DNA of 43,750 bases from a virus (lineage: Duplodnaviria; Caudoviricetes), in IMG/VR virus record IMGVR_UViG_3300037760_000105, positions 1 to 43,750 of that record, one strand, 5' to 3'. This document shows, one piece after another, positions 1 to 43,750 of this stretch; positions within the stretch are counted from its first letter, which is position 1, and the number at the start of each line of letters is the position of its first letter. The notes under the pieces were generated by a model that saw nothing but the letters and a program-made list of their open reading frames with translations, ran no database searches and was not told the origin of the DNA. The translations under genes were made by a program, and so were the position numbers.

Positions 1-127
1 CGGGTGGATCACCCTGCTCGAGGACGAGGACGGTACGCCGGCGGCGACCATGACGTTCCGCCCCCTCGTGGCGAAGGTGGTCGGTCTCGTGGAGCGGTTC
101 CCGGACGTGCAGGCGTGTATTGACGAC
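1..127. repeat. Terminal direct repeat, copy 1 (circular assembly overlap)
   Basis: 1-127 is identical to 43624-43750; it falls inside the terminase ORF and keeps its reading frame across the join. Confidence 0.95.
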
Positions 128-448
128 TGGATCGCCGCTGAGGTCGAGAACGACCTAGCCGCAGGCGGGGTGACTGTCGTTGCCGTGCGTCAGGGCGCCA
201 AGACGATGTCCGAGCCGATGAAGGAACTCGAGAGCGCCATCCTCGACGGCCGGCTCGAGCACGACGGGTCCCCGGTCGCAGCCCTGTGCGTCGGCAACCT
301 GCAAGCCAAATCGGACGAGAACGGAAACATCCGTCCGGTGCGCGAGAACGAGTTCAAGAAGATCGACGTCGCGGTTGCGGTCATTGACGCCCTCGTGCAG
401 GCCCGGGGAGAACCCGATGAGTCGCACGTGGGCGATGTGCTCCTCTAG
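2..448 (+). CDS. terL: Terminase large subunit, C-terminal nuclease part (continues from 42296 across the circular join)
   Basis: In frame with the ORF from 42296; C-terminal 'KKIDVAVAVIDA' and 'RQGAKTMSEPMKELE' resemble HK97/lambda-like TerL. Confidence 0.9.
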   Translation, partial: GWITLLEDEDGTPAATMTFRPLVAKVVGLVERFPDVQACIDDWIAAEVENDLAAGGVTVVAVRQGAKTMSEPMKELESAILDGRLEHDGSPVAALCVGNLQAKSDENGNIRPVRENEFKKIDVAVAVIDALVQARGEPDESHVGDVLL

Positions 449-468
449 GCTCTTTCGGTAGCGACCCC

Positions 469-504
469 CTTGCGTCGCGCCGCGTCCTCGGAGATGCGGA
501 GCGG
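469..504 (+). promoter_or_regulatory. Putative late promoter motif, copy 1 (upstream of portal)
   Basis: CTTG(469)-N17-GGAGATGCGG(490-499), followed by GTG at 505; same motif and spacing at 2139, 13825 and 41360. Confidence 0.65.
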
Positions 505-539
505 GTGAACGGTACCCCGCCTCGCGGGAGCGTTATCCG

Positions 540-2288
540 ATGACTTTTCGCGCTCGGCTCGCGGCGCTATTCCGTCCGCGTGCGGCCGGTAGGCTGTCCG
601 TTGCTCCGCCCAACTGGTTCCTGCTCTCCCCCTGGCTGAAGGAAGCCGGGGTGATGGTGACGCCCGACAGCGCCGTGCAGGTCGCGGCCGTGTACGGGTG
701 CTGTCGCCTCATCGTCGATTGCCTAGCTCCGGCGCCCATTACGGTGACGGAGATCCGGCGCGGCGGGGTACGGGAGACGCTCCACGACGATCCGGTCGCG
801 TGGACACTCAACTATGGAGCCTCGGTCCGGGATGCGCCCGACGCCTTGACTCCGCAGGCCGTCGAGGAGGCGCTCTACTGGTCTGCGCTATCGGGCGACG
901 GGAACGGCTACGCGGAGATTCAGCGGGACAACGCGGGCCGCCTGTTTGCCATGTGGCCCATCGACCCGGCCCGGGTGACGCCGAAGCGCGACGAGACCGG
1001 GTTCTACTACGAGATCGCGCAGTACCAGGGCGGCCCTGGCCGGCTTGAGGCGATCGACTGTTTCCACGTCCACGGCCCTTCGCTGAAGGGGTGGGTTGGG
1101 GATTCGATCGTTTATCGCGCCGCGAAGGCCATCGGTGCGGCCCACGCCCAGCAGATTTACCGCGCCGCCTACTTCGCCAACGGAACCGTGATCGCAGGCG
1201 TCCTGACGAGCGAAAAGAACGTCACGCCGGCGCAGGCGAAACAGGCACGGGAGCGGTGGGAGGATGAGCACGGCGGCGGGCCCGGTAACGCGCATGGGCT
1301 CTCCGTGGTGGGACAAGGGTTCAAGTATCAGGCCGTCAACCATGACGCGCAGCAGGCCATGTTGGTCGAGGCGGCCCGGTTCCAGGTGCAGGAGATCGCC
1401 CGCTTCTATGGCGTTCCCACCACACTCCTCGCCGACAACGAGGCATGGACGAACCTGGGCGAGTTGTACCTGGGCTTCTATCGCAATGCACTGCGGCCGT
1501 GGGCGGAGAGGTTCGACGCGGAGGCCACGCGCAAGCTGTTCCCGCAGCGGCTGCCGTGGCGCGAAGTGCAGCACGACCTGACGCACCTGACCCTGGGATC
1601 GTTCAAGGATCAGATTGCCGCGTTGTCCCAAGCGGTGAACGACGGCATTTGGACGCGAAACGAGGCGCGCGCTGTCGTCGGCAAGAACTCCGTTCCTGGC
1701 GGCGACGTGCTGATGGTGCAGAGCACGGTCAAGCCGCTGGATCAACTCCTTGAGGAGCAGAAGACGGCTCGGCTCAACGCGCTGCCCGAGGTGTACCAGT
1801 ACCACCTTGAGCAGGGCATCCCGACAAAGAACGAGGTGCGCGAGCGGCTTGGCCTGCCGCCCGTCGAGGGCGGCGACGAGTTCACGGAGCCCGCACAAAT
1901 CAAGATCGATCGGCAGCAGGCGGACCTACAGGAGCCCGCCGATCCAGACAACGGGGCCGAACCCGAGGAGCCGCCCGACGATAAGCCGGCTCCGGTCAAT
2001 ACCCGGCCCACCCTCTCGGCGCGCGACGCGGTGACCGCCATGTTCGCGGACGCATTCGCCCGTCACGCTCGCCGCATCCGTGATGACCGTCCGCGCTCGG
2101 CCGAGGGGCTTGCCCAAGACTGCGCGGCAGCGTGGGCACTTGCAACGCGGGCCCTGCCGGGAGATGCGGCACCTATGGACCTCGCGCCATTCGCCGACGC
2201 GCTTGAGCAGGGGGAGCCGCCGGATAAGGCGGCGGAGCGGTTTGTCGAAAAACTCTGGATAGATCGCGACGGGGAGGAGGCCGCATGA
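540..2288 (+). CDS. Portal protein, HK97 family, with long C-terminal extension
   Basis: 'AVYGCCRLI', 'GNGYAEIQRD', 'MWPIDPARV', 'QEIARFYGVP', 'TRNEAR' motifs; follows terL. Confidence 0.93.
   Translation: MTFRARLAALFRPRAAGRLSVAPPNWFLLSPWLKEAGVMVTPDSAVQVAAVYGCCRLIVDCLAPAPITVTEIRRGGVRETLHDDPVAWTLNYGASVRDAPDALTPQAVEEALYWSALSGDGNGYAEIQRDNAGRLFAMWPIDPARVTPKRDETGFYYEIAQYQGGPGRLEAIDCFHVHGPSLKGWVGDSIVYRAAKAIGAAHAQQIYRAAYFANGTVIAGVLTSEKNVTPAQAKQARERWEDEHGGGPGNAHGLSVVGQGFKYQAVNHDAQQAMLVEAARFQVQEIARFYGVPTTLLADNEAWTNLGELYLGFYRNALRPWAERFDAEATRKLFPQRLPWREVQHDLTHLTLGSFKDQIAALSQAVNDGIWTRNEARAVVGKNSVPGGDVLMVQSTVKPLDQLLEEQKTARLNALPEVYQYHLEQGIPTKNEVRERLGLPPVEGGDEFTEPAQIKIDRQQADLQEPADPDNGAEPEEPPDDKPAPVNTRPTLSARDAVTAMFADAFARHARRIRDDRPRSAEGLAQDCAAAWALATRALPGDAAPMDLAPFADALEQGEPPDKAAERFVEKLWIDRDGEEAA
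2139..2174 (+). promoter_or_regulatory. Putative late promoter motif, copy 2 (inside portal 3' end, upstream of protease/capsid)
   Basis: CTTG(2139)-N17-GGAGATGCGG(2160-2169), followed by in-frame ATG at 2175. Confidence 0.55.
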
Positions 2289-3112
2289 ACAAGTGGCAGA
2301 TGCCGCGGGCTCTGGAGCGGGCCCGTGAAATCGCGATGGGCTTCCGGGGTGGAACCGCGTCCCCCGCCCTCCTCGCTGCCAAGAAGAACGACAAGGGGGA
2401 GGGGGAGCTCATCATCTACGCGCCGATCGGTCAGTCCTTCTGGGAGGAGGGCGTCACCGACAAGCAAGTGATTGAGAAACTCGAGGAACTGAAGGGCATC
2501 CGTAAGCTATCGGTGCGGATTAATTCGGAGGGCGGCTCCGTGTGGGACGGTAAGGCGATCGAAAACGCGATCCGTCGCTTCGATTGCGAGGAGAAGGTCA
2601 CATACGTTGACGGCCTAGCGGCCAGCGCCGCGACCTTCATTGCCATGGCCTGCCCGAAGGTTGTCTCTGCGCCTAACGCTACATGGATGATTCACGAGGC
2701 GGCGTGGATGGCGATCGGACGAGCATCCGATCTGCGTTCCGTCGCGGACGTACTCGACAAGGAGAACCGCACGATCGCTGAAACCTACGCGAGGAAGTGC
2801 GGAAAGTCGGTCGAAGAGTGCCTCGACATGATGGCGAAAGAGACGTGGATGAACGCCGAGGAGTCGATGGAGCACGGCTTCACCGACGAGATCGAGCACA
2901 TGGACGAGGGCGAGGGTGGGCACGAGAAGCGCCCGGAGAAGAAGAAGCACGAGGCGCGCGCCAGGACCCCCGAGGAACTGTTCGCGCAGGCATGCGCGGA
3001 CGCCGACGACCTCAAGCGACGTTTTCCCGCGGCGGGCCGCGGGCAGCAGCAACCCGGCGAGCCGGGCTCCAACGCATCGACGCCGGGTGACCGGCAGGAG
3101 AAGACGAGATGA
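2285..3112 (+). CDS. ClpP-type head maturation protease
   Basis: 'INSEGGSV', 'DGLAASAATFIAM', 'MIHEA', 'ETWMNAEE..HGFTDEI'; located between portal and capsid. Confidence 0.92.
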   Translation: MNKWQMPRALERAREIAMGFRGGTASPALLAAKKNDKGEGELIIYAPIGQSFWEEGVTDKQVIEKLEELKGIRKLSVRINSEGGSVWDGKAIENAIRRFDCEEKVTYVDGLAASAATFIAMACPKVVSAPNATWMIHEAAWMAIGRASDLRSVADVLDKENRTIAETYARKCGKSVEECLDMMAKETWMNAEESMEHGFTDEIEHMDEGEGGHEKRPEKKKHEARARTPEELFAQACADADDLKRRFPAAGRGQQQPGEPGSNASTPGDRQEKTR

Positions 3113-4449
3113 ACGCCAAGGAGGCGCTGGTCCAGAAGCGCGCGCAGGTGGCCGGTGACATGGCCGCCCTTACCGCCGCGGTGCAGGTCGACAGCCGTCC
3201 GATGAACGACGAGGAGAACGGGAAGTTCGAGGCGCTCAAGGCCGAGTACGTTGCTCTCGGGCAGAGCATCCAGAACTTCGAGTTCACCGAGCAGGTTGAG
3301 GCCGAGCAGGCGCGGCCGCAGTCGCGCGTTGTCCAGCCGGAGCCCACGGTCTCGATGACCCCGGTGCCGCAGGCCGCGGTGCAGACGTCGACCCGTCCTG
3401 CCATCACCGGCAACGTGGTCGCTCACGGGTACGAGAACCACGGGTTCAAGAAGGGCCTCGGGGAGTTCCTCCTTGCTGCCCGGAACGCCGTGACCGCGGG
3501 GCGCGTCGATCCGCGACTGATGGTCAACGCGGTCACCACGTGGGCCGGCGAGTCGGTCGGCGCGGACGGTGGCTACGCGCTGCCGCCGCAGTTCGTGCAG
3601 GGGATCATGTCGCTCGTCGCGGCCGAGGACTCGTTCATCCGGGGCCTCATGCCGTACCCGACGCAGTCCGACATCATCACCGTCCCGAAGGACGAGGACG
3701 CCCCGTGGAGCACGGCGGCGGTCACCGCGGCCAAGACGGCCGAGGGCGTCGCGATCACCGGGTCGAAGCCCGCGGTCGGGCAGCTCAAGGTCCCGATGTA
3801 CGGCGTGAAGTCGCTCGTGCACGTGGACGAGAAGTCGCTCCGGGACATGGTGTTCCTCGCGGCCTACATCGAGCGGAAGATGGCCGAGAAGATCCGCTGG
3901 AAGGTCGAGAACTACGTGATGAACGGGACGGGCGAGAACGAGCCCCTCGGCATCATCAACGCGCCCGGCCTCAACACGCTCGCCGAGGGCGACTCGACGG
4001 CGACCGCGCTTGGCGCTGGCGACATCATGAAGATGGAGGCGATGAGCCTCACGGGACCCGGCGGGTTCTGGGTTGCCCATCCGACGGCGGTTGGTCCGGT
4101 CCGCGTGCTCATCAGCGGCACCGGCGGCTATCCGCTCTACACGCCCGACTTCAAGGCGAGCCCCGGCGGCGGTCTCCTCGGGTACCCGCTTTACAAGTCG
4201 TTCGCCGCGAAGCCCCTCGACACCACCGGCGACATTCTGTTCGTGAAGCCGGACGGCTACTTCCTGGCGTTCGAGCAGGGCGGAGCGCAGAACGCGACGA
4301 CGATCGCCTTCGCGTTCGATCAGAACCTCCAGTCCTTCCGGTCGACCCTGTACATGGGCGGCGCTCCGACGCTCGCGGCGAAGGTGCTCCTGCCTGACGC
4401 GACCAACTACGTGTCCAACCTCACCGCCCTCGCTGGGAGCCGCAGCTAG
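3109..4449 (+). CDS. Major capsid protein, HK97 fold with N-terminal delta domain
   Basis: Coiled-coil N-terminus, 'ADGGYALPPQF', 'MNGTGENEPLGIIN', 'LLGYPL'; strongly biased codon usage. Confidence 0.93.
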   Translation: MNAKEALVQKRAQVAGDMAALTAAVQVDSRPMNDEENGKFEALKAEYVALGQSIQNFEFTEQVEAEQARPQSRVVQPEPTVSMTPVPQAAVQTSTRPAITGNVVAHGYENHGFKKGLGEFLLAARNAVTAGRVDPRLMVNAVTTWAGESVGADGGYALPPQFVQGIMSLVAAEDSFIRGLMPYPTQSDIITVPKDEDAPWSTAAVTAAKTAEGVAITGSKPAVGQLKVPMYGVKSLVHVDEKSLRDMVFLAAYIERKMAEKIRWKVENYVMNGTGENEPLGIINAPGLNTLAEGDSTATALGAGDIMKMEAMSLTGPGGFWVAHPTAVGPVRVLISGTGGYPLYTPDFKASPGGGLLGYPLYKSFAAKPLDTTGDILFVKPDGYFLAFEQGGAQNATTIAFAFDQNLQSFRSTLYMGGAPTLAAKVLLPDATNYVSNLTALAGSRS

Positions 4450-4473
4450 TCCGGCTGGGCAAGGAGAACAATC

Positions 4474-4929
4474 ATGGGAATCCTGACCAAGGCTCACCTC
4501 CCGCTGGTTTCGGAGACGAAGTTCAACGTGTGCAACGCCGCCGCGATCGCGGCGGGCACTGGCGCATACGGTTCCGCGACCCTCGCCGGCTCCGGCGACT
4601 GGATGCTCGGTTCCGCGCTGCCGAAGGGGCGCAAGCTCCTCGTCGTTGTCACCACGTCCACGCTCGCGAACACCCCGACCGCGCTCAAGGTTTCGCTCCA
4701 CGGCGGGGCCACTGATGCAAACGGTAGCTCTGGCACCGAGATCGCCAGCACCGTTACGGAGTGGGCCGACCCGGCCGGTGACAGCGTCTATACCGCGGAG
4801 ATCGACCTCGCCGCGGTGACGGACCTGACGAAGTACTACTCGCTCGCGCTCACGGTGAACGGCGCCGGCGCGACTCACACGCTCATCGCCGAGGCCGCCG
4901 CACTCGTCCTCGACCCGACGTTCGTCTAG
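4474..4929 (+). CDS. Putative head decoration/cement protein
   Basis: Directly after the capsid gene with a strong RBS (AAGGAG); beta-rich, Ala/Thr/Gly-rich; followed by a hairpin. Confidence 0.55.
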   Translation: MGILTKAHLPLVSETKFNVCNAAAIAAGTGAYGSATLAGSGDWMLGSALPKGRKLLVVVTTSTLANTPTALKVSLHGGATDANGSSGTEIASTVTEWADPAGDSVYTAEIDLAAVTDLTKYYSLALTVNGAGATHTLIAEAAALVLDPTFV

Positions 4930-4937
4930 CACCACGG

Positions 4938-4970
4938 GGCCGGGCCTCTTCACGGGGGCCCGGCCTTCAA
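4938..4970 (+). terminator. GC-rich stem-loop, probable partial terminator or mRNA stabiliser after the capsid genes
   Basis: GGCCGGGCCTC-TTCACG-GGGGCCCGGCC followed by a weak TTCAA tail. Confidence 0.6.
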
Positions 4971-4979
4971 TAAGAACTC

Positions 4980-5564
4980 ATGAGCGACCTGATCACCATT
5001 GACGACGTCCTCGCGGCCATCGGCCCCGATGTGCCGTTCGAGTCAAACGACGTCCTCGCTTCGCTGATCACGTCCTCGTCTCAATGGGTCCTGTCGCAGC
5101 TCGGGCGTCCGCTCATCTCGGCCGAGTACACGGAGACCCGGGACGGCAACGGCAGGGCGCGGATGCTTCTCGATCAGTGCCCGCCGACTCCCGATAGCCC
5201 CCCGATCTCAGTGACGAGCGTCACGGTTGACGGGGTCCTGATCCCGGAGCGGCCCGCGGTGTCCGCCTCGGCGACGGATCCCGACGGCTGGGTGCTGCGC
5301 AAGTACGGGATCGACCTGCGCGGCTACGCGTTCACGAAGGGCAGCCAGAACGTGACGATCGCCTACACGGTCGGATACGCGGCGTGTCCGGACGATCTCG
5401 CACAGGCAGTGATTGAACACGTCATGTTCAAGCACCGGCGCAGGACGAGCCTCGGGAGCGGCAGCGCCAGCGTCGCCGGGGACTCCGTCACCTACTCCGA
5501 CGTGGGCGTCCTCGCTGGCATCAACGACGCGATCGACCGGTACCGGGCGATGGGGGTCGGCTAG
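4980..5564 (+). CDS. Head-tail adaptor/connector protein
   Basis: 'LITIDDVLA', 'LGRPLIS..TETRDGNG', 'NVTIAYTVGY..CPDDLAQAV'; synteny. Confidence 0.8.
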   Translation: MSDLITIDDVLAAIGPDVPFESNDVLASLITSSSQWVLSQLGRPLISAEYTETRDGNGRARMLLDQCPPTPDSPPISVTSVTVDGVLIPERPAVSASATDPDGWVLRKYGIDLRGYAFTKGSQNVTIAYTVGYAACPDDLAQAVIEHVMFKHRRRTSLGSGSASVAGDSVTYSDVGVLAGINDAIDRYRAMGVG

Positions 5565-6178
5565 TGATTGACGTCCAGGTCCAGACGCTCGGCGGGCAGG
5601 GGATCGTCGAGACCTTGCAGAACGCGAGCAGCGGCCTGCGCGATGTCCTGCGCGCCGAGCTCGCCACCGCGGGCGACGAGATGGTCGCCCGGGCGCAGTC
5701 GCTCGCCCCTAAGCGCAGCGGGATCCTTCAGTCCCGGATCGTCTGGTTCTTCGGTCGCGAGATGATGCGCAGCCGCGGGCGCGGCAGGGGGAAGTACCGG
5801 GCCGTCGTTGACACGTTCTCCGCGTCCAAGCACGCGCGCAAGTCCTTCCGCTCACAGATGGAGGGCGCGATCTTCTTTACCTTCCGACCGCTGGGGCGCG
5901 TTGCGCACCTCGTTGAACGCGGAGTCAATGCGTCGTTCCACCAGCGGCCCGGGCGGCGCGGGCGGGATACGCAGCGACGGGGGCAGCGGGTGATTGGCCC
6001 GTATGCCGGAGGGGACATGCAGGGCCCCGAGTACCGGTACGCGCGCACCCTCCGGATCGCTCCGCGACCGTTCTTTCAGCCTGCGGTCGAGTCAGTGGGC
6101 GGCGCCGGCGGCGTCAACGCGCGGCTCCAGGGCGCGCTTGACCGGTTCGTCCAGCAGACCAACGCGGGGGCCGCCTAA
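5564..6178 (+). CDS. HK97 gp10-like neck/tail completion protein with Arg-rich insertions
   Basis: 'AQSLAPKRSGILQSRI', 'AHLVERG', 'IAPRPFFQPA' motifs. Confidence 0.75.
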   Translation: MIDVQVQTLGGQGIVETLQNASSGLRDVLRAELATAGDEMVARAQSLAPKRSGILQSRIVWFFGREMMRSRGRGRGKYRAVVDTFSASKHARKSFRSQMEGAIFFTFRPLGRVAHLVERGVNASFHQRPGRRGRDTQRRGQRVIGPYAGGDMQGPEYRYARTLRIAPRPFFQPAVESVGGAGGVNARLQGALDRFVQQTNAGAA

Positions 6179-6657
6179 TGGCCCTCGACGTTGAGGCGAT
6201 CTGGGTGGACCTGTTCGCGCGGCTCTCGGCCAACGTCGAGGGCGTCCGCACGTTCTCGAGGCGCCGCATTCAGGAGCCGTCCCCGGAGCAGTGCCCGGTG
6301 TTGATGCTGCTCGACGACAGCGGCGACGAGGTGGCGAGCGACAACGAGGGGCTGCCTCCGCTCTGGAGCCTCGGCGGCGAGATCGTGATCGTCACTCGCA
6401 ACCACCCGCTGACGGACACGCTGGCCGTGACCGCGCTTAACGCGATCATCAAGTCGGTGCGAACCGCGCTCGAGCGCACGCCCACGGACACGGCGGGGAC
6501 CGGCCCGTTCTACGGGGGCGGACACGTCCAGCACTACACGAACCTCGGCGGCAAGCTGCGGCTGCTCCGGATTGCGCGCGTCGAGAAGGGCTCGCTCGGG
6601 GAGAACTCCGGGCAGGCGGTGGCGAAACTCACGCTGGACATGGAGGCGCTCGGGTAG
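6178..6657 (+). CDS. Putative tail terminator protein
   Basis: Position between gp10-like gene and tail tube; acidic, 159 aa. Confidence 0.6.
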   Translation: MALDVEAIWVDLFARLSANVEGVRTFSRRRIQEPSPEQCPVLMLLDDSGDEVASDNEGLPPLWSLGGEIVIVTRNHPLTDTLAVTALNAIIKSVRTALERTPTDTAGTGPFYGGGHVQHYTNLGGKLRLLRIARVEKGSLGENSGQAVAKLTLDMEALG

Positions 6658-6672
6658 AGCGAGGAGAAACGC

Positions 6673-7404
6673 ATGGGCTACCACAGGAGCTTTTTCGGAA
6701 TCGGTTACGTGACGGCGATCCCGTCCGGCGCGACCCCCACGCCGATCAACCTCGCGATCGTGAGGGGCGCCACGGTCGAGTTCAAGAGCACAGAGAAGCC
6801 GCTGATGGGCAACAAGCTCGCCGCGGTGGATAGCGCCACCACGGACGTGTCGATCACCGGGAAGATCCAGACGACCGACTTCGATGCGCGGCTCGTCGGG
6901 CTCGTCATCCCGGGGACCACTACGGCGAGCGGTCAGACGAAGGCGGCTACGCACTCGGCGGCCATCCCCACTACCCCGTTCCAAATCACGGTCACGAATA
7001 GCGCGACATGGGTGACGGACCTCGGGGTCGTGAACCTGACGGACGGAACGGTCATGACCCGCGGGGCCGCCGCGGCGGAGGGCGTCTACACCTGCGCTGC
7101 CGGCGTCTACACGTTCGACACCTCCGACGCCGCAGACTCCGTCGCCATCTCGTACACGTACACCGCCACGAGCGGGACCACGCTGACCGCGACGAACCAG
7201 ACGAGCGGCGCGACGGCGGGCTACGCCCTCCGCCTGTTCGATCCTCCCGGCGGCACGCGCGAGAACGGGATCTATCTGCCGGCCGTGAAGTTCTCGAACC
7301 TGTCGCTGGGCATGAAGATCGACGACTGGACCGAGACGTCCCTCGACTTCACCGCATTTGAGGACGCTACCGGGAACCTCTTCTACACCTACGGGAACGA
7401 GTAA
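6673..7404 (+). CDS. Major tail tube protein
   Basis: Strong RBS GAGGAG; 'FGIGYV', 'SNLSLGMKIDDWTETSLDFTAFED..GN'; Thr-rich; precedes chaperone and TMP. Confidence 0.8.
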   Translation: MGYHRSFFGIGYVTAIPSGATPTPINLAIVRGATVEFKSTEKPLMGNKLAAVDSATTDVSITGKIQTTDFDARLVGLVIPGTTTASGQTKAATHSAAIPTTPFQITVTNSATWVTDLGVVNLTDGTVMTRGAAAAEGVYTCAAGVYTFDTSDAADSVAISYTYTATSGTTLTATNQTSGATAGYALRLFDPPGGTRENGIYLPAVKFSNLSLGMKIDDWTETSLDFTAFEDATGNLFYTYGNE

Positions 7405-7406
7405 CC

Positions 7407-7742
7407 ATGATCCTCGGGACCAAGGTCACGCTGCGCACCGGCAAGGAGTACGAGGTACCGTCGCTCTCGTTCGGCGACGTGCGGCGGTTCAAGAAGGACG
7501 GCACGCTTGACAGGGTGCCGTTGAACGGACTGACCGTCATGGCTGGCAGCGAGGAGATCCAGGACGCGGCGATCACCGTTCTGCACGCCGCGCTCCTCGC
7601 CAACTACCCCGATCTGAAGCGCGAGGAGGTCGAGGCGGAGCTCGACCTTGGGAACACGGAGCGCGCCATGGAGGCCGTCATGGCGACGTCTGGCCTCAAG
7701 CGGCGGGAGGGCGACGGCGGCCCGGAAGGCAAGACCCCGTAG
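7407..7742 (+). CDS. Tail assembly chaperone (gpG-like)
   Basis: Between tail tube and TMP; 'LLANYPDLKREEVEAELDLGN'. Confidence 0.75.
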   Translation: MILGTKVTLRTGKEYEVPSLSFGDVRRFKKDGTLDRVPLNGLTVMAGSEEIQDAAITVLHAALLANYPDLKREEVEAELDLGNTERAMEAVMATSGLKRREGDGGPEGKTP

Positions 7743-7774
7743 AGGCGGACGAGAACCTCCGTCGCCTGCGGGTC

Positions 7775-7978
7775 ATGATAGCGCGGGACCTTCACACGCT
7801 CCCGCACGAGGTCGATCGGATGCCGTTCGTTGACGCCCGGGACATCGCCGACGACATGATCGAGCATCCGCCTGCGCACATCCTCGCCAGCGCGGGGCTT
7901 CCGAAACGTCGCAACGCGCCAATGACCACCGCGCAGCTCGCCAAGAACTTCGGCGGCAAGGTGGTGAAGCGTGGCTAG
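7775..7978 (+). CDS. Tail assembly chaperone, second ORF (gpT-like; possibly a -1 frameshift extension)
   Basis: In the -1 frame relative to 7407-7742 and open across its stop codon; 'LPHEVDRMPF...EHPP'. Confidence 0.55.
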   Translation: MIARDLHTLPHEVDRMPFVDARDIADDMIEHPPAHILASAGLPKRRNAPMTTAQLAKNFGGKVVKRG

Positions 7979-9488
7979 CGGGACCTCGCTCCAGTTCACA
8001 GTAAGGGTCGCCAAGGACCAGGCCGAGCAGGCGCTGAAGGCGATGACCACCGCCTTCAATCAGGCGGGCGTCGCGGCGCAGACGTCGTTTCGAGGCATGG
8101 GTGCGGCGGCGCAGGGGGCCGGAACCCAGATTGCCTCGACGGAGCGCCGGGTCTCCTCGTTCAAGGAGAGCCTGTCCCGCAGCCGAGAGGCTGCGATGTT
8201 CTTCACCTCCTCCCTTGGGGCGTTCGGGGCCGAGGGGCGGACCGCCCAGATCGCAATTAGCGGAGTAGCGGGCGCGCTCCTGGGTGGCGGCGGCGTCTTG
8301 CTGGCACTCCAAGCGGTGAATGTTGCCGCGCGGCTGTTTGCCGAAACATCCCGGGAAGAGGCGGAGGCGTCCAGGAAGGCCGCGGAGGCGGCGCGGGAGC
8401 GGGCTGCGGCCTACGCTAAGACCAGGGTCGAACTCGAGCGCCTGCGCTACACGCAGGCCGGCGGCGCGGGCGAGGTCTTTGACGCGGACCGCGCGAACCG
8501 GGAGGCCAATAAGCAGGTTGCCGAGGCGCAGCGCGTGTTCAACGAAGCGCGGGCCGCATACGATCGCGCCAAGGCAGCCATCCCGGCGGCGCGTGACCTA
8601 TCGGACGAGGACGCTAACCGGTACTACGGAAACCTGCGGAAGCTGTATGCGGGGGTGAGCTCAGCGGCCGGCGAGCTGGCGGCGGCCGAGGCTAACAGGG
8701 CGAGCGTTTCAGAGATAGGGTCCCGGCGAGCGTCCGCAGCGATTGATAGTGAGACCGCGGCCCTGGGGCGCCGTAACGACGCCCTTCAGGACGGGCTTGA
8801 CCTCCAGGCGTCTACGGTCGGGCCGGACACTCCGTATCGCTACAGCATGCAGGACGATCCGAACCAGAAGGTCTCGACGTCGTTCCTGCCGATCGACGAT
8901 GGACTCAAGGTCTCTCAGAAAGAGATCGAGAGGGGGCAGGAGAAATACAACGATCAACTCCGCGCGAGCATCGCCCTTAACCAGCAGTGGGGCGACGCGA
9001 TCGGCAGCGTGGTGGGCGCGGTCATGACCGGTCAGGCGACGGTCGGTCAGGCCATGGCGCAGGTCGGGCAGATGATCGTTAAGTCGGTGGTCCAGTCGGC
9101 CATCGCCCAGATCACGGCCAACGCTTCAACCGCTGCGTCTGGAGCCGCAGCGAGCCAGGCCGGGATCCCGGTGGTCGGCCCCGTGCTCGCGATCTCCGCC
9201 ATGGGGGCCATGCTCTCGGCAGTGATGGGGCTGATGTCCAACCTTCCGTCCGCCCGCAACGGCTGGTGGGACACGGGGTCGTATGAGGGACTGATGTGGA
9301 TTCACGCCAATGAGCGCGTGCTCAACGCGAAGGAGGCGCAGGATAGCCGGTCCGGTGGCGGCGTCGGGGGCCCGACCCTGAACGTCTACGCCTACGACGC
9401 CAAGGGCTTTGACCGCGTCCTCGGGAACCATAACTCCGCGCTCGCGCGCGAGATGCGTCAGATCCGCCGGCGGAGGCTGACGACGTGA
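7971..9488 (+). CDS. Tape measure protein (short, 505 aa)
   Basis: Ala-rich helical sequence; C-terminal 'PSARNGWWD...IHANERVL'; synteny. Confidence 0.85.
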   Translation: MASGTSLQFTVRVAKDQAEQALKAMTTAFNQAGVAAQTSFRGMGAAAQGAGTQIASTERRVSSFKESLSRSREAAMFFTSSLGAFGAEGRTAQIAISGVAGALLGGGGVLLALQAVNVAARLFAETSREEAEASRKAAEAARERAAAYAKTRVELERLRYTQAGGAGEVFDADRANREANKQVAEAQRVFNEARAAYDRAKAAIPAARDLSDEDANRYYGNLRKLYAGVSSAAGELAAAEANRASVSEIGSRRASAAIDSETAALGRRNDALQDGLDLQASTVGPDTPYRYSMQDDPNQKVSTSFLPIDDGLKVSQKEIERGQEKYNDQLRASIALNQQWGDAIGSVVGAVMTGQATVGQAMAQVGQMIVKSVVQSAIAQITANASTAASGAAASQAGIPVVGPVLAISAMGAMLSAVMGLMSNLPSARNGWWDTGSYEGLMWIHANERVLNAKEAQDSRSGGGVGGPTLNVYAYDAKGFDRVLGNHNSALAREMRQIRRRRLTT

Positions 9489-9892
9489 GCGATCTCTACT
9501 TCCCGGTTGACCTCCCCGGACTCGTGCTCGAGAGCCGCTCCACGGAGTACGGCGACAACATTCAGGAGGCTGCGTCCGGCCCGGAGTACCGGCTCAACCG
9601 CACGGCGACTCCGAGGTATCGGTACGAGTATTCGCTGCGCTTCGCCCGCGGAACCCATAGCGAATGGCAGGACCTACAGGACTTCTTTACCGACCACGGC
9701 GGCCGGCGTGAGTCGTTCCTGCTCGTGGACGGCATCGACGGCACGGAGCGCCGCGCCCGGTTCGGGGATCCGGACCTGACGCTGGAGCGGATCGTCCCCG
9801 GCATCTACTCGTGCTCGTTCGAGCTCGTGACCGTGGGCGAGACATCGAGCGGTTCGGCTCTCCCCCTCGACGACGGCGGGGGGCTCTACTAG
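9485..9892 (+). CDS. Distal tail protein, DUF2460-like
   Basis: 'QEAASGPEYR', 'LQDFF..HGGRRESFL..D', 'RARF'; follows TMP. Confidence 0.7.
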   Translation: MSDLYFPVDLPGLVLESRSTEYGDNIQEAASGPEYRLNRTATPRYRYEYSLRFARGTHSEWQDLQDFFTDHGGRRESFLLVDGIDGTERRARFGDPDLTLERIVPGIYSCSFELVTVGETSSGSALPLDDGGGLY

Positions 9893-12800
9893 TGCGAACC
9901 GTCAGCGCCAGCCTCGAGGACTTCCTCGATACCACGACCGCGGGCACGGGATCTGCCCACGTCGTCACGGTGACGCCTCGTGTCGGGTCGGTCGTGCGTT
10001 GGACCGACTACTCAACCGATCTCGTGGTCGGCGGGAACACGTACTACAGGGGCGGCGAGGGGACGACGCATCCGGTAATCCGTTGGGGCACACGCACGGA
10101 GTCGGTCGGGACGCAGATCGACCGGCTGGACATGACTCTCATGTGCGGCGAGGCTGCGCTGTTTAACGGGGTCCGCCTGCCGCTGGCGGCCACGCAGCGC
10201 GCGCTAGACGGGGCGACCGTGGTCGTGGAGCGCGTCTTTGGCGAGGACGCGATCGACGTCGCCCTCGGGACCATGCCCGTCTTCTACGGCATCGTCGCTG
10301 AGGCGCGGCCTAGCTCCACCGCGGTTGAGCTCGACATCGAGTGCGGGCTCGCGGCGCTGACGACGGAGATCCCCCGTAAGCTCTACAAGGCGGGTTGCAC
10401 GAACATCCTGTTCGATGGTCAGTGCGGGCTGAGTGAGGCGACGTACACCGTCACCGGAACCGTGGGGAGCGGCGCCACCACGACGTCCGTTCCGTCGGAC
10501 CGAACCGAGGCGAACGACTATTTCAACCTGGGCGTTATGGAGTTCTCGGGATCGACCACGACCGTGGCTCTACGGAACGTGTCGCGCGCCGTGCGATCTT
10601 ACGCGTTGAGCGGCGGAACGTTCACCCCGGACCGCGCGCTGCCCACCGCCCCCGTCAGCGGCGACACGTTCACGGTTTACCCCGGGTGCCGCAAGAACGT
10701 CACCAACCCCGACGGCTCCGACGGCGACTGTGTGGTCAAGTTCGCCTCAGACAACAGCGCCCGGTACCGCGGGTTCCCGTCCATACCGCGCAAGTCGCGT
10801 TGGATCTCCAAGACCGTCGAGATCCCGCACGGCACGCGAACGTTGAAAATGAACATCGTCGAGGACTCGGACACCTATGGCCGGCCCGTGCCGATCGTGT
10901 ACGGCAAGAACCGGGTTCGGGCCGAAGTCATCGATTCGCTAGCCGGCCCCGTCGGTATCTGGACGTCGCTGTCGGCGCTGAGCGAGGGCCCGATCGCCGG
11001 CGTAGATACGATCTACTACGACAACAAAGCAGAGCCGCTCAGCGCCGTGCACGCCACCGTGTGGACGGGGACCAGGCCCACGCAGACGATCGCCACCAAG
11101 GCCATCGGATATCCGGGCGTTGCGATCGTCGGCCAGGTCGTCGGTAGCACTACGTACGATGCGTCGCAGAACTACGAATTCGAGGTTCGGGGACTCCTCT
11201 CCGGCACCGGCGGCACGGACGATGACGCGGACCCCGCGAGCGTGATCCGGGACGTCCTAGGGTGCGACCCGACGACAGGAGAGCCGAAGGTGGACTCCGG
11301 CACGGGCGCCTCGACAGACCCCTACGGCGCGCAGTTTCCGTTCGTCGTCGATACCGACACAGGACTCGACGGCACCGCCGCCTCGTCGTATCGCCGGTAC
11401 GTCGCGCAGGCCGGCGCGTGGATCTCGCCGGTCTTTGACGACCGCGTGCAGGCGATCGACGCGCTCGACGCGGAGCTGTGCGAACCGACGAACGCGGAGC
11501 CGCTCTGGCGCTCTGACGGCACGCTCAAGATCGTGCCGCGCGCGGACACGACGGTCGGCACGTTCTCGCCCGTGACGTCGGTTCGGTACGCGCTGGACCG
11601 GGACGATCTCCTGAGCGACGGCGGCGACCCGGTGCGCCTCGAGGTTACCCCCGAGACGGACACCTACAACCTTTGCCCGGTGACGTACCGGGACCGGAAC
11701 CCGCAGGGCGCCGTGATCGACGGGACGCTCGCGTACTCGGACGCGACCGAGGAGGACCCCGACCCCGTTGACGTCGCGCTCCGCGGCGAGCGGCCCGCCG
11801 CGGAGGTTAGCTACCGCTCGATCTGTCTGCGCGACTGGGCGCTGCGGCTCTCGCGGATCCTGGCGCAGCGTCAGGTGCGGGCCCGCCAGACGATCGAGTT
11901 TGCGTTGCCGTGGCGGTTCTCGCGGCTCGAGCCCTGCGACCTCGTGACGGTGACGGACGAAGTGTTCCCGTTCTCGCTCGCCCCCTTCCAGATCCGCGAG
12001 ATCGAGGAGGACATGGAGACGGGTGTCCTCACGATCCGCGCGCAGGAGTGGGAGGGCGGAGTCAACCACGCGACGGCGCACACGACGCAGTCGAGCGATG
12101 GGTCGTTGACGCAGTGGCCGGACTACAACGCCGAGGCGCGGATCCATGAGTCGTCGATAAGCAACTGGACCGCGCGCACCATCCCGAGCGGTTCCTACGT
12201 GGCTGCCGCCTGGGGCGGAAACATCGCGGTCGCGGTAGGGCTGAGCAGCGTCTGCGCCACAAGCGCGGACGGCATCACCTGGACTTCAAGGACGATCCCG
12301 GCCGGCAGCTATCGCGCGGTCGCGTGGAACGGATCGCAGTTCGTGGCGGTCGGGGACTCCTCGGTATGCGCGACCTCGCCGGACGGGATCACCTGGACGG
12401 CGCGCACGATCCCGACCGGGAGTTATCGAGCGCTCGCGTGGAACGAAACCGTGTGGTGCGCGGTGGGCTCCGCGGGCGTTTGCGCTACGAGCCCCGATGG
12501 CGTGACGTGGACCGCCCGGACGCTGCCGGACACAGCCAGTCAGCGCGGAGCCATTGCGTGGAGCGGCGCCGTCTTCTGCACGGCTACGACGGACTACTCG
12601 GGACGGTCCGAGACTTCGCCGGACGGAATCACGTGGACCGCGAGGACAATGCCGTTCTCGATCTGGAACGGCCTTGTCTGGGACGGCGTCGTTTTCGTCG
12701 CAACCGGTTCCAGTGGGGCGTGTGCGCGGTCGGAGGACGGGGTCACGTGGGAGTCGTTGACCATCCCGACCGGCAGCGGGGGGAGCCTCGTTTACCGGGT

Positions 12801-13005
12801 CATCACGTTCGGCCCGCTGCTCGTCGCGTTCGACGGCGACACCTCTCCACCCGGACGCATCGCGTACTCGGCGGACTACGGTTCGATGTGGACGTTGACC
12901 GAGCAGCTCCTGCCGGGCGCCGGCTACTTCGGAGCCGCGACGAACGGCCGGTTCCTGATCCTCGTCGGCAGCAGCCAGTGCGCGACGTCACTCGCCGTGA
13001 GGTAG
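9892..13005 (+). CDS. Fused tail hub (DUF2163/BR0599-like), central tail-tip protein and Asp-box beta-propeller
   Basis: Likely GTG start at 9892 overlapping the upstream TAG; 'GCTNILFDGQCGL...GDTFTVYPGCRK...C..KF..N..RYRGFPSIP', 'YGRPVPIVYGKNRV', 'LSEGPIAG', 'LEPCDLVTV', then 38-aa SPDGITW repeats. Confidence 0.85.
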   Translation: MRTVSASLEDFLDTTTAGTGSAHVVTVTPRVGSVVRWTDYSTDLVVGGNTYYRGGEGTTHPVIRWGTRTESVGTQIDRLDMTLMCGEAALFNGVRLPLAATQRALDGATVVVERVFGEDAIDVALGTMPVFYGIVAEARPSSTAVELDIECGLAALTTEIPRKLYKAGCTNILFDGQCGLSEATYTVTGTVGSGATTTSVPSDRTEANDYFNLGVMEFSGSTTTVALRNVSRAVRSYALSGGTFTPDRALPTAPVSGDTFTVYPGCRKNVTNPDGSDGDCVVKFASDNSARYRGFPSIPRKSRWISKTVEIPHGTRTLKMNIVEDSDTYGRPVPIVYGKNRVRAEVIDSLAGPVGIWTSLSALSEGPIAGVDTIYYDNKAEPLSAVHATVWTGTRPTQTIATKAIGYPGVAIVGQVVGSTTYDASQNYEFEVRGLLSGTGGTDDDADPASVIRDVLGCDPTTGEPKVDSGTGASTDPYGAQFPFVVDTDTGLDGTAASSYRRYVAQAGAWISPVFDDRVQAIDALDAELCEPTNAEPLWRSDGTLKIVPRADTTVGTFSPVTSVRYALDRDDLLSDGGDPVRLEVTPETDTYNLCPVTYRDRNPQGAVIDGTLAYSDATEEDPDPVDVALRGERPAAEVSYRSICLRDWALRLSRILAQRQVRARQTIEFALPWRFSRLEPCDLVTVTDEVFPFSLAPFQIREIEEDMETGVLTIRAQEWEGGVNHATAHTTQSSDGSLTQWPDYNAEARIHESSISNWTARTIPSGSYVAAAWGGNIAVAVGLSSVCATSADGITWTSRTIPAGSYRAVAWNGSQFVAVGDSSVCATSPDGITWTARTIPTGSYRALAWNETVWCAVGSAGVCATSPDGVTWTARTLPDTASQRGAIAWSGAVFCTATTDYSGRSETSPDGITWTARTMPFSIWNGLVWDGVVFVATGSSGACARSEDGVTWESLTIPTGSGGSLVYRVITFGPLLVAFDGDTSPPGRIAYSADYGSMWTLTEQLLPGAGYFGAATNGRFLILVGSSQCATSLAVR
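12166..12750 (+). repeat. About five tandem ~114-bp (38-aa) Asp-box/BNR repeats in the tail-tip C-terminus
   Basis: Repeated 'WTARTIPxGSYRAxAWNxxxxxAVGxSxVCATSPDGITW'. Confidence 0.85.
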
Positions 13006-13012
13006 GGGACGC

Positions 13013-13468
13013 CTAGCACATCGACCCGGTGACGAGAAGCACGGTGGCGTCCAGGGTACCGTACCGCGCGTCCTCGTGCCCGGCGCCGAGGATTACGTGC
13101 CCTACCTCGTGCGGCAGCGCGCTGCACTCCGGCGAGGTGCCACGGTCGGCGCGGACGACGATGCGACGCTCGTAGATGTATGTCATGCCGCTCAACTCGC
13201 CGGGGCCCTCGATAACTTCGTCCTGGAACACGACCGACCATCCGGCCAAGTCGGCGAGCGCGCCGCCGAAGTGCCACGCTGCGGCCGCCATGGCGCCCTC
13301 AAGCTGGGCAGGGAGGTCAGGGTCCGCGAGCCACGGTGCGTCACTATGCAGGTAGACGCTCACGCCGGCCACGGTGAGGTCGGGCGGGTCGGCGATGTCG
13401 GGTGGGTCATCTTCGCCCCCGCACGCCCCCAGCGCCAGCACCAGCCCCACCGCGATCGCCGTTCTCAT
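13013..13468 (-). CDS. Lipoprotein with HExxH zinc-metallopeptidase motif
   Basis: Signal 'MRTAIAVGLVLALGA-C' (lipobox); 'ALPHEVGHVILG..H'; RBS GGAGG upstream. Confidence 0.7.
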   Translation of the reverse strand: MRTAIAVGLVLALGACGGEDDPPDIADPPDLTVAGVSVYLHSDAPWLADPDLPAQLEGAMAAAAWHFGGALADLAGWSVVFQDEVIEGPGELSGMTYIYERRIVVRADRGTSPECSALPHEVGHVILGAGHEDARYGTLDATVLLVTGSMC

Positions 13469-13755
13469 GGCGTGGCCTCCATCGACGCCTCGTAGCACAC
13501 CGGAGCCCCGGGGTCCGTCGGTCGATAACACGAGTACAGCCGCCGCGTGGTGCGCTTGTACGGCTGGAGCAGTCGGGTGTCGGGGTTCACCGCGGTCCCC
13601 TCCTCGATCTCGTCCCGGTGAACCCAGATCCGATCGCTCTGGTGCGCGCCCGCGGCCGTATCGATCTCCAGGGCGGACACCCGGGTCCGGGTCCCCGCGG
13701 GAGCAGCGCAGGCGACAGTGAGTAGCGACGCGACGGCGGCGGCAACGGTCCTCAT
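13465..13755 (-). CDS. Small lipoprotein, unknown function
   Basis: Signal 'MRTVAAAVASLLTVA-C'; stop overlaps the start of the next gene (ATGA); C-terminal Cys pair. Confidence 0.6.
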   Translation of the reverse strand: MRTVAAAVASLLTVACAAPAGTRTRVSALEIDTAAGAHQSDRIWVHRDEIEEGTAVNPDTRLLQPYKRTTRRLYSCYRPTDPGAPVCYEASMEATP

Positions 13756-13824
13756 GCCCCCGACTCTACGCCCACCGGGACGGACCGTGCGAGCGGAATC
13801 CGGAGTCCCCCGGGTGGTCGCCCC

Positions 13825-13859
13825 CTTGTGTCCTGACCCGCTGTCGGAGATGCGGAGCC
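13825..13859 (+). promoter_or_regulatory. Putative late promoter motif, copy 3 (upstream of endolysin)
   Basis: CTTG(13825)-N17-GGAGATGCGG(13846-13855)-AGCC-ATG(13860). Confidence 0.65.
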
Positions 13860-14423
13860 ATGGGCATACCGCGCCCCGCCCGCTTCGACCTCGCCATCGT
13901 CGCAACCCTTGAGCACGAGGGCGGTTCCCGCTACTCCGACCACCCCGCCGACAAGGGTGGTCCGACACGGTGGGGTATCACCGCGAAGACGCTGGGGAAC
14001 TGGAGGAAGCTAGGGCGCGCGGCGACCCCCGAAGAGGTGAAGGCGCTCGAGCGGGACGAGGCGTGCGCCATCTACCGGGCCCGCTACTGGGACGCCTGCC
14101 GGTGCGGCGAGATGGAGGACCAACTCGTCGCCGCCAAGGTGTTTGACCTCGCCGTGAACTGCGGCCCGGCCGCCGCGATTCGGATGCTTCAGAAGGCGGC
14201 GAATCGCTGTCAGCCTGCGGTGCTGGCGGTGGATGGGGCGATCGGGCCGAAGACGCTGGCGGCCGTCTCTGCCTGCCTGCCGGGTGAGCTCGTCATCGAG
14301 ATGGTCCACGTCGCGACGGAGTTCTACCTCGCGATCGTCAACCGCACCCCGTCGCAGCGGGTGTTCCTGAAGGGCTGGCTGCGGCGGGCACGGTTCCCAT
14401 ACGACACCCCGGAGGTCGCGTGA
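13860..14423 (+). CDS. Endolysin, glycoside hydrolase family 108 with peptidoglycan-binding C-terminus
   Basis: 'LEHEGG..SDHPADKGGPTRWGIT', 'FDLAVNCG', 'VDGAIGPKTL', 'FLKGWLRR'. Confidence 0.92.
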   Translation: MGIPRPARFDLAIVATLEHEGGSRYSDHPADKGGPTRWGITAKTLGNWRKLGRAATPEEVKALERDEACAIYRARYWDACRCGEMEDQLVAAKVFDLAVNCGPAAAIRMLQKAANRCQPAVLAVDGAIGPKTLAAVSACLPGELVIEMVHVATEFYLAIVNRTPSQRVFLKGWLRRARFPYDTPEVA

Positions 14424-14614
14424 CGCGCAAGCGTTCCAAGACCCCACCCCTGCGCCGGTCGATGAGCCTGCTACGCCGGCGCGTGGCGAAGCTCGAGCGG
14501 TTCCAGCGGCGCGTCGAGGGGAAGCGGCGGATCGGGTTTGAGATCGACGTGCGCGGCGACCGGATCGAGCAAGACGACCTGGACGAGGACTTCACGCCGG
14601 ACGAGGTGCCCTAG
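14420..14614 (+). CDS. Hypothetical protein (basic N-half, acidic C-half)
   Basis: GTGA-coupled to the endolysin with GGAGG RBS; abuts the next gene. Confidence 0.6.
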   Translation: MTRKRSKTPPLRRSMSLLRRRVAKLERFQRRVEGKRRIGFEIDVRGDRIEQDDLDEDFTPDEVP

Positions 14615-15699
14615 TGGTCGCCAAGACGTGGCGCTGGACGCCCGAGAGGCGAGCCGAGGTCGAGGCGGCCCTTCGCGATTCGCGAACCCGCGCTGAGGCC
14701 GCGGGGAAGCTGGGCACCACGGTGCACGGCCTCGACTCGGCGTGTGCGGTGTACGGGCTGACGCCGCGCGATCTGATGGCGCAGAGGCCGGCGTCCGGTC
14801 CGAAGAGTGCGGAGAGCTTCGGACAGACGGAGGCCGGAACCCCTGCCTGGCAGGGCTACCGACCTCGGGCCGGGTGGGTGGAGCCGGAGAGGTCCGACAA
14901 GGCGAGCGCCAAGAAGGAGGAGGCGCGCCGGGTCGCGATCCTGCCCGACACGCACGTCCCGTTCCACGACCGGGCGGCGTGGTCGGTGGCGCTGGGCGTC
15001 CTGCGCGAGTGGGCCCCGCACCGCGTCGTCATTATCGGCGACTTCATGGACACGGAGTCGGTGTCCCGCCACGGCAAGAACACCCCCGACAACGTGCGGT
15101 TGTCCGAGGAGTACCACGAGGCGAACCTGCGGCTAGACGAGGCGCAGAACGCGGCGCCTAACGCGACATGGCTCTTTCTCGAGGGCAACCACGAGAACCG
15201 GATCACCAAGTGGTGCAATGAGTTCGGTTCGATGGACGGGCTTCTAGACGTCGCCGAGGCGCTCTACATGGCGCCCCGGGACGAGGGGTATCACCGGAAC
15301 TCGTCAATGCTGCGCGGCATGGAGTGGATCCCGCTCTCCCGGCAGCCGTTCCAGATCGACGGCTGCGCGTACCTGCACGGCGTCTACGAGAACATGCACC
15401 ACGCGGCGTTCCATGCCCTGCACCTCGGTCCGGAGATCGGCTGCAAGGAGATCCGGTACGGGCACATGCACACGATTCAAAGCGCGGTCTCGCCTTCTGG
15501 CTACCACGCTCGCTGCGTTGGGTTCCTCGGCGACAAGACGCAGCGGGTGTTCCGGTACAAGCGCGGCAAGCCGGCACCGTGGATGCTCGGGCTGACGCTT
15601 CAGGAGATCGGCGGCGGGCTCGTCACGGACACGCCCCTGCACATCGTCAACGGCCGCGCCCTGTTCGGCGGGCGAGTCGTGGAAGCGAGGGCCGCATGA
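14614..15699 (+). CDS. Calcineurin-like metallophosphoesterase with N-terminal HTH-like domain
   Basis: Motifs DTH, GDFMD, GNHE, HG, GHMH in canonical order; N-terminal 'TRAEAAGKLGTTVHGL'. Confidence 0.85.
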   Translation: MVAKTWRWTPERRAEVEAALRDSRTRAEAAGKLGTTVHGLDSACAVYGLTPRDLMAQRPASGPKSAESFGQTEAGTPAWQGYRPRAGWVEPERSDKASAKKEEARRVAILPDTHVPFHDRAAWSVALGVLREWAPHRVVIIGDFMDTESVSRHGKNTPDNVRLSEEYHEANLRLDEAQNAAPNATWLFLEGNHENRITKWCNEFGSMDGLLDVAEALYMAPRDEGYHRNSSMLRGMEWIPLSRQPFQIDGCAYLHGVYENMHHAAFHALHLGPEIGCKEIRYGHMHTIQSAVSPSGYHARCVGFLGDKTQRVFRYKRGKPAPWMLGLTLQEIGGGLVTDTPLHIVNGRALFGGRVVEARAA

Positions 15700-15884
15700 C
15701 CCCCACGTCCCCCGGTCCCTATTGCCCGTGGTGCGGGTCCCGCGAGTGCGCCCTCTGTGACGTCATGCTGCAGACGGCTGACGAACGGTTCCGGGCAACC
15801 CACGAATGCACAAACGAGAAGTGCCGCCGGCGGTTCCGGTACACGCCGCCATCACGCTCAAAGGAGACCACATGCGCATCATGA
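15696..15884 (+). CDS. Small zinc-ribbon protein
   Basis: ATGA-coupled; 'CPWCGS...ECTNEKC'. Confidence 0.55.
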   Translation: MTPTSPGPYCPWCGSRECALCDVMLQTADERFRATHECTNEKCRRRFRYTPPSRSKETTCAS

Positions 15885-16279
15885 TTGCCGCCGCTGTTCT
15901 GCTCTTTGCCCTTCCTGCCGTCGCCGAGGATCCGCAGTTCGGCGCGTGTTGGGACGACGGCAAGCACTGCGTTGGTCCCCGTGTCGCTGCGCCGGCAATG
16001 GCCGTCGAGCTCAAGGACGGCAACGTCACGTGGGGTTTCATGCCGGGCGTTGGGTACGGCTGGGAGCGCAACGGACCGCGGCTCAAGTTCGGTCTCGCCG
16101 GGTTCATCTCCGTGCGCGACACGTCCGAGGGGCAGCGTATCTGCCCGGCCGTGCTCGCGAGCCTCTACCGATACGTCCACGTCGGCCCCGCCGTGCAGCT
16201 CGGCAGCGACCGTAAGTGGTTCATGCTCTTGACCCTCGGCTCTGACCTCGGCATGGCGCGCGCCACGCCGGAGAAGTGA
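15872..16279 (+). CDS. Secreted beta-strand-rich protein (possible small outer-membrane protein)
   Basis: RBS AAGGAG; signal peptide 'MRIMIAAAVLLFALPAVA-ED'; amphipathic strands such as 'PGVGYGW', 'HVGPAVQLG', 'FMLLTLG'. Confidence 0.6.
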   Translation: MRIMIAAAVLLFALPAVAEDPQFGACWDDGKHCVGPRVAAPAMAVELKDGNVTWGFMPGVGYGWERNGPRLKFGLAGFISVRDTSEGQRICPAVLASLYRYVHVGPAVQLGSDRKWFMLLTLGSDLGMARATPEK

Positions 16280-16290
16280 AAGGACACGTC

Positions 16291-16581
16291 ATGGCAACCA
16301 AGAAGACGAAGGAAGCCCGGGTGGAGATCGTCCTCCCCGACGGAACGAAGATTAGCGCCCGCGGCCCGATGGCCGAGCAGATGGCGCGGCGGCTGATGGA
16401 CCCGCAGTGGCAATACGCGCGGCTCGGGTGGCCGTGGACGACCTACGGGTCCACTACTAACGGGCCCCCGACCACGGAGGGGACGTACACGATCTCGACC
16501 ACGAACGGCACCGCGACGGCGAACGCGACCGCCGAGCAGGTCCAGTCCGCCCTCGTCGCCGGATTCGACAGCAGGCAGTGA
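16291..16581 (+). CDS. Hypothetical protein
   Basis: ATG 16291 with AAGGA RBS, in operon. Confidence 0.55.
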   Translation: MATKKTKEARVEIVLPDGTKISARGPMAEQMARRLMDPQWQYARLGWPWTTYGSTTNGPPTTEGTYTISTTNGTATANATAEQVQSALVAGFDSRQ

Positions 16582-16823
16582 AGGAGACGCTCATGGCACT
16601 CGCAACCTCCAAGAACCTCACCATCCTCGGCGCGCTGACGATCCTCGGCGCCCTCGCCCAGGCGGCGATCTCGCTCCTCGACGGCGACCCCGCCACGAAC
16701 CCGAACTGGGAAGCGACGTTCGTCGCGATCTCCGCGGGCGTGGGCATGATCCTCGGAAAGGGCGCGGCGAGCACGGGCGGCACGGTGCCGGAGACGCCCG
16801 AGGCGGAGAAGCGGGTCGGGTAA
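16578..16823 (+). CDS. Putative holin (two transmembrane segments)
   Basis: 'LTILGALTILGALAQAAISLL' and 'TFVAISAGVGMILGK', charged C-tail; 'DGDPATNPNW' linker; two possible starts (GTG 16578, ATG 16593). Confidence 0.65.
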   Translation: MKETLMALATSKNLTILGALTILGALAQAAISLLDGDPATNPNWEATFVAISAGVGMILGKGAASTGGTVPETPEAEKRVG

Positions 16824-17096
16824 ATGGAAGACCTGCTCAACGCGTGGCCGTGGTGGGTGGCGGCGGTCGTGCTCGTCGGCGTCGTCGTGGCCGGCAAGCG
16901 CTTCCCGGCGGTGAAGGGCGCGCTGTCGCCGGTGCGCGCCGCGGCCGTGGCTCGTCTGAAGCGCGTCGTGTGGCGCATGCCGAAGCTTACGGCGGTGCCG
17001 CAGCCGCTCGACCCGGAGCGCGACCCGTCCCTGCCGGACGCGGTGATCGGCACGGACGGTCCGCCGCCAGAGAACGAATCAGGAAGCGGAGGATAG
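16824..17096 (+). CDS. Single-pass membrane protein
   Basis: 'WPWWVAAVVLVGVVVAG' hydrophobic segment. Confidence 0.55.
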   Translation: MEDLLNAWPWWVAAVVLVGVVVAGKRFPAVKGALSPVRAAAVARLKRVVWRMPKLTAVPQPLDPERDPSLPDAVIGTDGPPPENESGSGG

Positions 17097-17098
17097 CT

Positions 17099-17359
17099 AT
17101 GGTCGCTCTCGCTCTCTCGCTGCTGCTGTCCGTCTCTGACGCCGACTTCCCGTCCGCCGCGCAGGACATGGCGGGACGCACCGGGTGCGCCGTGCAGGCG
17201 ATCCTGCGCTGCGACGAGGACGATGGGCGGATCGTCGTCTACCGCTGCCCCGACGCGACGGTGGGGATCTTGTGGAAGAAGACCGGCGACGACTGGCTCC
17301 CGGTCGCTCGGGTCTTCATTGCCCCAATCACGCCGATCAATGGCGAGACCGGGATCTGA
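17099..17359 (+). CDS. Small secreted hypothetical protein
   Basis: GGAGG RBS before ATG 17099; hydrophobic N-terminus 'MVALALSLLLS'. Confidence 0.5.
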   Translation: MVALALSLLLSVSDADFPSAAQDMAGRTGCAVQAILRCDEDDGRIVVYRCPDATVGILWKKTGDDWLPVARVFIAPITPINGETGI

Positions 17360-17361
17360 CC

Positions 17362-17598
17362 ATGGAGCGCGCCATCAAGCTCATCCTTCTCGGGCTGTCC
17401 GCCATCCTCGCCGCCGGTGGCGTGGGTGGCTGGGCGTCGGGGTCCGTGGCGAGGGACGCCTACGAATCGCGGGTGACCAAGCTGGAGACGGAACAGACGG
17501 GGACCGAGAAGCGCCTCGACCGGATCGAGGGGAAGCTCGACACCGTGCTCGATCGGCTCCAGCGGCCGGGCTGGCGGGACTCACGGGGAGGGCGGTAG
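17362..17598 (+). CDS. Membrane-anchored coiled-coil protein (holin-like or lysis accessory)
   Basis: N-terminal TM followed by 'RVTKLETEQTGTEKRLDRIEGKLDTVLDRL'. Confidence 0.6.
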   Translation: MERAIKLILLGLSAILAAGGVGGWASGSVARDAYESRVTKLETEQTGTEKRLDRIEGKLDTVLDRLQRPGWRDSRGGR

Positions 17599-18912
17599 GT
17601 GGCGTCCCAGATCACGGTGGGGCTCCGGCTCCCGCGACTCACGCTGACGCTCTCGAGCCTCGGCGGACAGACGACGTCGCAGCTAGGGCTACCGGGACCG
17701 CAGGGGCCACAGGGACCGCAGGGCGAGGCGGGCCCGGCGGGACATACGACGACCTGGCGCGGCGCCTACGCCGCGGAGACGGAGTACGCCGCGGGTGATG
17801 CCGTTGAGCTCGCCGGCACGCCCTACGTCGCCACGCTCGCGACGGTGGGCGTGGCGCCTCCTGCGGCCCCCTGGGCGCTCGTCGCCGCAGGGCCCGAGGG
17901 TCCAGCGGGACCGGCGGGCGAGGTCGGTCCCGAAGGGCCCGAGGGGCCGGAAGGTCCGCAGGGCGATCCGGGACCACAGGCCGTCTGGGGGGGCGCGGAG
18001 GTCGGGACGATCCAGGGCTTCTGGGTGGGCGAGACCCAGCCGCCCGACAACACGTGGATCTGGATCGTGACCGGCACCGCGCCGGGCGCGCCCGCCAGCG
18101 TGCAGGCGGTCTCGGCCATGTTCGGGATCACCGCGCTCTCGCCGCTGGTGCAGGCCCAGGACGCACCGATCGAGATCGCGGCCGCGCTGGTCGCCATGGG
18201 GCTCGTCGCCATCGCCCCCGCCGTGGTCGCGCAGGGCAGCGCCGCCGCTGTCGATGCTGCCGCAGTGCTGATCCCCGTGGACCCGATCGCGCCCGTTGTC
18301 ACGGAGCAGACGGCCGGTGCGCCTGCCTCCTACGTCTCCGCGGGAGCGGAGGCATCCAACGGCGAGGGTGCCTCTATCGTGCCGTTCCCGTCGAGCGGGA
18401 TCCAGGACGGCGATCTGTTCGTTCTCGTCCGCACCGGGTCGGACGGAGCGGCACCTTCCGGGTGGACACAGCAGATCGACCCGGGCAGCGGCGGGCAGGG
18501 GCTCCTGTACCGGTACGCGACTACCAGCGACAACGGTGGGTCCGTCACCATCGGCGCGTTCAACGACGGGGAGTACGACTACCCGACTTCCGGCCGGGTG
18601 TACGTCCTCCGCTCCACCGCGACGGTCTCTCCAATCCACGATGCTGCGTATGGAGCGTTCTCAGACACCACGGCCACGGGCAGCGCCCTCACCAGCCTGC
18701 CCTCGGGATCAATGCTGGCCTTCTTCGTCCAGACGGGCAATTCCGTGACGCCGCCCGGCGTGGGTGGCGGCATCGACACGCTCGCCACCGGCGCGGGGAC
18801 GAAGCACCTCGGGTACGGGGCGTCCGCGCCCGCGAACCCGAGCGCCCCTACGATGACGTTCGGCACAAGCCAGAACGGTGGTCACTTCACTGTCGCGATC
18901 AAGGGGGCCTAG
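17599..18912 (+). CDS. Collagen-repeat fibre protein with carbohydrate-binding-like module
   Basis: Two Gly-X-Y tracts (GPQGPQGPQGEAGPAG; GPEGPAGPAGEVGPEGPEGPEGPQGDPGPQ) flanking 'WRGAY....EY..GDAV...G..YVA......PP..PW'. Confidence 0.8.
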   Translation: MASQITVGLRLPRLTLTLSSLGGQTTSQLGLPGPQGPQGPQGEAGPAGHTTTWRGAYAAETEYAAGDAVELAGTPYVATLATVGVAPPAAPWALVAAGPEGPAGPAGEVGPEGPEGPEGPQGDPGPQAVWGGAEVGTIQGFWVGETQPPDNTWIWIVTGTAPGAPASVQAVSAMFGITALSPLVQAQDAPIEIAAALVAMGLVAIAPAVVAQGSAAAVDAAAVLIPVDPIAPVVTEQTAGAPASYVSAGAEASNGEGASIVPFPSSGIQDGDLFVLVRTGSDGAAPSGWTQQIDPGSGGQGLLYRYATTSDNGGSVTIGAFNDGEYDYPTSGRVYVLRSTATVSPIHDAAYGAFSDTTATGSALTSLPSGSMLAFFVQTGNSVTPPGVGGGIDTLATGAGTKHLGYGASAPANPSAPTMTFGTSQNGGHFTVAIKGA

Positions 18913-18915
18913 CGG

Positions 18916-20982
18916 ATGCCCCTGGCCGGCTACAGCTACGAGCACCAGCTGGAGATCACCGCTCCGGCTGGTGGGCTCGCTGCCGGCACTGTCGTCTCGG
19001 CGACGCTGGAGACGCGCACCCTCATCGCGGCCGGGCAGTGCCAGCCGACGCGGCGCGACTTTCGGGTCACGTACAACGGAACCGAGATCCACCGCGTCAT
19101 GCTCACCACGGGCAGGTGTGCGTTCCGGCTGCAAGCGAGCATCGCCGGAGACGCGACCTCCACGGCCTACGCCATCGGCTACGGCAACGCGAGCGAGGCC
19201 ACCGAGCCGCTAGAGGACCCACGTGAGGTCTGGGCGTTCTACTGCGACGGCGACGACCTCGCGACGCTGACCACCTCGGGGACGGTGTCGGCACTGGACC
19301 TGCCGCGGCCAGGGTTCTTGAAGGTCGGGGCGAACCCGGTGATCCGGCGCGGCACCTCCGGGCAGTTCGACTACGGCTGCATCCGTGAGGTCGAGCTTTT
19401 CCACGACGGGACGTACTTCTGGGCGTGCTACGACGCCTACGCCGTACCGGACGAGGACTCCTCGCTGTCGGGTGTCGGCCTCGCGCGCTCGACGGATTTG
19501 CTCAACTGGGAGAAGCGCGGGCGCAAGACGGATACGGCCGCGGGTCGCCTCAATGACGCGATCATTCATCAACTTCCCGGGCAGTCCGGACTGCACATCA
19601 CCTGGTTCAAGCACAGCACCAACAATGGATCTGGGGTGCCCTGGCCGCCGTACACCCTGCACATCGCGACGGCGGATAGTGTCGAGGGGACGTGGACCGA
19701 TCAGTACGAGTTCGCGCGCACCTCGGGCGGCTACGACGACAGCTACAACGTTGACGGGCACATCCTCACGCCCGACGGTGGCACGACGTGGATCCTCATT
19801 CACGGCGCGTCAGGGGCGAACGGCACGACTGCGGCATGGGCGCGCTCCACGACCGGACCGCTCGGCCCCTATACGAAGATGGGGCAAATCGTTTCCGGGT
19901 TTTCCGGGATCGAGAACCCACGATACCTCGTCGGCGGCGACGGGCACGACTACGTGCTCGGGAACTGGATCTCGCCCGGTGGGTACACGCGATCGAACCT
20001 CATCTACTGGAATACCGGAGGGCTGAGCTTCAGTGGATCGACCCGACTCGCCATCGTAGAGCCCGGCGATCCCGGCGATTGGGACGACTACGCGATCGGC
20101 GTCCTCGGGATGCCCGTCATCCGGGACGGGATGATTTACGCGACCTACGACGCCAACCGTGCCGCGGACGTGGCCGCTGGTGGTTTCCCGGAGAGCCTCC
20201 ACTTCTGGCGCGACGCGGGCGCGGTAGAGGCCCCGTGGCCGCCTCGCTGGGGGAAGGGGATCCAGTTCGGAGCAGCGGCGACCGCCACCACCCCCGTGCT
20301 CCTCGCGGCCGGCGCGGACGGAGAGGTGCGGGTCCGCGTCCATCCGGGCGCATCGGTCGAGTTGTTCGGTGCGGGCGAGTCGTTCCGGGTTTGGGGCGGG
20401 CCGGAAGTGGATTACCTGATCCCGGTGAACGTGGACGTGAACGGCTCCCCGGCGACTCTAGTCAATGCCTTCTCGACGGGTGTGGACGACGCCGGCAGCG
20501 CGCCGTCGCACAGCCTGCTCCTGCGCCGCAGCAGCGGGACGCTGAGCATCTACTGCCAGAGCATGCTTTTGTGGGAAGGCTCGTCCTCTGCGGCGCTGGC
20601 TGGGCGGATGAGTGGTACGGGAGCGTTTGTCGAGGAGTTGTGGGCCACCAACCCGTTGACGGCGCCGACTGCGATCTACGCCCCTACGGTGTCGCTCGCG
20701 CTCGCGGCACAGGCCCCTGCCGTCGCGCCGAGGGCCACGCCGTTCGCGGTGCCGTCGATCTCGGTCCCGGTCTCCGCGGTTGCCCCGAACGTCGCGCGCC
20801 GGGAGTTTGCCCACGTCCAGGCGGCAAGCGTAGCGGTCGCGATCGACGCCTACGTGCCAACGGTGCATGCTCTATCGGTCGGCAATCAACTGCACCTTCC
20901 CGATGGCTCATTGGTCTCGATGCGGTGGTGGGATGGTTCACAGTGGTCCCCGGCCAGCATCCGGGTCGGCCCCTTCGTCTGA
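18916..20982 (+). CDS. Virion-associated protein with five-bladed beta-propeller glycosidase-like domain (GH32/43/130-like) and DUF2341-like N-terminus
   Basis: 'GANPVIRRG..GQFD', 'VGLARSTDLLNWEK', 'GPLGPYTKMG', 'PGDWDD'; N-terminal 'RDFRVTYNGTEIHR'. Confidence 0.65.
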   Translation: MPLAGYSYEHQLEITAPAGGLAAGTVVSATLETRTLIAAGQCQPTRRDFRVTYNGTEIHRVMLTTGRCAFRLQASIAGDATSTAYAIGYGNASEATEPLEDPREVWAFYCDGDDLATLTTSGTVSALDLPRPGFLKVGANPVIRRGTSGQFDYGCIREVELFHDGTYFWACYDAYAVPDEDSSLSGVGLARSTDLLNWEKRGRKTDTAAGRLNDAIIHQLPGQSGLHITWFKHSTNNGSGVPWPPYTLHIATADSVEGTWTDQYEFARTSGGYDDSYNVDGHILTPDGGTTWILIHGASGANGTTAAWARSTTGPLGPYTKMGQIVSGFSGIENPRYLVGGDGHDYVLGNWISPGGYTRSNLIYWNTGGLSFSGSTRLAIVEPGDPGDWDDYAIGVLGMPVIRDGMIYATYDANRAADVAAGGFPESLHFWRDAGAVEAPWPPRWGKGIQFGAAATATTPVLLAAGADGEVRVRVHPGASVELFGAGESFRVWGGPEVDYLIPVNVDVNGSPATLVNAFSTGVDDAGSAPSHSLLLRRSSGTLSIYCQSMLLWEGSSSAALAGRMSGTGAFVEELWATNPLTAPTAIYAPTVSLALAAQAPAVAPRATPFAVPSISVPVSAVAPNVARREFAHVQAASVAVAIDAYVPTVHALSVGNQLHLPDGSLVSMRWWDGSQWSPASIRVGPFV

Positions 20983-20995
20983 AAGGAAACAGATC

Positions 20996-21421
20996 ATGGC
21001 CTCTTCTGCTTACATGTACGCCAACGCCAAGGAGACGTTTGCCGATGGCGCGGTGATCGACTGGGTTAACGACGCGTTCAAGGGCGTGCTCGTGTCGAGC
21101 GCCTATACTCCCGACTACGACACGCACGAGTTCCTGTCCTCCGTGACCAATACGGTGGGCACGGCGGTGGCGGTCTCCGGCAAGACACTGGCCAAGATCG
21201 GCACAGGAGCCACCGCGCAGTACGCGCTGAGATCGTCGGCGGTCTCGTTCACGGGCAACCTGACGGCGCGCGGGATGGTCCTCTACAAGGACACTGGCAG
21301 TGCGGCCACGAGCCGGCTTCTCTCCTACGTCCTGCTCGACAACGCGCCAGCGGACGTGTCCTCGTCGGTGGGCATCGACGTGACCCCTGACTCCACGAAC
21401 GGCTGGATCCGGGTGGGGTAA
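20996..21421 (+). CDS. Putative virion structural protein
   Basis: Strong RBS GAAAGGA; 'IDWVNDAFKGVLVSSAYTPD..THEF', 'ARGMVLYKDTG..ATSRLLSY' pattern seen in phage structural proteins. Confidence 0.6.
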   Translation: MASSAYMYANAKETFADGAVIDWVNDAFKGVLVSSAYTPDYDTHEFLSSVTNTVGTAVAVSGKTLAKIGTGATAQYALRSSAVSFTGNLTARGMVLYKDTGSAATSRLLSYVLLDNAPADVSSSVGIDVTPDSTNGWIRVG

Positions 21422-21424
21422 TCC

Positions 21425-21757
21425 ATGGCGAAACTCACGATGGACGAGGGCGAGTACGCCCAGGCCACGATCGACCTTACGGGGCTCGAGGCTCCGTGGG
21501 ACGACATCACCGGGGCGACGCTCACCCTGTACGCGCACGACAAAACGACCAAGACGCCGATGACTCCGGTGACCGGCGTGCTCGACGCTCCCGCCGCGGA
21601 CGGGAAGCGGCATTCCGGCTACGCGCTCGTGCCTGACACGTGGCCGTCGTCGGCGTACTTCTGCACGCTCGAGCTCGAGAAGGCCGGCGACGGCTACCCG
21701 CAGAAGCAGTCGTTCGATCTCGTGATCGAGCCGGTCGCGCTGCGTCCGGCGACGTAG
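21425..21757 (+). CDS. BppU-N-like Ig-fold adaptor protein
   Basis: 'DDITGATLTL', beta-rich 110 aa; located among fibre genes. Confidence 0.45.
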   Translation: MAKLTMDEGEYAQATIDLTGLEAPWDDITGATLTLYAHDKTTKTPMTPVTGVLDAPAADGKRHSGYALVPDTWPSSAYFCTLELEKAGDGYPQKQSFDLVIEPVALRPAT

Positions 21758-21776
21758 CCACCCAGGGGGAGAGACC

Positions 21777-23018
21777 ATGGGCTTCATTGAAGATCCCACA
21801 CTGTTCGACGACAAGGCCGCGCTACGGGAGCTCCCTGCCGGCGCCTCGGCAACGAACTACCCCCGGGCCTCGGACCTGAACGCACTCAAGGACGCGGCGC
21901 TGGATCTGCGCACGGAAGCCATCGCGATGGCGGAGGACATCTCGAACTTCGTATTGGGTACGCCCTCGGCGAGCACCGCCCTCGTCACCGCCACCGGGAG
22001 CACGACGGCGAGGACGCTGGCGGACACCCAGACGCACGCGGTGGTTCCGGGTAGCGGCGGCAACCGGAGCATCGTGGGCAACCCCGACACGAACACGATC
22101 GCAACGGATTCGGTCGGAAACACGATCTCGGGCGGCGGAAATTCACCCGATTCGCCGAACATCATCGGCACCGCGCCCGGGAAAAACGTTTGGGTCGCGA
22201 CGATCGGCGGCGGCTACGACAATCAGAGTGACGGCACGGCAAGCACCATTGGCGGTGGGGCGCATCACAGGATCACTCCGGTCAGCGCGACGCTCGGCCA
22301 CGGTCACCACGGCACCATCGGCGGAGGCTCGTTCAGCACGCTCTCCGCAGATGGCGACTACAACACCATCGGTGGCGGGACGCAGCACGTCATCGACGGC
22401 ACGTCATCGTCGGCGACCATCGCAGGTGGCAACGACAACACCGTATCCGCTAACCGCGGATCCATTATCGGGGGGCAGGCGAACACGGTCACGGGCGTCG
22501 GCGGCTCGGTCCTCGGCGGATTGGAGAACGTTGCGGCGGGCCAGTGGAGCACGGCGAGCGGTTATGGCGGGAAGGCGACCTTCGAGGGGCAGCGCGCGCA
22601 CGGCGTCAGTTACTTCGGCGTTGCCGGCGACGCGCAAGGGTTCGACGCCGTCCTGAAGCGGGTAACGACCGACGGATCCGCCGCGTCCATGACGATCGGT
22701 ACTGCCGGAACGTTCATGGTGCTGCCCGACAACACCACGTGGGCTTTTGACGCGCTGATCGTGGGCCGCAACACGGCGGCGGACGAGCACGCCGCGTACA
22801 AGGTCTCAGGACTGATCAAGCGAGACTCGGGGGCCGGAACGGTGGCGCTCGTGGGTTCCGTCACGACGACAGTAATCGCTGAGACCGTCGCCGCCTGGAC
22901 CGCGTCGGCAACGGCGGAGACCGCTACGGGTGATCTCCGAATCCGGGTGACCGGGGAGGCCGGGAAGACGATCCGGTGGTCGGCGTTCGTCCACGCGGCT
23001 GCGGTTACGGGCCCGTAG
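21777..23018 (+). CDS. Tail fibre/adhesin with YadA-head-like beta-roll repeats
   Basis: Repeated 'S/T-IGGGxxN' units; 'TATGSTTARTLAD' fibre-neck motif. Confidence 0.75.
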   Translation: MGFIEDPTLFDDKAALRELPAGASATNYPRASDLNALKDAALDLRTEAIAMAEDISNFVLGTPSASTALVTATGSTTARTLADTQTHAVVPGSGGNRSIVGNPDTNTIATDSVGNTISGGGNSPDSPNIIGTAPGKNVWVATIGGGYDNQSDGTASTIGGGAHHRITPVSATLGHGHHGTIGGGSFSTLSADGDYNTIGGGTQHVIDGTSSSATIAGGNDNTVSANRGSIIGGQANTVTGVGGSVLGGLENVAAGQWSTASGYGGKATFEGQRAHGVSYFGVAGDAQGFDAVLKRVTTDGSAASMTIGTAGTFMVLPDNTTWAFDALIVGRNTAADEHAAYKVSGLIKRDSGAGTVALVGSVTTTVIAETVAAWTASATAETATGDLRIRVTGEAGKTIRWSAFVHAAAVTGP

Positions 23019-23043
23019 GTCTCCCCGCTATTTCCGCGCTACC

Positions 23044-23134
23044 GGGTCGCCGGGGGTCGCTCCGGGTCGCCCGGAGGGTGCGCGGGGGAGGGCGTAACCC
23101 CGCGACTCCCCGTGGGCGGGTCGGCGTGGGTCGC
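23044..23134 (+). repeat. GGGTCGC repeats at 10-bp period; putative integrase arm-type or Xis binding sites
   Basis: GGGTCGC at 23044, 23054, 23064 and 23128; GGGTCGG at 23118; adjacent to the putative att core. Confidence 0.55.
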
Positions 23135-23139
23135 ACCCT

Positions 23140-23170
23140 CGACAGAACCCGGCTTATTGGGCGGCTCCGG
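23140..23170 (+). other. rnpB: Putative attP core: 3'-terminal fragment of RNase P RNA
   Basis: CGACAGAACCCGGCTTAT matches the conserved CR-V/P4 3' strand of type A RNase P RNA, followed by a plausible P1 3' strand (TGGGCGGCTCCGG); ends 10 bp from the integrase stop codon. Confidence 0.8.
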
Positions 23171-23180
23171 TGTTTTACTT

Positions 23181-24365
23181 CTAACCGCCCGATTTCTTTG
23201 GGCGCGGCCCCGCGATCTTGCGATCGACTCGCGGGATCCCACCTTCGTCCCGGATATGTCCCGCCACCTTCCCGCCGGCGGAGAGGTCCACCTGCAGCGC
23301 CCCGTGCACCCCGTCCGCGAACCACCCCGGGGCGAGGTGGGCGTATCGCTCGGTGATCGAGATGCTCGAGTGACCGAGGATGGCCTGCAGCTCGCGCAAC
23401 GGACGGCCCGCCATGGCCCACTGCGAGGCGAACGTGTGCCGGGTGCACTCGTACCAGCCGAGCCCCTCGCGCTCGAGCCCTAGCCCCTGCAGCGCGTTCC
23501 TGAGCGCCTTCCCGGGGGTGTTCTTGTCCACCTTCTTCCCGTCGATGCGGAGCGGGGGGATTACCCGGCCCGGCCCTGGGTGGCGAAGCCGCCACGCCTG
23601 CAGCACGGGCAGGAGCGGATCGAGGATCGGAACCGGCCTAGGGTCCCGGTCTTTCGTCGCCCCCTTCACGCTCTCCGAGACGAGGATGCGCTGGCCCTGC
23701 AGGTCCACCGACCGCCACTGCAGCGCGAACACCTCGCCCGTTCGCAGGCCCGCAAGGCTCCCGATCGCGAACGCGACGTTGAGCGGCTCCCTGAGCTGCA
23801 GGTACACCCGGCGCACGTCCTCGAGTCGCTCGAGAAAAGGGGTCGTGCGCGGGTCATGATCGCTCCTCACGAGCCGCAGCAGACTCTTCGGGAGGTGACG
23901 CGCGGGATTCCTCGATGCGAGCCCGCGCTCGAGCAGGTCCTCGTACAGGCTCGAGAGCGTGGCGACGACGACCCGGAGCGTCCCGGGCGCCAACTCGGCG
24001 CGCTTCGCCTCGACGAGGGCGCGGAGTAGGGCAGAGTCCACCTCGTCGGGACGGAGGTGCCCGACCCAGGGGGCGAGGTGCCTGCGCCAGCGTGAGGCGT
24101 CCTCGCCGCCTGCAGCGTGGGTCTTCTTCCGGCGGTCGAGCCAGGGCCCGGCGAGCGCGCCGAGGGTCGGGACGAGGCGGGGATCTGCAGCGACCCCTAG
24201 CCGTCGATGCAGCTTCTCGGTGCGAAGGATCGCGGCACGCGCCTCCGCCTCGCTCTTGGTGCGGAAGCCGCTTTCGTAGACGTGGCCGGGACCGCGTCCG
24301 ACGGTGAGGGAGAAGCCGAGCCCTTCGCGGCGGATGGAACCTGAGCCCTTCGGTCGGCGCTTCAT
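23181..24365 (-). CDS. int: Tyrosine integrase
   Basis: N-terminal 'MKRRPKGSGSIRR'; catalytic 'AGLRTGEVFALQW', K, 'YECTRHTFAS', 'ILGHSSISITERYAH' (Y replaces the usual H in HxxR). Confidence 0.95.
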   Translation of the reverse strand: MKRRPKGSGSIRREGLGFSLTVGRGPGHVYESGFRTKSEAEARAAILRTEKLHRRLGVAADPRLVPTLGALAGPWLDRRKKTHAAGGEDASRWRRHLAPWVGHLRPDEVDSALLRALVEAKRAELAPGTLRVVVATLSSLYEDLLERGLASRNPARHLPKSLLRLVRSDHDPRTTPFLERLEDVRRVYLQLREPLNVAFAIGSLAGLRTGEVFALQWRSVDLQGQRILVSESVKGATKDRDPRPVPILDPLLPVLQAWRLRHPGPGRVIPPLRIDGKKVDKNTPGKALRNALQGLGLEREGLGWYECTRHTFASQWAMAGRPLRELQAILGHSSISITERYAHLAPGWFADGVHGALQVDLSAGGKVAGHIRDEGGIPRVDRKIAGPRPKKSGG

Positions 24366-24375
24366 GCCCTGGAGG

Positions 24376-24642
24376 CTACCGCGGAGGCGCGCGCGGAGGC
24401 CAGATGACCATCCGTACCCCACCCGCGGGAGGGGCCAGCTCGAGGCGCCCGTCGCGGATCCAGCGCTGCACCGCCCGGGTGGTCACCTCCAGCCGGCGGG
24501 CCGCCTCGGGGATGGTCACCGCCGAGTCGTTGGAGGAGCGGAGCCGCTCGAGCTCCTGGCGCAGGGGGGCTACGGCGCGCTCGACCGCGACCGCGATCCG
24601 CTGGTCGAGGAGGTCCTCGAGCGAGTGCGCCGTCGCGGCCAT
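24376..24642 (-). CDS. xis: Excisionase-like HTH protein
   Basis: 'VTIPEAARRLEVTTRAVQRWIRDGRL'; directly upstream of int. Confidence 0.8.
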   Translation of the reverse strand: MAATAHSLEDLLDQRIAVAVERAVAPLRQELERLRSSNDSAVTIPEAARRLEVTTRAVQRWIRDGRLELAPPAGGVRMVIWPPRAPPR

Positions 24643-25099
24643 GGTCTACGCTGCCTCCCATCGGATCTTCTGCTGCATCGGGTGACGGTCCACGCGCGGC
24701 CGCTTCTCTCGACTCCATGACCCGCCGCCGGTCCGTTCGGCCACGACGCGCCACCCGGCAGCTCGGAGCGACGCCCCGCCCTCCTCGGGCAGCGTGTACG
24801 TGACGAGCTTCCGCCACCCGAGGGCGAGGGCGGCCCGGCGGCAGGCGGCGTACAGCATCGAACAGGCGTTGTGCGTCCCGTCTGTCGCTACCCGGGTGAT
24901 CTCGGCGGTCCACCCGTCGTTGAGCATCCTGGCGACGGGACGTCCCACGATGGCGACGCCCACGATCCGTCCCTCGTCCGCCACGGCCACCGCGAACAGT
25001 CCGCCCGGGGGCGGCTTGTGGTGGCGGTGATGCTGGGCGACGAATGACGCCGCGTCCTGCATCGACGTGGGGACGATCTCCATGGTCTACGCTGCCTCC
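24639..25099. repeat. 20-bp direct repeats (24639-24658 and 25080-25099) flanking the XF1762-family gene
   Basis: CCATGGTCTACGCTGCCTCC twice; on the - strand reads GGAGG-CAGCG-TAG-ACC-ATG-G. Confidence 0.9.
24646..25083 (-). CDS. XF1762-family protein (GNAT/Mom-like, putative DNA-modifying acyltransferase)
   Basis: 'FVAQHHRHH', 'VGVAIVGRPVARML.DGWTAEITRVATDGT.NACSMLY', 'LVTYTL..E.GASLRAAGW'. Confidence 0.75.
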   Translation of the reverse strand: MEIVPTSMQDAASFVAQHHRHHKPPPGGLFAVAVADEGRIVGVAIVGRPVARMLNDGWTAEITRVATDGTHNACSMLYAACRRAALALGWRKLVTYTLPEEGGASLRAAGWRVVAERTGGGSWSREKRPRVDRHPMQQKIRWEAA

Positions 25100-25281
25100 G
25101 TGGGAGGGCGGGGCGGCGGGGAGCACCGCGGGCACAGGTGCCTGGGGGTGGACAGCCAGCACTCCTTCGTCTCGCACCAGTGCATCCCCGTTGCCTCCTG
25201 GATCCGGCGCGCAGCGGAGCACGGCCAGGGCTCGCCACAGGAGGCGCACCTGCCATCGGCCCCCGGATCTCGTCGGCTCAC
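25087..25281 (-). CDS. Small Cys-rich zinc-finger protein
   Basis: 'CASCGEPWPC', 'CETKEC', 'CPRC'; GGAGG RBS. Confidence 0.55.
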   Translation of the reverse strand: MSRRDPGADGRCASCGEPWPCSAARRIQEATGMHWCETKECWLSTPRHLCPRCSPPPRPPTEAA

Positions 25282-25400
25282 GGCGCCTCCTCCTTGGGCG
25301 GACACTCCCCGCACGGACACCCCTCCCCGTGAGCGCAGGCGCAGGAGAGCAGACCTGCGGCCACGAGGAGAGCCCAGACGACGAGGGCGAGGGCGGTCAC
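25278..25400 (-). CDS. 40-aa membrane peptide with Cys-rich tail (below the ORF-track size cutoff)
   Basis: MTALALVVWALLVAAGLLSCACAHGEGCPCGECPPKEEAP; GTGA overlaps with both neighbours. Confidence 0.6.
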   Translation of the reverse strand: MTALALVVWALLVAAGLLSCACAHGEGCPCGECPPKEEAP

Positions 25401-25660
25401 CGTCCCCCTCCTCGCCTCGACCCGGAGAGACGCGCGAGGCGGGAGAGGGCCCTATCGAGAGCGAGGCATCCCGGGATCCGGTCGCTCGTGAACTCCCCGC
25501 GCCGGCTCCGCTCCGCTGCCCTGACGACGGCCTCCATGGCGCGCAGCTCGCGGTGGAACGCCTCGGTTACGTCTACGGGGTACCGCTCGCCCCGGTTAAC
25601 CGTGACGGCGAAGGAGTCGGCCACTTCCCGCAATGTCGGCGCGATCGTCTTACGTGCCAC
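25397..25660 (-). CDS. Hypothetical protein, paralogue of 27726-27971
   Basis: 'RELRAMEAVVRAAER...LDRALSRLARLSG'. Confidence 0.6.
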   Translation of the reverse strand: MARKTIAPTLREVADSFAVTVNRGERYPVDVTEAFHRELRAMEAVVRAAERSRRGEFTSDRIPGCLALDRALSRLARLSGSRRGGGR

Positions 25661-25934
25661 GTTCCGCCTCCTCTCCCGGGACCACGGGGGCGGGCACGGC
25701 GAGATAGAAGGCGTCGGGGTTCGCCCGCAGCGCGTGGGCCTCGGTGTCGGCTGACATCGCGCGCTTGAAAAGGTCCCCCTCAATCTCGTCGAGCCACCCC
25801 CGGAGCTCGAGCGTTAGGTCGGTATCGAGCGCCCAGCGCACGCGCCGGATCGCGCCTGCGCACTCGAGGAGCCCGCCCGACAGAACGAGGCACGTCCGTA
25901 TGCGCCTCTCGGCCAACCTCTCCGCGTCCGTCAT
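25650..25934 (-). CDS. Hypothetical protein
   Basis: ATGA-coupled to the upstream gene, purine-rich RBS. Confidence 0.5.
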   Translation of the reverse strand: MTDAERLAERRIRTCLVLSGGLLECAGAIRRVRWALDTDLTLELRGWLDEIEGDLFKRAMSADTEAHALRANPDAFYLAVPAPVVPGEEAERGT

Positions 25935-26434
25935 CTCACCCTCTCCTCTCCGTTGTCGTCCGTACCCGTGCCCGCCGTGCCCTCTCCGTCTCCGGGGGAC
26001 GAGGGGGCGACGCACCCGCACTCGTACCAACCGCCGGTCTGGGTCACGGCTCCCGTGAGCGGGGCACCATGCTCGGGGCACCGCGTGTCGCTGGCGGTCG
26101 CGCTCCCCGGGGACGAGGATAGGGCGCGGACCTCCTGTAGCTGGCGCAGGCACACGGCCCAACCCTGCGACGCCCCGCCCTCGATGTGGGTACGCCAGCG
26201 GCCGATCAGTCCGTCGATCGCGTCACGGAGCCCCGCCTCCTCCCGGGAGGCGCGCGCGGCGCGGAGCGCGTCGCACAGTCGGTCGTACTCCTGCCGCGCC
26301 GAGAGAGCCGCCGCACGCCAGTGGTCGAGGTCGTCCGGCTCGGCCTCGGCGTGGCTCTCCCTGACGAGGATCCCCAGCGCCTTGATGATCGCGCCGTCGC
26401 GCGTCTCGGGCAGCGCCTTACGTCGTGGGCTCAT
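25931..26434 (-). CDS. Hypothetical protein with C-terminal zinc-ribbon
   Basis: GGAGGAGG RBS; 'CPEHG...YECGC'. Confidence 0.5.
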   Translation of the reverse strand: MSPRRKALPETRDGAIIKALGILVRESHAEAEPDDLDHWRAAALSARQEYDRLCDALRAARASREEAGLRDAIDGLIGRWRTHIEGGASQGWAVCLRQLQEVRALSSSPGSATASDTRCPEHGAPLTGAVTQTGGWYECGCVAPSSPGDGEGTAGTGTDDNGEERVR

Positions 26435-26873
26435 TGTGGTCCTCCTCCTTCCCGCTCCCGGCGAGGGCGGCGCGGGCGCGGCGCGTGGCGGCGGCAATCA
26501 TCGACGGCGACGGTCGCGGATATGCCAACTGTCGTTCGATTTTCTCCACGTAGGCCTGCAATGCCCCCCGGAGCCTCTCGTCCTCCTCCCGTGCGTCCCA
26601 TAGCTCCGCGAGCGCCGCCGTCAGCGCACTCTGCGACCCGGCGAGCTGACGACGGAGGGCGCGGACCTCGCACATCGGCACCACGCACAGATCGTCCGGC
26701 AGCGCCTCGTCATCCGGGTTTGACCGGAGCGTGTCGCTACCCTCCACCGTGGAGGGCGTGGGCGAAACTCGGGGGGTGAGTTCTCGCCAGTTCTCGCAGC
26801 ACAGCGTGCGCCTGTGCGGCGCCCCTCCCGATCTCATGTCGCACACACCCAGGGGGCCATCGGTGTCGATCAT
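26418..26873 (-). CDS. Hypothetical coiled-coil protein
   Basis: ATGA-coupled, AAGGAG RBS; 'EEDERLRGALQ...RARAALA'. Confidence 0.5.
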   Translation of the reverse strand: MIDTDGPLGVCDMRSGGAPHRRTLCCENWRELTPRVSPTPSTVEGSDTLRSNPDDEALPDDLCVVPMCEVRALRRQLAGSQSALTAALAELWDAREEDERLRGALQAYVEKIERQLAYPRPSPSMIAAATRRARAALAGSGKEEDHNEPTT

Positions 26874-27235
26874 CGCTTCGTCTCCTTGCTCCGGGAGGGG
26901 AGGGCGGTACGGGACCAGACGCCGCCAGCCGTCTCGCGTGTGCGCCATCGGCACTGGAGCCACTGCGGGTCCTGGGCGGCGCTCAGCGCGCGGGCGAGGA
27001 AGGTGCGGTAGCGGTCGGCGCGGAGCACCCACATTTCGCGGCTGTCGCGGGCGCGGCGCATGATCCGAATCGTCTCCGTGTGGCTGTCCTCCTCATGGCA
27101 CAACTTCGCCATGAGGTCGCGGACCCGCTCCTCGACCGCCTTGAGCGTGCTCGCGTAGTTGTCCACCTCCGCGCGCAGCCTCTCGATCTCCTGCTGCATG
27201 GCCGCCTCGCGGCGCAGATCCGGGGCGTCCATCAC
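26870..27235 (-). CDS. Hypothetical coiled-coil protein
   Basis: 'QQEIERLRAEVD'; coupled on both sides. Confidence 0.55.
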   Translation of the reverse strand: MMDAPDLRREAAMQQEIERLRAEVDNYASTLKAVEERVRDLMAKLCHEEDSHTETIRIMRRARDSREMWVLRADRYRTFLARALSAAQDPQWLQCRWRTRETAGGVWSRTALPSRSKETKR

Positions 27236-27729
27236 GGCCTCCCTGCGATGACGCGGATCGGGATTGACGGGGCGCGGCGGGCTTCCTCGATCTTCTCGAG
27301 CCGACGCTCGATGGCGCGGGCCGCGTCCTTAAATCCGCGACGGACGGCCCAGGTGTAGGCGTCGCGGAGCACGTCCGCCCGCCCCGCGTGATAGAAGGCG
27401 TGGCACCCGCGGCAGATCGCAGCGACCGTATCCGACCGCTCCGCTGCCCGCCGCAGCGGCCCGCTCAGGATGTGGTGGGTGTCAAGGTTGCCGGAGTCCT
27501 CGCCACAGAACTCGCACCGCCCCGCCGCCCGCTCCATAACGGCAAAGTGGATCGCCGCCATACGGTCGATGCGCTCCTCCCTCTTGGCCTCCTTCGCGAT
27601 TCGCGAACCGGCCCGCTTCCCGCTCTTGCGCGCCTTCGCGGCCCGGATCTCCGCGAGCCGCCCGTCGATCGCGGCGACCATGTCCGTCGCCTCGCGGATG
27701 CGGCGGAGCTGGCGTTCCTCGGAGGTCAT
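27232..27729 (-). CDS. HNH nuclease-domain protein
   Basis: 'RAAGRCEFCG....LDTHHI...AICRGCH..YH'. Confidence 0.8.
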   Translation of the reverse strand: MTSEERQLRRIREATDMVAAIDGRLAEIRAAKARKSGKRAGSRIAKEAKREERIDRMAAIHFAVMERAAGRCEFCGEDSGNLDTHHILSGPLRRAAERSDTVAAICRGCHAFYHAGRADVLRDAYTWAVRRGFKDAARAIERRLEKIEEARRAPSIPIRVIAGRP

Positions 27730-27971
27730 CGGGGATCCTTGCCTGAGAGGCGATCAAGGCGAGACAGGGCGTCACGTAGCGGCTTGGCGTATTGGATGCC
27801 GTCGCGCACAATGAAGTGCCCCGGGCGCCTCACGATGAGTCGCTCCGCCGCCCTCGCCACAGCCTTGAGTGCTCGGACCTCCTTCGCGAGCGGCTTGTGC
27901 CACTGGAGCCCGTAGCGGTCGCACTCTGCCAACCAGTATTCAAGGCGCGGCGTGCTTGGTTTACGTGCCAT
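27726..27971 (-). CDS. Hypothetical protein, paralogue of 25397-25660
   Basis: 'KEVRALKAVARAAER...LRDALSRLDRLSG'. Confidence 0.6.
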   Translation of the reverse strand: MARKPSTPRLEYWLAECDRYGLQWHKPLAKEVRALKAVARAAERLIVRRPGHFIVRDGIQYAKPLRDALSRLDRLSGKDPR

Positions 27972-28167
27972 ATTCCTCGTTCCCCTCCCCGCGCTCCCCG
28001 CGCGTCCCGCTCTCCGCCTGCATGATTGCCGCGTCGATCGTGGCTCCGTAGAAATGCCTGGCCCCGTGATCCGTATAGACCGTGACCCCAAATGGCGTGG
28101 CTCCCCCGTCGAGACGGATCATCGGGTGGCGCTTGAGCAGGGCGCGCAGGGCGTCGAGGGTGGTCAC
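27961..28167 (-). CDS. Hypothetical protein
   Basis: GTG start right after the upstream stop; 'FYGATIDAAIMQA'. Confidence 0.5.
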   Translation of the reverse strand: MTTLDALRALLKRHPMIRLDGGATPFGVTVYTDHGARHFYGATIDAAIMQAESGTRGERGEGNEEYGT

Positions 28168-28168
28168 G

Positions 28169-28660
28169 TCAGAAAACCTCGCCCGTCTCGGCGTCCACGA
28201 TCTCACCGCCGAGGATCTCTGCCGCGGCCTCGATCTCCGGGGGCGGCGGCTTCGGCGCGGCCTTGCCCGTGGGCACCAGCGTGATCTTCTGCGGGCGCTT
28301 GCGAGGCAACTTCAGCTCGAACGTCACGGGGGCGGCGATGTCCGGGCTCCCCTTGACGCGGATTCCGAGCAGGCGCTCCTTGCCGAACTGCACCATCTCC
28401 GCGGCGAGCGTGACCCGTTTGCCCGTCCACTGGTCCGTTTCGGGCGTGGTGAACAGGGCAGAGAGGGCCTGCGCGCTGGTCTTGTTGAGCACCCACCCGC
28501 GCTTGGTCTCACGGAAGTAGACGACGGGCCGCGCCTTCGTCTTGCCCTTGTCGTCCTCGAGATCGAGCACCCTCACGTGCTCAATGGTGAGCGTCGGGGT
28601 CTTGCCGTCGAACTCCACGGCGGCGATGTAGTCACCCTTGAATGCGGCCAAGATGTTCAT
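28169..28660 (-). CDS. Putative recombination/ssDNA-binding partner of the RecE-like exonuclease
   Basis: 'YIAAVEF.GK..TLTI', 'VLNKTSA', 'QWTGKRVTL', 'GIRV'; acidic-aromatic C-tail 'VDAETGEVF'. Confidence 0.6.
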   Translation of the reverse strand: MNILAAFKGDYIAAVEFDGKTPTLTIEHVRVLDLEDDKGKTKARPVVYFRETKRGWVLNKTSAQALSALFTTPETDQWTGKRVTLAAEMVQFGKERLLGIRVKGSPDIAAPVTFELKLPRKRPQKITLVPTGKAAPKPPPPEIEAAAEILGGEIVDAETGEVF

Positions 28661-29172
28661 GCTGCCTCCTTGCGAATCTCGCCTCGCACGATGCGCGACA
28701 CGTGCGCCTGTGTGGTTGCAAACATCTCCGCTAGATCCCGCTGCCGCACTCCGCCTGCCGCATACAGCGCGCGGATTCGCGCCACGTGCCGATCGCTCAA
28801 ATGGCACCAGCCATTACGTTCGCCGCGCGCTCGCGTCTCCGGGCGCGTAAGCGCGCCGTTGTCGGCACCGGAGGGGTGACGGGACCGACCCTTCACTTCG
28901 CAGTCACGCACATTGTCTGCCTGCGTCCCCACTATGAGGTGGTCTGGCCGCACGCACGACGGATTGTCACATCGATGCAGCACCACATGGCCGGCCGGAA
29001 TCGGCCCGCTGGTTAGTTCAACGGCAAAGCGGTGCGCGCGGACAGTCCTCCCGTCGACATCGAAGGCCCCGTATCCCCGGCGGCGGTCGTGCTTGCGCCC
29101 CCTCCACTCCCAGCAGTCGCCGGACTTATCCACTCGCGCCCAGAACAGGGCGGCAACGGTTGCGGGGGTCAC
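28657..29172 (-). CDS. HNH homing endonuclease (HNH_3-like) with C-terminal HTH
   Basis: 'FWARVDKSGDCWEW', 'RAHR', 'VLHRCDNPSCVRPDHL..GT..DN..D...KGR'. Confidence 0.9.
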   Translation of the reverse strand: MTPATVAALFWARVDKSGDCWEWRGRKHDRRRGYGAFDVDGRTVRAHRFAVELTSGPIPAGHVVLHRCDNPSCVRPDHLIVGTQADNVRDCEVKGRSRHPSGADNGALTRPETRARGERNGWCHLSDRHVARIRALYAAGGVRQRDLAEMFATTQAHVSRIVRGEIRKEAA

Positions 29173-29978
29173 GCCGCCTCCTCGCCGACCATGAGTCCCC
29201 AAACGTCGGCATCATCGCGAGCCACCCATGGCGGCAACGAAAGGGCTACGGCCGCGTCGGAGTAGCGCCCCGGCCACTTTCCAGACGAGCGCCCGGCTGC
29301 GACCCTGGCGAGAAGGTCCGCGACCTCGAGCTCGCCGGCGTAAAGCAGGTCGTCGTCCAACTCCAGGACCGCCACGTCATGCGGCGCCGCAGCCTCGACG
29401 GCGATGATCTTGGGCGCCGGCGCGTCCAGTCCGTTCGCGGCGAGGCCAGCGCGGTAGAAGGCAAGCTGCATGTGGTAGCCGAACCGGTACGCCGTCGCGG
29501 CGAAGCGGTCGCGGTCGATGTCGGCCGCGGTCTTGAGGTCAGCCAGGAGGCCGGGGCGCCACCAGTCGAGCCGCGCCTTGCACGGCAGCCCCGTCTCCTC
29601 GTCGGTCCAGGTCAGCACCTTCTCTGCCTCGCCGGGCGGAGTCAGTGCCGGCCCCGCGATCGGGTGCGAGCGGACGGCGTCGCGCATGGCGAGGCACGTC
29701 TCGTACTCGGCGCGCTTCAGGATCGTCTGGTCCGGGTGCTGCTCGCAGAAGGACGCCCACTCCTTGCCGGCGCGGCGCTCGCCCATAAAGACGGCGTAGT
29801 CAATGGCAAACCGGTCGGGCTCGAACACGGCCGTATGCGTCGCGCGGCCGAGGCCGAGGCGCGGCGTGTCCTCCATCGGGTGCGCCTGCCGGTAGGCGTA
29901 GTGGAGCGGGCTCTTGCGCATCTCCTTCAGACTGGAGGCGTTGACCGCGTCGATCTTCAGGTACTCGGCAAAGTTCAT
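29169..29978 (-). CDS. PD-(D/E)XK exonuclease, RecE/exonuclease VIII-like (DUF3799)
   Basis: 'NASSLK', 'LGRATHTAVFEP', 'ETGLPCKARLD', 'DLKT', 'YHMQLAFY'. Confidence 0.88.
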   Translation of the reverse strand: MNFAEYLKIDAVNASSLKEMRKSPLHYAYRQAHPMEDTPRLGLGRATHTAVFEPDRFAIDYAVFMGERRAGKEWASFCEQHPDQTILKRAEYETCLAMRDAVRSHPIAGPALTPPGEAEKVLTWTDEETGLPCKARLDWWRPGLLADLKTAADIDRDRFAATAYRFGYHMQLAFYRAGLAANGLDAPAPKIIAVEAAAPHDVAVLELDDDLLYAGELEVADLLARVAAGRSSGKWPGRYSDAAVALSLPPWVARDDADVWGLMVGEEAA

Positions 29979-30084
29979 GACGTTCTCCAGCTGGGCGGGG
30001 CCGACGGTGAGCCAATCCCACCGCCGACCCCGTCTGCCGCGCCCGCCCCTCGCACGCACGAGATTGGGCGGGCGGCCCGGACTG

Positions 30085-30606
30085 CTAGTCCTTGCTGCCG
30101 ATCTCCGCCCGCAGTCGCTCCACCTCGGCCGCGACCGCCACCCGGTCCACGTCGGACAGGGCATGATCCCCGACCTCACCGCCGAACCGCAGGATCGTCC
30201 GCGCCACCGACTCGATGAGGCAGCGGTGCGCGAGTTCGTGGTCCTGCGCCATGAGGGCGCGCGACCACCGAACCTTCAGATCGTCCCCGCGCGCCTCTTC
30301 GAGCTCGAGCTCGATGCGCATTCGGATCTCGCGCGCTATGCGCTCCACGTCGTTCGCGTTGTCGAGCCGCTTCTGCAACTCCTGGATCTTCTCGTCCTTC
30401 GTCATGGCGTTCTCCTTCGGCGTGACGGCCGCGAGAGCCGTAGCGATCATCGGGTGGACCGTCGGAGCGCGTCCCGCTGCCCCCGCCTTGCATTCACACG
30501 GCTGGTCGCAGACGCGGCCGAGGTCCGAGCACCGCTTGCACGTCGTCGGATCGTTGACCGCGACGTCCTCTCCGGTGGGGTCGATTGCGTGGACGGGGAT
30601 TGTCAT
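30085..30606 (-). CDS. Hypothetical protein: Cys-rich N-part and coiled-coil C-part; second strong internal start at 30405
   Basis: RBS GAAAGGAA before 30606 and AAGGAG before in-frame ATG 30405. Confidence 0.55.
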   Translation of the reverse strand: MTIPVHAIDPTGEDVAVNDPTTCKRCSDLGRVCDQPCECKAGAAGRAPTVHPMIATALAAVTPKENAMTKDEKIQELQKRLDNANDVERIAREIRMRIELELEEARGDDLKVRWSRALMAQDHELAHRCLIESVARTILRFGGEVGDHALSDVDRVAVAAEVERLRAEIGSKD

Positions 30607-31988
30607 GGTCAGTTCCTTTCTTGCGGCGCAACAAGGTGAAGGCGTGACGTGCGCTCAGTCGCGGCAGCGCGGCTATCCGGGTACAACTCGGGGTAGAGCC
30701 ACATATCCAGCGCAGTCGGCGGCTTGTCGCATCCGGTGTCGTGCCGCGAGTGGTAGCTCCGCGATCCACAGTGCTCGCGGCACATGCGACCGTTGCCCGT
30801 TTCCTTGGTCGCGTGGCATCCCGGCCACGCCGGCTCCCAGCAGTCCAGGACCCAGCAGAAGTACCCGGGGCCGCGGTGGAGGAAGATGCCGACGATCCGA
30901 AGTCCGCGAGCGACGGCCATCAGCGCAAGCCACGGCGCGCGCAGGACCCAGGGGATTGCGTTCTCAGTGGACATTGTAGGTTTCCTCCAACTCTTCCCTT
31001 GTGTCGAAAAGGTCCGGCCATGCCGCGTCGGCACAGTCCTCACAGCAGGGGACCAGCTCGCCCCCGAGGCGGACCCAGGTCACCTCGTCACGGTCCAGCG
31101 GGCTGTCGCAGTCGAAGCACCGGTGGTCGGTCATGGCGTCTCTCCTCGCGCCTTGGCGAGCGCGGCGCGGGCGCCGTTGAGCGTCGCTAGGCCGGGGACC
31201 GTGAGCCCACCCGCCTTCTCGGGCACCTCCATCAACGCGACGAGGTGCGCGAGTTCCCGGTACAAGTCCGGCGCGGCGGCGACGAGGCTCGCGGTCGCTC
31301 GTCGCTCGGCGCGGTCAACCACATCAACAATCACGATCGTCTCGTCGTACTTGCCCGCCCGGATGTCGTCATTGGCGTCTCTCCGCCACGGCCCCACCGT
31401 CCACGTCGTCTCGTTCGCGCCGCTCACGATCGCCTCCCCGCCGCCACGACCCCCAGGAACGTGCAGCGCCGCCCCGTCGCCACCGCCCACAGGCACCGGC
31501 ACAGCGCCCGAGCGCCAAACAGACGGGCAATCAGGAGGGGGTGGAGAGCCACGTCGCTGCCGCGGATCGTTCCGGTCATGACTCCGTCTCCTTGTCCTCG
31601 TCGTCCCACGGTCCACCGTCGCAATCCTCGACGGGACCGAGCTGGTTGCTCCAGTAGCTCCGCTCCCTGCGCTCCTCGCGCCGGCGCTCCTCGCGCATGA
31701 CTTCGCGGTCCTGGTCTGTGTCGGCCATGGCTATCCCCCGAACACGACGCGCCACGCCCAGACGACGACCGCCAGCGGCACCAGCACGCTGATCGCAATC
31801 GTCATCGTGGCAGCCAGCAGCGTTGCAACGGTCTCGAGTGTGCCCATCGCTTCCTCCCGTGCGTCGTTCCGTCGGCTGGTCCCGCGTCCGCGGGTCCGCG
31901 CTGTGTCCAGGTCGAGGGCCGTCGCTCTAGGAGCCGCTGTCTCTGGCTGGACTGCGCTGCCTTGTCGATTACTGCAAGGTACGCGTCA

Positions 31989-32033
31989 GAGATACGCTTG
32001 CCCGAAACTTGTGTCAAGGGGCAAGTTGTCGGG
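31989..32033 (-). promoter_or_regulatory. Putative leftward early promoter (PL) overlapped by an operator-like inverted repeat
   Basis: On the - strand: CCCGACAACTTG-CCCC-TTGACA-CAAGTTTCGGG; TTGACA at 32017-32012; -10 is weak (TATCTC). Confidence 0.65.
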
Positions 32034-32038
32034 CGACG

Positions 32039-32070
32039 CAAAAAGGCGCGGCCCGTATCGGACCGCGCCC
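32039..32070 (-). terminator. Intrinsic terminator for the leftward repressor transcript
   Basis: - strand GGGCGCGGTCC-GATAC-GGGCCGCGCC followed by a T-run. Confidence 0.8.
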
Positions 32071-32101
32071 TATGGAGGGGGGTGGTGTGGGGGCGTCGGG
32101 G

Positions 32102-32344
32102 CTAGCGGCTGGTCACCCGTGCGCGCAGGGCCACGAAACGCGGGGCCAGTTCCCGGAGGGTGTCGAGGAGGTACTCCGCCCCGTGCTCCGGTTCGGGCCC
32201 GTCAGCCGCGATGAGCGCGAGCTGGGCGGCGTGGTTGATGTGCTCTGCAAGGGCCCGCACCTCGGCCGAAAGGTCAAGTGCGGCGGCGATGGACGTGGGG
32301 GGCGTCTGCTGCTCGGTCCCCCGGCGAGCGTGCGCTTGTGCCAT
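32102..32344 (-). CDS. Hypothetical protein downstream of the repressor
   Basis: 80-aa helical ORF between the repressor gene and its terminator. Confidence 0.45.
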   Translation of the reverse strand: MAQAHARRGTEQQTPPTSIAAALDLSAEVRALAEHINHAAQLALIAADGPEPEHGAEYLLDTLRELAPRFVALRARVTSR

Positions 32345-32403
32345 TGGTCGGCACCGTACCGCACGGGGAGTGAGACTCCTATACCCTAATGAAGTGACGC
32401 CAG

Positions 32404-32766
32404 TTAGGTGGCGGACCGTGGGTACGTCTTTCGGGGTAGTGCGGCATCGATCCGCTCACCCTCGCTCCATGGGATCCAGGGCCACCCGGTCGGCGCGTCG
32501 AGGTGCTCGGCGATCTGTCCGATCTCCTCGACGGTGAGGGACGTGTAGACACCCCGCATCTTGTGGCTGAAGGCCTGCTCCGTCAGTCCCAGCGACAGGG
32601 CGACCTCCTTGCGCGACCCGCGACCGAGCTTTCGTAGCCGCTCGGCGATCTCGAGGGTCGCCCCCCGCGTCGTGTACCGCGTCATCGGTCCCCGGGCGCG
32701 CGCCATGTCGTCAGGGACAATACGCCGCATCCCCGCGTTTCGGGTGGGTCTTTTCTTGTGTGCCAC
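32404..32766 (-). CDS. CI-like XRE/HTH repressor (start uncertain: 32766, 32730 or 32706)
   Basis: 'SRKEVALSLGLTEQAFSHKMRG...LTVEEIGQIAEHL'; divergent from a second HTH gene; no S24 peptidase domain. Confidence 0.75.
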   Translation of the reverse strand: MAHKKRPTRNAGMRRIVPDDMARARGPMTRYTTRGATLEIAERLRKLGRGSRKEVALSLGLTEQAFSHKMRGVYTSLTVEEIGQIAEHLDAPTGWPWIPWSEGERIDAALPRKTYPRSAT

Positions 32767-32785
32767 CGCGAGGCCCTCCTGATGG

Positions 32786-32820
32786 TTGACGCCAGCGACA
32801 ACTTGCTTTAAATACACAAG
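32786..32820 (+). promoter_or_regulatory. Putative rightward promoter (PR) and operator
   Basis: TTGACG-17-TAAATA; contains CGACAACTTGC...ACACAAG, shared with the PL region. Confidence 0.6.
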
Positions 32821-32824
32821 GACG

Positions 32825-33103
32825 ATGGCTACGAGGACGCGGAAGTTCAAGCGCAGCGCAAAGGCCCGGAAGTTCGTGGTGGCGGTTGGGGCTGGCATCA
32901 AGACCCAGCGCAAACGGGGCGGCGTTACCCAGCGCACGCTCGCCCGCAAGCTCGACACGGACGTCCCCACCGTCTCGCGCATCGAGTCTGGAGACCGCGA
33001 CCTCCGCACGTCCGAACTGTACGAGGTCGGCGCCGCTCTCGGCGTGCCGCCGCGCGTCCTTGTCGATGTGCCGCTGAACGGGAGCGACGGGGAGGGCCGG
33101 TAG
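32825..33103 (+). CDS. Cro-like XRE/HTH regulator
   Basis: 'IKTQRKRGGVTQRTLARKLDTDVPTVSRIESG....TSELYEVGAALGV'. Confidence 0.85.
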   Translation: MATRTRKFKRSAKARKFVVAVGAGIKTQRKRGGVTQRTLARKLDTDVPTVSRIESGDRDLRTSELYEVGAALGVPPRVLVDVPLNGSDGEGR

Positions 33104-33562
33104 ATGGGAGGGCGCCGCCCCGACCGCGAACCCGACGAGCACGGATGGTACCCGTGCGCTTGGTGTGGCGCGCCCGGAACCGCCGTTGTTCTGGGTGCAC
33201 CATGCGAGCCGTGCGTCACCGACCGAAGTCGGCGGACGTATTTCGCCGTAACGCCGTGCGGAAGGGCCGTGAAGATCGGGGGTTCCTGGCGGCCTGAATC
33301 TCGTGTCGGCAATGATGGGTGCGACATTCGCAGGGCTGAGCGCGCCATGGGCGTGGGGCGTGTGGCCCTGTTCCGCGTGTACGGCGACGACGTCGAGCGG
33401 TGGTGCCACCGCTTCATGGCGCCGGACCGCCTGACGGTCGGTTCTTACCGTGAGTGGTACGCCGTGGGCCCGCGGTTCCGTGTGCTCGTGTCCATGCTCG
33501 ACCGACGGTTCGCGCGTCTCTCGCGCGTCTCCCACCACCAGCACGAGTCGCAGGCCGCGTAG
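33104..33562 (+). CDS. T5orf172/GIY-YIG-like domain protein
   Basis: 'TYF.......VKIG.S..PESR', 'ERWCHRF....R.....REWY'. Confidence 0.65.
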   Translation: MGGRRPDREPDEHGWYPCAWCGAPGTAVVLGAPCEPCVTDRSRRTYFAVTPCGRAVKIGGSWRPESRVGNDGCDIRRAERAMGVGRVALFRVYGDDVERWCHRFMAPDRLTVGSYREWYAVGPRFRVLVSMLDRRFARLSRVSHHQHESQAA

Positions 33563-33584
33563 GTAGGCGCTTCGGAGGCTTTCC

Positions 33585-34055
33585 ATGGCGTTGAATGCTG
33601 CCCTAAGACCGACCGACAACGAGAGTCAACAGGCGACGTCGCACGTTGAGGGGCGCCCCGTTCAGCGCAGTTTCCGTGGGGTTATCCGCGGAGACTACGA
33701 AGATGAAGGCGCGGCCATCATCGCGGCCCTGTGCGACGACCTGGACTCCACGGGCCTCGCCGACGACGAGATCGCGGACCGCACCGGCATCGACAAGGCG
33801 CAGTTAAGCCGCATCCGCCGCGCGCAGGCTCATCCCCCGGGCCGACTGATCGCGTGGGCCATCGACCAGAGCCGACACCGCCCGCCGCGCTTCGTCGTGG
33901 CGACCTGCGCCGCTGCGGAGGGGGAGTTCAAGCCACGCCCGCCGCCCTCTGTCGAGGACAGGCACGCGGCGACGCTCGACGTGCTTCACGACATGGGTAT
34001 TGACGAGGTCGTGGCCTCCAAGGTCGCCCAGCGACTCGGGGTGACGCGGCCATGA
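33585..34055 (+). CDS. HTH regulator (CII-like position)
   Basis: GGAGG RBS; 'DDEIADRTGIDKAQLSRIRR'. Confidence 0.7.
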   Translation: MALNAALRPTDNESQQATSHVEGRPVQRSFRGVIRGDYEDEGAAIIAALCDDLDSTGLADDEIADRTGIDKAQLSRIRRAQAHPPGRLIAWAIDQSRHRPPRFVVATCAAAEGEFKPRPPPSVEDRHAATLDVLHDMGIDEVVASKVAQRLGVTRP

Positions 34056-34330
34056 CCCTCTTTGCCTATTGGACGCCGGATCGCGAGAGCGAGCTAAGCC
34101 ACTTCTGCGCGTCCCGCGGCTTACCCCCGGACGGACTCCGCCAGGAGGCGGCGATTGCTCGCGTGTACGCGCACTCGCTGGCGGCGCGAGCTGGTCACTA
34201 CGCGCGGCGGTTCGAGCGGGAGATGGCGCGCATGCTCGCGGACGCGTCCACGGCGGCGTGGGAGATGGGGTCGGCGTACGAGGCGACGGCGCACTTCGTC
34301 GCGGCGGTCGCTGCGGTGAGGGTGCGATGA
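34052..34330 (+). CDS. Hypothetical protein
   Basis: ATGA-coupled on both sides. Confidence 0.55.
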   Translation: MTLFAYWTPDRESELSHFCASRGLPPDGLRQEAAIARVYAHSLAARAGHYARRFEREMARMLADASTAAWEMGSAYEATAHFVAAVAAVRVR

Positions 34331-34863
34331 TCGAGATCCCGCTAACCAAGGGCTACGTCGCGATCGTTGATGACGAGGACGCGCACCTTGCTGTGTTCAA
34401 ATGGCAAGCACGGGCGGTGGAAGGCCAACCAGTGTATGCGCGCCGAACCGACCGCAGCGCTGGATATCCACGCGGGATCCTGCTTCACCGCGCCGTACTG
34501 GGCGTGACGGACCCAACGATATCCATTGATCATCACAATGGGGACGGACTTGACTGTCGCAGAGGCAATCTGCGGGTCGCGACCAGGTCGCAGAACCAAT
34601 GGAACCGCGGGGCGCCGAGAAGCAACAAATCTGGGTTCAAGGGCGTGGATTGGAACGCCGCCATGGGAAAATGGAGGGCAAAGATCCGGGTCAACTGGAA
34701 GATGCACCACTGTGGCTATTTTGAGGATCCGGTCGCGGCGGCGCACGCCTATGATGCGGCTGCTATAAGACTGCATGGTGAGTTTGCGCGGCTCAACTTC
34801 CCAGGGGCCGGCAATTCTGTATGCGCCTCACCGTCTAGCCCCGACGTGAGGCCGAGCCGATGA
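34327..34863 (+). CDS. HNH-AP2 homing endonuclease
   Basis: 'IPLTKGYVAIVDDED', 'IDHHNGDGLDCRRGNLR.AT.SQN', AP2 domain 'SGFKGV.W....KWRAKI...AAHAYDAAAIRLHGEFARLNF'; visibly lower GC. Confidence 0.92.
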   Translation: MIEIPLTKGYVAIVDDEDAHLAVFKWQARAVEGQPVYARRTDRSAGYPRGILLHRAVLGVTDPTISIDHHNGDGLDCRRGNLRVATRSQNQWNRGAPRSNKSGFKGVDWNAAMGKWRAKIRVNWKMHHCGYFEDPVAAAHAYDAAAIRLHGEFARLNFPGAGNSVCASPSSPDVRPSR

Positions 34864-35609
34864 GCCACGTCGTGCATTGTTCCGACTGTCTCGACCCCGT
34901 GTCCGGGCTCGCGTCCCTCGGGGACAAGAGCGTGGACCATATGATCACGGACCCGCCGTATGAGGCGGAGGCGCACACGCTGCAGCGGCGGACGAAGGAG
35001 ACGGGGGCGGAGTTCGCGCAGGTGCTCGCCGCGCCGCTCGACTTCCCCGCCATCACGTCGGCGGAACGGCTCGCTGTGGCCGCCCATCTCGCGCGGGTCG
35101 CGCGGCGTTGGGTGATCGTGTTCTGTCAGGCCGAGGCGGTCCAGGCGTGGCGCGAGGCGCTGACCGCCGGGGGCGCCGTCTACAAGCGCGCCGCCGTGTG
35201 GGTGAAGCCGGACGCCATGCCGCAGCTTACGGGCGACCGGCCCGGCATGGGCTACGAGTCGATGGTCTGCGCGCACTCTGCGGGCCGTTCACGGTGGAAC
35301 GGCGGCGGGCGGGTCGGCGTCTACGTCGAGAACAAGAATCGGAGCGACCTGCAGCGCTCCGGGCACCCCACCCAGAAGCCCCTCGCGCTCATGGAGGCGC
35401 TCGTCCGCGACTTCACTGACCCCGGCGAGCTCATCTGCGACCCCTTCGCCGGCTCAGGGACCACGGGCGTCGCGTGCAAGCGTCTCGGCCGGCGCTTCGT
35501 GGGGTGGGAGCGTGACCCCAAGTATCACGCCATCGCGGTGAAGCGGATCGGGGCGACGCGGGAGCAGCTCCGCATGTTCGAGCCGGCGGCGTCGGCGGGG
35601 GAGGGGTAG
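34860..35609 (+). CDS. Orphan N6A/N4C DNA methyltransferase, beta class
   Basis: Catalytic 'ITDPPY' N-terminal to 'HPTQKP' and SAM-binding 'DPFAGSGTTG'. Confidence 0.92.
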   Translation: MSHVVHCSDCLDPVSGLASLGDKSVDHMITDPPYEAEAHTLQRRTKETGAEFAQVLAAPLDFPAITSAERLAVAAHLARVARRWVIVFCQAEAVQAWREALTAGGAVYKRAAVWVKPDAMPQLTGDRPGMGYESMVCAHSAGRSRWNGGGRVGVYVENKNRSDLQRSGHPTQKPLALMEALVRDFTDPGELICDPFAGSGTTGVACKRLGRRFVGWERDPKYHAIAVKRIGATREQLRMFEPAASAGEG

Positions 35610-35612
35610 GCG

Positions 35613-36449
35613 ATGGGCTTCTCGATGCCATTCTTCCCGATGTACGCGGCGGAGACGCTCGCCGATGGCCGCTTCCAGGGCTGGACACTCGAGGAGCGCG
35701 GCGCCTGGATCACTCTCCTGTGCTGTGCCTGGAACGACGGGTCGATCCCCGCCTCCCAGACCGAGATCGCGCGCCTCATCCACGTAACCGATTCGGGGGA
35801 CATGGCTCGGCTATGGTCTGCCATCGGAAGTCGCTTCTCTCCCGCACCCGGAGAGACCGGACGACTCGTCTGCCCGAGGCTAGAAAACGAGCGCGACAAG
35901 GCCCAAGTCATAGGCCGCATCCGCGCCAATGCTGGCAGGAAGGGCGCTAACTCCCGATGGAGTAAGGCAAAATCCACGCATGGCAAACGCATGCGGCAGC
36001 CATCGTCTTGCCATGCCCCGGCTAATGCGGTCGCAATAGCAAACGATAGCACTTCACCTCCACCTTCACCTTCACATACAGAAGCAGCTAGCGCGCAGGC
36101 GACCATCAAGCCTCTCGGGGTCCACCTCCAGGGCCAATGCCCGGACCTCGCTGCGCTGCTGGCTCGAGCCACGGTCCCGGTCGAGGTCGGGACCCGCGCG
36201 GCGCTGTGGGGGGAGGCCGACGGCATCGTGCGGCAGGTTGGGGCCGACGCCGTTCTGTCCTGCTGGGCGGCCTCCGCTGCGAAGCGCGGCGGCGAGGGTG
36301 CCGTGCCGCTCGCCTACCTGATCCACCCGATGCGGGACCTGGCGAAGCGACCGGCGGGGCGCGGCCCACAGCCCGTATCGCAGGACTTCTCGAAAACCCT
36401 CGACGACGTAGCCCGAGAGATGGAGGCCAAGCATGGACGCCCTGCATGA
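35613..36449 (+). CDS. Replication initiator, DUF1376/YdaU family
   Basis: 'MPFFPMY', 'TLEERGAWITLL..AW..GSIP', 'RLENER', 'AGRKGA.SRW'; precedes the loader. Confidence 0.8.
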   Translation: MGFSMPFFPMYAAETLADGRFQGWTLEERGAWITLLCCAWNDGSIPASQTEIARLIHVTDSGDMARLWSAIGSRFSPAPGETGRLVCPRLENERDKAQVIGRIRANAGRKGANSRWSKAKSTHGKRMRQPSSCHAPANAVAIANDSTSPPPSPSHTEAASAQATIKPLGVHLQGQCPDLAALLARATVPVEVGTRAALWGEADGIVRQVGADAVLSCWAASAAKRGGEGAVPLAYLIHPMRDLAKRPAGRGPQPVSQDFSKTLDDVAREMEAKHGRPA

Positions 36450-37122
36450 ACGAATCGCCGCCCTCGTGGAGCGCTGCCAAGCCCGGTCGGAGGATCCCGA
36501 GTTCCAGCGCAACGCCGCCCGCCTCGCGCAGGAGAGCGCCGAGGCCGCCGAGGTGCTCCGGGCGTCCGATCTGATGCACGCGCGTCTCCGCTCCGGGGTT
36601 CCAGTCGGCCTATGGAATCCGCTTCGCCCGGCCGAGTCGCCGCTCGAACACACGAAGCCGACGCCGGCGCTAGACGCCGTGAAGGCTCACCTCGAGAGCC
36701 CCCCCGCGTGCGTGTTCCTGACGCTCTCCGGGAAGCGAGGGCAGGGCAAGACGTTCGCCGCTGCCTTTGGCGTCTACGCGCAAGGTGGCCGGTTTGTCGA
36801 TGCGCACGACCTTGTGCGGCTCTCGAGCTTCGACGAGGGGGAGTGGCGGGACCTCGAACGCCAGCCGCTCCTCGCGATCGACGAGCTCGGGGCGGAGTAC
36901 CTGAACGACGCCTACAAAGCGAACCTGTACGCGCTCCTGAACCGGCGCTACGCGGACCAGCGCAAGACGATCCTCGCGACGAACCTGTCGGCCCCCGCCT
37001 TCGTGGCCCGCTACTGCCCCGACCCCGAGGATCGGCTGCTCGAGCGGCTGACCAAGGGCGGCACGTGGGCCAACCTCGCGGGCGAGTCGCTTCGGACGCA
37101 CTGGGCGGAAGGGGGCGACTAG
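36433..37122 (+). CDS. DnaC/IstB-like AAA+ helicase loader
   Basis: Walker A 'GKRGQGKT', Walker B 'LLAIDELG', 'TILATNLS', 'RLLERL', 'GESLR'. Confidence 0.9.
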   Translation: MDALHERIAALVERCQARSEDPEFQRNAARLAQESAEAAEVLRASDLMHARLRSGVPVGLWNPLRPAESPLEHTKPTPALDAVKAHLESPPACVFLTLSGKRGQGKTFAAAFGVYAQGGRFVDAHDLVRLSSFDEGEWRDLERQPLLAIDELGAEYLNDAYKANLYALLNRRYADQRKTILATNLSAPAFVARYCPDPEDRLLERLTKGGTWANLAGESLRTHWAEGGD

Positions 37123-37610
37123 TGGCCTGGGTTGCGGACCGAGATCGCCTCATGGCTGAGCCCTGCCCGCATTGCGGGAGCGACATGCCCGAGCTGTTCC
37201 ACACGTCCTGTCGGCAGCGAGCGGCGTGGACGCCGAGTCAGCGGGCCGCGTTCGACGTCGAGGACGCGAGGGCTGAGGCGTTAGAGCGGGAGTTCGGGGG
37301 CTGGTGGATGGCTCCGGAGGTTATCGAGGCGCCGGTAGTGCTGCGGCTCGTGCGCGGGATCGAGGACCTGACGGCTCGCCGCTTCGGGCAGCTCACGGTT
37401 ACCGGGTCGCGGGTGATCGTGCGCGGCGGCTACCGGCGCACGGAGTGGCTGTGCCGGTGCGACTGCGGCCGCGAGGTCATGGCGACCGGGTACCGGCTGA
37501 AGACCGACCGTGTGAGCAAGTGCAAGCCGTGCGCGGAAGCGCGGAAGTTCCGGGATCGGGAACTCGGCTATCACGGCCGGATCCTGCCGCGGCGCCAGAG
37601 GGCCGCATGA
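37123..37610 (+). CDS. Zinc-binding protein with homing-endonuclease-type N-terminal module
   Basis: 'DLTARRFGQLTV...WLCRCDCG...L......KCKPC'; no HNH catalytic core seen. Confidence 0.55.
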
Positions 37611-37816
37611 GCGCGGACCACTTCTGCCTCTGCCTCCACCTCGACGCCCGCGGCTTCCCGTGCAACCGGCGGACGATGCGTCCCCTCTCTCTTTGCTCGC
37701 TTCACCGTCCGAAAGCGCGGGGCGGGACACACGCAGGACCCACCCCCGAGTACCAGCGGAAGCGCAAGGCACGACTCGCACTAGCCGGCATGGCGCCGGA
37801 AATGGAGGCAGCATGA
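37607..37816 (+). CDS. Small Cys/His-rich hypothetical protein
   Basis: ATGA-coupled on both sides; 'CLC.....G.PC......LCSLH'. Confidence 0.5.
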   Translation: MSADHFCLCLHLDARGFPCNRRTMRPLSLCSLHRPKARGGTHAGPTPEYQRKRKARLALAGMAPEMEAA

Positions 37817-38400
37817 TCGAGTTCACCCCGTTTCCCAAGATCGCCCGGTTGTCACGGGAGATCGTGGTTACGGAGAAGATCGACGGCACTAACGCGCAGG
37901 TTCACATCACCGAAGCGGGCGAGGTGTTGGCCGGCAGCCGCACGCGGTGGATCACCCCGCAGGCGGATAACTACAGCTTCGCAGCGTGGGTCGAGGCGCA
38001 CCGCGAGGAGTTGCTCGCGCTCGGCCCGGGGTCGCACTTCGGGGAGTGGTGGGGGCAGGGGATCCAGCGCCGGTACGGGCTCACCAAGAAGCGCTTTTCC
38101 CTATTCAACGTTGGGCGATGGATGGATGCCGACGCGAAGGAGTGGCCCGACCACTACTCGCGGGCAAAGCTGACCCTCGCCCCCGCCTGCTGCCATGTCG
38201 TGCCGGTCCTCTACGCTGGGCCATTCGCGACGGACGCGATCGACGAGACGCTGGCGGACCTGCGGCGCGTCGGTAGCTGCGCGGCCCGCGGATTCAAGTC
38301 ACCCGAGGGCATCGTGGTGTTCCATGCCGCTAGCGGGGCTCTGTTCAAGAAGACGCTCGATAAGGACGAGCAACCCAAGTCGATCACGGAGGCCGCATGA
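37813..38400 (+). CDS. RNA ligase family nucleotidyltransferase (Rnl2-like adenylation domain only)
   Basis: 'FPKIARL', motif I 'TEKIDGTNA', III 'FGEWWG.GIQ', IIIa 'FSLFN', 'VPVLY.G', IV 'EGIVV', V 'FKK'. Confidence 0.82.
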   Translation: MIEFTPFPKIARLSREIVVTEKIDGTNAQVHITEAGEVLAGSRTRWITPQADNYSFAAWVEAHREELLALGPGSHFGEWWGQGIQRRYGLTKKRFSLFNVGRWMDADAKEWPDHYSRAKLTLAPACCHVVPVLYAGPFATDAIDETLADLRRVGSCAARGFKSPEGIVVFHAASGALFKKTLDKDEQPKSITEAA

Positions 38401-38545
38401 ACGCAATCCTGACATGGCTCATGGCGTCGTTCTCTCGCATCTCCTCGGCTCTCCGCATGGGGGAGAGGGCGGTGAGGTTCGACGCAGGGCTGACGGACGT
38501 GACCCGGGACTACGGCGAGTGGCGCCGGCGGATGGGGAGGGCGGC

Positions 38546-38860
38546 GTGAGCGAGACCAGGCATTCGCCGGAGCCGTGGGCGTGGGACCCCGAGGCGGGCG
38601 GGACCGTCTTCATGGACCGCAACGGCAACTGGGTATGCCCGAGTGAGCGGAACTGGCGCCGCATAGTGGCCGCGGTCAACGCGGTGGCGGGGATACCGAC
38701 GGAGGCGCTGGAGGCGGGGGAGTTGGCGAACCTGCTCACGGCGGCGGACGGGGCCGTCTACTGCGTGATGTGCTGGGATAACCCAGATCACAACCTTTGC
38801 CCCAAGCACCTCGATCCGTTTCTCTCCGCCCTCCGCGCCCTCGGGAGGCTCGCGCCATGA
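38546..38860 (+). CDS. Hypothetical phage protein
   Basis: 'HSPEPW', 'NWRRIVAAVNAVAGIPTEALE'. Confidence 0.6.
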   Translation: MSETRHSPEPWAWDPEAGGTVFMDRNGNWVCPSERNWRRIVAAVNAVAGIPTEALEAGELANLLTAADGAVYCVMCWDNPDHNLCPKHLDPFLSALRALGRLAP

Positions 38861-39141
38861 CCCTGCCCCTGCTCTGGGAGATCGCCCGGAACCTTCTCCT
38901 CGCCGCTCTCCTCGGCGCCGTCGTGGGGGTGGCGATTGGCTGCGTCATCACCGCTGCGTGGGCGTGGGTGGAGCGGAGGAGGGGCAAGAGGTTGGCGCTT
39001 ACGCGCAAGGAGGCGCGGACGATGGACGCGCTGCTCCGGTTCCCGCCTCAGCCGTCCGCGGCCCTGCGTAGCGCCATGCGCGAGGGCAAGCCGTGCGAGG
39101 TCAAGGACCTACTCGAGGTCATTCGGAGGGCGAGGCGATGA
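38857..39141 (+). CDS. Membrane protein
   Basis: Long hydrophobic segment; ATGA-coupled. Confidence 0.5.
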   Translation: MTLPLLWEIARNLLLAALLGAVVGVAIGCVITAAWAWVERRRGKRLALTRKEARTMDALLRFPPQPSAALRSAMREGKPCEVKDLLEVIRRARR

Positions 39142-39377
39142 CCCCAGAGGAGAGGGCGGCCGAATTCTCGTGGAAGCGGTGCCCCGGCGGCGGGCGGCAC
39201 GATGCCGGCGGCGGTGACGAGGCGTTCGCGTGCGCCCAGTGTAACGCGGACGTGATCCGTGCGGCCGAGGACGAGGCGCTAGAGAGGGCTGCGCAGGCGG
39301 CGATGACCTGCTGTGAGGAGTGCGATCGCGAGGTCATGGCGGCGATCCGCTCCCTGAAGTCTGGGGGCGGTCGATGA
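39138..39377 (+). CDS. Hypothetical protein
   Basis: ATGA-coupled; 'ALERAAQ...AAIRSLK'. Confidence 0.55.
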   Translation: MTPEERAAEFSWKRCPGGGRHDAGGGDEAFACAQCNADVIRAAEDEALERAAQAAMTCCEECDREVMAAIRSLKSGGGR

Positions 39378-39736
39378 CCTCGATCCGCTTCTGCGTCCCT
39401 CGCTGCGCCGTGGGCGTCAACGCCACCTATCGCGTGGGTCGAGGCCGCCGCGTCTACAAGTCCCCCGAGGCGAACGTCTACCGGGACGCCGTCGTCATGG
39501 CGGCCAAGCGGGCCATGCGGGGACGGGACATGCTCACCGGCCACGTCGAGGCGAGGATCTGGTTCGCGTACCCCACGGCTCGGAACGACATCGACGGCGC
39601 CATTAAACCCACGTTGGATGCATTAAACGGAATCGTCTGGCAGGACGATCGGCAAGTGATCCGGCTGGAGGTGGACAAGTTGAAGGACACGGACGCGCCT
39701 CGGGTCGAGATCGAGGTGGTCGAGGTGACGCCGTGA
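39374..39736 (+). CDS. rusA: RusA-family Holliday junction resolvase
   Basis: 'VNATYR', 'DIDGAIKPTLDALNGIVWQDDRQV', 'PRVEIEV'. Confidence 0.92.
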   Translation: MTSIRFCVPRCAVGVNATYRVGRGRRVYKSPEANVYRDAVVMAAKRAMRGRDMLTGHVEARIWFAYPTARNDIDGAIKPTLDALNGIVWQDDRQVIRLEVDKLKDTDAPRVEIEVVEVTP

Positions 39737-39832
39737 GGCTGCGGCAACACAAGGACGCGGGGCCAGCGTAGGGGTGACCATGGCGACGAGCGAGCTCAAG
39801 GACGGCAAGCGGTACCGGCGGCGGAGGTCTCC

Positions 39833-40327
39833 TTGATGCTGAGCACCGCGGAGAGACTCAGCCTCCGTCAGGCTCGGGTGCGGCTCAAGGCCCGCGACCT
39901 GGCGACCGTCGAGAAGCTACTCTCCGCGTTGATCGATTCCCCGAGGCGGTCGAAGCGTCCGCCCGACGACTACCCCCGGCTCCCCGGGCTCGATAGCGTG
40001 TTCTTCTGCTCCCGTCTCAAGGGCCACATGGCGATCGAGGACTGCCTGGTCCGTCGATCCCGGATCTGGCCCTCGGGCGGCGGCAAGGGGTGCCCGCGGT
40101 TCGACGAGTGCCGAGGGTGCCCAGTGGGCGAGGAGAACGTGGCGCGGGCTCCGGGGTTCGTGCCGCCGCCCAGCACCATGGCTCCCGAGGTGCTCAGCAA
40201 CTCACAGCGCATGGCGAAGCGAGCTCGAGCCCTCGTGGGTCTCGAGGACGACGAGGTAGTGAGGGTGGATCCGATGCAGGAGGTCGCTAGACTAACCCCC
40301 GACGATGGGTCGGACTGGAGGACGTGA
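39833..40327 (+). CDS. Hypothetical Cys-rich protein (candidate late regulator by position)
   Basis: GGAGG RBS; 'FFCSRLK.HM....C...ECRGCPVG'; follows rusA. Confidence 0.55.
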   Translation: MMLSTAERLSLRQARVRLKARDLATVEKLLSALIDSPRRSKRPPDDYPRLPGLDSVFFCSRLKGHMAIEDCLVRRSRIWPSGGGKGCPRFDECRGCPVGEENVARAPGFVPPPSTMAPEVLSNSQRMAKRARALVGLEDDEVVRVDPMQEVARLTPDDGSDWRT

Positions 40328-40330
40328 GGG

Positions 40331-40603
40331 ATGCCCAATACAACTAGGACGGTGCGGGACGGGGTTGTCGTACTGGATGGATGGCCGGCCAACAGCACAG
40401 CCGTGTTCGACCTGACCGACGGGGTGGTCCTGCGGCGAGTGGCACGGGACCCCGGGGCCGGCGACTACGTGGCCGACGACCACGGCTCCTTCTTCTTCGC
40501 TGCCGGGGCCGAGGGGCACGCGGTTAGGTTCTCGAACCCATCGCTATCAGAGACGTTGGCGGCGATCGGGTGGTACGACGACGACGATGAGGACCAGGGA
40601 TGA
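40331..40603 (+). CDS. Hypothetical protein (cassette X), ends in EDQG
   Basis: RBS GGAGG within repeat A; stop codon within repeat B. Confidence 0.6.
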   Translation: MPNTTRTVRDGVVVLDGWPANSTAVFDLTDGVVLRRVARDPGAGDYVADDHGSFFFAAGAEGHAVRFSNPSLSETLAAIGWYDDDDEDQG

Positions 40604-40631
40604 TCCACGGGTCGGACTGGAGGACGTGACG

Positions 40632-40805
40632 ATGGCGTGGAGTGTTCTGCGGTTTCTGTGTCGGCTGCCGTTCGCGGTCACCGTGACGCTGGTGTCTCCG
40701 TTCGTGTTTGTCGGCGTGGTCGGTATGTCGCGATCGTGGGATGAGGCATGGGGCGCAATGGGCAACATGTTGTCGTTTTGGTGGACAGGGGAGGACCAGG
40801 GATGA
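40632..40805 (+). CDS. Small membrane protein (cassette Y), ends in EDQG
   Basis: RBS in the second repeat A; hydrophobic 'LPFAVTVTLVSPFVFVGVVGM'; stop in the second repeat B. Confidence 0.6.
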   Translation: MAWSVLRFLCRLPFAVTVTLVSPFVFVGVVGMSRSWDEAWGAMGNMLSFWWTGEDQG

Positions 40806-41131
40806 TCCCCAAGGACAAGATCGAGGAGTGGAGGGCGCTGCTCACAACACGGGAGATCGAGAAGGACGATCCCGAGTGGCAGAGCGACGGGGCGCCGTGG
40901 GCTTATGACCTCGCCGCCGCGGTCCCCGCCCTCCTATCCGAGCGGGAGGAGATGCTTGCGCTGCTGCGGGGCCTGGAGTGGGTCGGCCCCGACACTCAAG
41001 GCGGATGGTCGTGCCCGTCATGTACGGCGGATGCGTCGGTGCGCTGGGTTCCGGAGCGCCAGGACTCGGAGGTTATCCCGGGAACGCACGCCCCCGACTG
41101 CCGCCTCGCCGCCTTCCTGCGGGAGGGGTAA
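40802..41131 (+). CDS. Hypothetical protein with zinc-binding motif
   Basis: 'AVPALLSE', 'CPSC...HAPDCRLAAFL'. Confidence 0.6.
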   Translation: MIPKDKIEEWRALLTTREIEKDDPEWQSDGAPWAYDLAAAVPALLSEREEMLALLRGLEWVGPDTQGGWSCPSCTADASVRWVPERQDSEVIPGTHAPDCRLAAFLREG

Positions 41132-41133
41132 GG

Positions 41134-41364
41134 GTGACGGAGCCCCACATCGACGGCGACCGTCAACCCCGCCCCGGCAACTGCGGCGCCATGGGTAAGC
41201 GGCGCTTCATCCGCGGCGCTCCCGTCTACTTCTGGAAGCGTCCGGCTGAGGGCATCTGGTGGCCCGACTACAGTGGACCCGGCGGCGGCCTTCTTTGCGG
41301 CTACTGCGGCGTCCCCGCTTCCACGCTCCTCGACATGGGTGTCGCTACACGCACCACGTCTTGA
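41134..41364 (+). CDS. Hypothetical protein
   Basis: GGAGG RBS before GTG; 'LLCGYCG'. Confidence 0.45.
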   Translation: MTEPHIDGDRQPRPGNCGAMGKRRFIRGAPVYFWKRPAEGIWWPDYSGPGGGLLCGYCGVPASTLLDMGVATRTTS

Positions 41365-41396
41365 CCGCGGGCACACGCGCGGGAGATGCGGTAGCC
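41360..41396 (+). promoter_or_regulatory. Putative late promoter motif, copy 4 (upstream of HNH-terS-terL)
   Basis: CTTG(41360)-N18-GGAGATGCGG(41382-41391)-TAGCC-ATG(41397). Confidence 0.65.
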
Positions 41397-41930
41397 ATGC
41401 CCCCTAGAGCCCTACGTCCATGCAGCAAGGTCGGATGCAGGGCTCTCGTGTCCTCGGGTAGGTGCGCCAAGCACGCAGCACAGGCGGCCACGCAGCGCTA
41501 CCAGCGAGAGGTAGAGCAGGGCCGACCCACTTCGGCACAGAGGGGATACGACTCTGCGTGGTCTGCATGCCGTCGCCTGTTCCTCGCCGCTAACCCACGC
41601 TGCGTGGGCTGGGGCTACACCGAGGGCAAGTGCGACAACCCCGCCACCGAGGCGGACCACGTCGTCAGCGTCAAGCAGGCCCCAGAACTCAAGCTGCGGT
41701 GGAGCAACCTGCGTCCCCTATGCAAGTCATGCCACTCGCGACGCACCGCGACAGACCAGAGCGGGTGGGGTGGCAATGCCTCACCCTATAGGGGCGACAC
41801 ACCCGAACGGGTGGGGCCGCGGGGACCCGAGACACCCAAAGGGGAGGGGGGTCAGCAACCGCGTGTGTACGTCGGTTCCGAGCGCGAGGCGCCCTCAGAA
41901 ATTCGAGCCCCCGAGAAATCAGGAGGTTAG
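41397..41930 (+). CDS. Terminase-associated HNH endonuclease (HK97 gp74-like)
   Basis: 'MPPRALRPCSKVGC', 'SAQRGYD..W...R..FL..NP.C', 'ATEADHV', 'WSNLRPLCKSCHSRRT'; directly upstream of terS. Confidence 0.9.
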   Translation: MPPRALRPCSKVGCRALVSSGRCAKHAAQAATQRYQREVEQGRPTSAQRGYDSAWSACRRLFLAANPRCVGWGYTEGKCDNPATEADHVVSVKQAPELKLRWSNLRPLCKSCHSRRTATDQSGWGGNASPYRGDTPERVGPRGPETPKGEGGQQPRVYVGSEREAPSEIRAPEKSGG

Positions 41931-41933
41931 ACT

Positions 41934-42299
41934 GTGTCAATCCGGCCCCATGACGGGTCGCGTCCGCCCACCCCGCCGGCGTTAGCCGAGTGGCCCGACC
42001 CGCCCCACGCGTGGGGTCCCGTTGAGGCTGAGTGGTGGCGGCGTCTGGGTGCGGCCGCGCTCCCTCTCGGCACGGTGTCGGCGTCCGATCTGCCGGTGGC
42101 CGCGCGTGCGGCGCAGGTGTCCGCGCGTGTGGACTCGGCCCTGATCGATCCCGACTACAAGCCGACGGCTCTCAACGCGCTGCTCCGTCTCGAGCTCGAC
42201 TACTGGAAGCAATTGGGGTTGTCGCCGCAGAGCCGGCGCGCGGTGGCGCCGTTGCCGAGTGGTGAGGACGAGGAAAGCGGGTTCGAGGACGTGGAGTGA
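41934..42299 (+). CDS. terS: Terminase small subunit (P27-family-like)
   Basis: 'PDPPH......EWWRRL', 'KQLGLSPQSRR'; position before terL. Confidence 0.8.
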   Translation: MSIRPHDGSRPPTPPALAEWPDPPHAWGPVEAEWWRRLGAAALPLGTVSASDLPVAARAAQVSARVDSALIDPDYKPTALNALLRLELDYWKQLGLSPQSRRAVAPLPSGEDEESGFEDVE

Positions 42300-43750
42300 T
42301 TCCAGCGACCGCGACCCGCAGGCCGCGGAAGGCGAAGAGGCCGGACCGGGACTACAGCGCGATCGCGATCCGGTTCGAGGACGATGTCCTAGCGGGGCGG
42401 TTCCCGACGGCGCCGATCTTCCGTGCCGCGATCGAGCGGCAGCGGCGCGACCTCGAGAAGCCGCCTGACGGGTTCGTCTTCTCTGCCGAGGAGGGGGACA
42501 AGTTCTGCCGCCGGGCGGAGCGGTTCCCGTTCGCGGGTGACGGGCCGAAGCGCGGGACCCCGTTCCACCTCGAGGCGTGGCAGGTGTGGGTCATACGCAC
42601 GCTGTTCGGGTGGGTGGACGAGGTCACCGGGGATCGGCGCTTCCGGGAGGCGTCGATCTGGCTTCCGAAGGGGAACGGCAAGACGCCCCTCGCGGCCCTG
42701 ATTGCTCTTTGCGTCCTCATGGTGGGGAAGGGCGGCGAGCAGGTTTACTCGGCGGCGACCACCCAGGACCAAGCGCGGCTCGTGTTCGATACGGCGCGCG
42801 AAATGCTCCTGCTCGACATCGATGCCGCTGCGGCTGCGGGGCGGAAGTCGATCGCCACGCACTTCGGGCTAGAGGTCGAGGAGCACAAGATCAAGGGAGG
42901 TCGGGACGGGAGGATCTACCGACCGATCTCCTCCGAGCACCGATCGGCAGAAGGCATCCGGCCCACGCTCGTCGTGTTGGACGAGGTCCACGTTCAGGCG
43001 AACCGGAAGCTCTACGACAACCTGAAGACCGCGGCGAACAAGGTGGACGGGTCGCTCCTGCTGGGGATCTCGACGGCCGGCAACGACATGACGCCCGGGG
43101 CTCTCGGGTGGCAGCTCTACAGCCGGGCGCGGACCATCCTCGAGGGCGGGACGGATTCCCCGTCCACGTTCGCGCTGATCGTGGAGGCGGACCGGAAGCG
43201 GGACCCGCTCGACTTTGAGACGTGGCGGCAGGCGAACCCGAACCTTGGGGTGTCGGTCTCGATCGCTGGCCTCAAGAGCGCGCTCCAGACAATGCGGGAG
43301 ACGCCCAGCGAGCGGCCCTCGCTAGAGGTTAAGCACCTCGGCTGGTGGCAGCAGACGGCTAACGCCTTCCTCGACGTCGCCCGGTGGAACGCCCTTGCCC
43401 ACCCCGATCTCCGGATCGAGGATCTCGACCCCGACGAAGGGTGGTCCGTGTTCGTGGGGATCGACCTTGCGCGGACGCGGGACCTGACGACGGCGGTCCC
43501 CGTCGCCGCCCGGGTGAGGGAGGACGGGAAGCGGGAATACCGGGTCTTTACGCGGTGGACCTACCTCCCCGCGGCGTCGGTGACGGTGAAGCAGATCCCG
43601 GACATCAGGGCGTGGGCCAAGGCCGGGTGGATCACCCTGCTCGAGGACGAGGACGGTACGCCGGCGGCGACCATGACGTTCCGCCCCCTCGTGGCGAAGG
43701 TGGTCGGTCTCGTGGAGCGGTTCCCGGACGTGCAGGCGTGTATTGACGAC
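42296..43750 (+). CDS. terL: Terminase large subunit, N-terminal ATPase part (about 591 aa in total across the join; absent from the ORF track)
   Basis: GTG 42296; 'LEAWQ', 'RRFREASIWLPKGNGKT', 'VYSAATTQDQA', 'VLDEVH', 'ISTAG', 'ANPNLG', 'GIDLA'. Confidence 0.95.
   Translation, partial: MIPATATRRPRKAKRPDRDYSAIAIRFEDDVLAGRFPTAPIFRAAIERQRRDLEKPPDGFVFSAEEGDKFCRRAERFPFAGDGPKRGTPFHLEAWQVWVIRTLFGWVDEVTGDRRFREASIWLPKGNGKTPLAALIALCVLMVGKGGEQVYSAATTQDQARLVFDTAREMLLLDIDAAAAAGRKSIATHFGLEVEEHKIKGGRDGRIYRPISSEHRSAEGIRPTLVVLDEVHVQANRKLYDNLKTAANKVDGSLLLGISTAGNDMTPGALGWQLYSRARTILEGGTDSPSTFALIVEADRKRDPLDFETWRQANPNLGVSVSIAGLKSALQTMRETPSERPSLEVKHLGWWQQTANAFLDVARWNALAHPDLRIEDLDPDEGWSVFVGIDLARTRDLTTAVPVAARVREDGKREYRVFTRWTYLPAASVTVKQIPDIRAWAKAGWITLLEDEDGTPAATMTFRPLVAKVVGLVERFPDVQACIDD
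43624..43750. repeat. Terminal direct repeat, copy 2 (circular assembly overlap)
   Basis: Identical to 1-127. Confidence 0.95.

Follow-up and report, generated by a model that had tools for sequence, protein, structure and literature searches.

Why should a phage carry the end of a bacterial ribozyme gene next to its integrase gene, and does this fragment mark the place at which the phage enters the chromosome of its host? The DNA analysed here (the window, a stretch of 43,750 nt) is that of a phage of 68% GC content, in which portal, protease, capsid, tape-measure-like, baseplate hub, and lysin genes were recognised by Pfam and PHROG profile searches. A 127-nt terminal repeat (43624-43750, plus strand, equal to positions 1-127) indicates a circular assembly of a 43.6-kb phage, and the window is consequently taken to represent the free (attP) form. 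The end of the structural module (17599-23018, plus strand) consists of collagen-repeat, GH43-like, and unannotated large ORFs. Its last ORF (21777-23018) had been called a fibre gene from the sequence alone; it matched no Pfam or PHROG family, leaving that label unconfirmed.

The fragment, a copy of the 3' end of the type A RNase P RNA gene in the presumptive core region of attP, occupies 23140-23170 on the plus strand and reads exactly CGACAGAACCCGGCTTATTGGGCGGCTCCGG (31 nt). A covariance search of 1.3 kb with Rfam RF00010, a check of the kind that the sequence-only reading had proposed, aligned 23140-23170 with the 3' end of the model (16.6 bits, E 0.0087), covering the 3' strand of CR-V/P4, J4/1, and the 3' strand of P1, and thereby placed the RNase P element exactly where that reading had put it. 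Measured against the RF00010 gathering score of 100, 16.6 bits mark an end fragment and not a full-length RNA gene. The accompanying claim that no other RNase P elements lie nearby was borne out as well: the 5' CR-I box GAGGAAAGTCC was not found in the window with up to one mismatch allowed, and an Rfam scan of the whole window returned no RNA family at the gathering score. ARAGORN found neither tRNA nor tmRNA in the window, and no promoter-like or terminator-like site was seen in 22950-23500. The conserved 15-mer ACAGAACCCGGCTTA occurs once in exact form in the window, and matches with up to two mismatches average 0.05 in shuffled sequence. In viral contigs, there are 108 exact matches to this 15-mer, 63 of which have neither the rnpB 5' box nor an integrase in their flanks (28 of the loci were judged on flanks of only about 300 nt). 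The 15-mer alone is therefore not diagnostic at database scale, and the case rests on the P1 extension and on homologues.

Ten nucleotides from the rnpB copy is the stop codon (23181-23183) of an intact tyrosine integrase gene of 394 codons, which occupies 23181-24365 on the minus strand with its database-called start at 24365. The product matches PF00589 (E 9e-18, 65.1 bits, cut-off 27.1) and phrog_1 (E 1.8e-44) and has R208, K238, R309, H332, and Y341 in place. The box II histidine is not conserved (E306 in this integrase), and the preceding Y305 is invariant in 116 of 116 ungapped rows of an alignment of 118; the box II form W-Y-x-x-T-R-H is family-wide, a trait held in common with tRNA-targeting relatives. 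Next to the integrase gene, an HTH protein (24376-24642, minus strand) is a probable excisionase, as judged by a weak match to excisionase PHROGs (E 9e-6), and homologues 40-63% identical to it stand 5' of the integrase in related loci. The window also encodes a Mom-like DNA modification protein (24646-25083, minus strand) and an N6/N4 methyltransferase (34860-35609, plus strand). Likewise, it encodes a protein with an RNA ligase domain (37660-38400, plus strand; PF09414, E 4e-17), a suggestive companion for a phage that would target an RNA-processing gene, with no link between the two shown. GenBank phages offered neither a close integrase nor an informative DNA match: 38 phage records match the integrase, all at less than 60% identity, and none is a myxophage.

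The strongest evidence comes from where related integrases sit. An alignment of 65 homologues was used to fetch loci, namely the best 80 of 479 genome relatives, the best 80 of 251 viral relatives, and 79 loci for the best 80 of 554 metagenome relatives, the metagenome scan covering 14 of 64 parts; most of the host loci are MAG contigs. Among the matches listed, Anaeromyxobacter and other Myxococcales MAGs are the nearest named hosts (L002, 73-74% identity). The 127 loci with a long, strong integrase match provided 118 distinct integrases for a FastTree phylogeny, which places the window integrase in a clade of 45 members (SH-like support 0.992). Fully 39 of the 45 adjoin the 3' end of rnpB, 18 of them the whole gene and 21 a fragment, a class that comprises free attP sites, tandem junctions, and rnpB genes cut by a contig end. 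Five of the remaining six lie on contigs that end too soon, and one is an exception. Outside the clade, none of 73 integrases is beside rnpB and 41 are beside tRNAs; no tRNA or tmRNA was seen beside any clade member. Rfam returned a full-scoring rnpB (244-315 bits) in 14 of the 16 loci scanned, and the two without it are an attP-type locus (L002) and a contig-truncated one (L167). In the phage contigs L001, L082, L083, L085, and L086/L101 and the MAG contig L002, the same core is present and the remainder of rnpB is missing; these phage-sized relatives (L002 aside) are all free forms. A clade provirus (L087) is clipped 87 nt past its integrase. As for the exception (L019/L318), the clade integrase of Anaeromyxobacter oryzae stands 2.8 Mb from rnpB with no core nearby, and it has been either displaced or retargeted.

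The layout expected of integration at rnpB is seen in related elements. In sixteen elements of Myxococcales, which span 1.2-11.7 kb, an intact rnpB stands at one end and a displaced 3' piece, equally oriented, at the other; 14 of them come from 19 multi-copy loci and two from a separate locus set, and two of the loci (L165 and L166) are near-identical. The other five multi-copy loci show tandem-type junctions only. Together with the 18 whole-rnpB neighbours, these elements answer the question of whether homologues lie beside an intact rnpB with a duplicated 3' fragment, and the earlier proposal that integration into rnpB restores its 3' end gains strong support from them. In the 14 elements from the multi-copy loci, the match to the clade integrase is unbroken in seven, broken in two, and not recognisable in five. 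More broadly, a degenerate 22-nt pattern for the rnpB end has a match in 233 of 363 Myxococcales genomes, of which 38 hold two to five copies; an unpublished genome with one match, G258, is counted among the 233. In the family of L015 (Anaeromyxobacteraceae, 92 genomes), at least two copies were found in 23 of the 75 genomes with a match, a figure that bin contamination may inflate. Tandem arrays of at least two elements stand at rnpB in L282, L286, L287, and L165/L166, several of them lacking an integrase. Pfam searches of 45 of the 87 ORFs from rnpB loci found host or island genes only, and the islands carry, variously, a PF03175 family B DNA polymerase domain, a Replic_Relax protein or a TraI-like helicase (L010, 7105-9486; L295, 9152-10579; L328, 14231-16135), a variety which indicates that several element types share the integrase clade. 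Neither an integrated copy of the window phage nor a prophage-sized element at rnpB was seen in the loci examined, and no homologue of the window's structural proteins was found in rnpB loci, a search that took in another 14 stretches as long as 20 kb.

Where within the core would the strands be exchanged? Identity between rnpB and the displaced copies begins at the equivalent of 23148. With the C at 23150 numbered 0, 15 comparisons in 14 loci yield 13 differences at -4 and 13 at -3, none at -2 or from 0 to +6, one at -1, one at +7, and two each at +18 and +20. In the six tRNA-type relatives with both junctions (L020, L028, L031, L036, L039, and L052), identity sets in at the 7-nt anticodon loop or 1 nt ahead of it, and the edge of identity is accordingly taken to mark the overlap in this integrase family. 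In addition, two tRNA-Leu sisters have a GTGnnCAC motif at -19 relative to the loop, and 17 of 54 rnpB-type left flanks have it at -21 relative to CGGCTTA, a spacing that places the start of the overlap at 23148. The edge and the flank motif thus point to a 7-bp overlap CCCGGCT in the P4 3' strand (23148-23154, plus strand), which is probably the correct register. The left flank of L020 scores best (7.7 bits) when the overlap starts at -2, the next score being -8.8; the other five tRNA-type flanks are weak or prefer -2 to -4, and long-range arm spacing suggests a start 0-2 nt to the left of 23148; a scan for core symmetry fixes no register. The main rival register, CGGCTTA (23150-23156, plus strand), is appreciably less probable and owes its standing to L284 and two distal copies in L283, which differ at -1, the second base of CCCGGCT. 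In 53 of 54 host genes, this base and the P4 5' strand covary, and displaced copies carry the host type at -1 in 15 of 16 elements, as expected if the -1 base lies inside the overlap. A further register, TTACAGG, is suggested by the likeness of the core to tRNA-Lys and tRNA-Arg antisense arms; it was given the lowest rank, as both the edge of identity and the flank motif of the sister clade favour a start 6 nt to its left.

The surroundings of the core resemble an attachment site in layout. To the left, two tandem arm-type repeats (CCCCGCTAT and CCGCGCTAC, 11 nt apart; 23023-23042, plus strand) are predicted integrase sites of a P arm, at offsets from 23150 of -127/-116 in the window, -125/-114 in L082 and L083, -126/-115 in L002, and -135/-124 in L001 and L085. 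They are followed by three GGTCGC repeats with 10-nt phasing (23045-23070, plus strand), candidate excisionase sites that recur at similar positions in L001, L082, and L083, and by two more GGTCG(G/C) repeats 10 nt apart (23119-23134, plus strand), which occupy the same -31/-21 positions in L082, L083, and L002. In total, GGTCG occurs five times in 121 nt, against 0.4 expected from its genome-wide density. To the right, probable but degenerate P' arm sites lie within the 3' end of int (23208-23225, plus strand), where CCCCGCGAT is identical at eight of nine positions to the window's own left repeat. A motif scan allowing two mismatches misses these right-arm sites in the window and finds a pair at +69/+79 in relatives, whose right arm is about 11 nt, or roughly one helical turn, further from the core. 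We infer that the repeats would bind integrase and excisionase, an assignment that leans on the attachment site layout of the lambda, P2, and HP1 type.

Taken as a whole, these observations suggest, with a probability of about 0.92, that 23023-23225 is the likely attP of a temperate myxobacterial phage, Anaeromyxobacteraceae-like in its host, and that its integrase would insert it into the 3' end of the host rnpB. The integrase would exchange strands over approximately 7 bp in the P4 3' strand, at CCCGGCT or 2 nt further right, so that the host would retain everything 5' of the exchange point. The phage would in turn supply the last P4 bases, J4/1 (TT), and the P1 3' strand GGGCGGCTCCGG (23159-23170, plus strand), rebuilding the ribozyme, and the old end of the host gene would be displaced to the far prophage junction. 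The HTH protein encoded at 24376-24642 would drive excision.

The P1 strand that the phage would supply fits the 5' strands of most hosts. Of 54 such strands, by computation, 32 pair with GGGCGGCTCCGG at all 10 inner positions and 53 at nine or more; the host rnpB 5' end forecast by the sequence-only reading, GGAGCCGCCC, does exist. The P1 strand had also been offered as a host barcode, and it appears to serve as such at the level of family, pointing to Anaeromyxobacteraceae-like hosts, and not of species. The two bases at the P4-P1 junction are less usual. The window has TT (23157-23158, plus strand), unique among 111 sites; 60 of 61 myxobacterial rnpB sites have CA and one has GA, and 31 other bacterial rnpB ends have TC (10), CG (7), TA (5), CA (5), CC (3), or AT (1). 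In an independent assembly of the probable source run, a sediment metagenome and the one public run in which the stretch was found, the TT and the surrounding letters are identical, and contigs of that run cross the site in one piece without joints, in the free form only; among the rows listed, run contigs aligned with a host rnpB show neither TT nor a phage junction. The window core with TT was absent, with up to one mismatch, from all 401 sampled Myxococcota genomes, none of which has an rnpB ending in CCCGGCTTATTGGGCGGCTCC, an absence that had been named beforehand as telling against integration at rnpB. It does not refute such integration, because TT is located beyond the predicted exchange point, on its 3' side, and the dinucleotide varies between the junctions of a single tandem array, L282, in which the element has supplied GA within rnpB and CA is displaced. 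Either the host is unsampled or lysogeny would change two bases of the RNA.

The TT is also an argument that the window site descends from an rnpB-targeting attP that has since decayed in this phage, with loss of integration. The degenerate right arm and the presence of only the free form in the probable source run are in keeping with such a history, but the integrase is intact and retains every catalytic position of its family; the left arm, the phased repeats, and the excisionase-like gene are intact as well. Moreover, the right arm has moved by about one turn of the helix, as might be expected had its phasing been preserved, and GA variants occupy the place of TT both in phage L085 and in the integrated array L282; decay is accordingly considered unlikely.

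It is more doubtful still that the phage integrates elsewhere, for example in a tRNA-Lys or tRNA-Arg gene with a core-like antisense anticodon arm. The tRNA-Lys(TTT) antisense arm found in relatives' targets, CCGGCTTAAAAGGCCGA, is indeed identical to the usual rnpB core at 13 of 16 positions, but the window copy runs through the whole P1 strand and not into tRNA sequence, and clade members are not found beside tRNAs. Finally, the match could be due to chance, or to host DNA acquired without a role in recombination, a suspicion fed by the 63 contextless 15-mers in viral contigs and by loci such as L366, in which a tRNA follows rnpB and may be the only reason that an integrase stands near it. 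A 31-nt match, its fixed place in 39 of 45 clade members, and displaced copies at far junctions make this explanation extremely improbable. Integration at rnpB thus remains the preferred reading.

How the clade came to rnpB is suggested by its relatives. Its sister group targets tRNA-Leu, and tRNA-type relatives insert at anticodon loops, making it likely that the rnpB clade arose by a target switch from the latter. The tRNA is on the integrase strand in 38 of 41 tRNA-adjacent relatives, and in the six with both junctions the displaced piece is the 5' half of the tRNA, a class that is rare in the Islander collection (159 of 3919 islands, according to PMC4383910). The antisense anticodon arms of tRNA-Lys(TTT) and tRNA-Arg(TCT) begin CGGCTTA (L045, L055, L069, L071, L199, L203, and L319), a likeness to the core that is possibly a stepping stone for the switch, or a coincidence. 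Separately, the viral contig L359 (2501-2515) has a whole, actinobacterial-looking rnpB, and 64 nt beyond it stands a convergent integrase gene whose product is only 27% identical to the window integrase and falls outside the clade; this hints at a second, independent rnpB-targeting origin, with no second junction in the locus.

Among solved structures, the best profile matches of the integrase are to PDB 1aih (HP1 integrase) and to 5c6k and 5dor, which we take to be P2 integrase (E 2e-16 and 2e-13), in the catalytic end only. The attP sites of HP1 and P2 have tandem direct arm repeats on both sides of the core, a layout that the window attP appears to share; unlike them, its integrase family has W-Y-x-x-T-R-H instead of H-x-L-R-H. 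The Myxococcus phages Mx8 and Mx9 target tRNA genes. Both are temperate with site-specific integration, and the attP of Mx8 is inside int, such that integration changes the end of the protein (PMC6070905), whereas the window core lies 10 nt beyond the int stop. Closer in kind is the Enterococcus phage phiEf11, which integrates into ffs, the 4.5S SRP RNA gene, and alters the 3' end of the RNA (PMC12540744). It likewise has its attB in a non-tRNA structural RNA gene, but it differs from the rnpB clade in RNA, host phylum, and integrase, and is there reported in one species, in contrast to a clade found across Myxococcales. The tRNA/tmRNA elements of Islander share an attP fragment that restores the target, an intact gene and a displaced fragment at the two ends, and tandem arrays (PMC4383910). 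Of these features, the window shows a fragment of the target end beside a tyrosine integrase, and the two-ended integrated form is seen in relatives only. Unlike Islander elements, the target is rnpB, with exchange predicted in the P4 helix, and is neither tRNA nor tmRNA.

A literature search, mostly of open-access texts, found no title or abstract that names rnpB as an attachment site; an earlier mention is possible. The term RNase P is absent from the available main text of PMC4383910, and rnpB is not named as an attachment site in the accessible portions of PMC12540744, PMC4383910, PMC13626063, PMC8138268, PMC6070905, PMC2386152, PMC2864759, and PMC2818188. A term search of the available text of bioRxiv 2025.09.16.676606 for rnpB returned no passage. 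In the portion of ProBord consulted, ncRNAs make up 13.5% of RNA-gene targets and are unnamed, and one supplement lacks the RNase P term.

By the evidence of sequence comparison, then, the window appears to hold a real, well-supported variant of RNA-gene-restoring integration, in which the target is unusual and the mechanism conventional. A bolder synthesis, offered tentatively and at somewhat less than even odds, is that the lineage left tRNA anticodon loops for the catalytic P4 helix; that the P4-covarying C/T base in the overlap would act as a host-range lock; that each insertion would overwrite J4/1 and the P1 3' strand (here CA to UU), the elements, given duplicated rnpB ends in 23 of 75 informative Anaeromyxobacteraceae genomes, routinely editing an essential ribozyme; and that rnpB has been captured independently by more than one integrase lineage. 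With the more conservative reading, the RNase P ribozyme gene becomes one more of the few structural RNA genes that serve as attachment sites, and in myxobacteria rnpB is a hotspot that would escape island finders based on tRNA and tmRNA genes. The clade offers a natural switch of integrase target, with tRNA-targeting sisters at hand for comparison, and a candidate for a new vector that would integrate into a conserved, single-copy gene of myxobacteria. The system also lends itself to testing directly whether an essential ribozyme can be changed by lysogeny.
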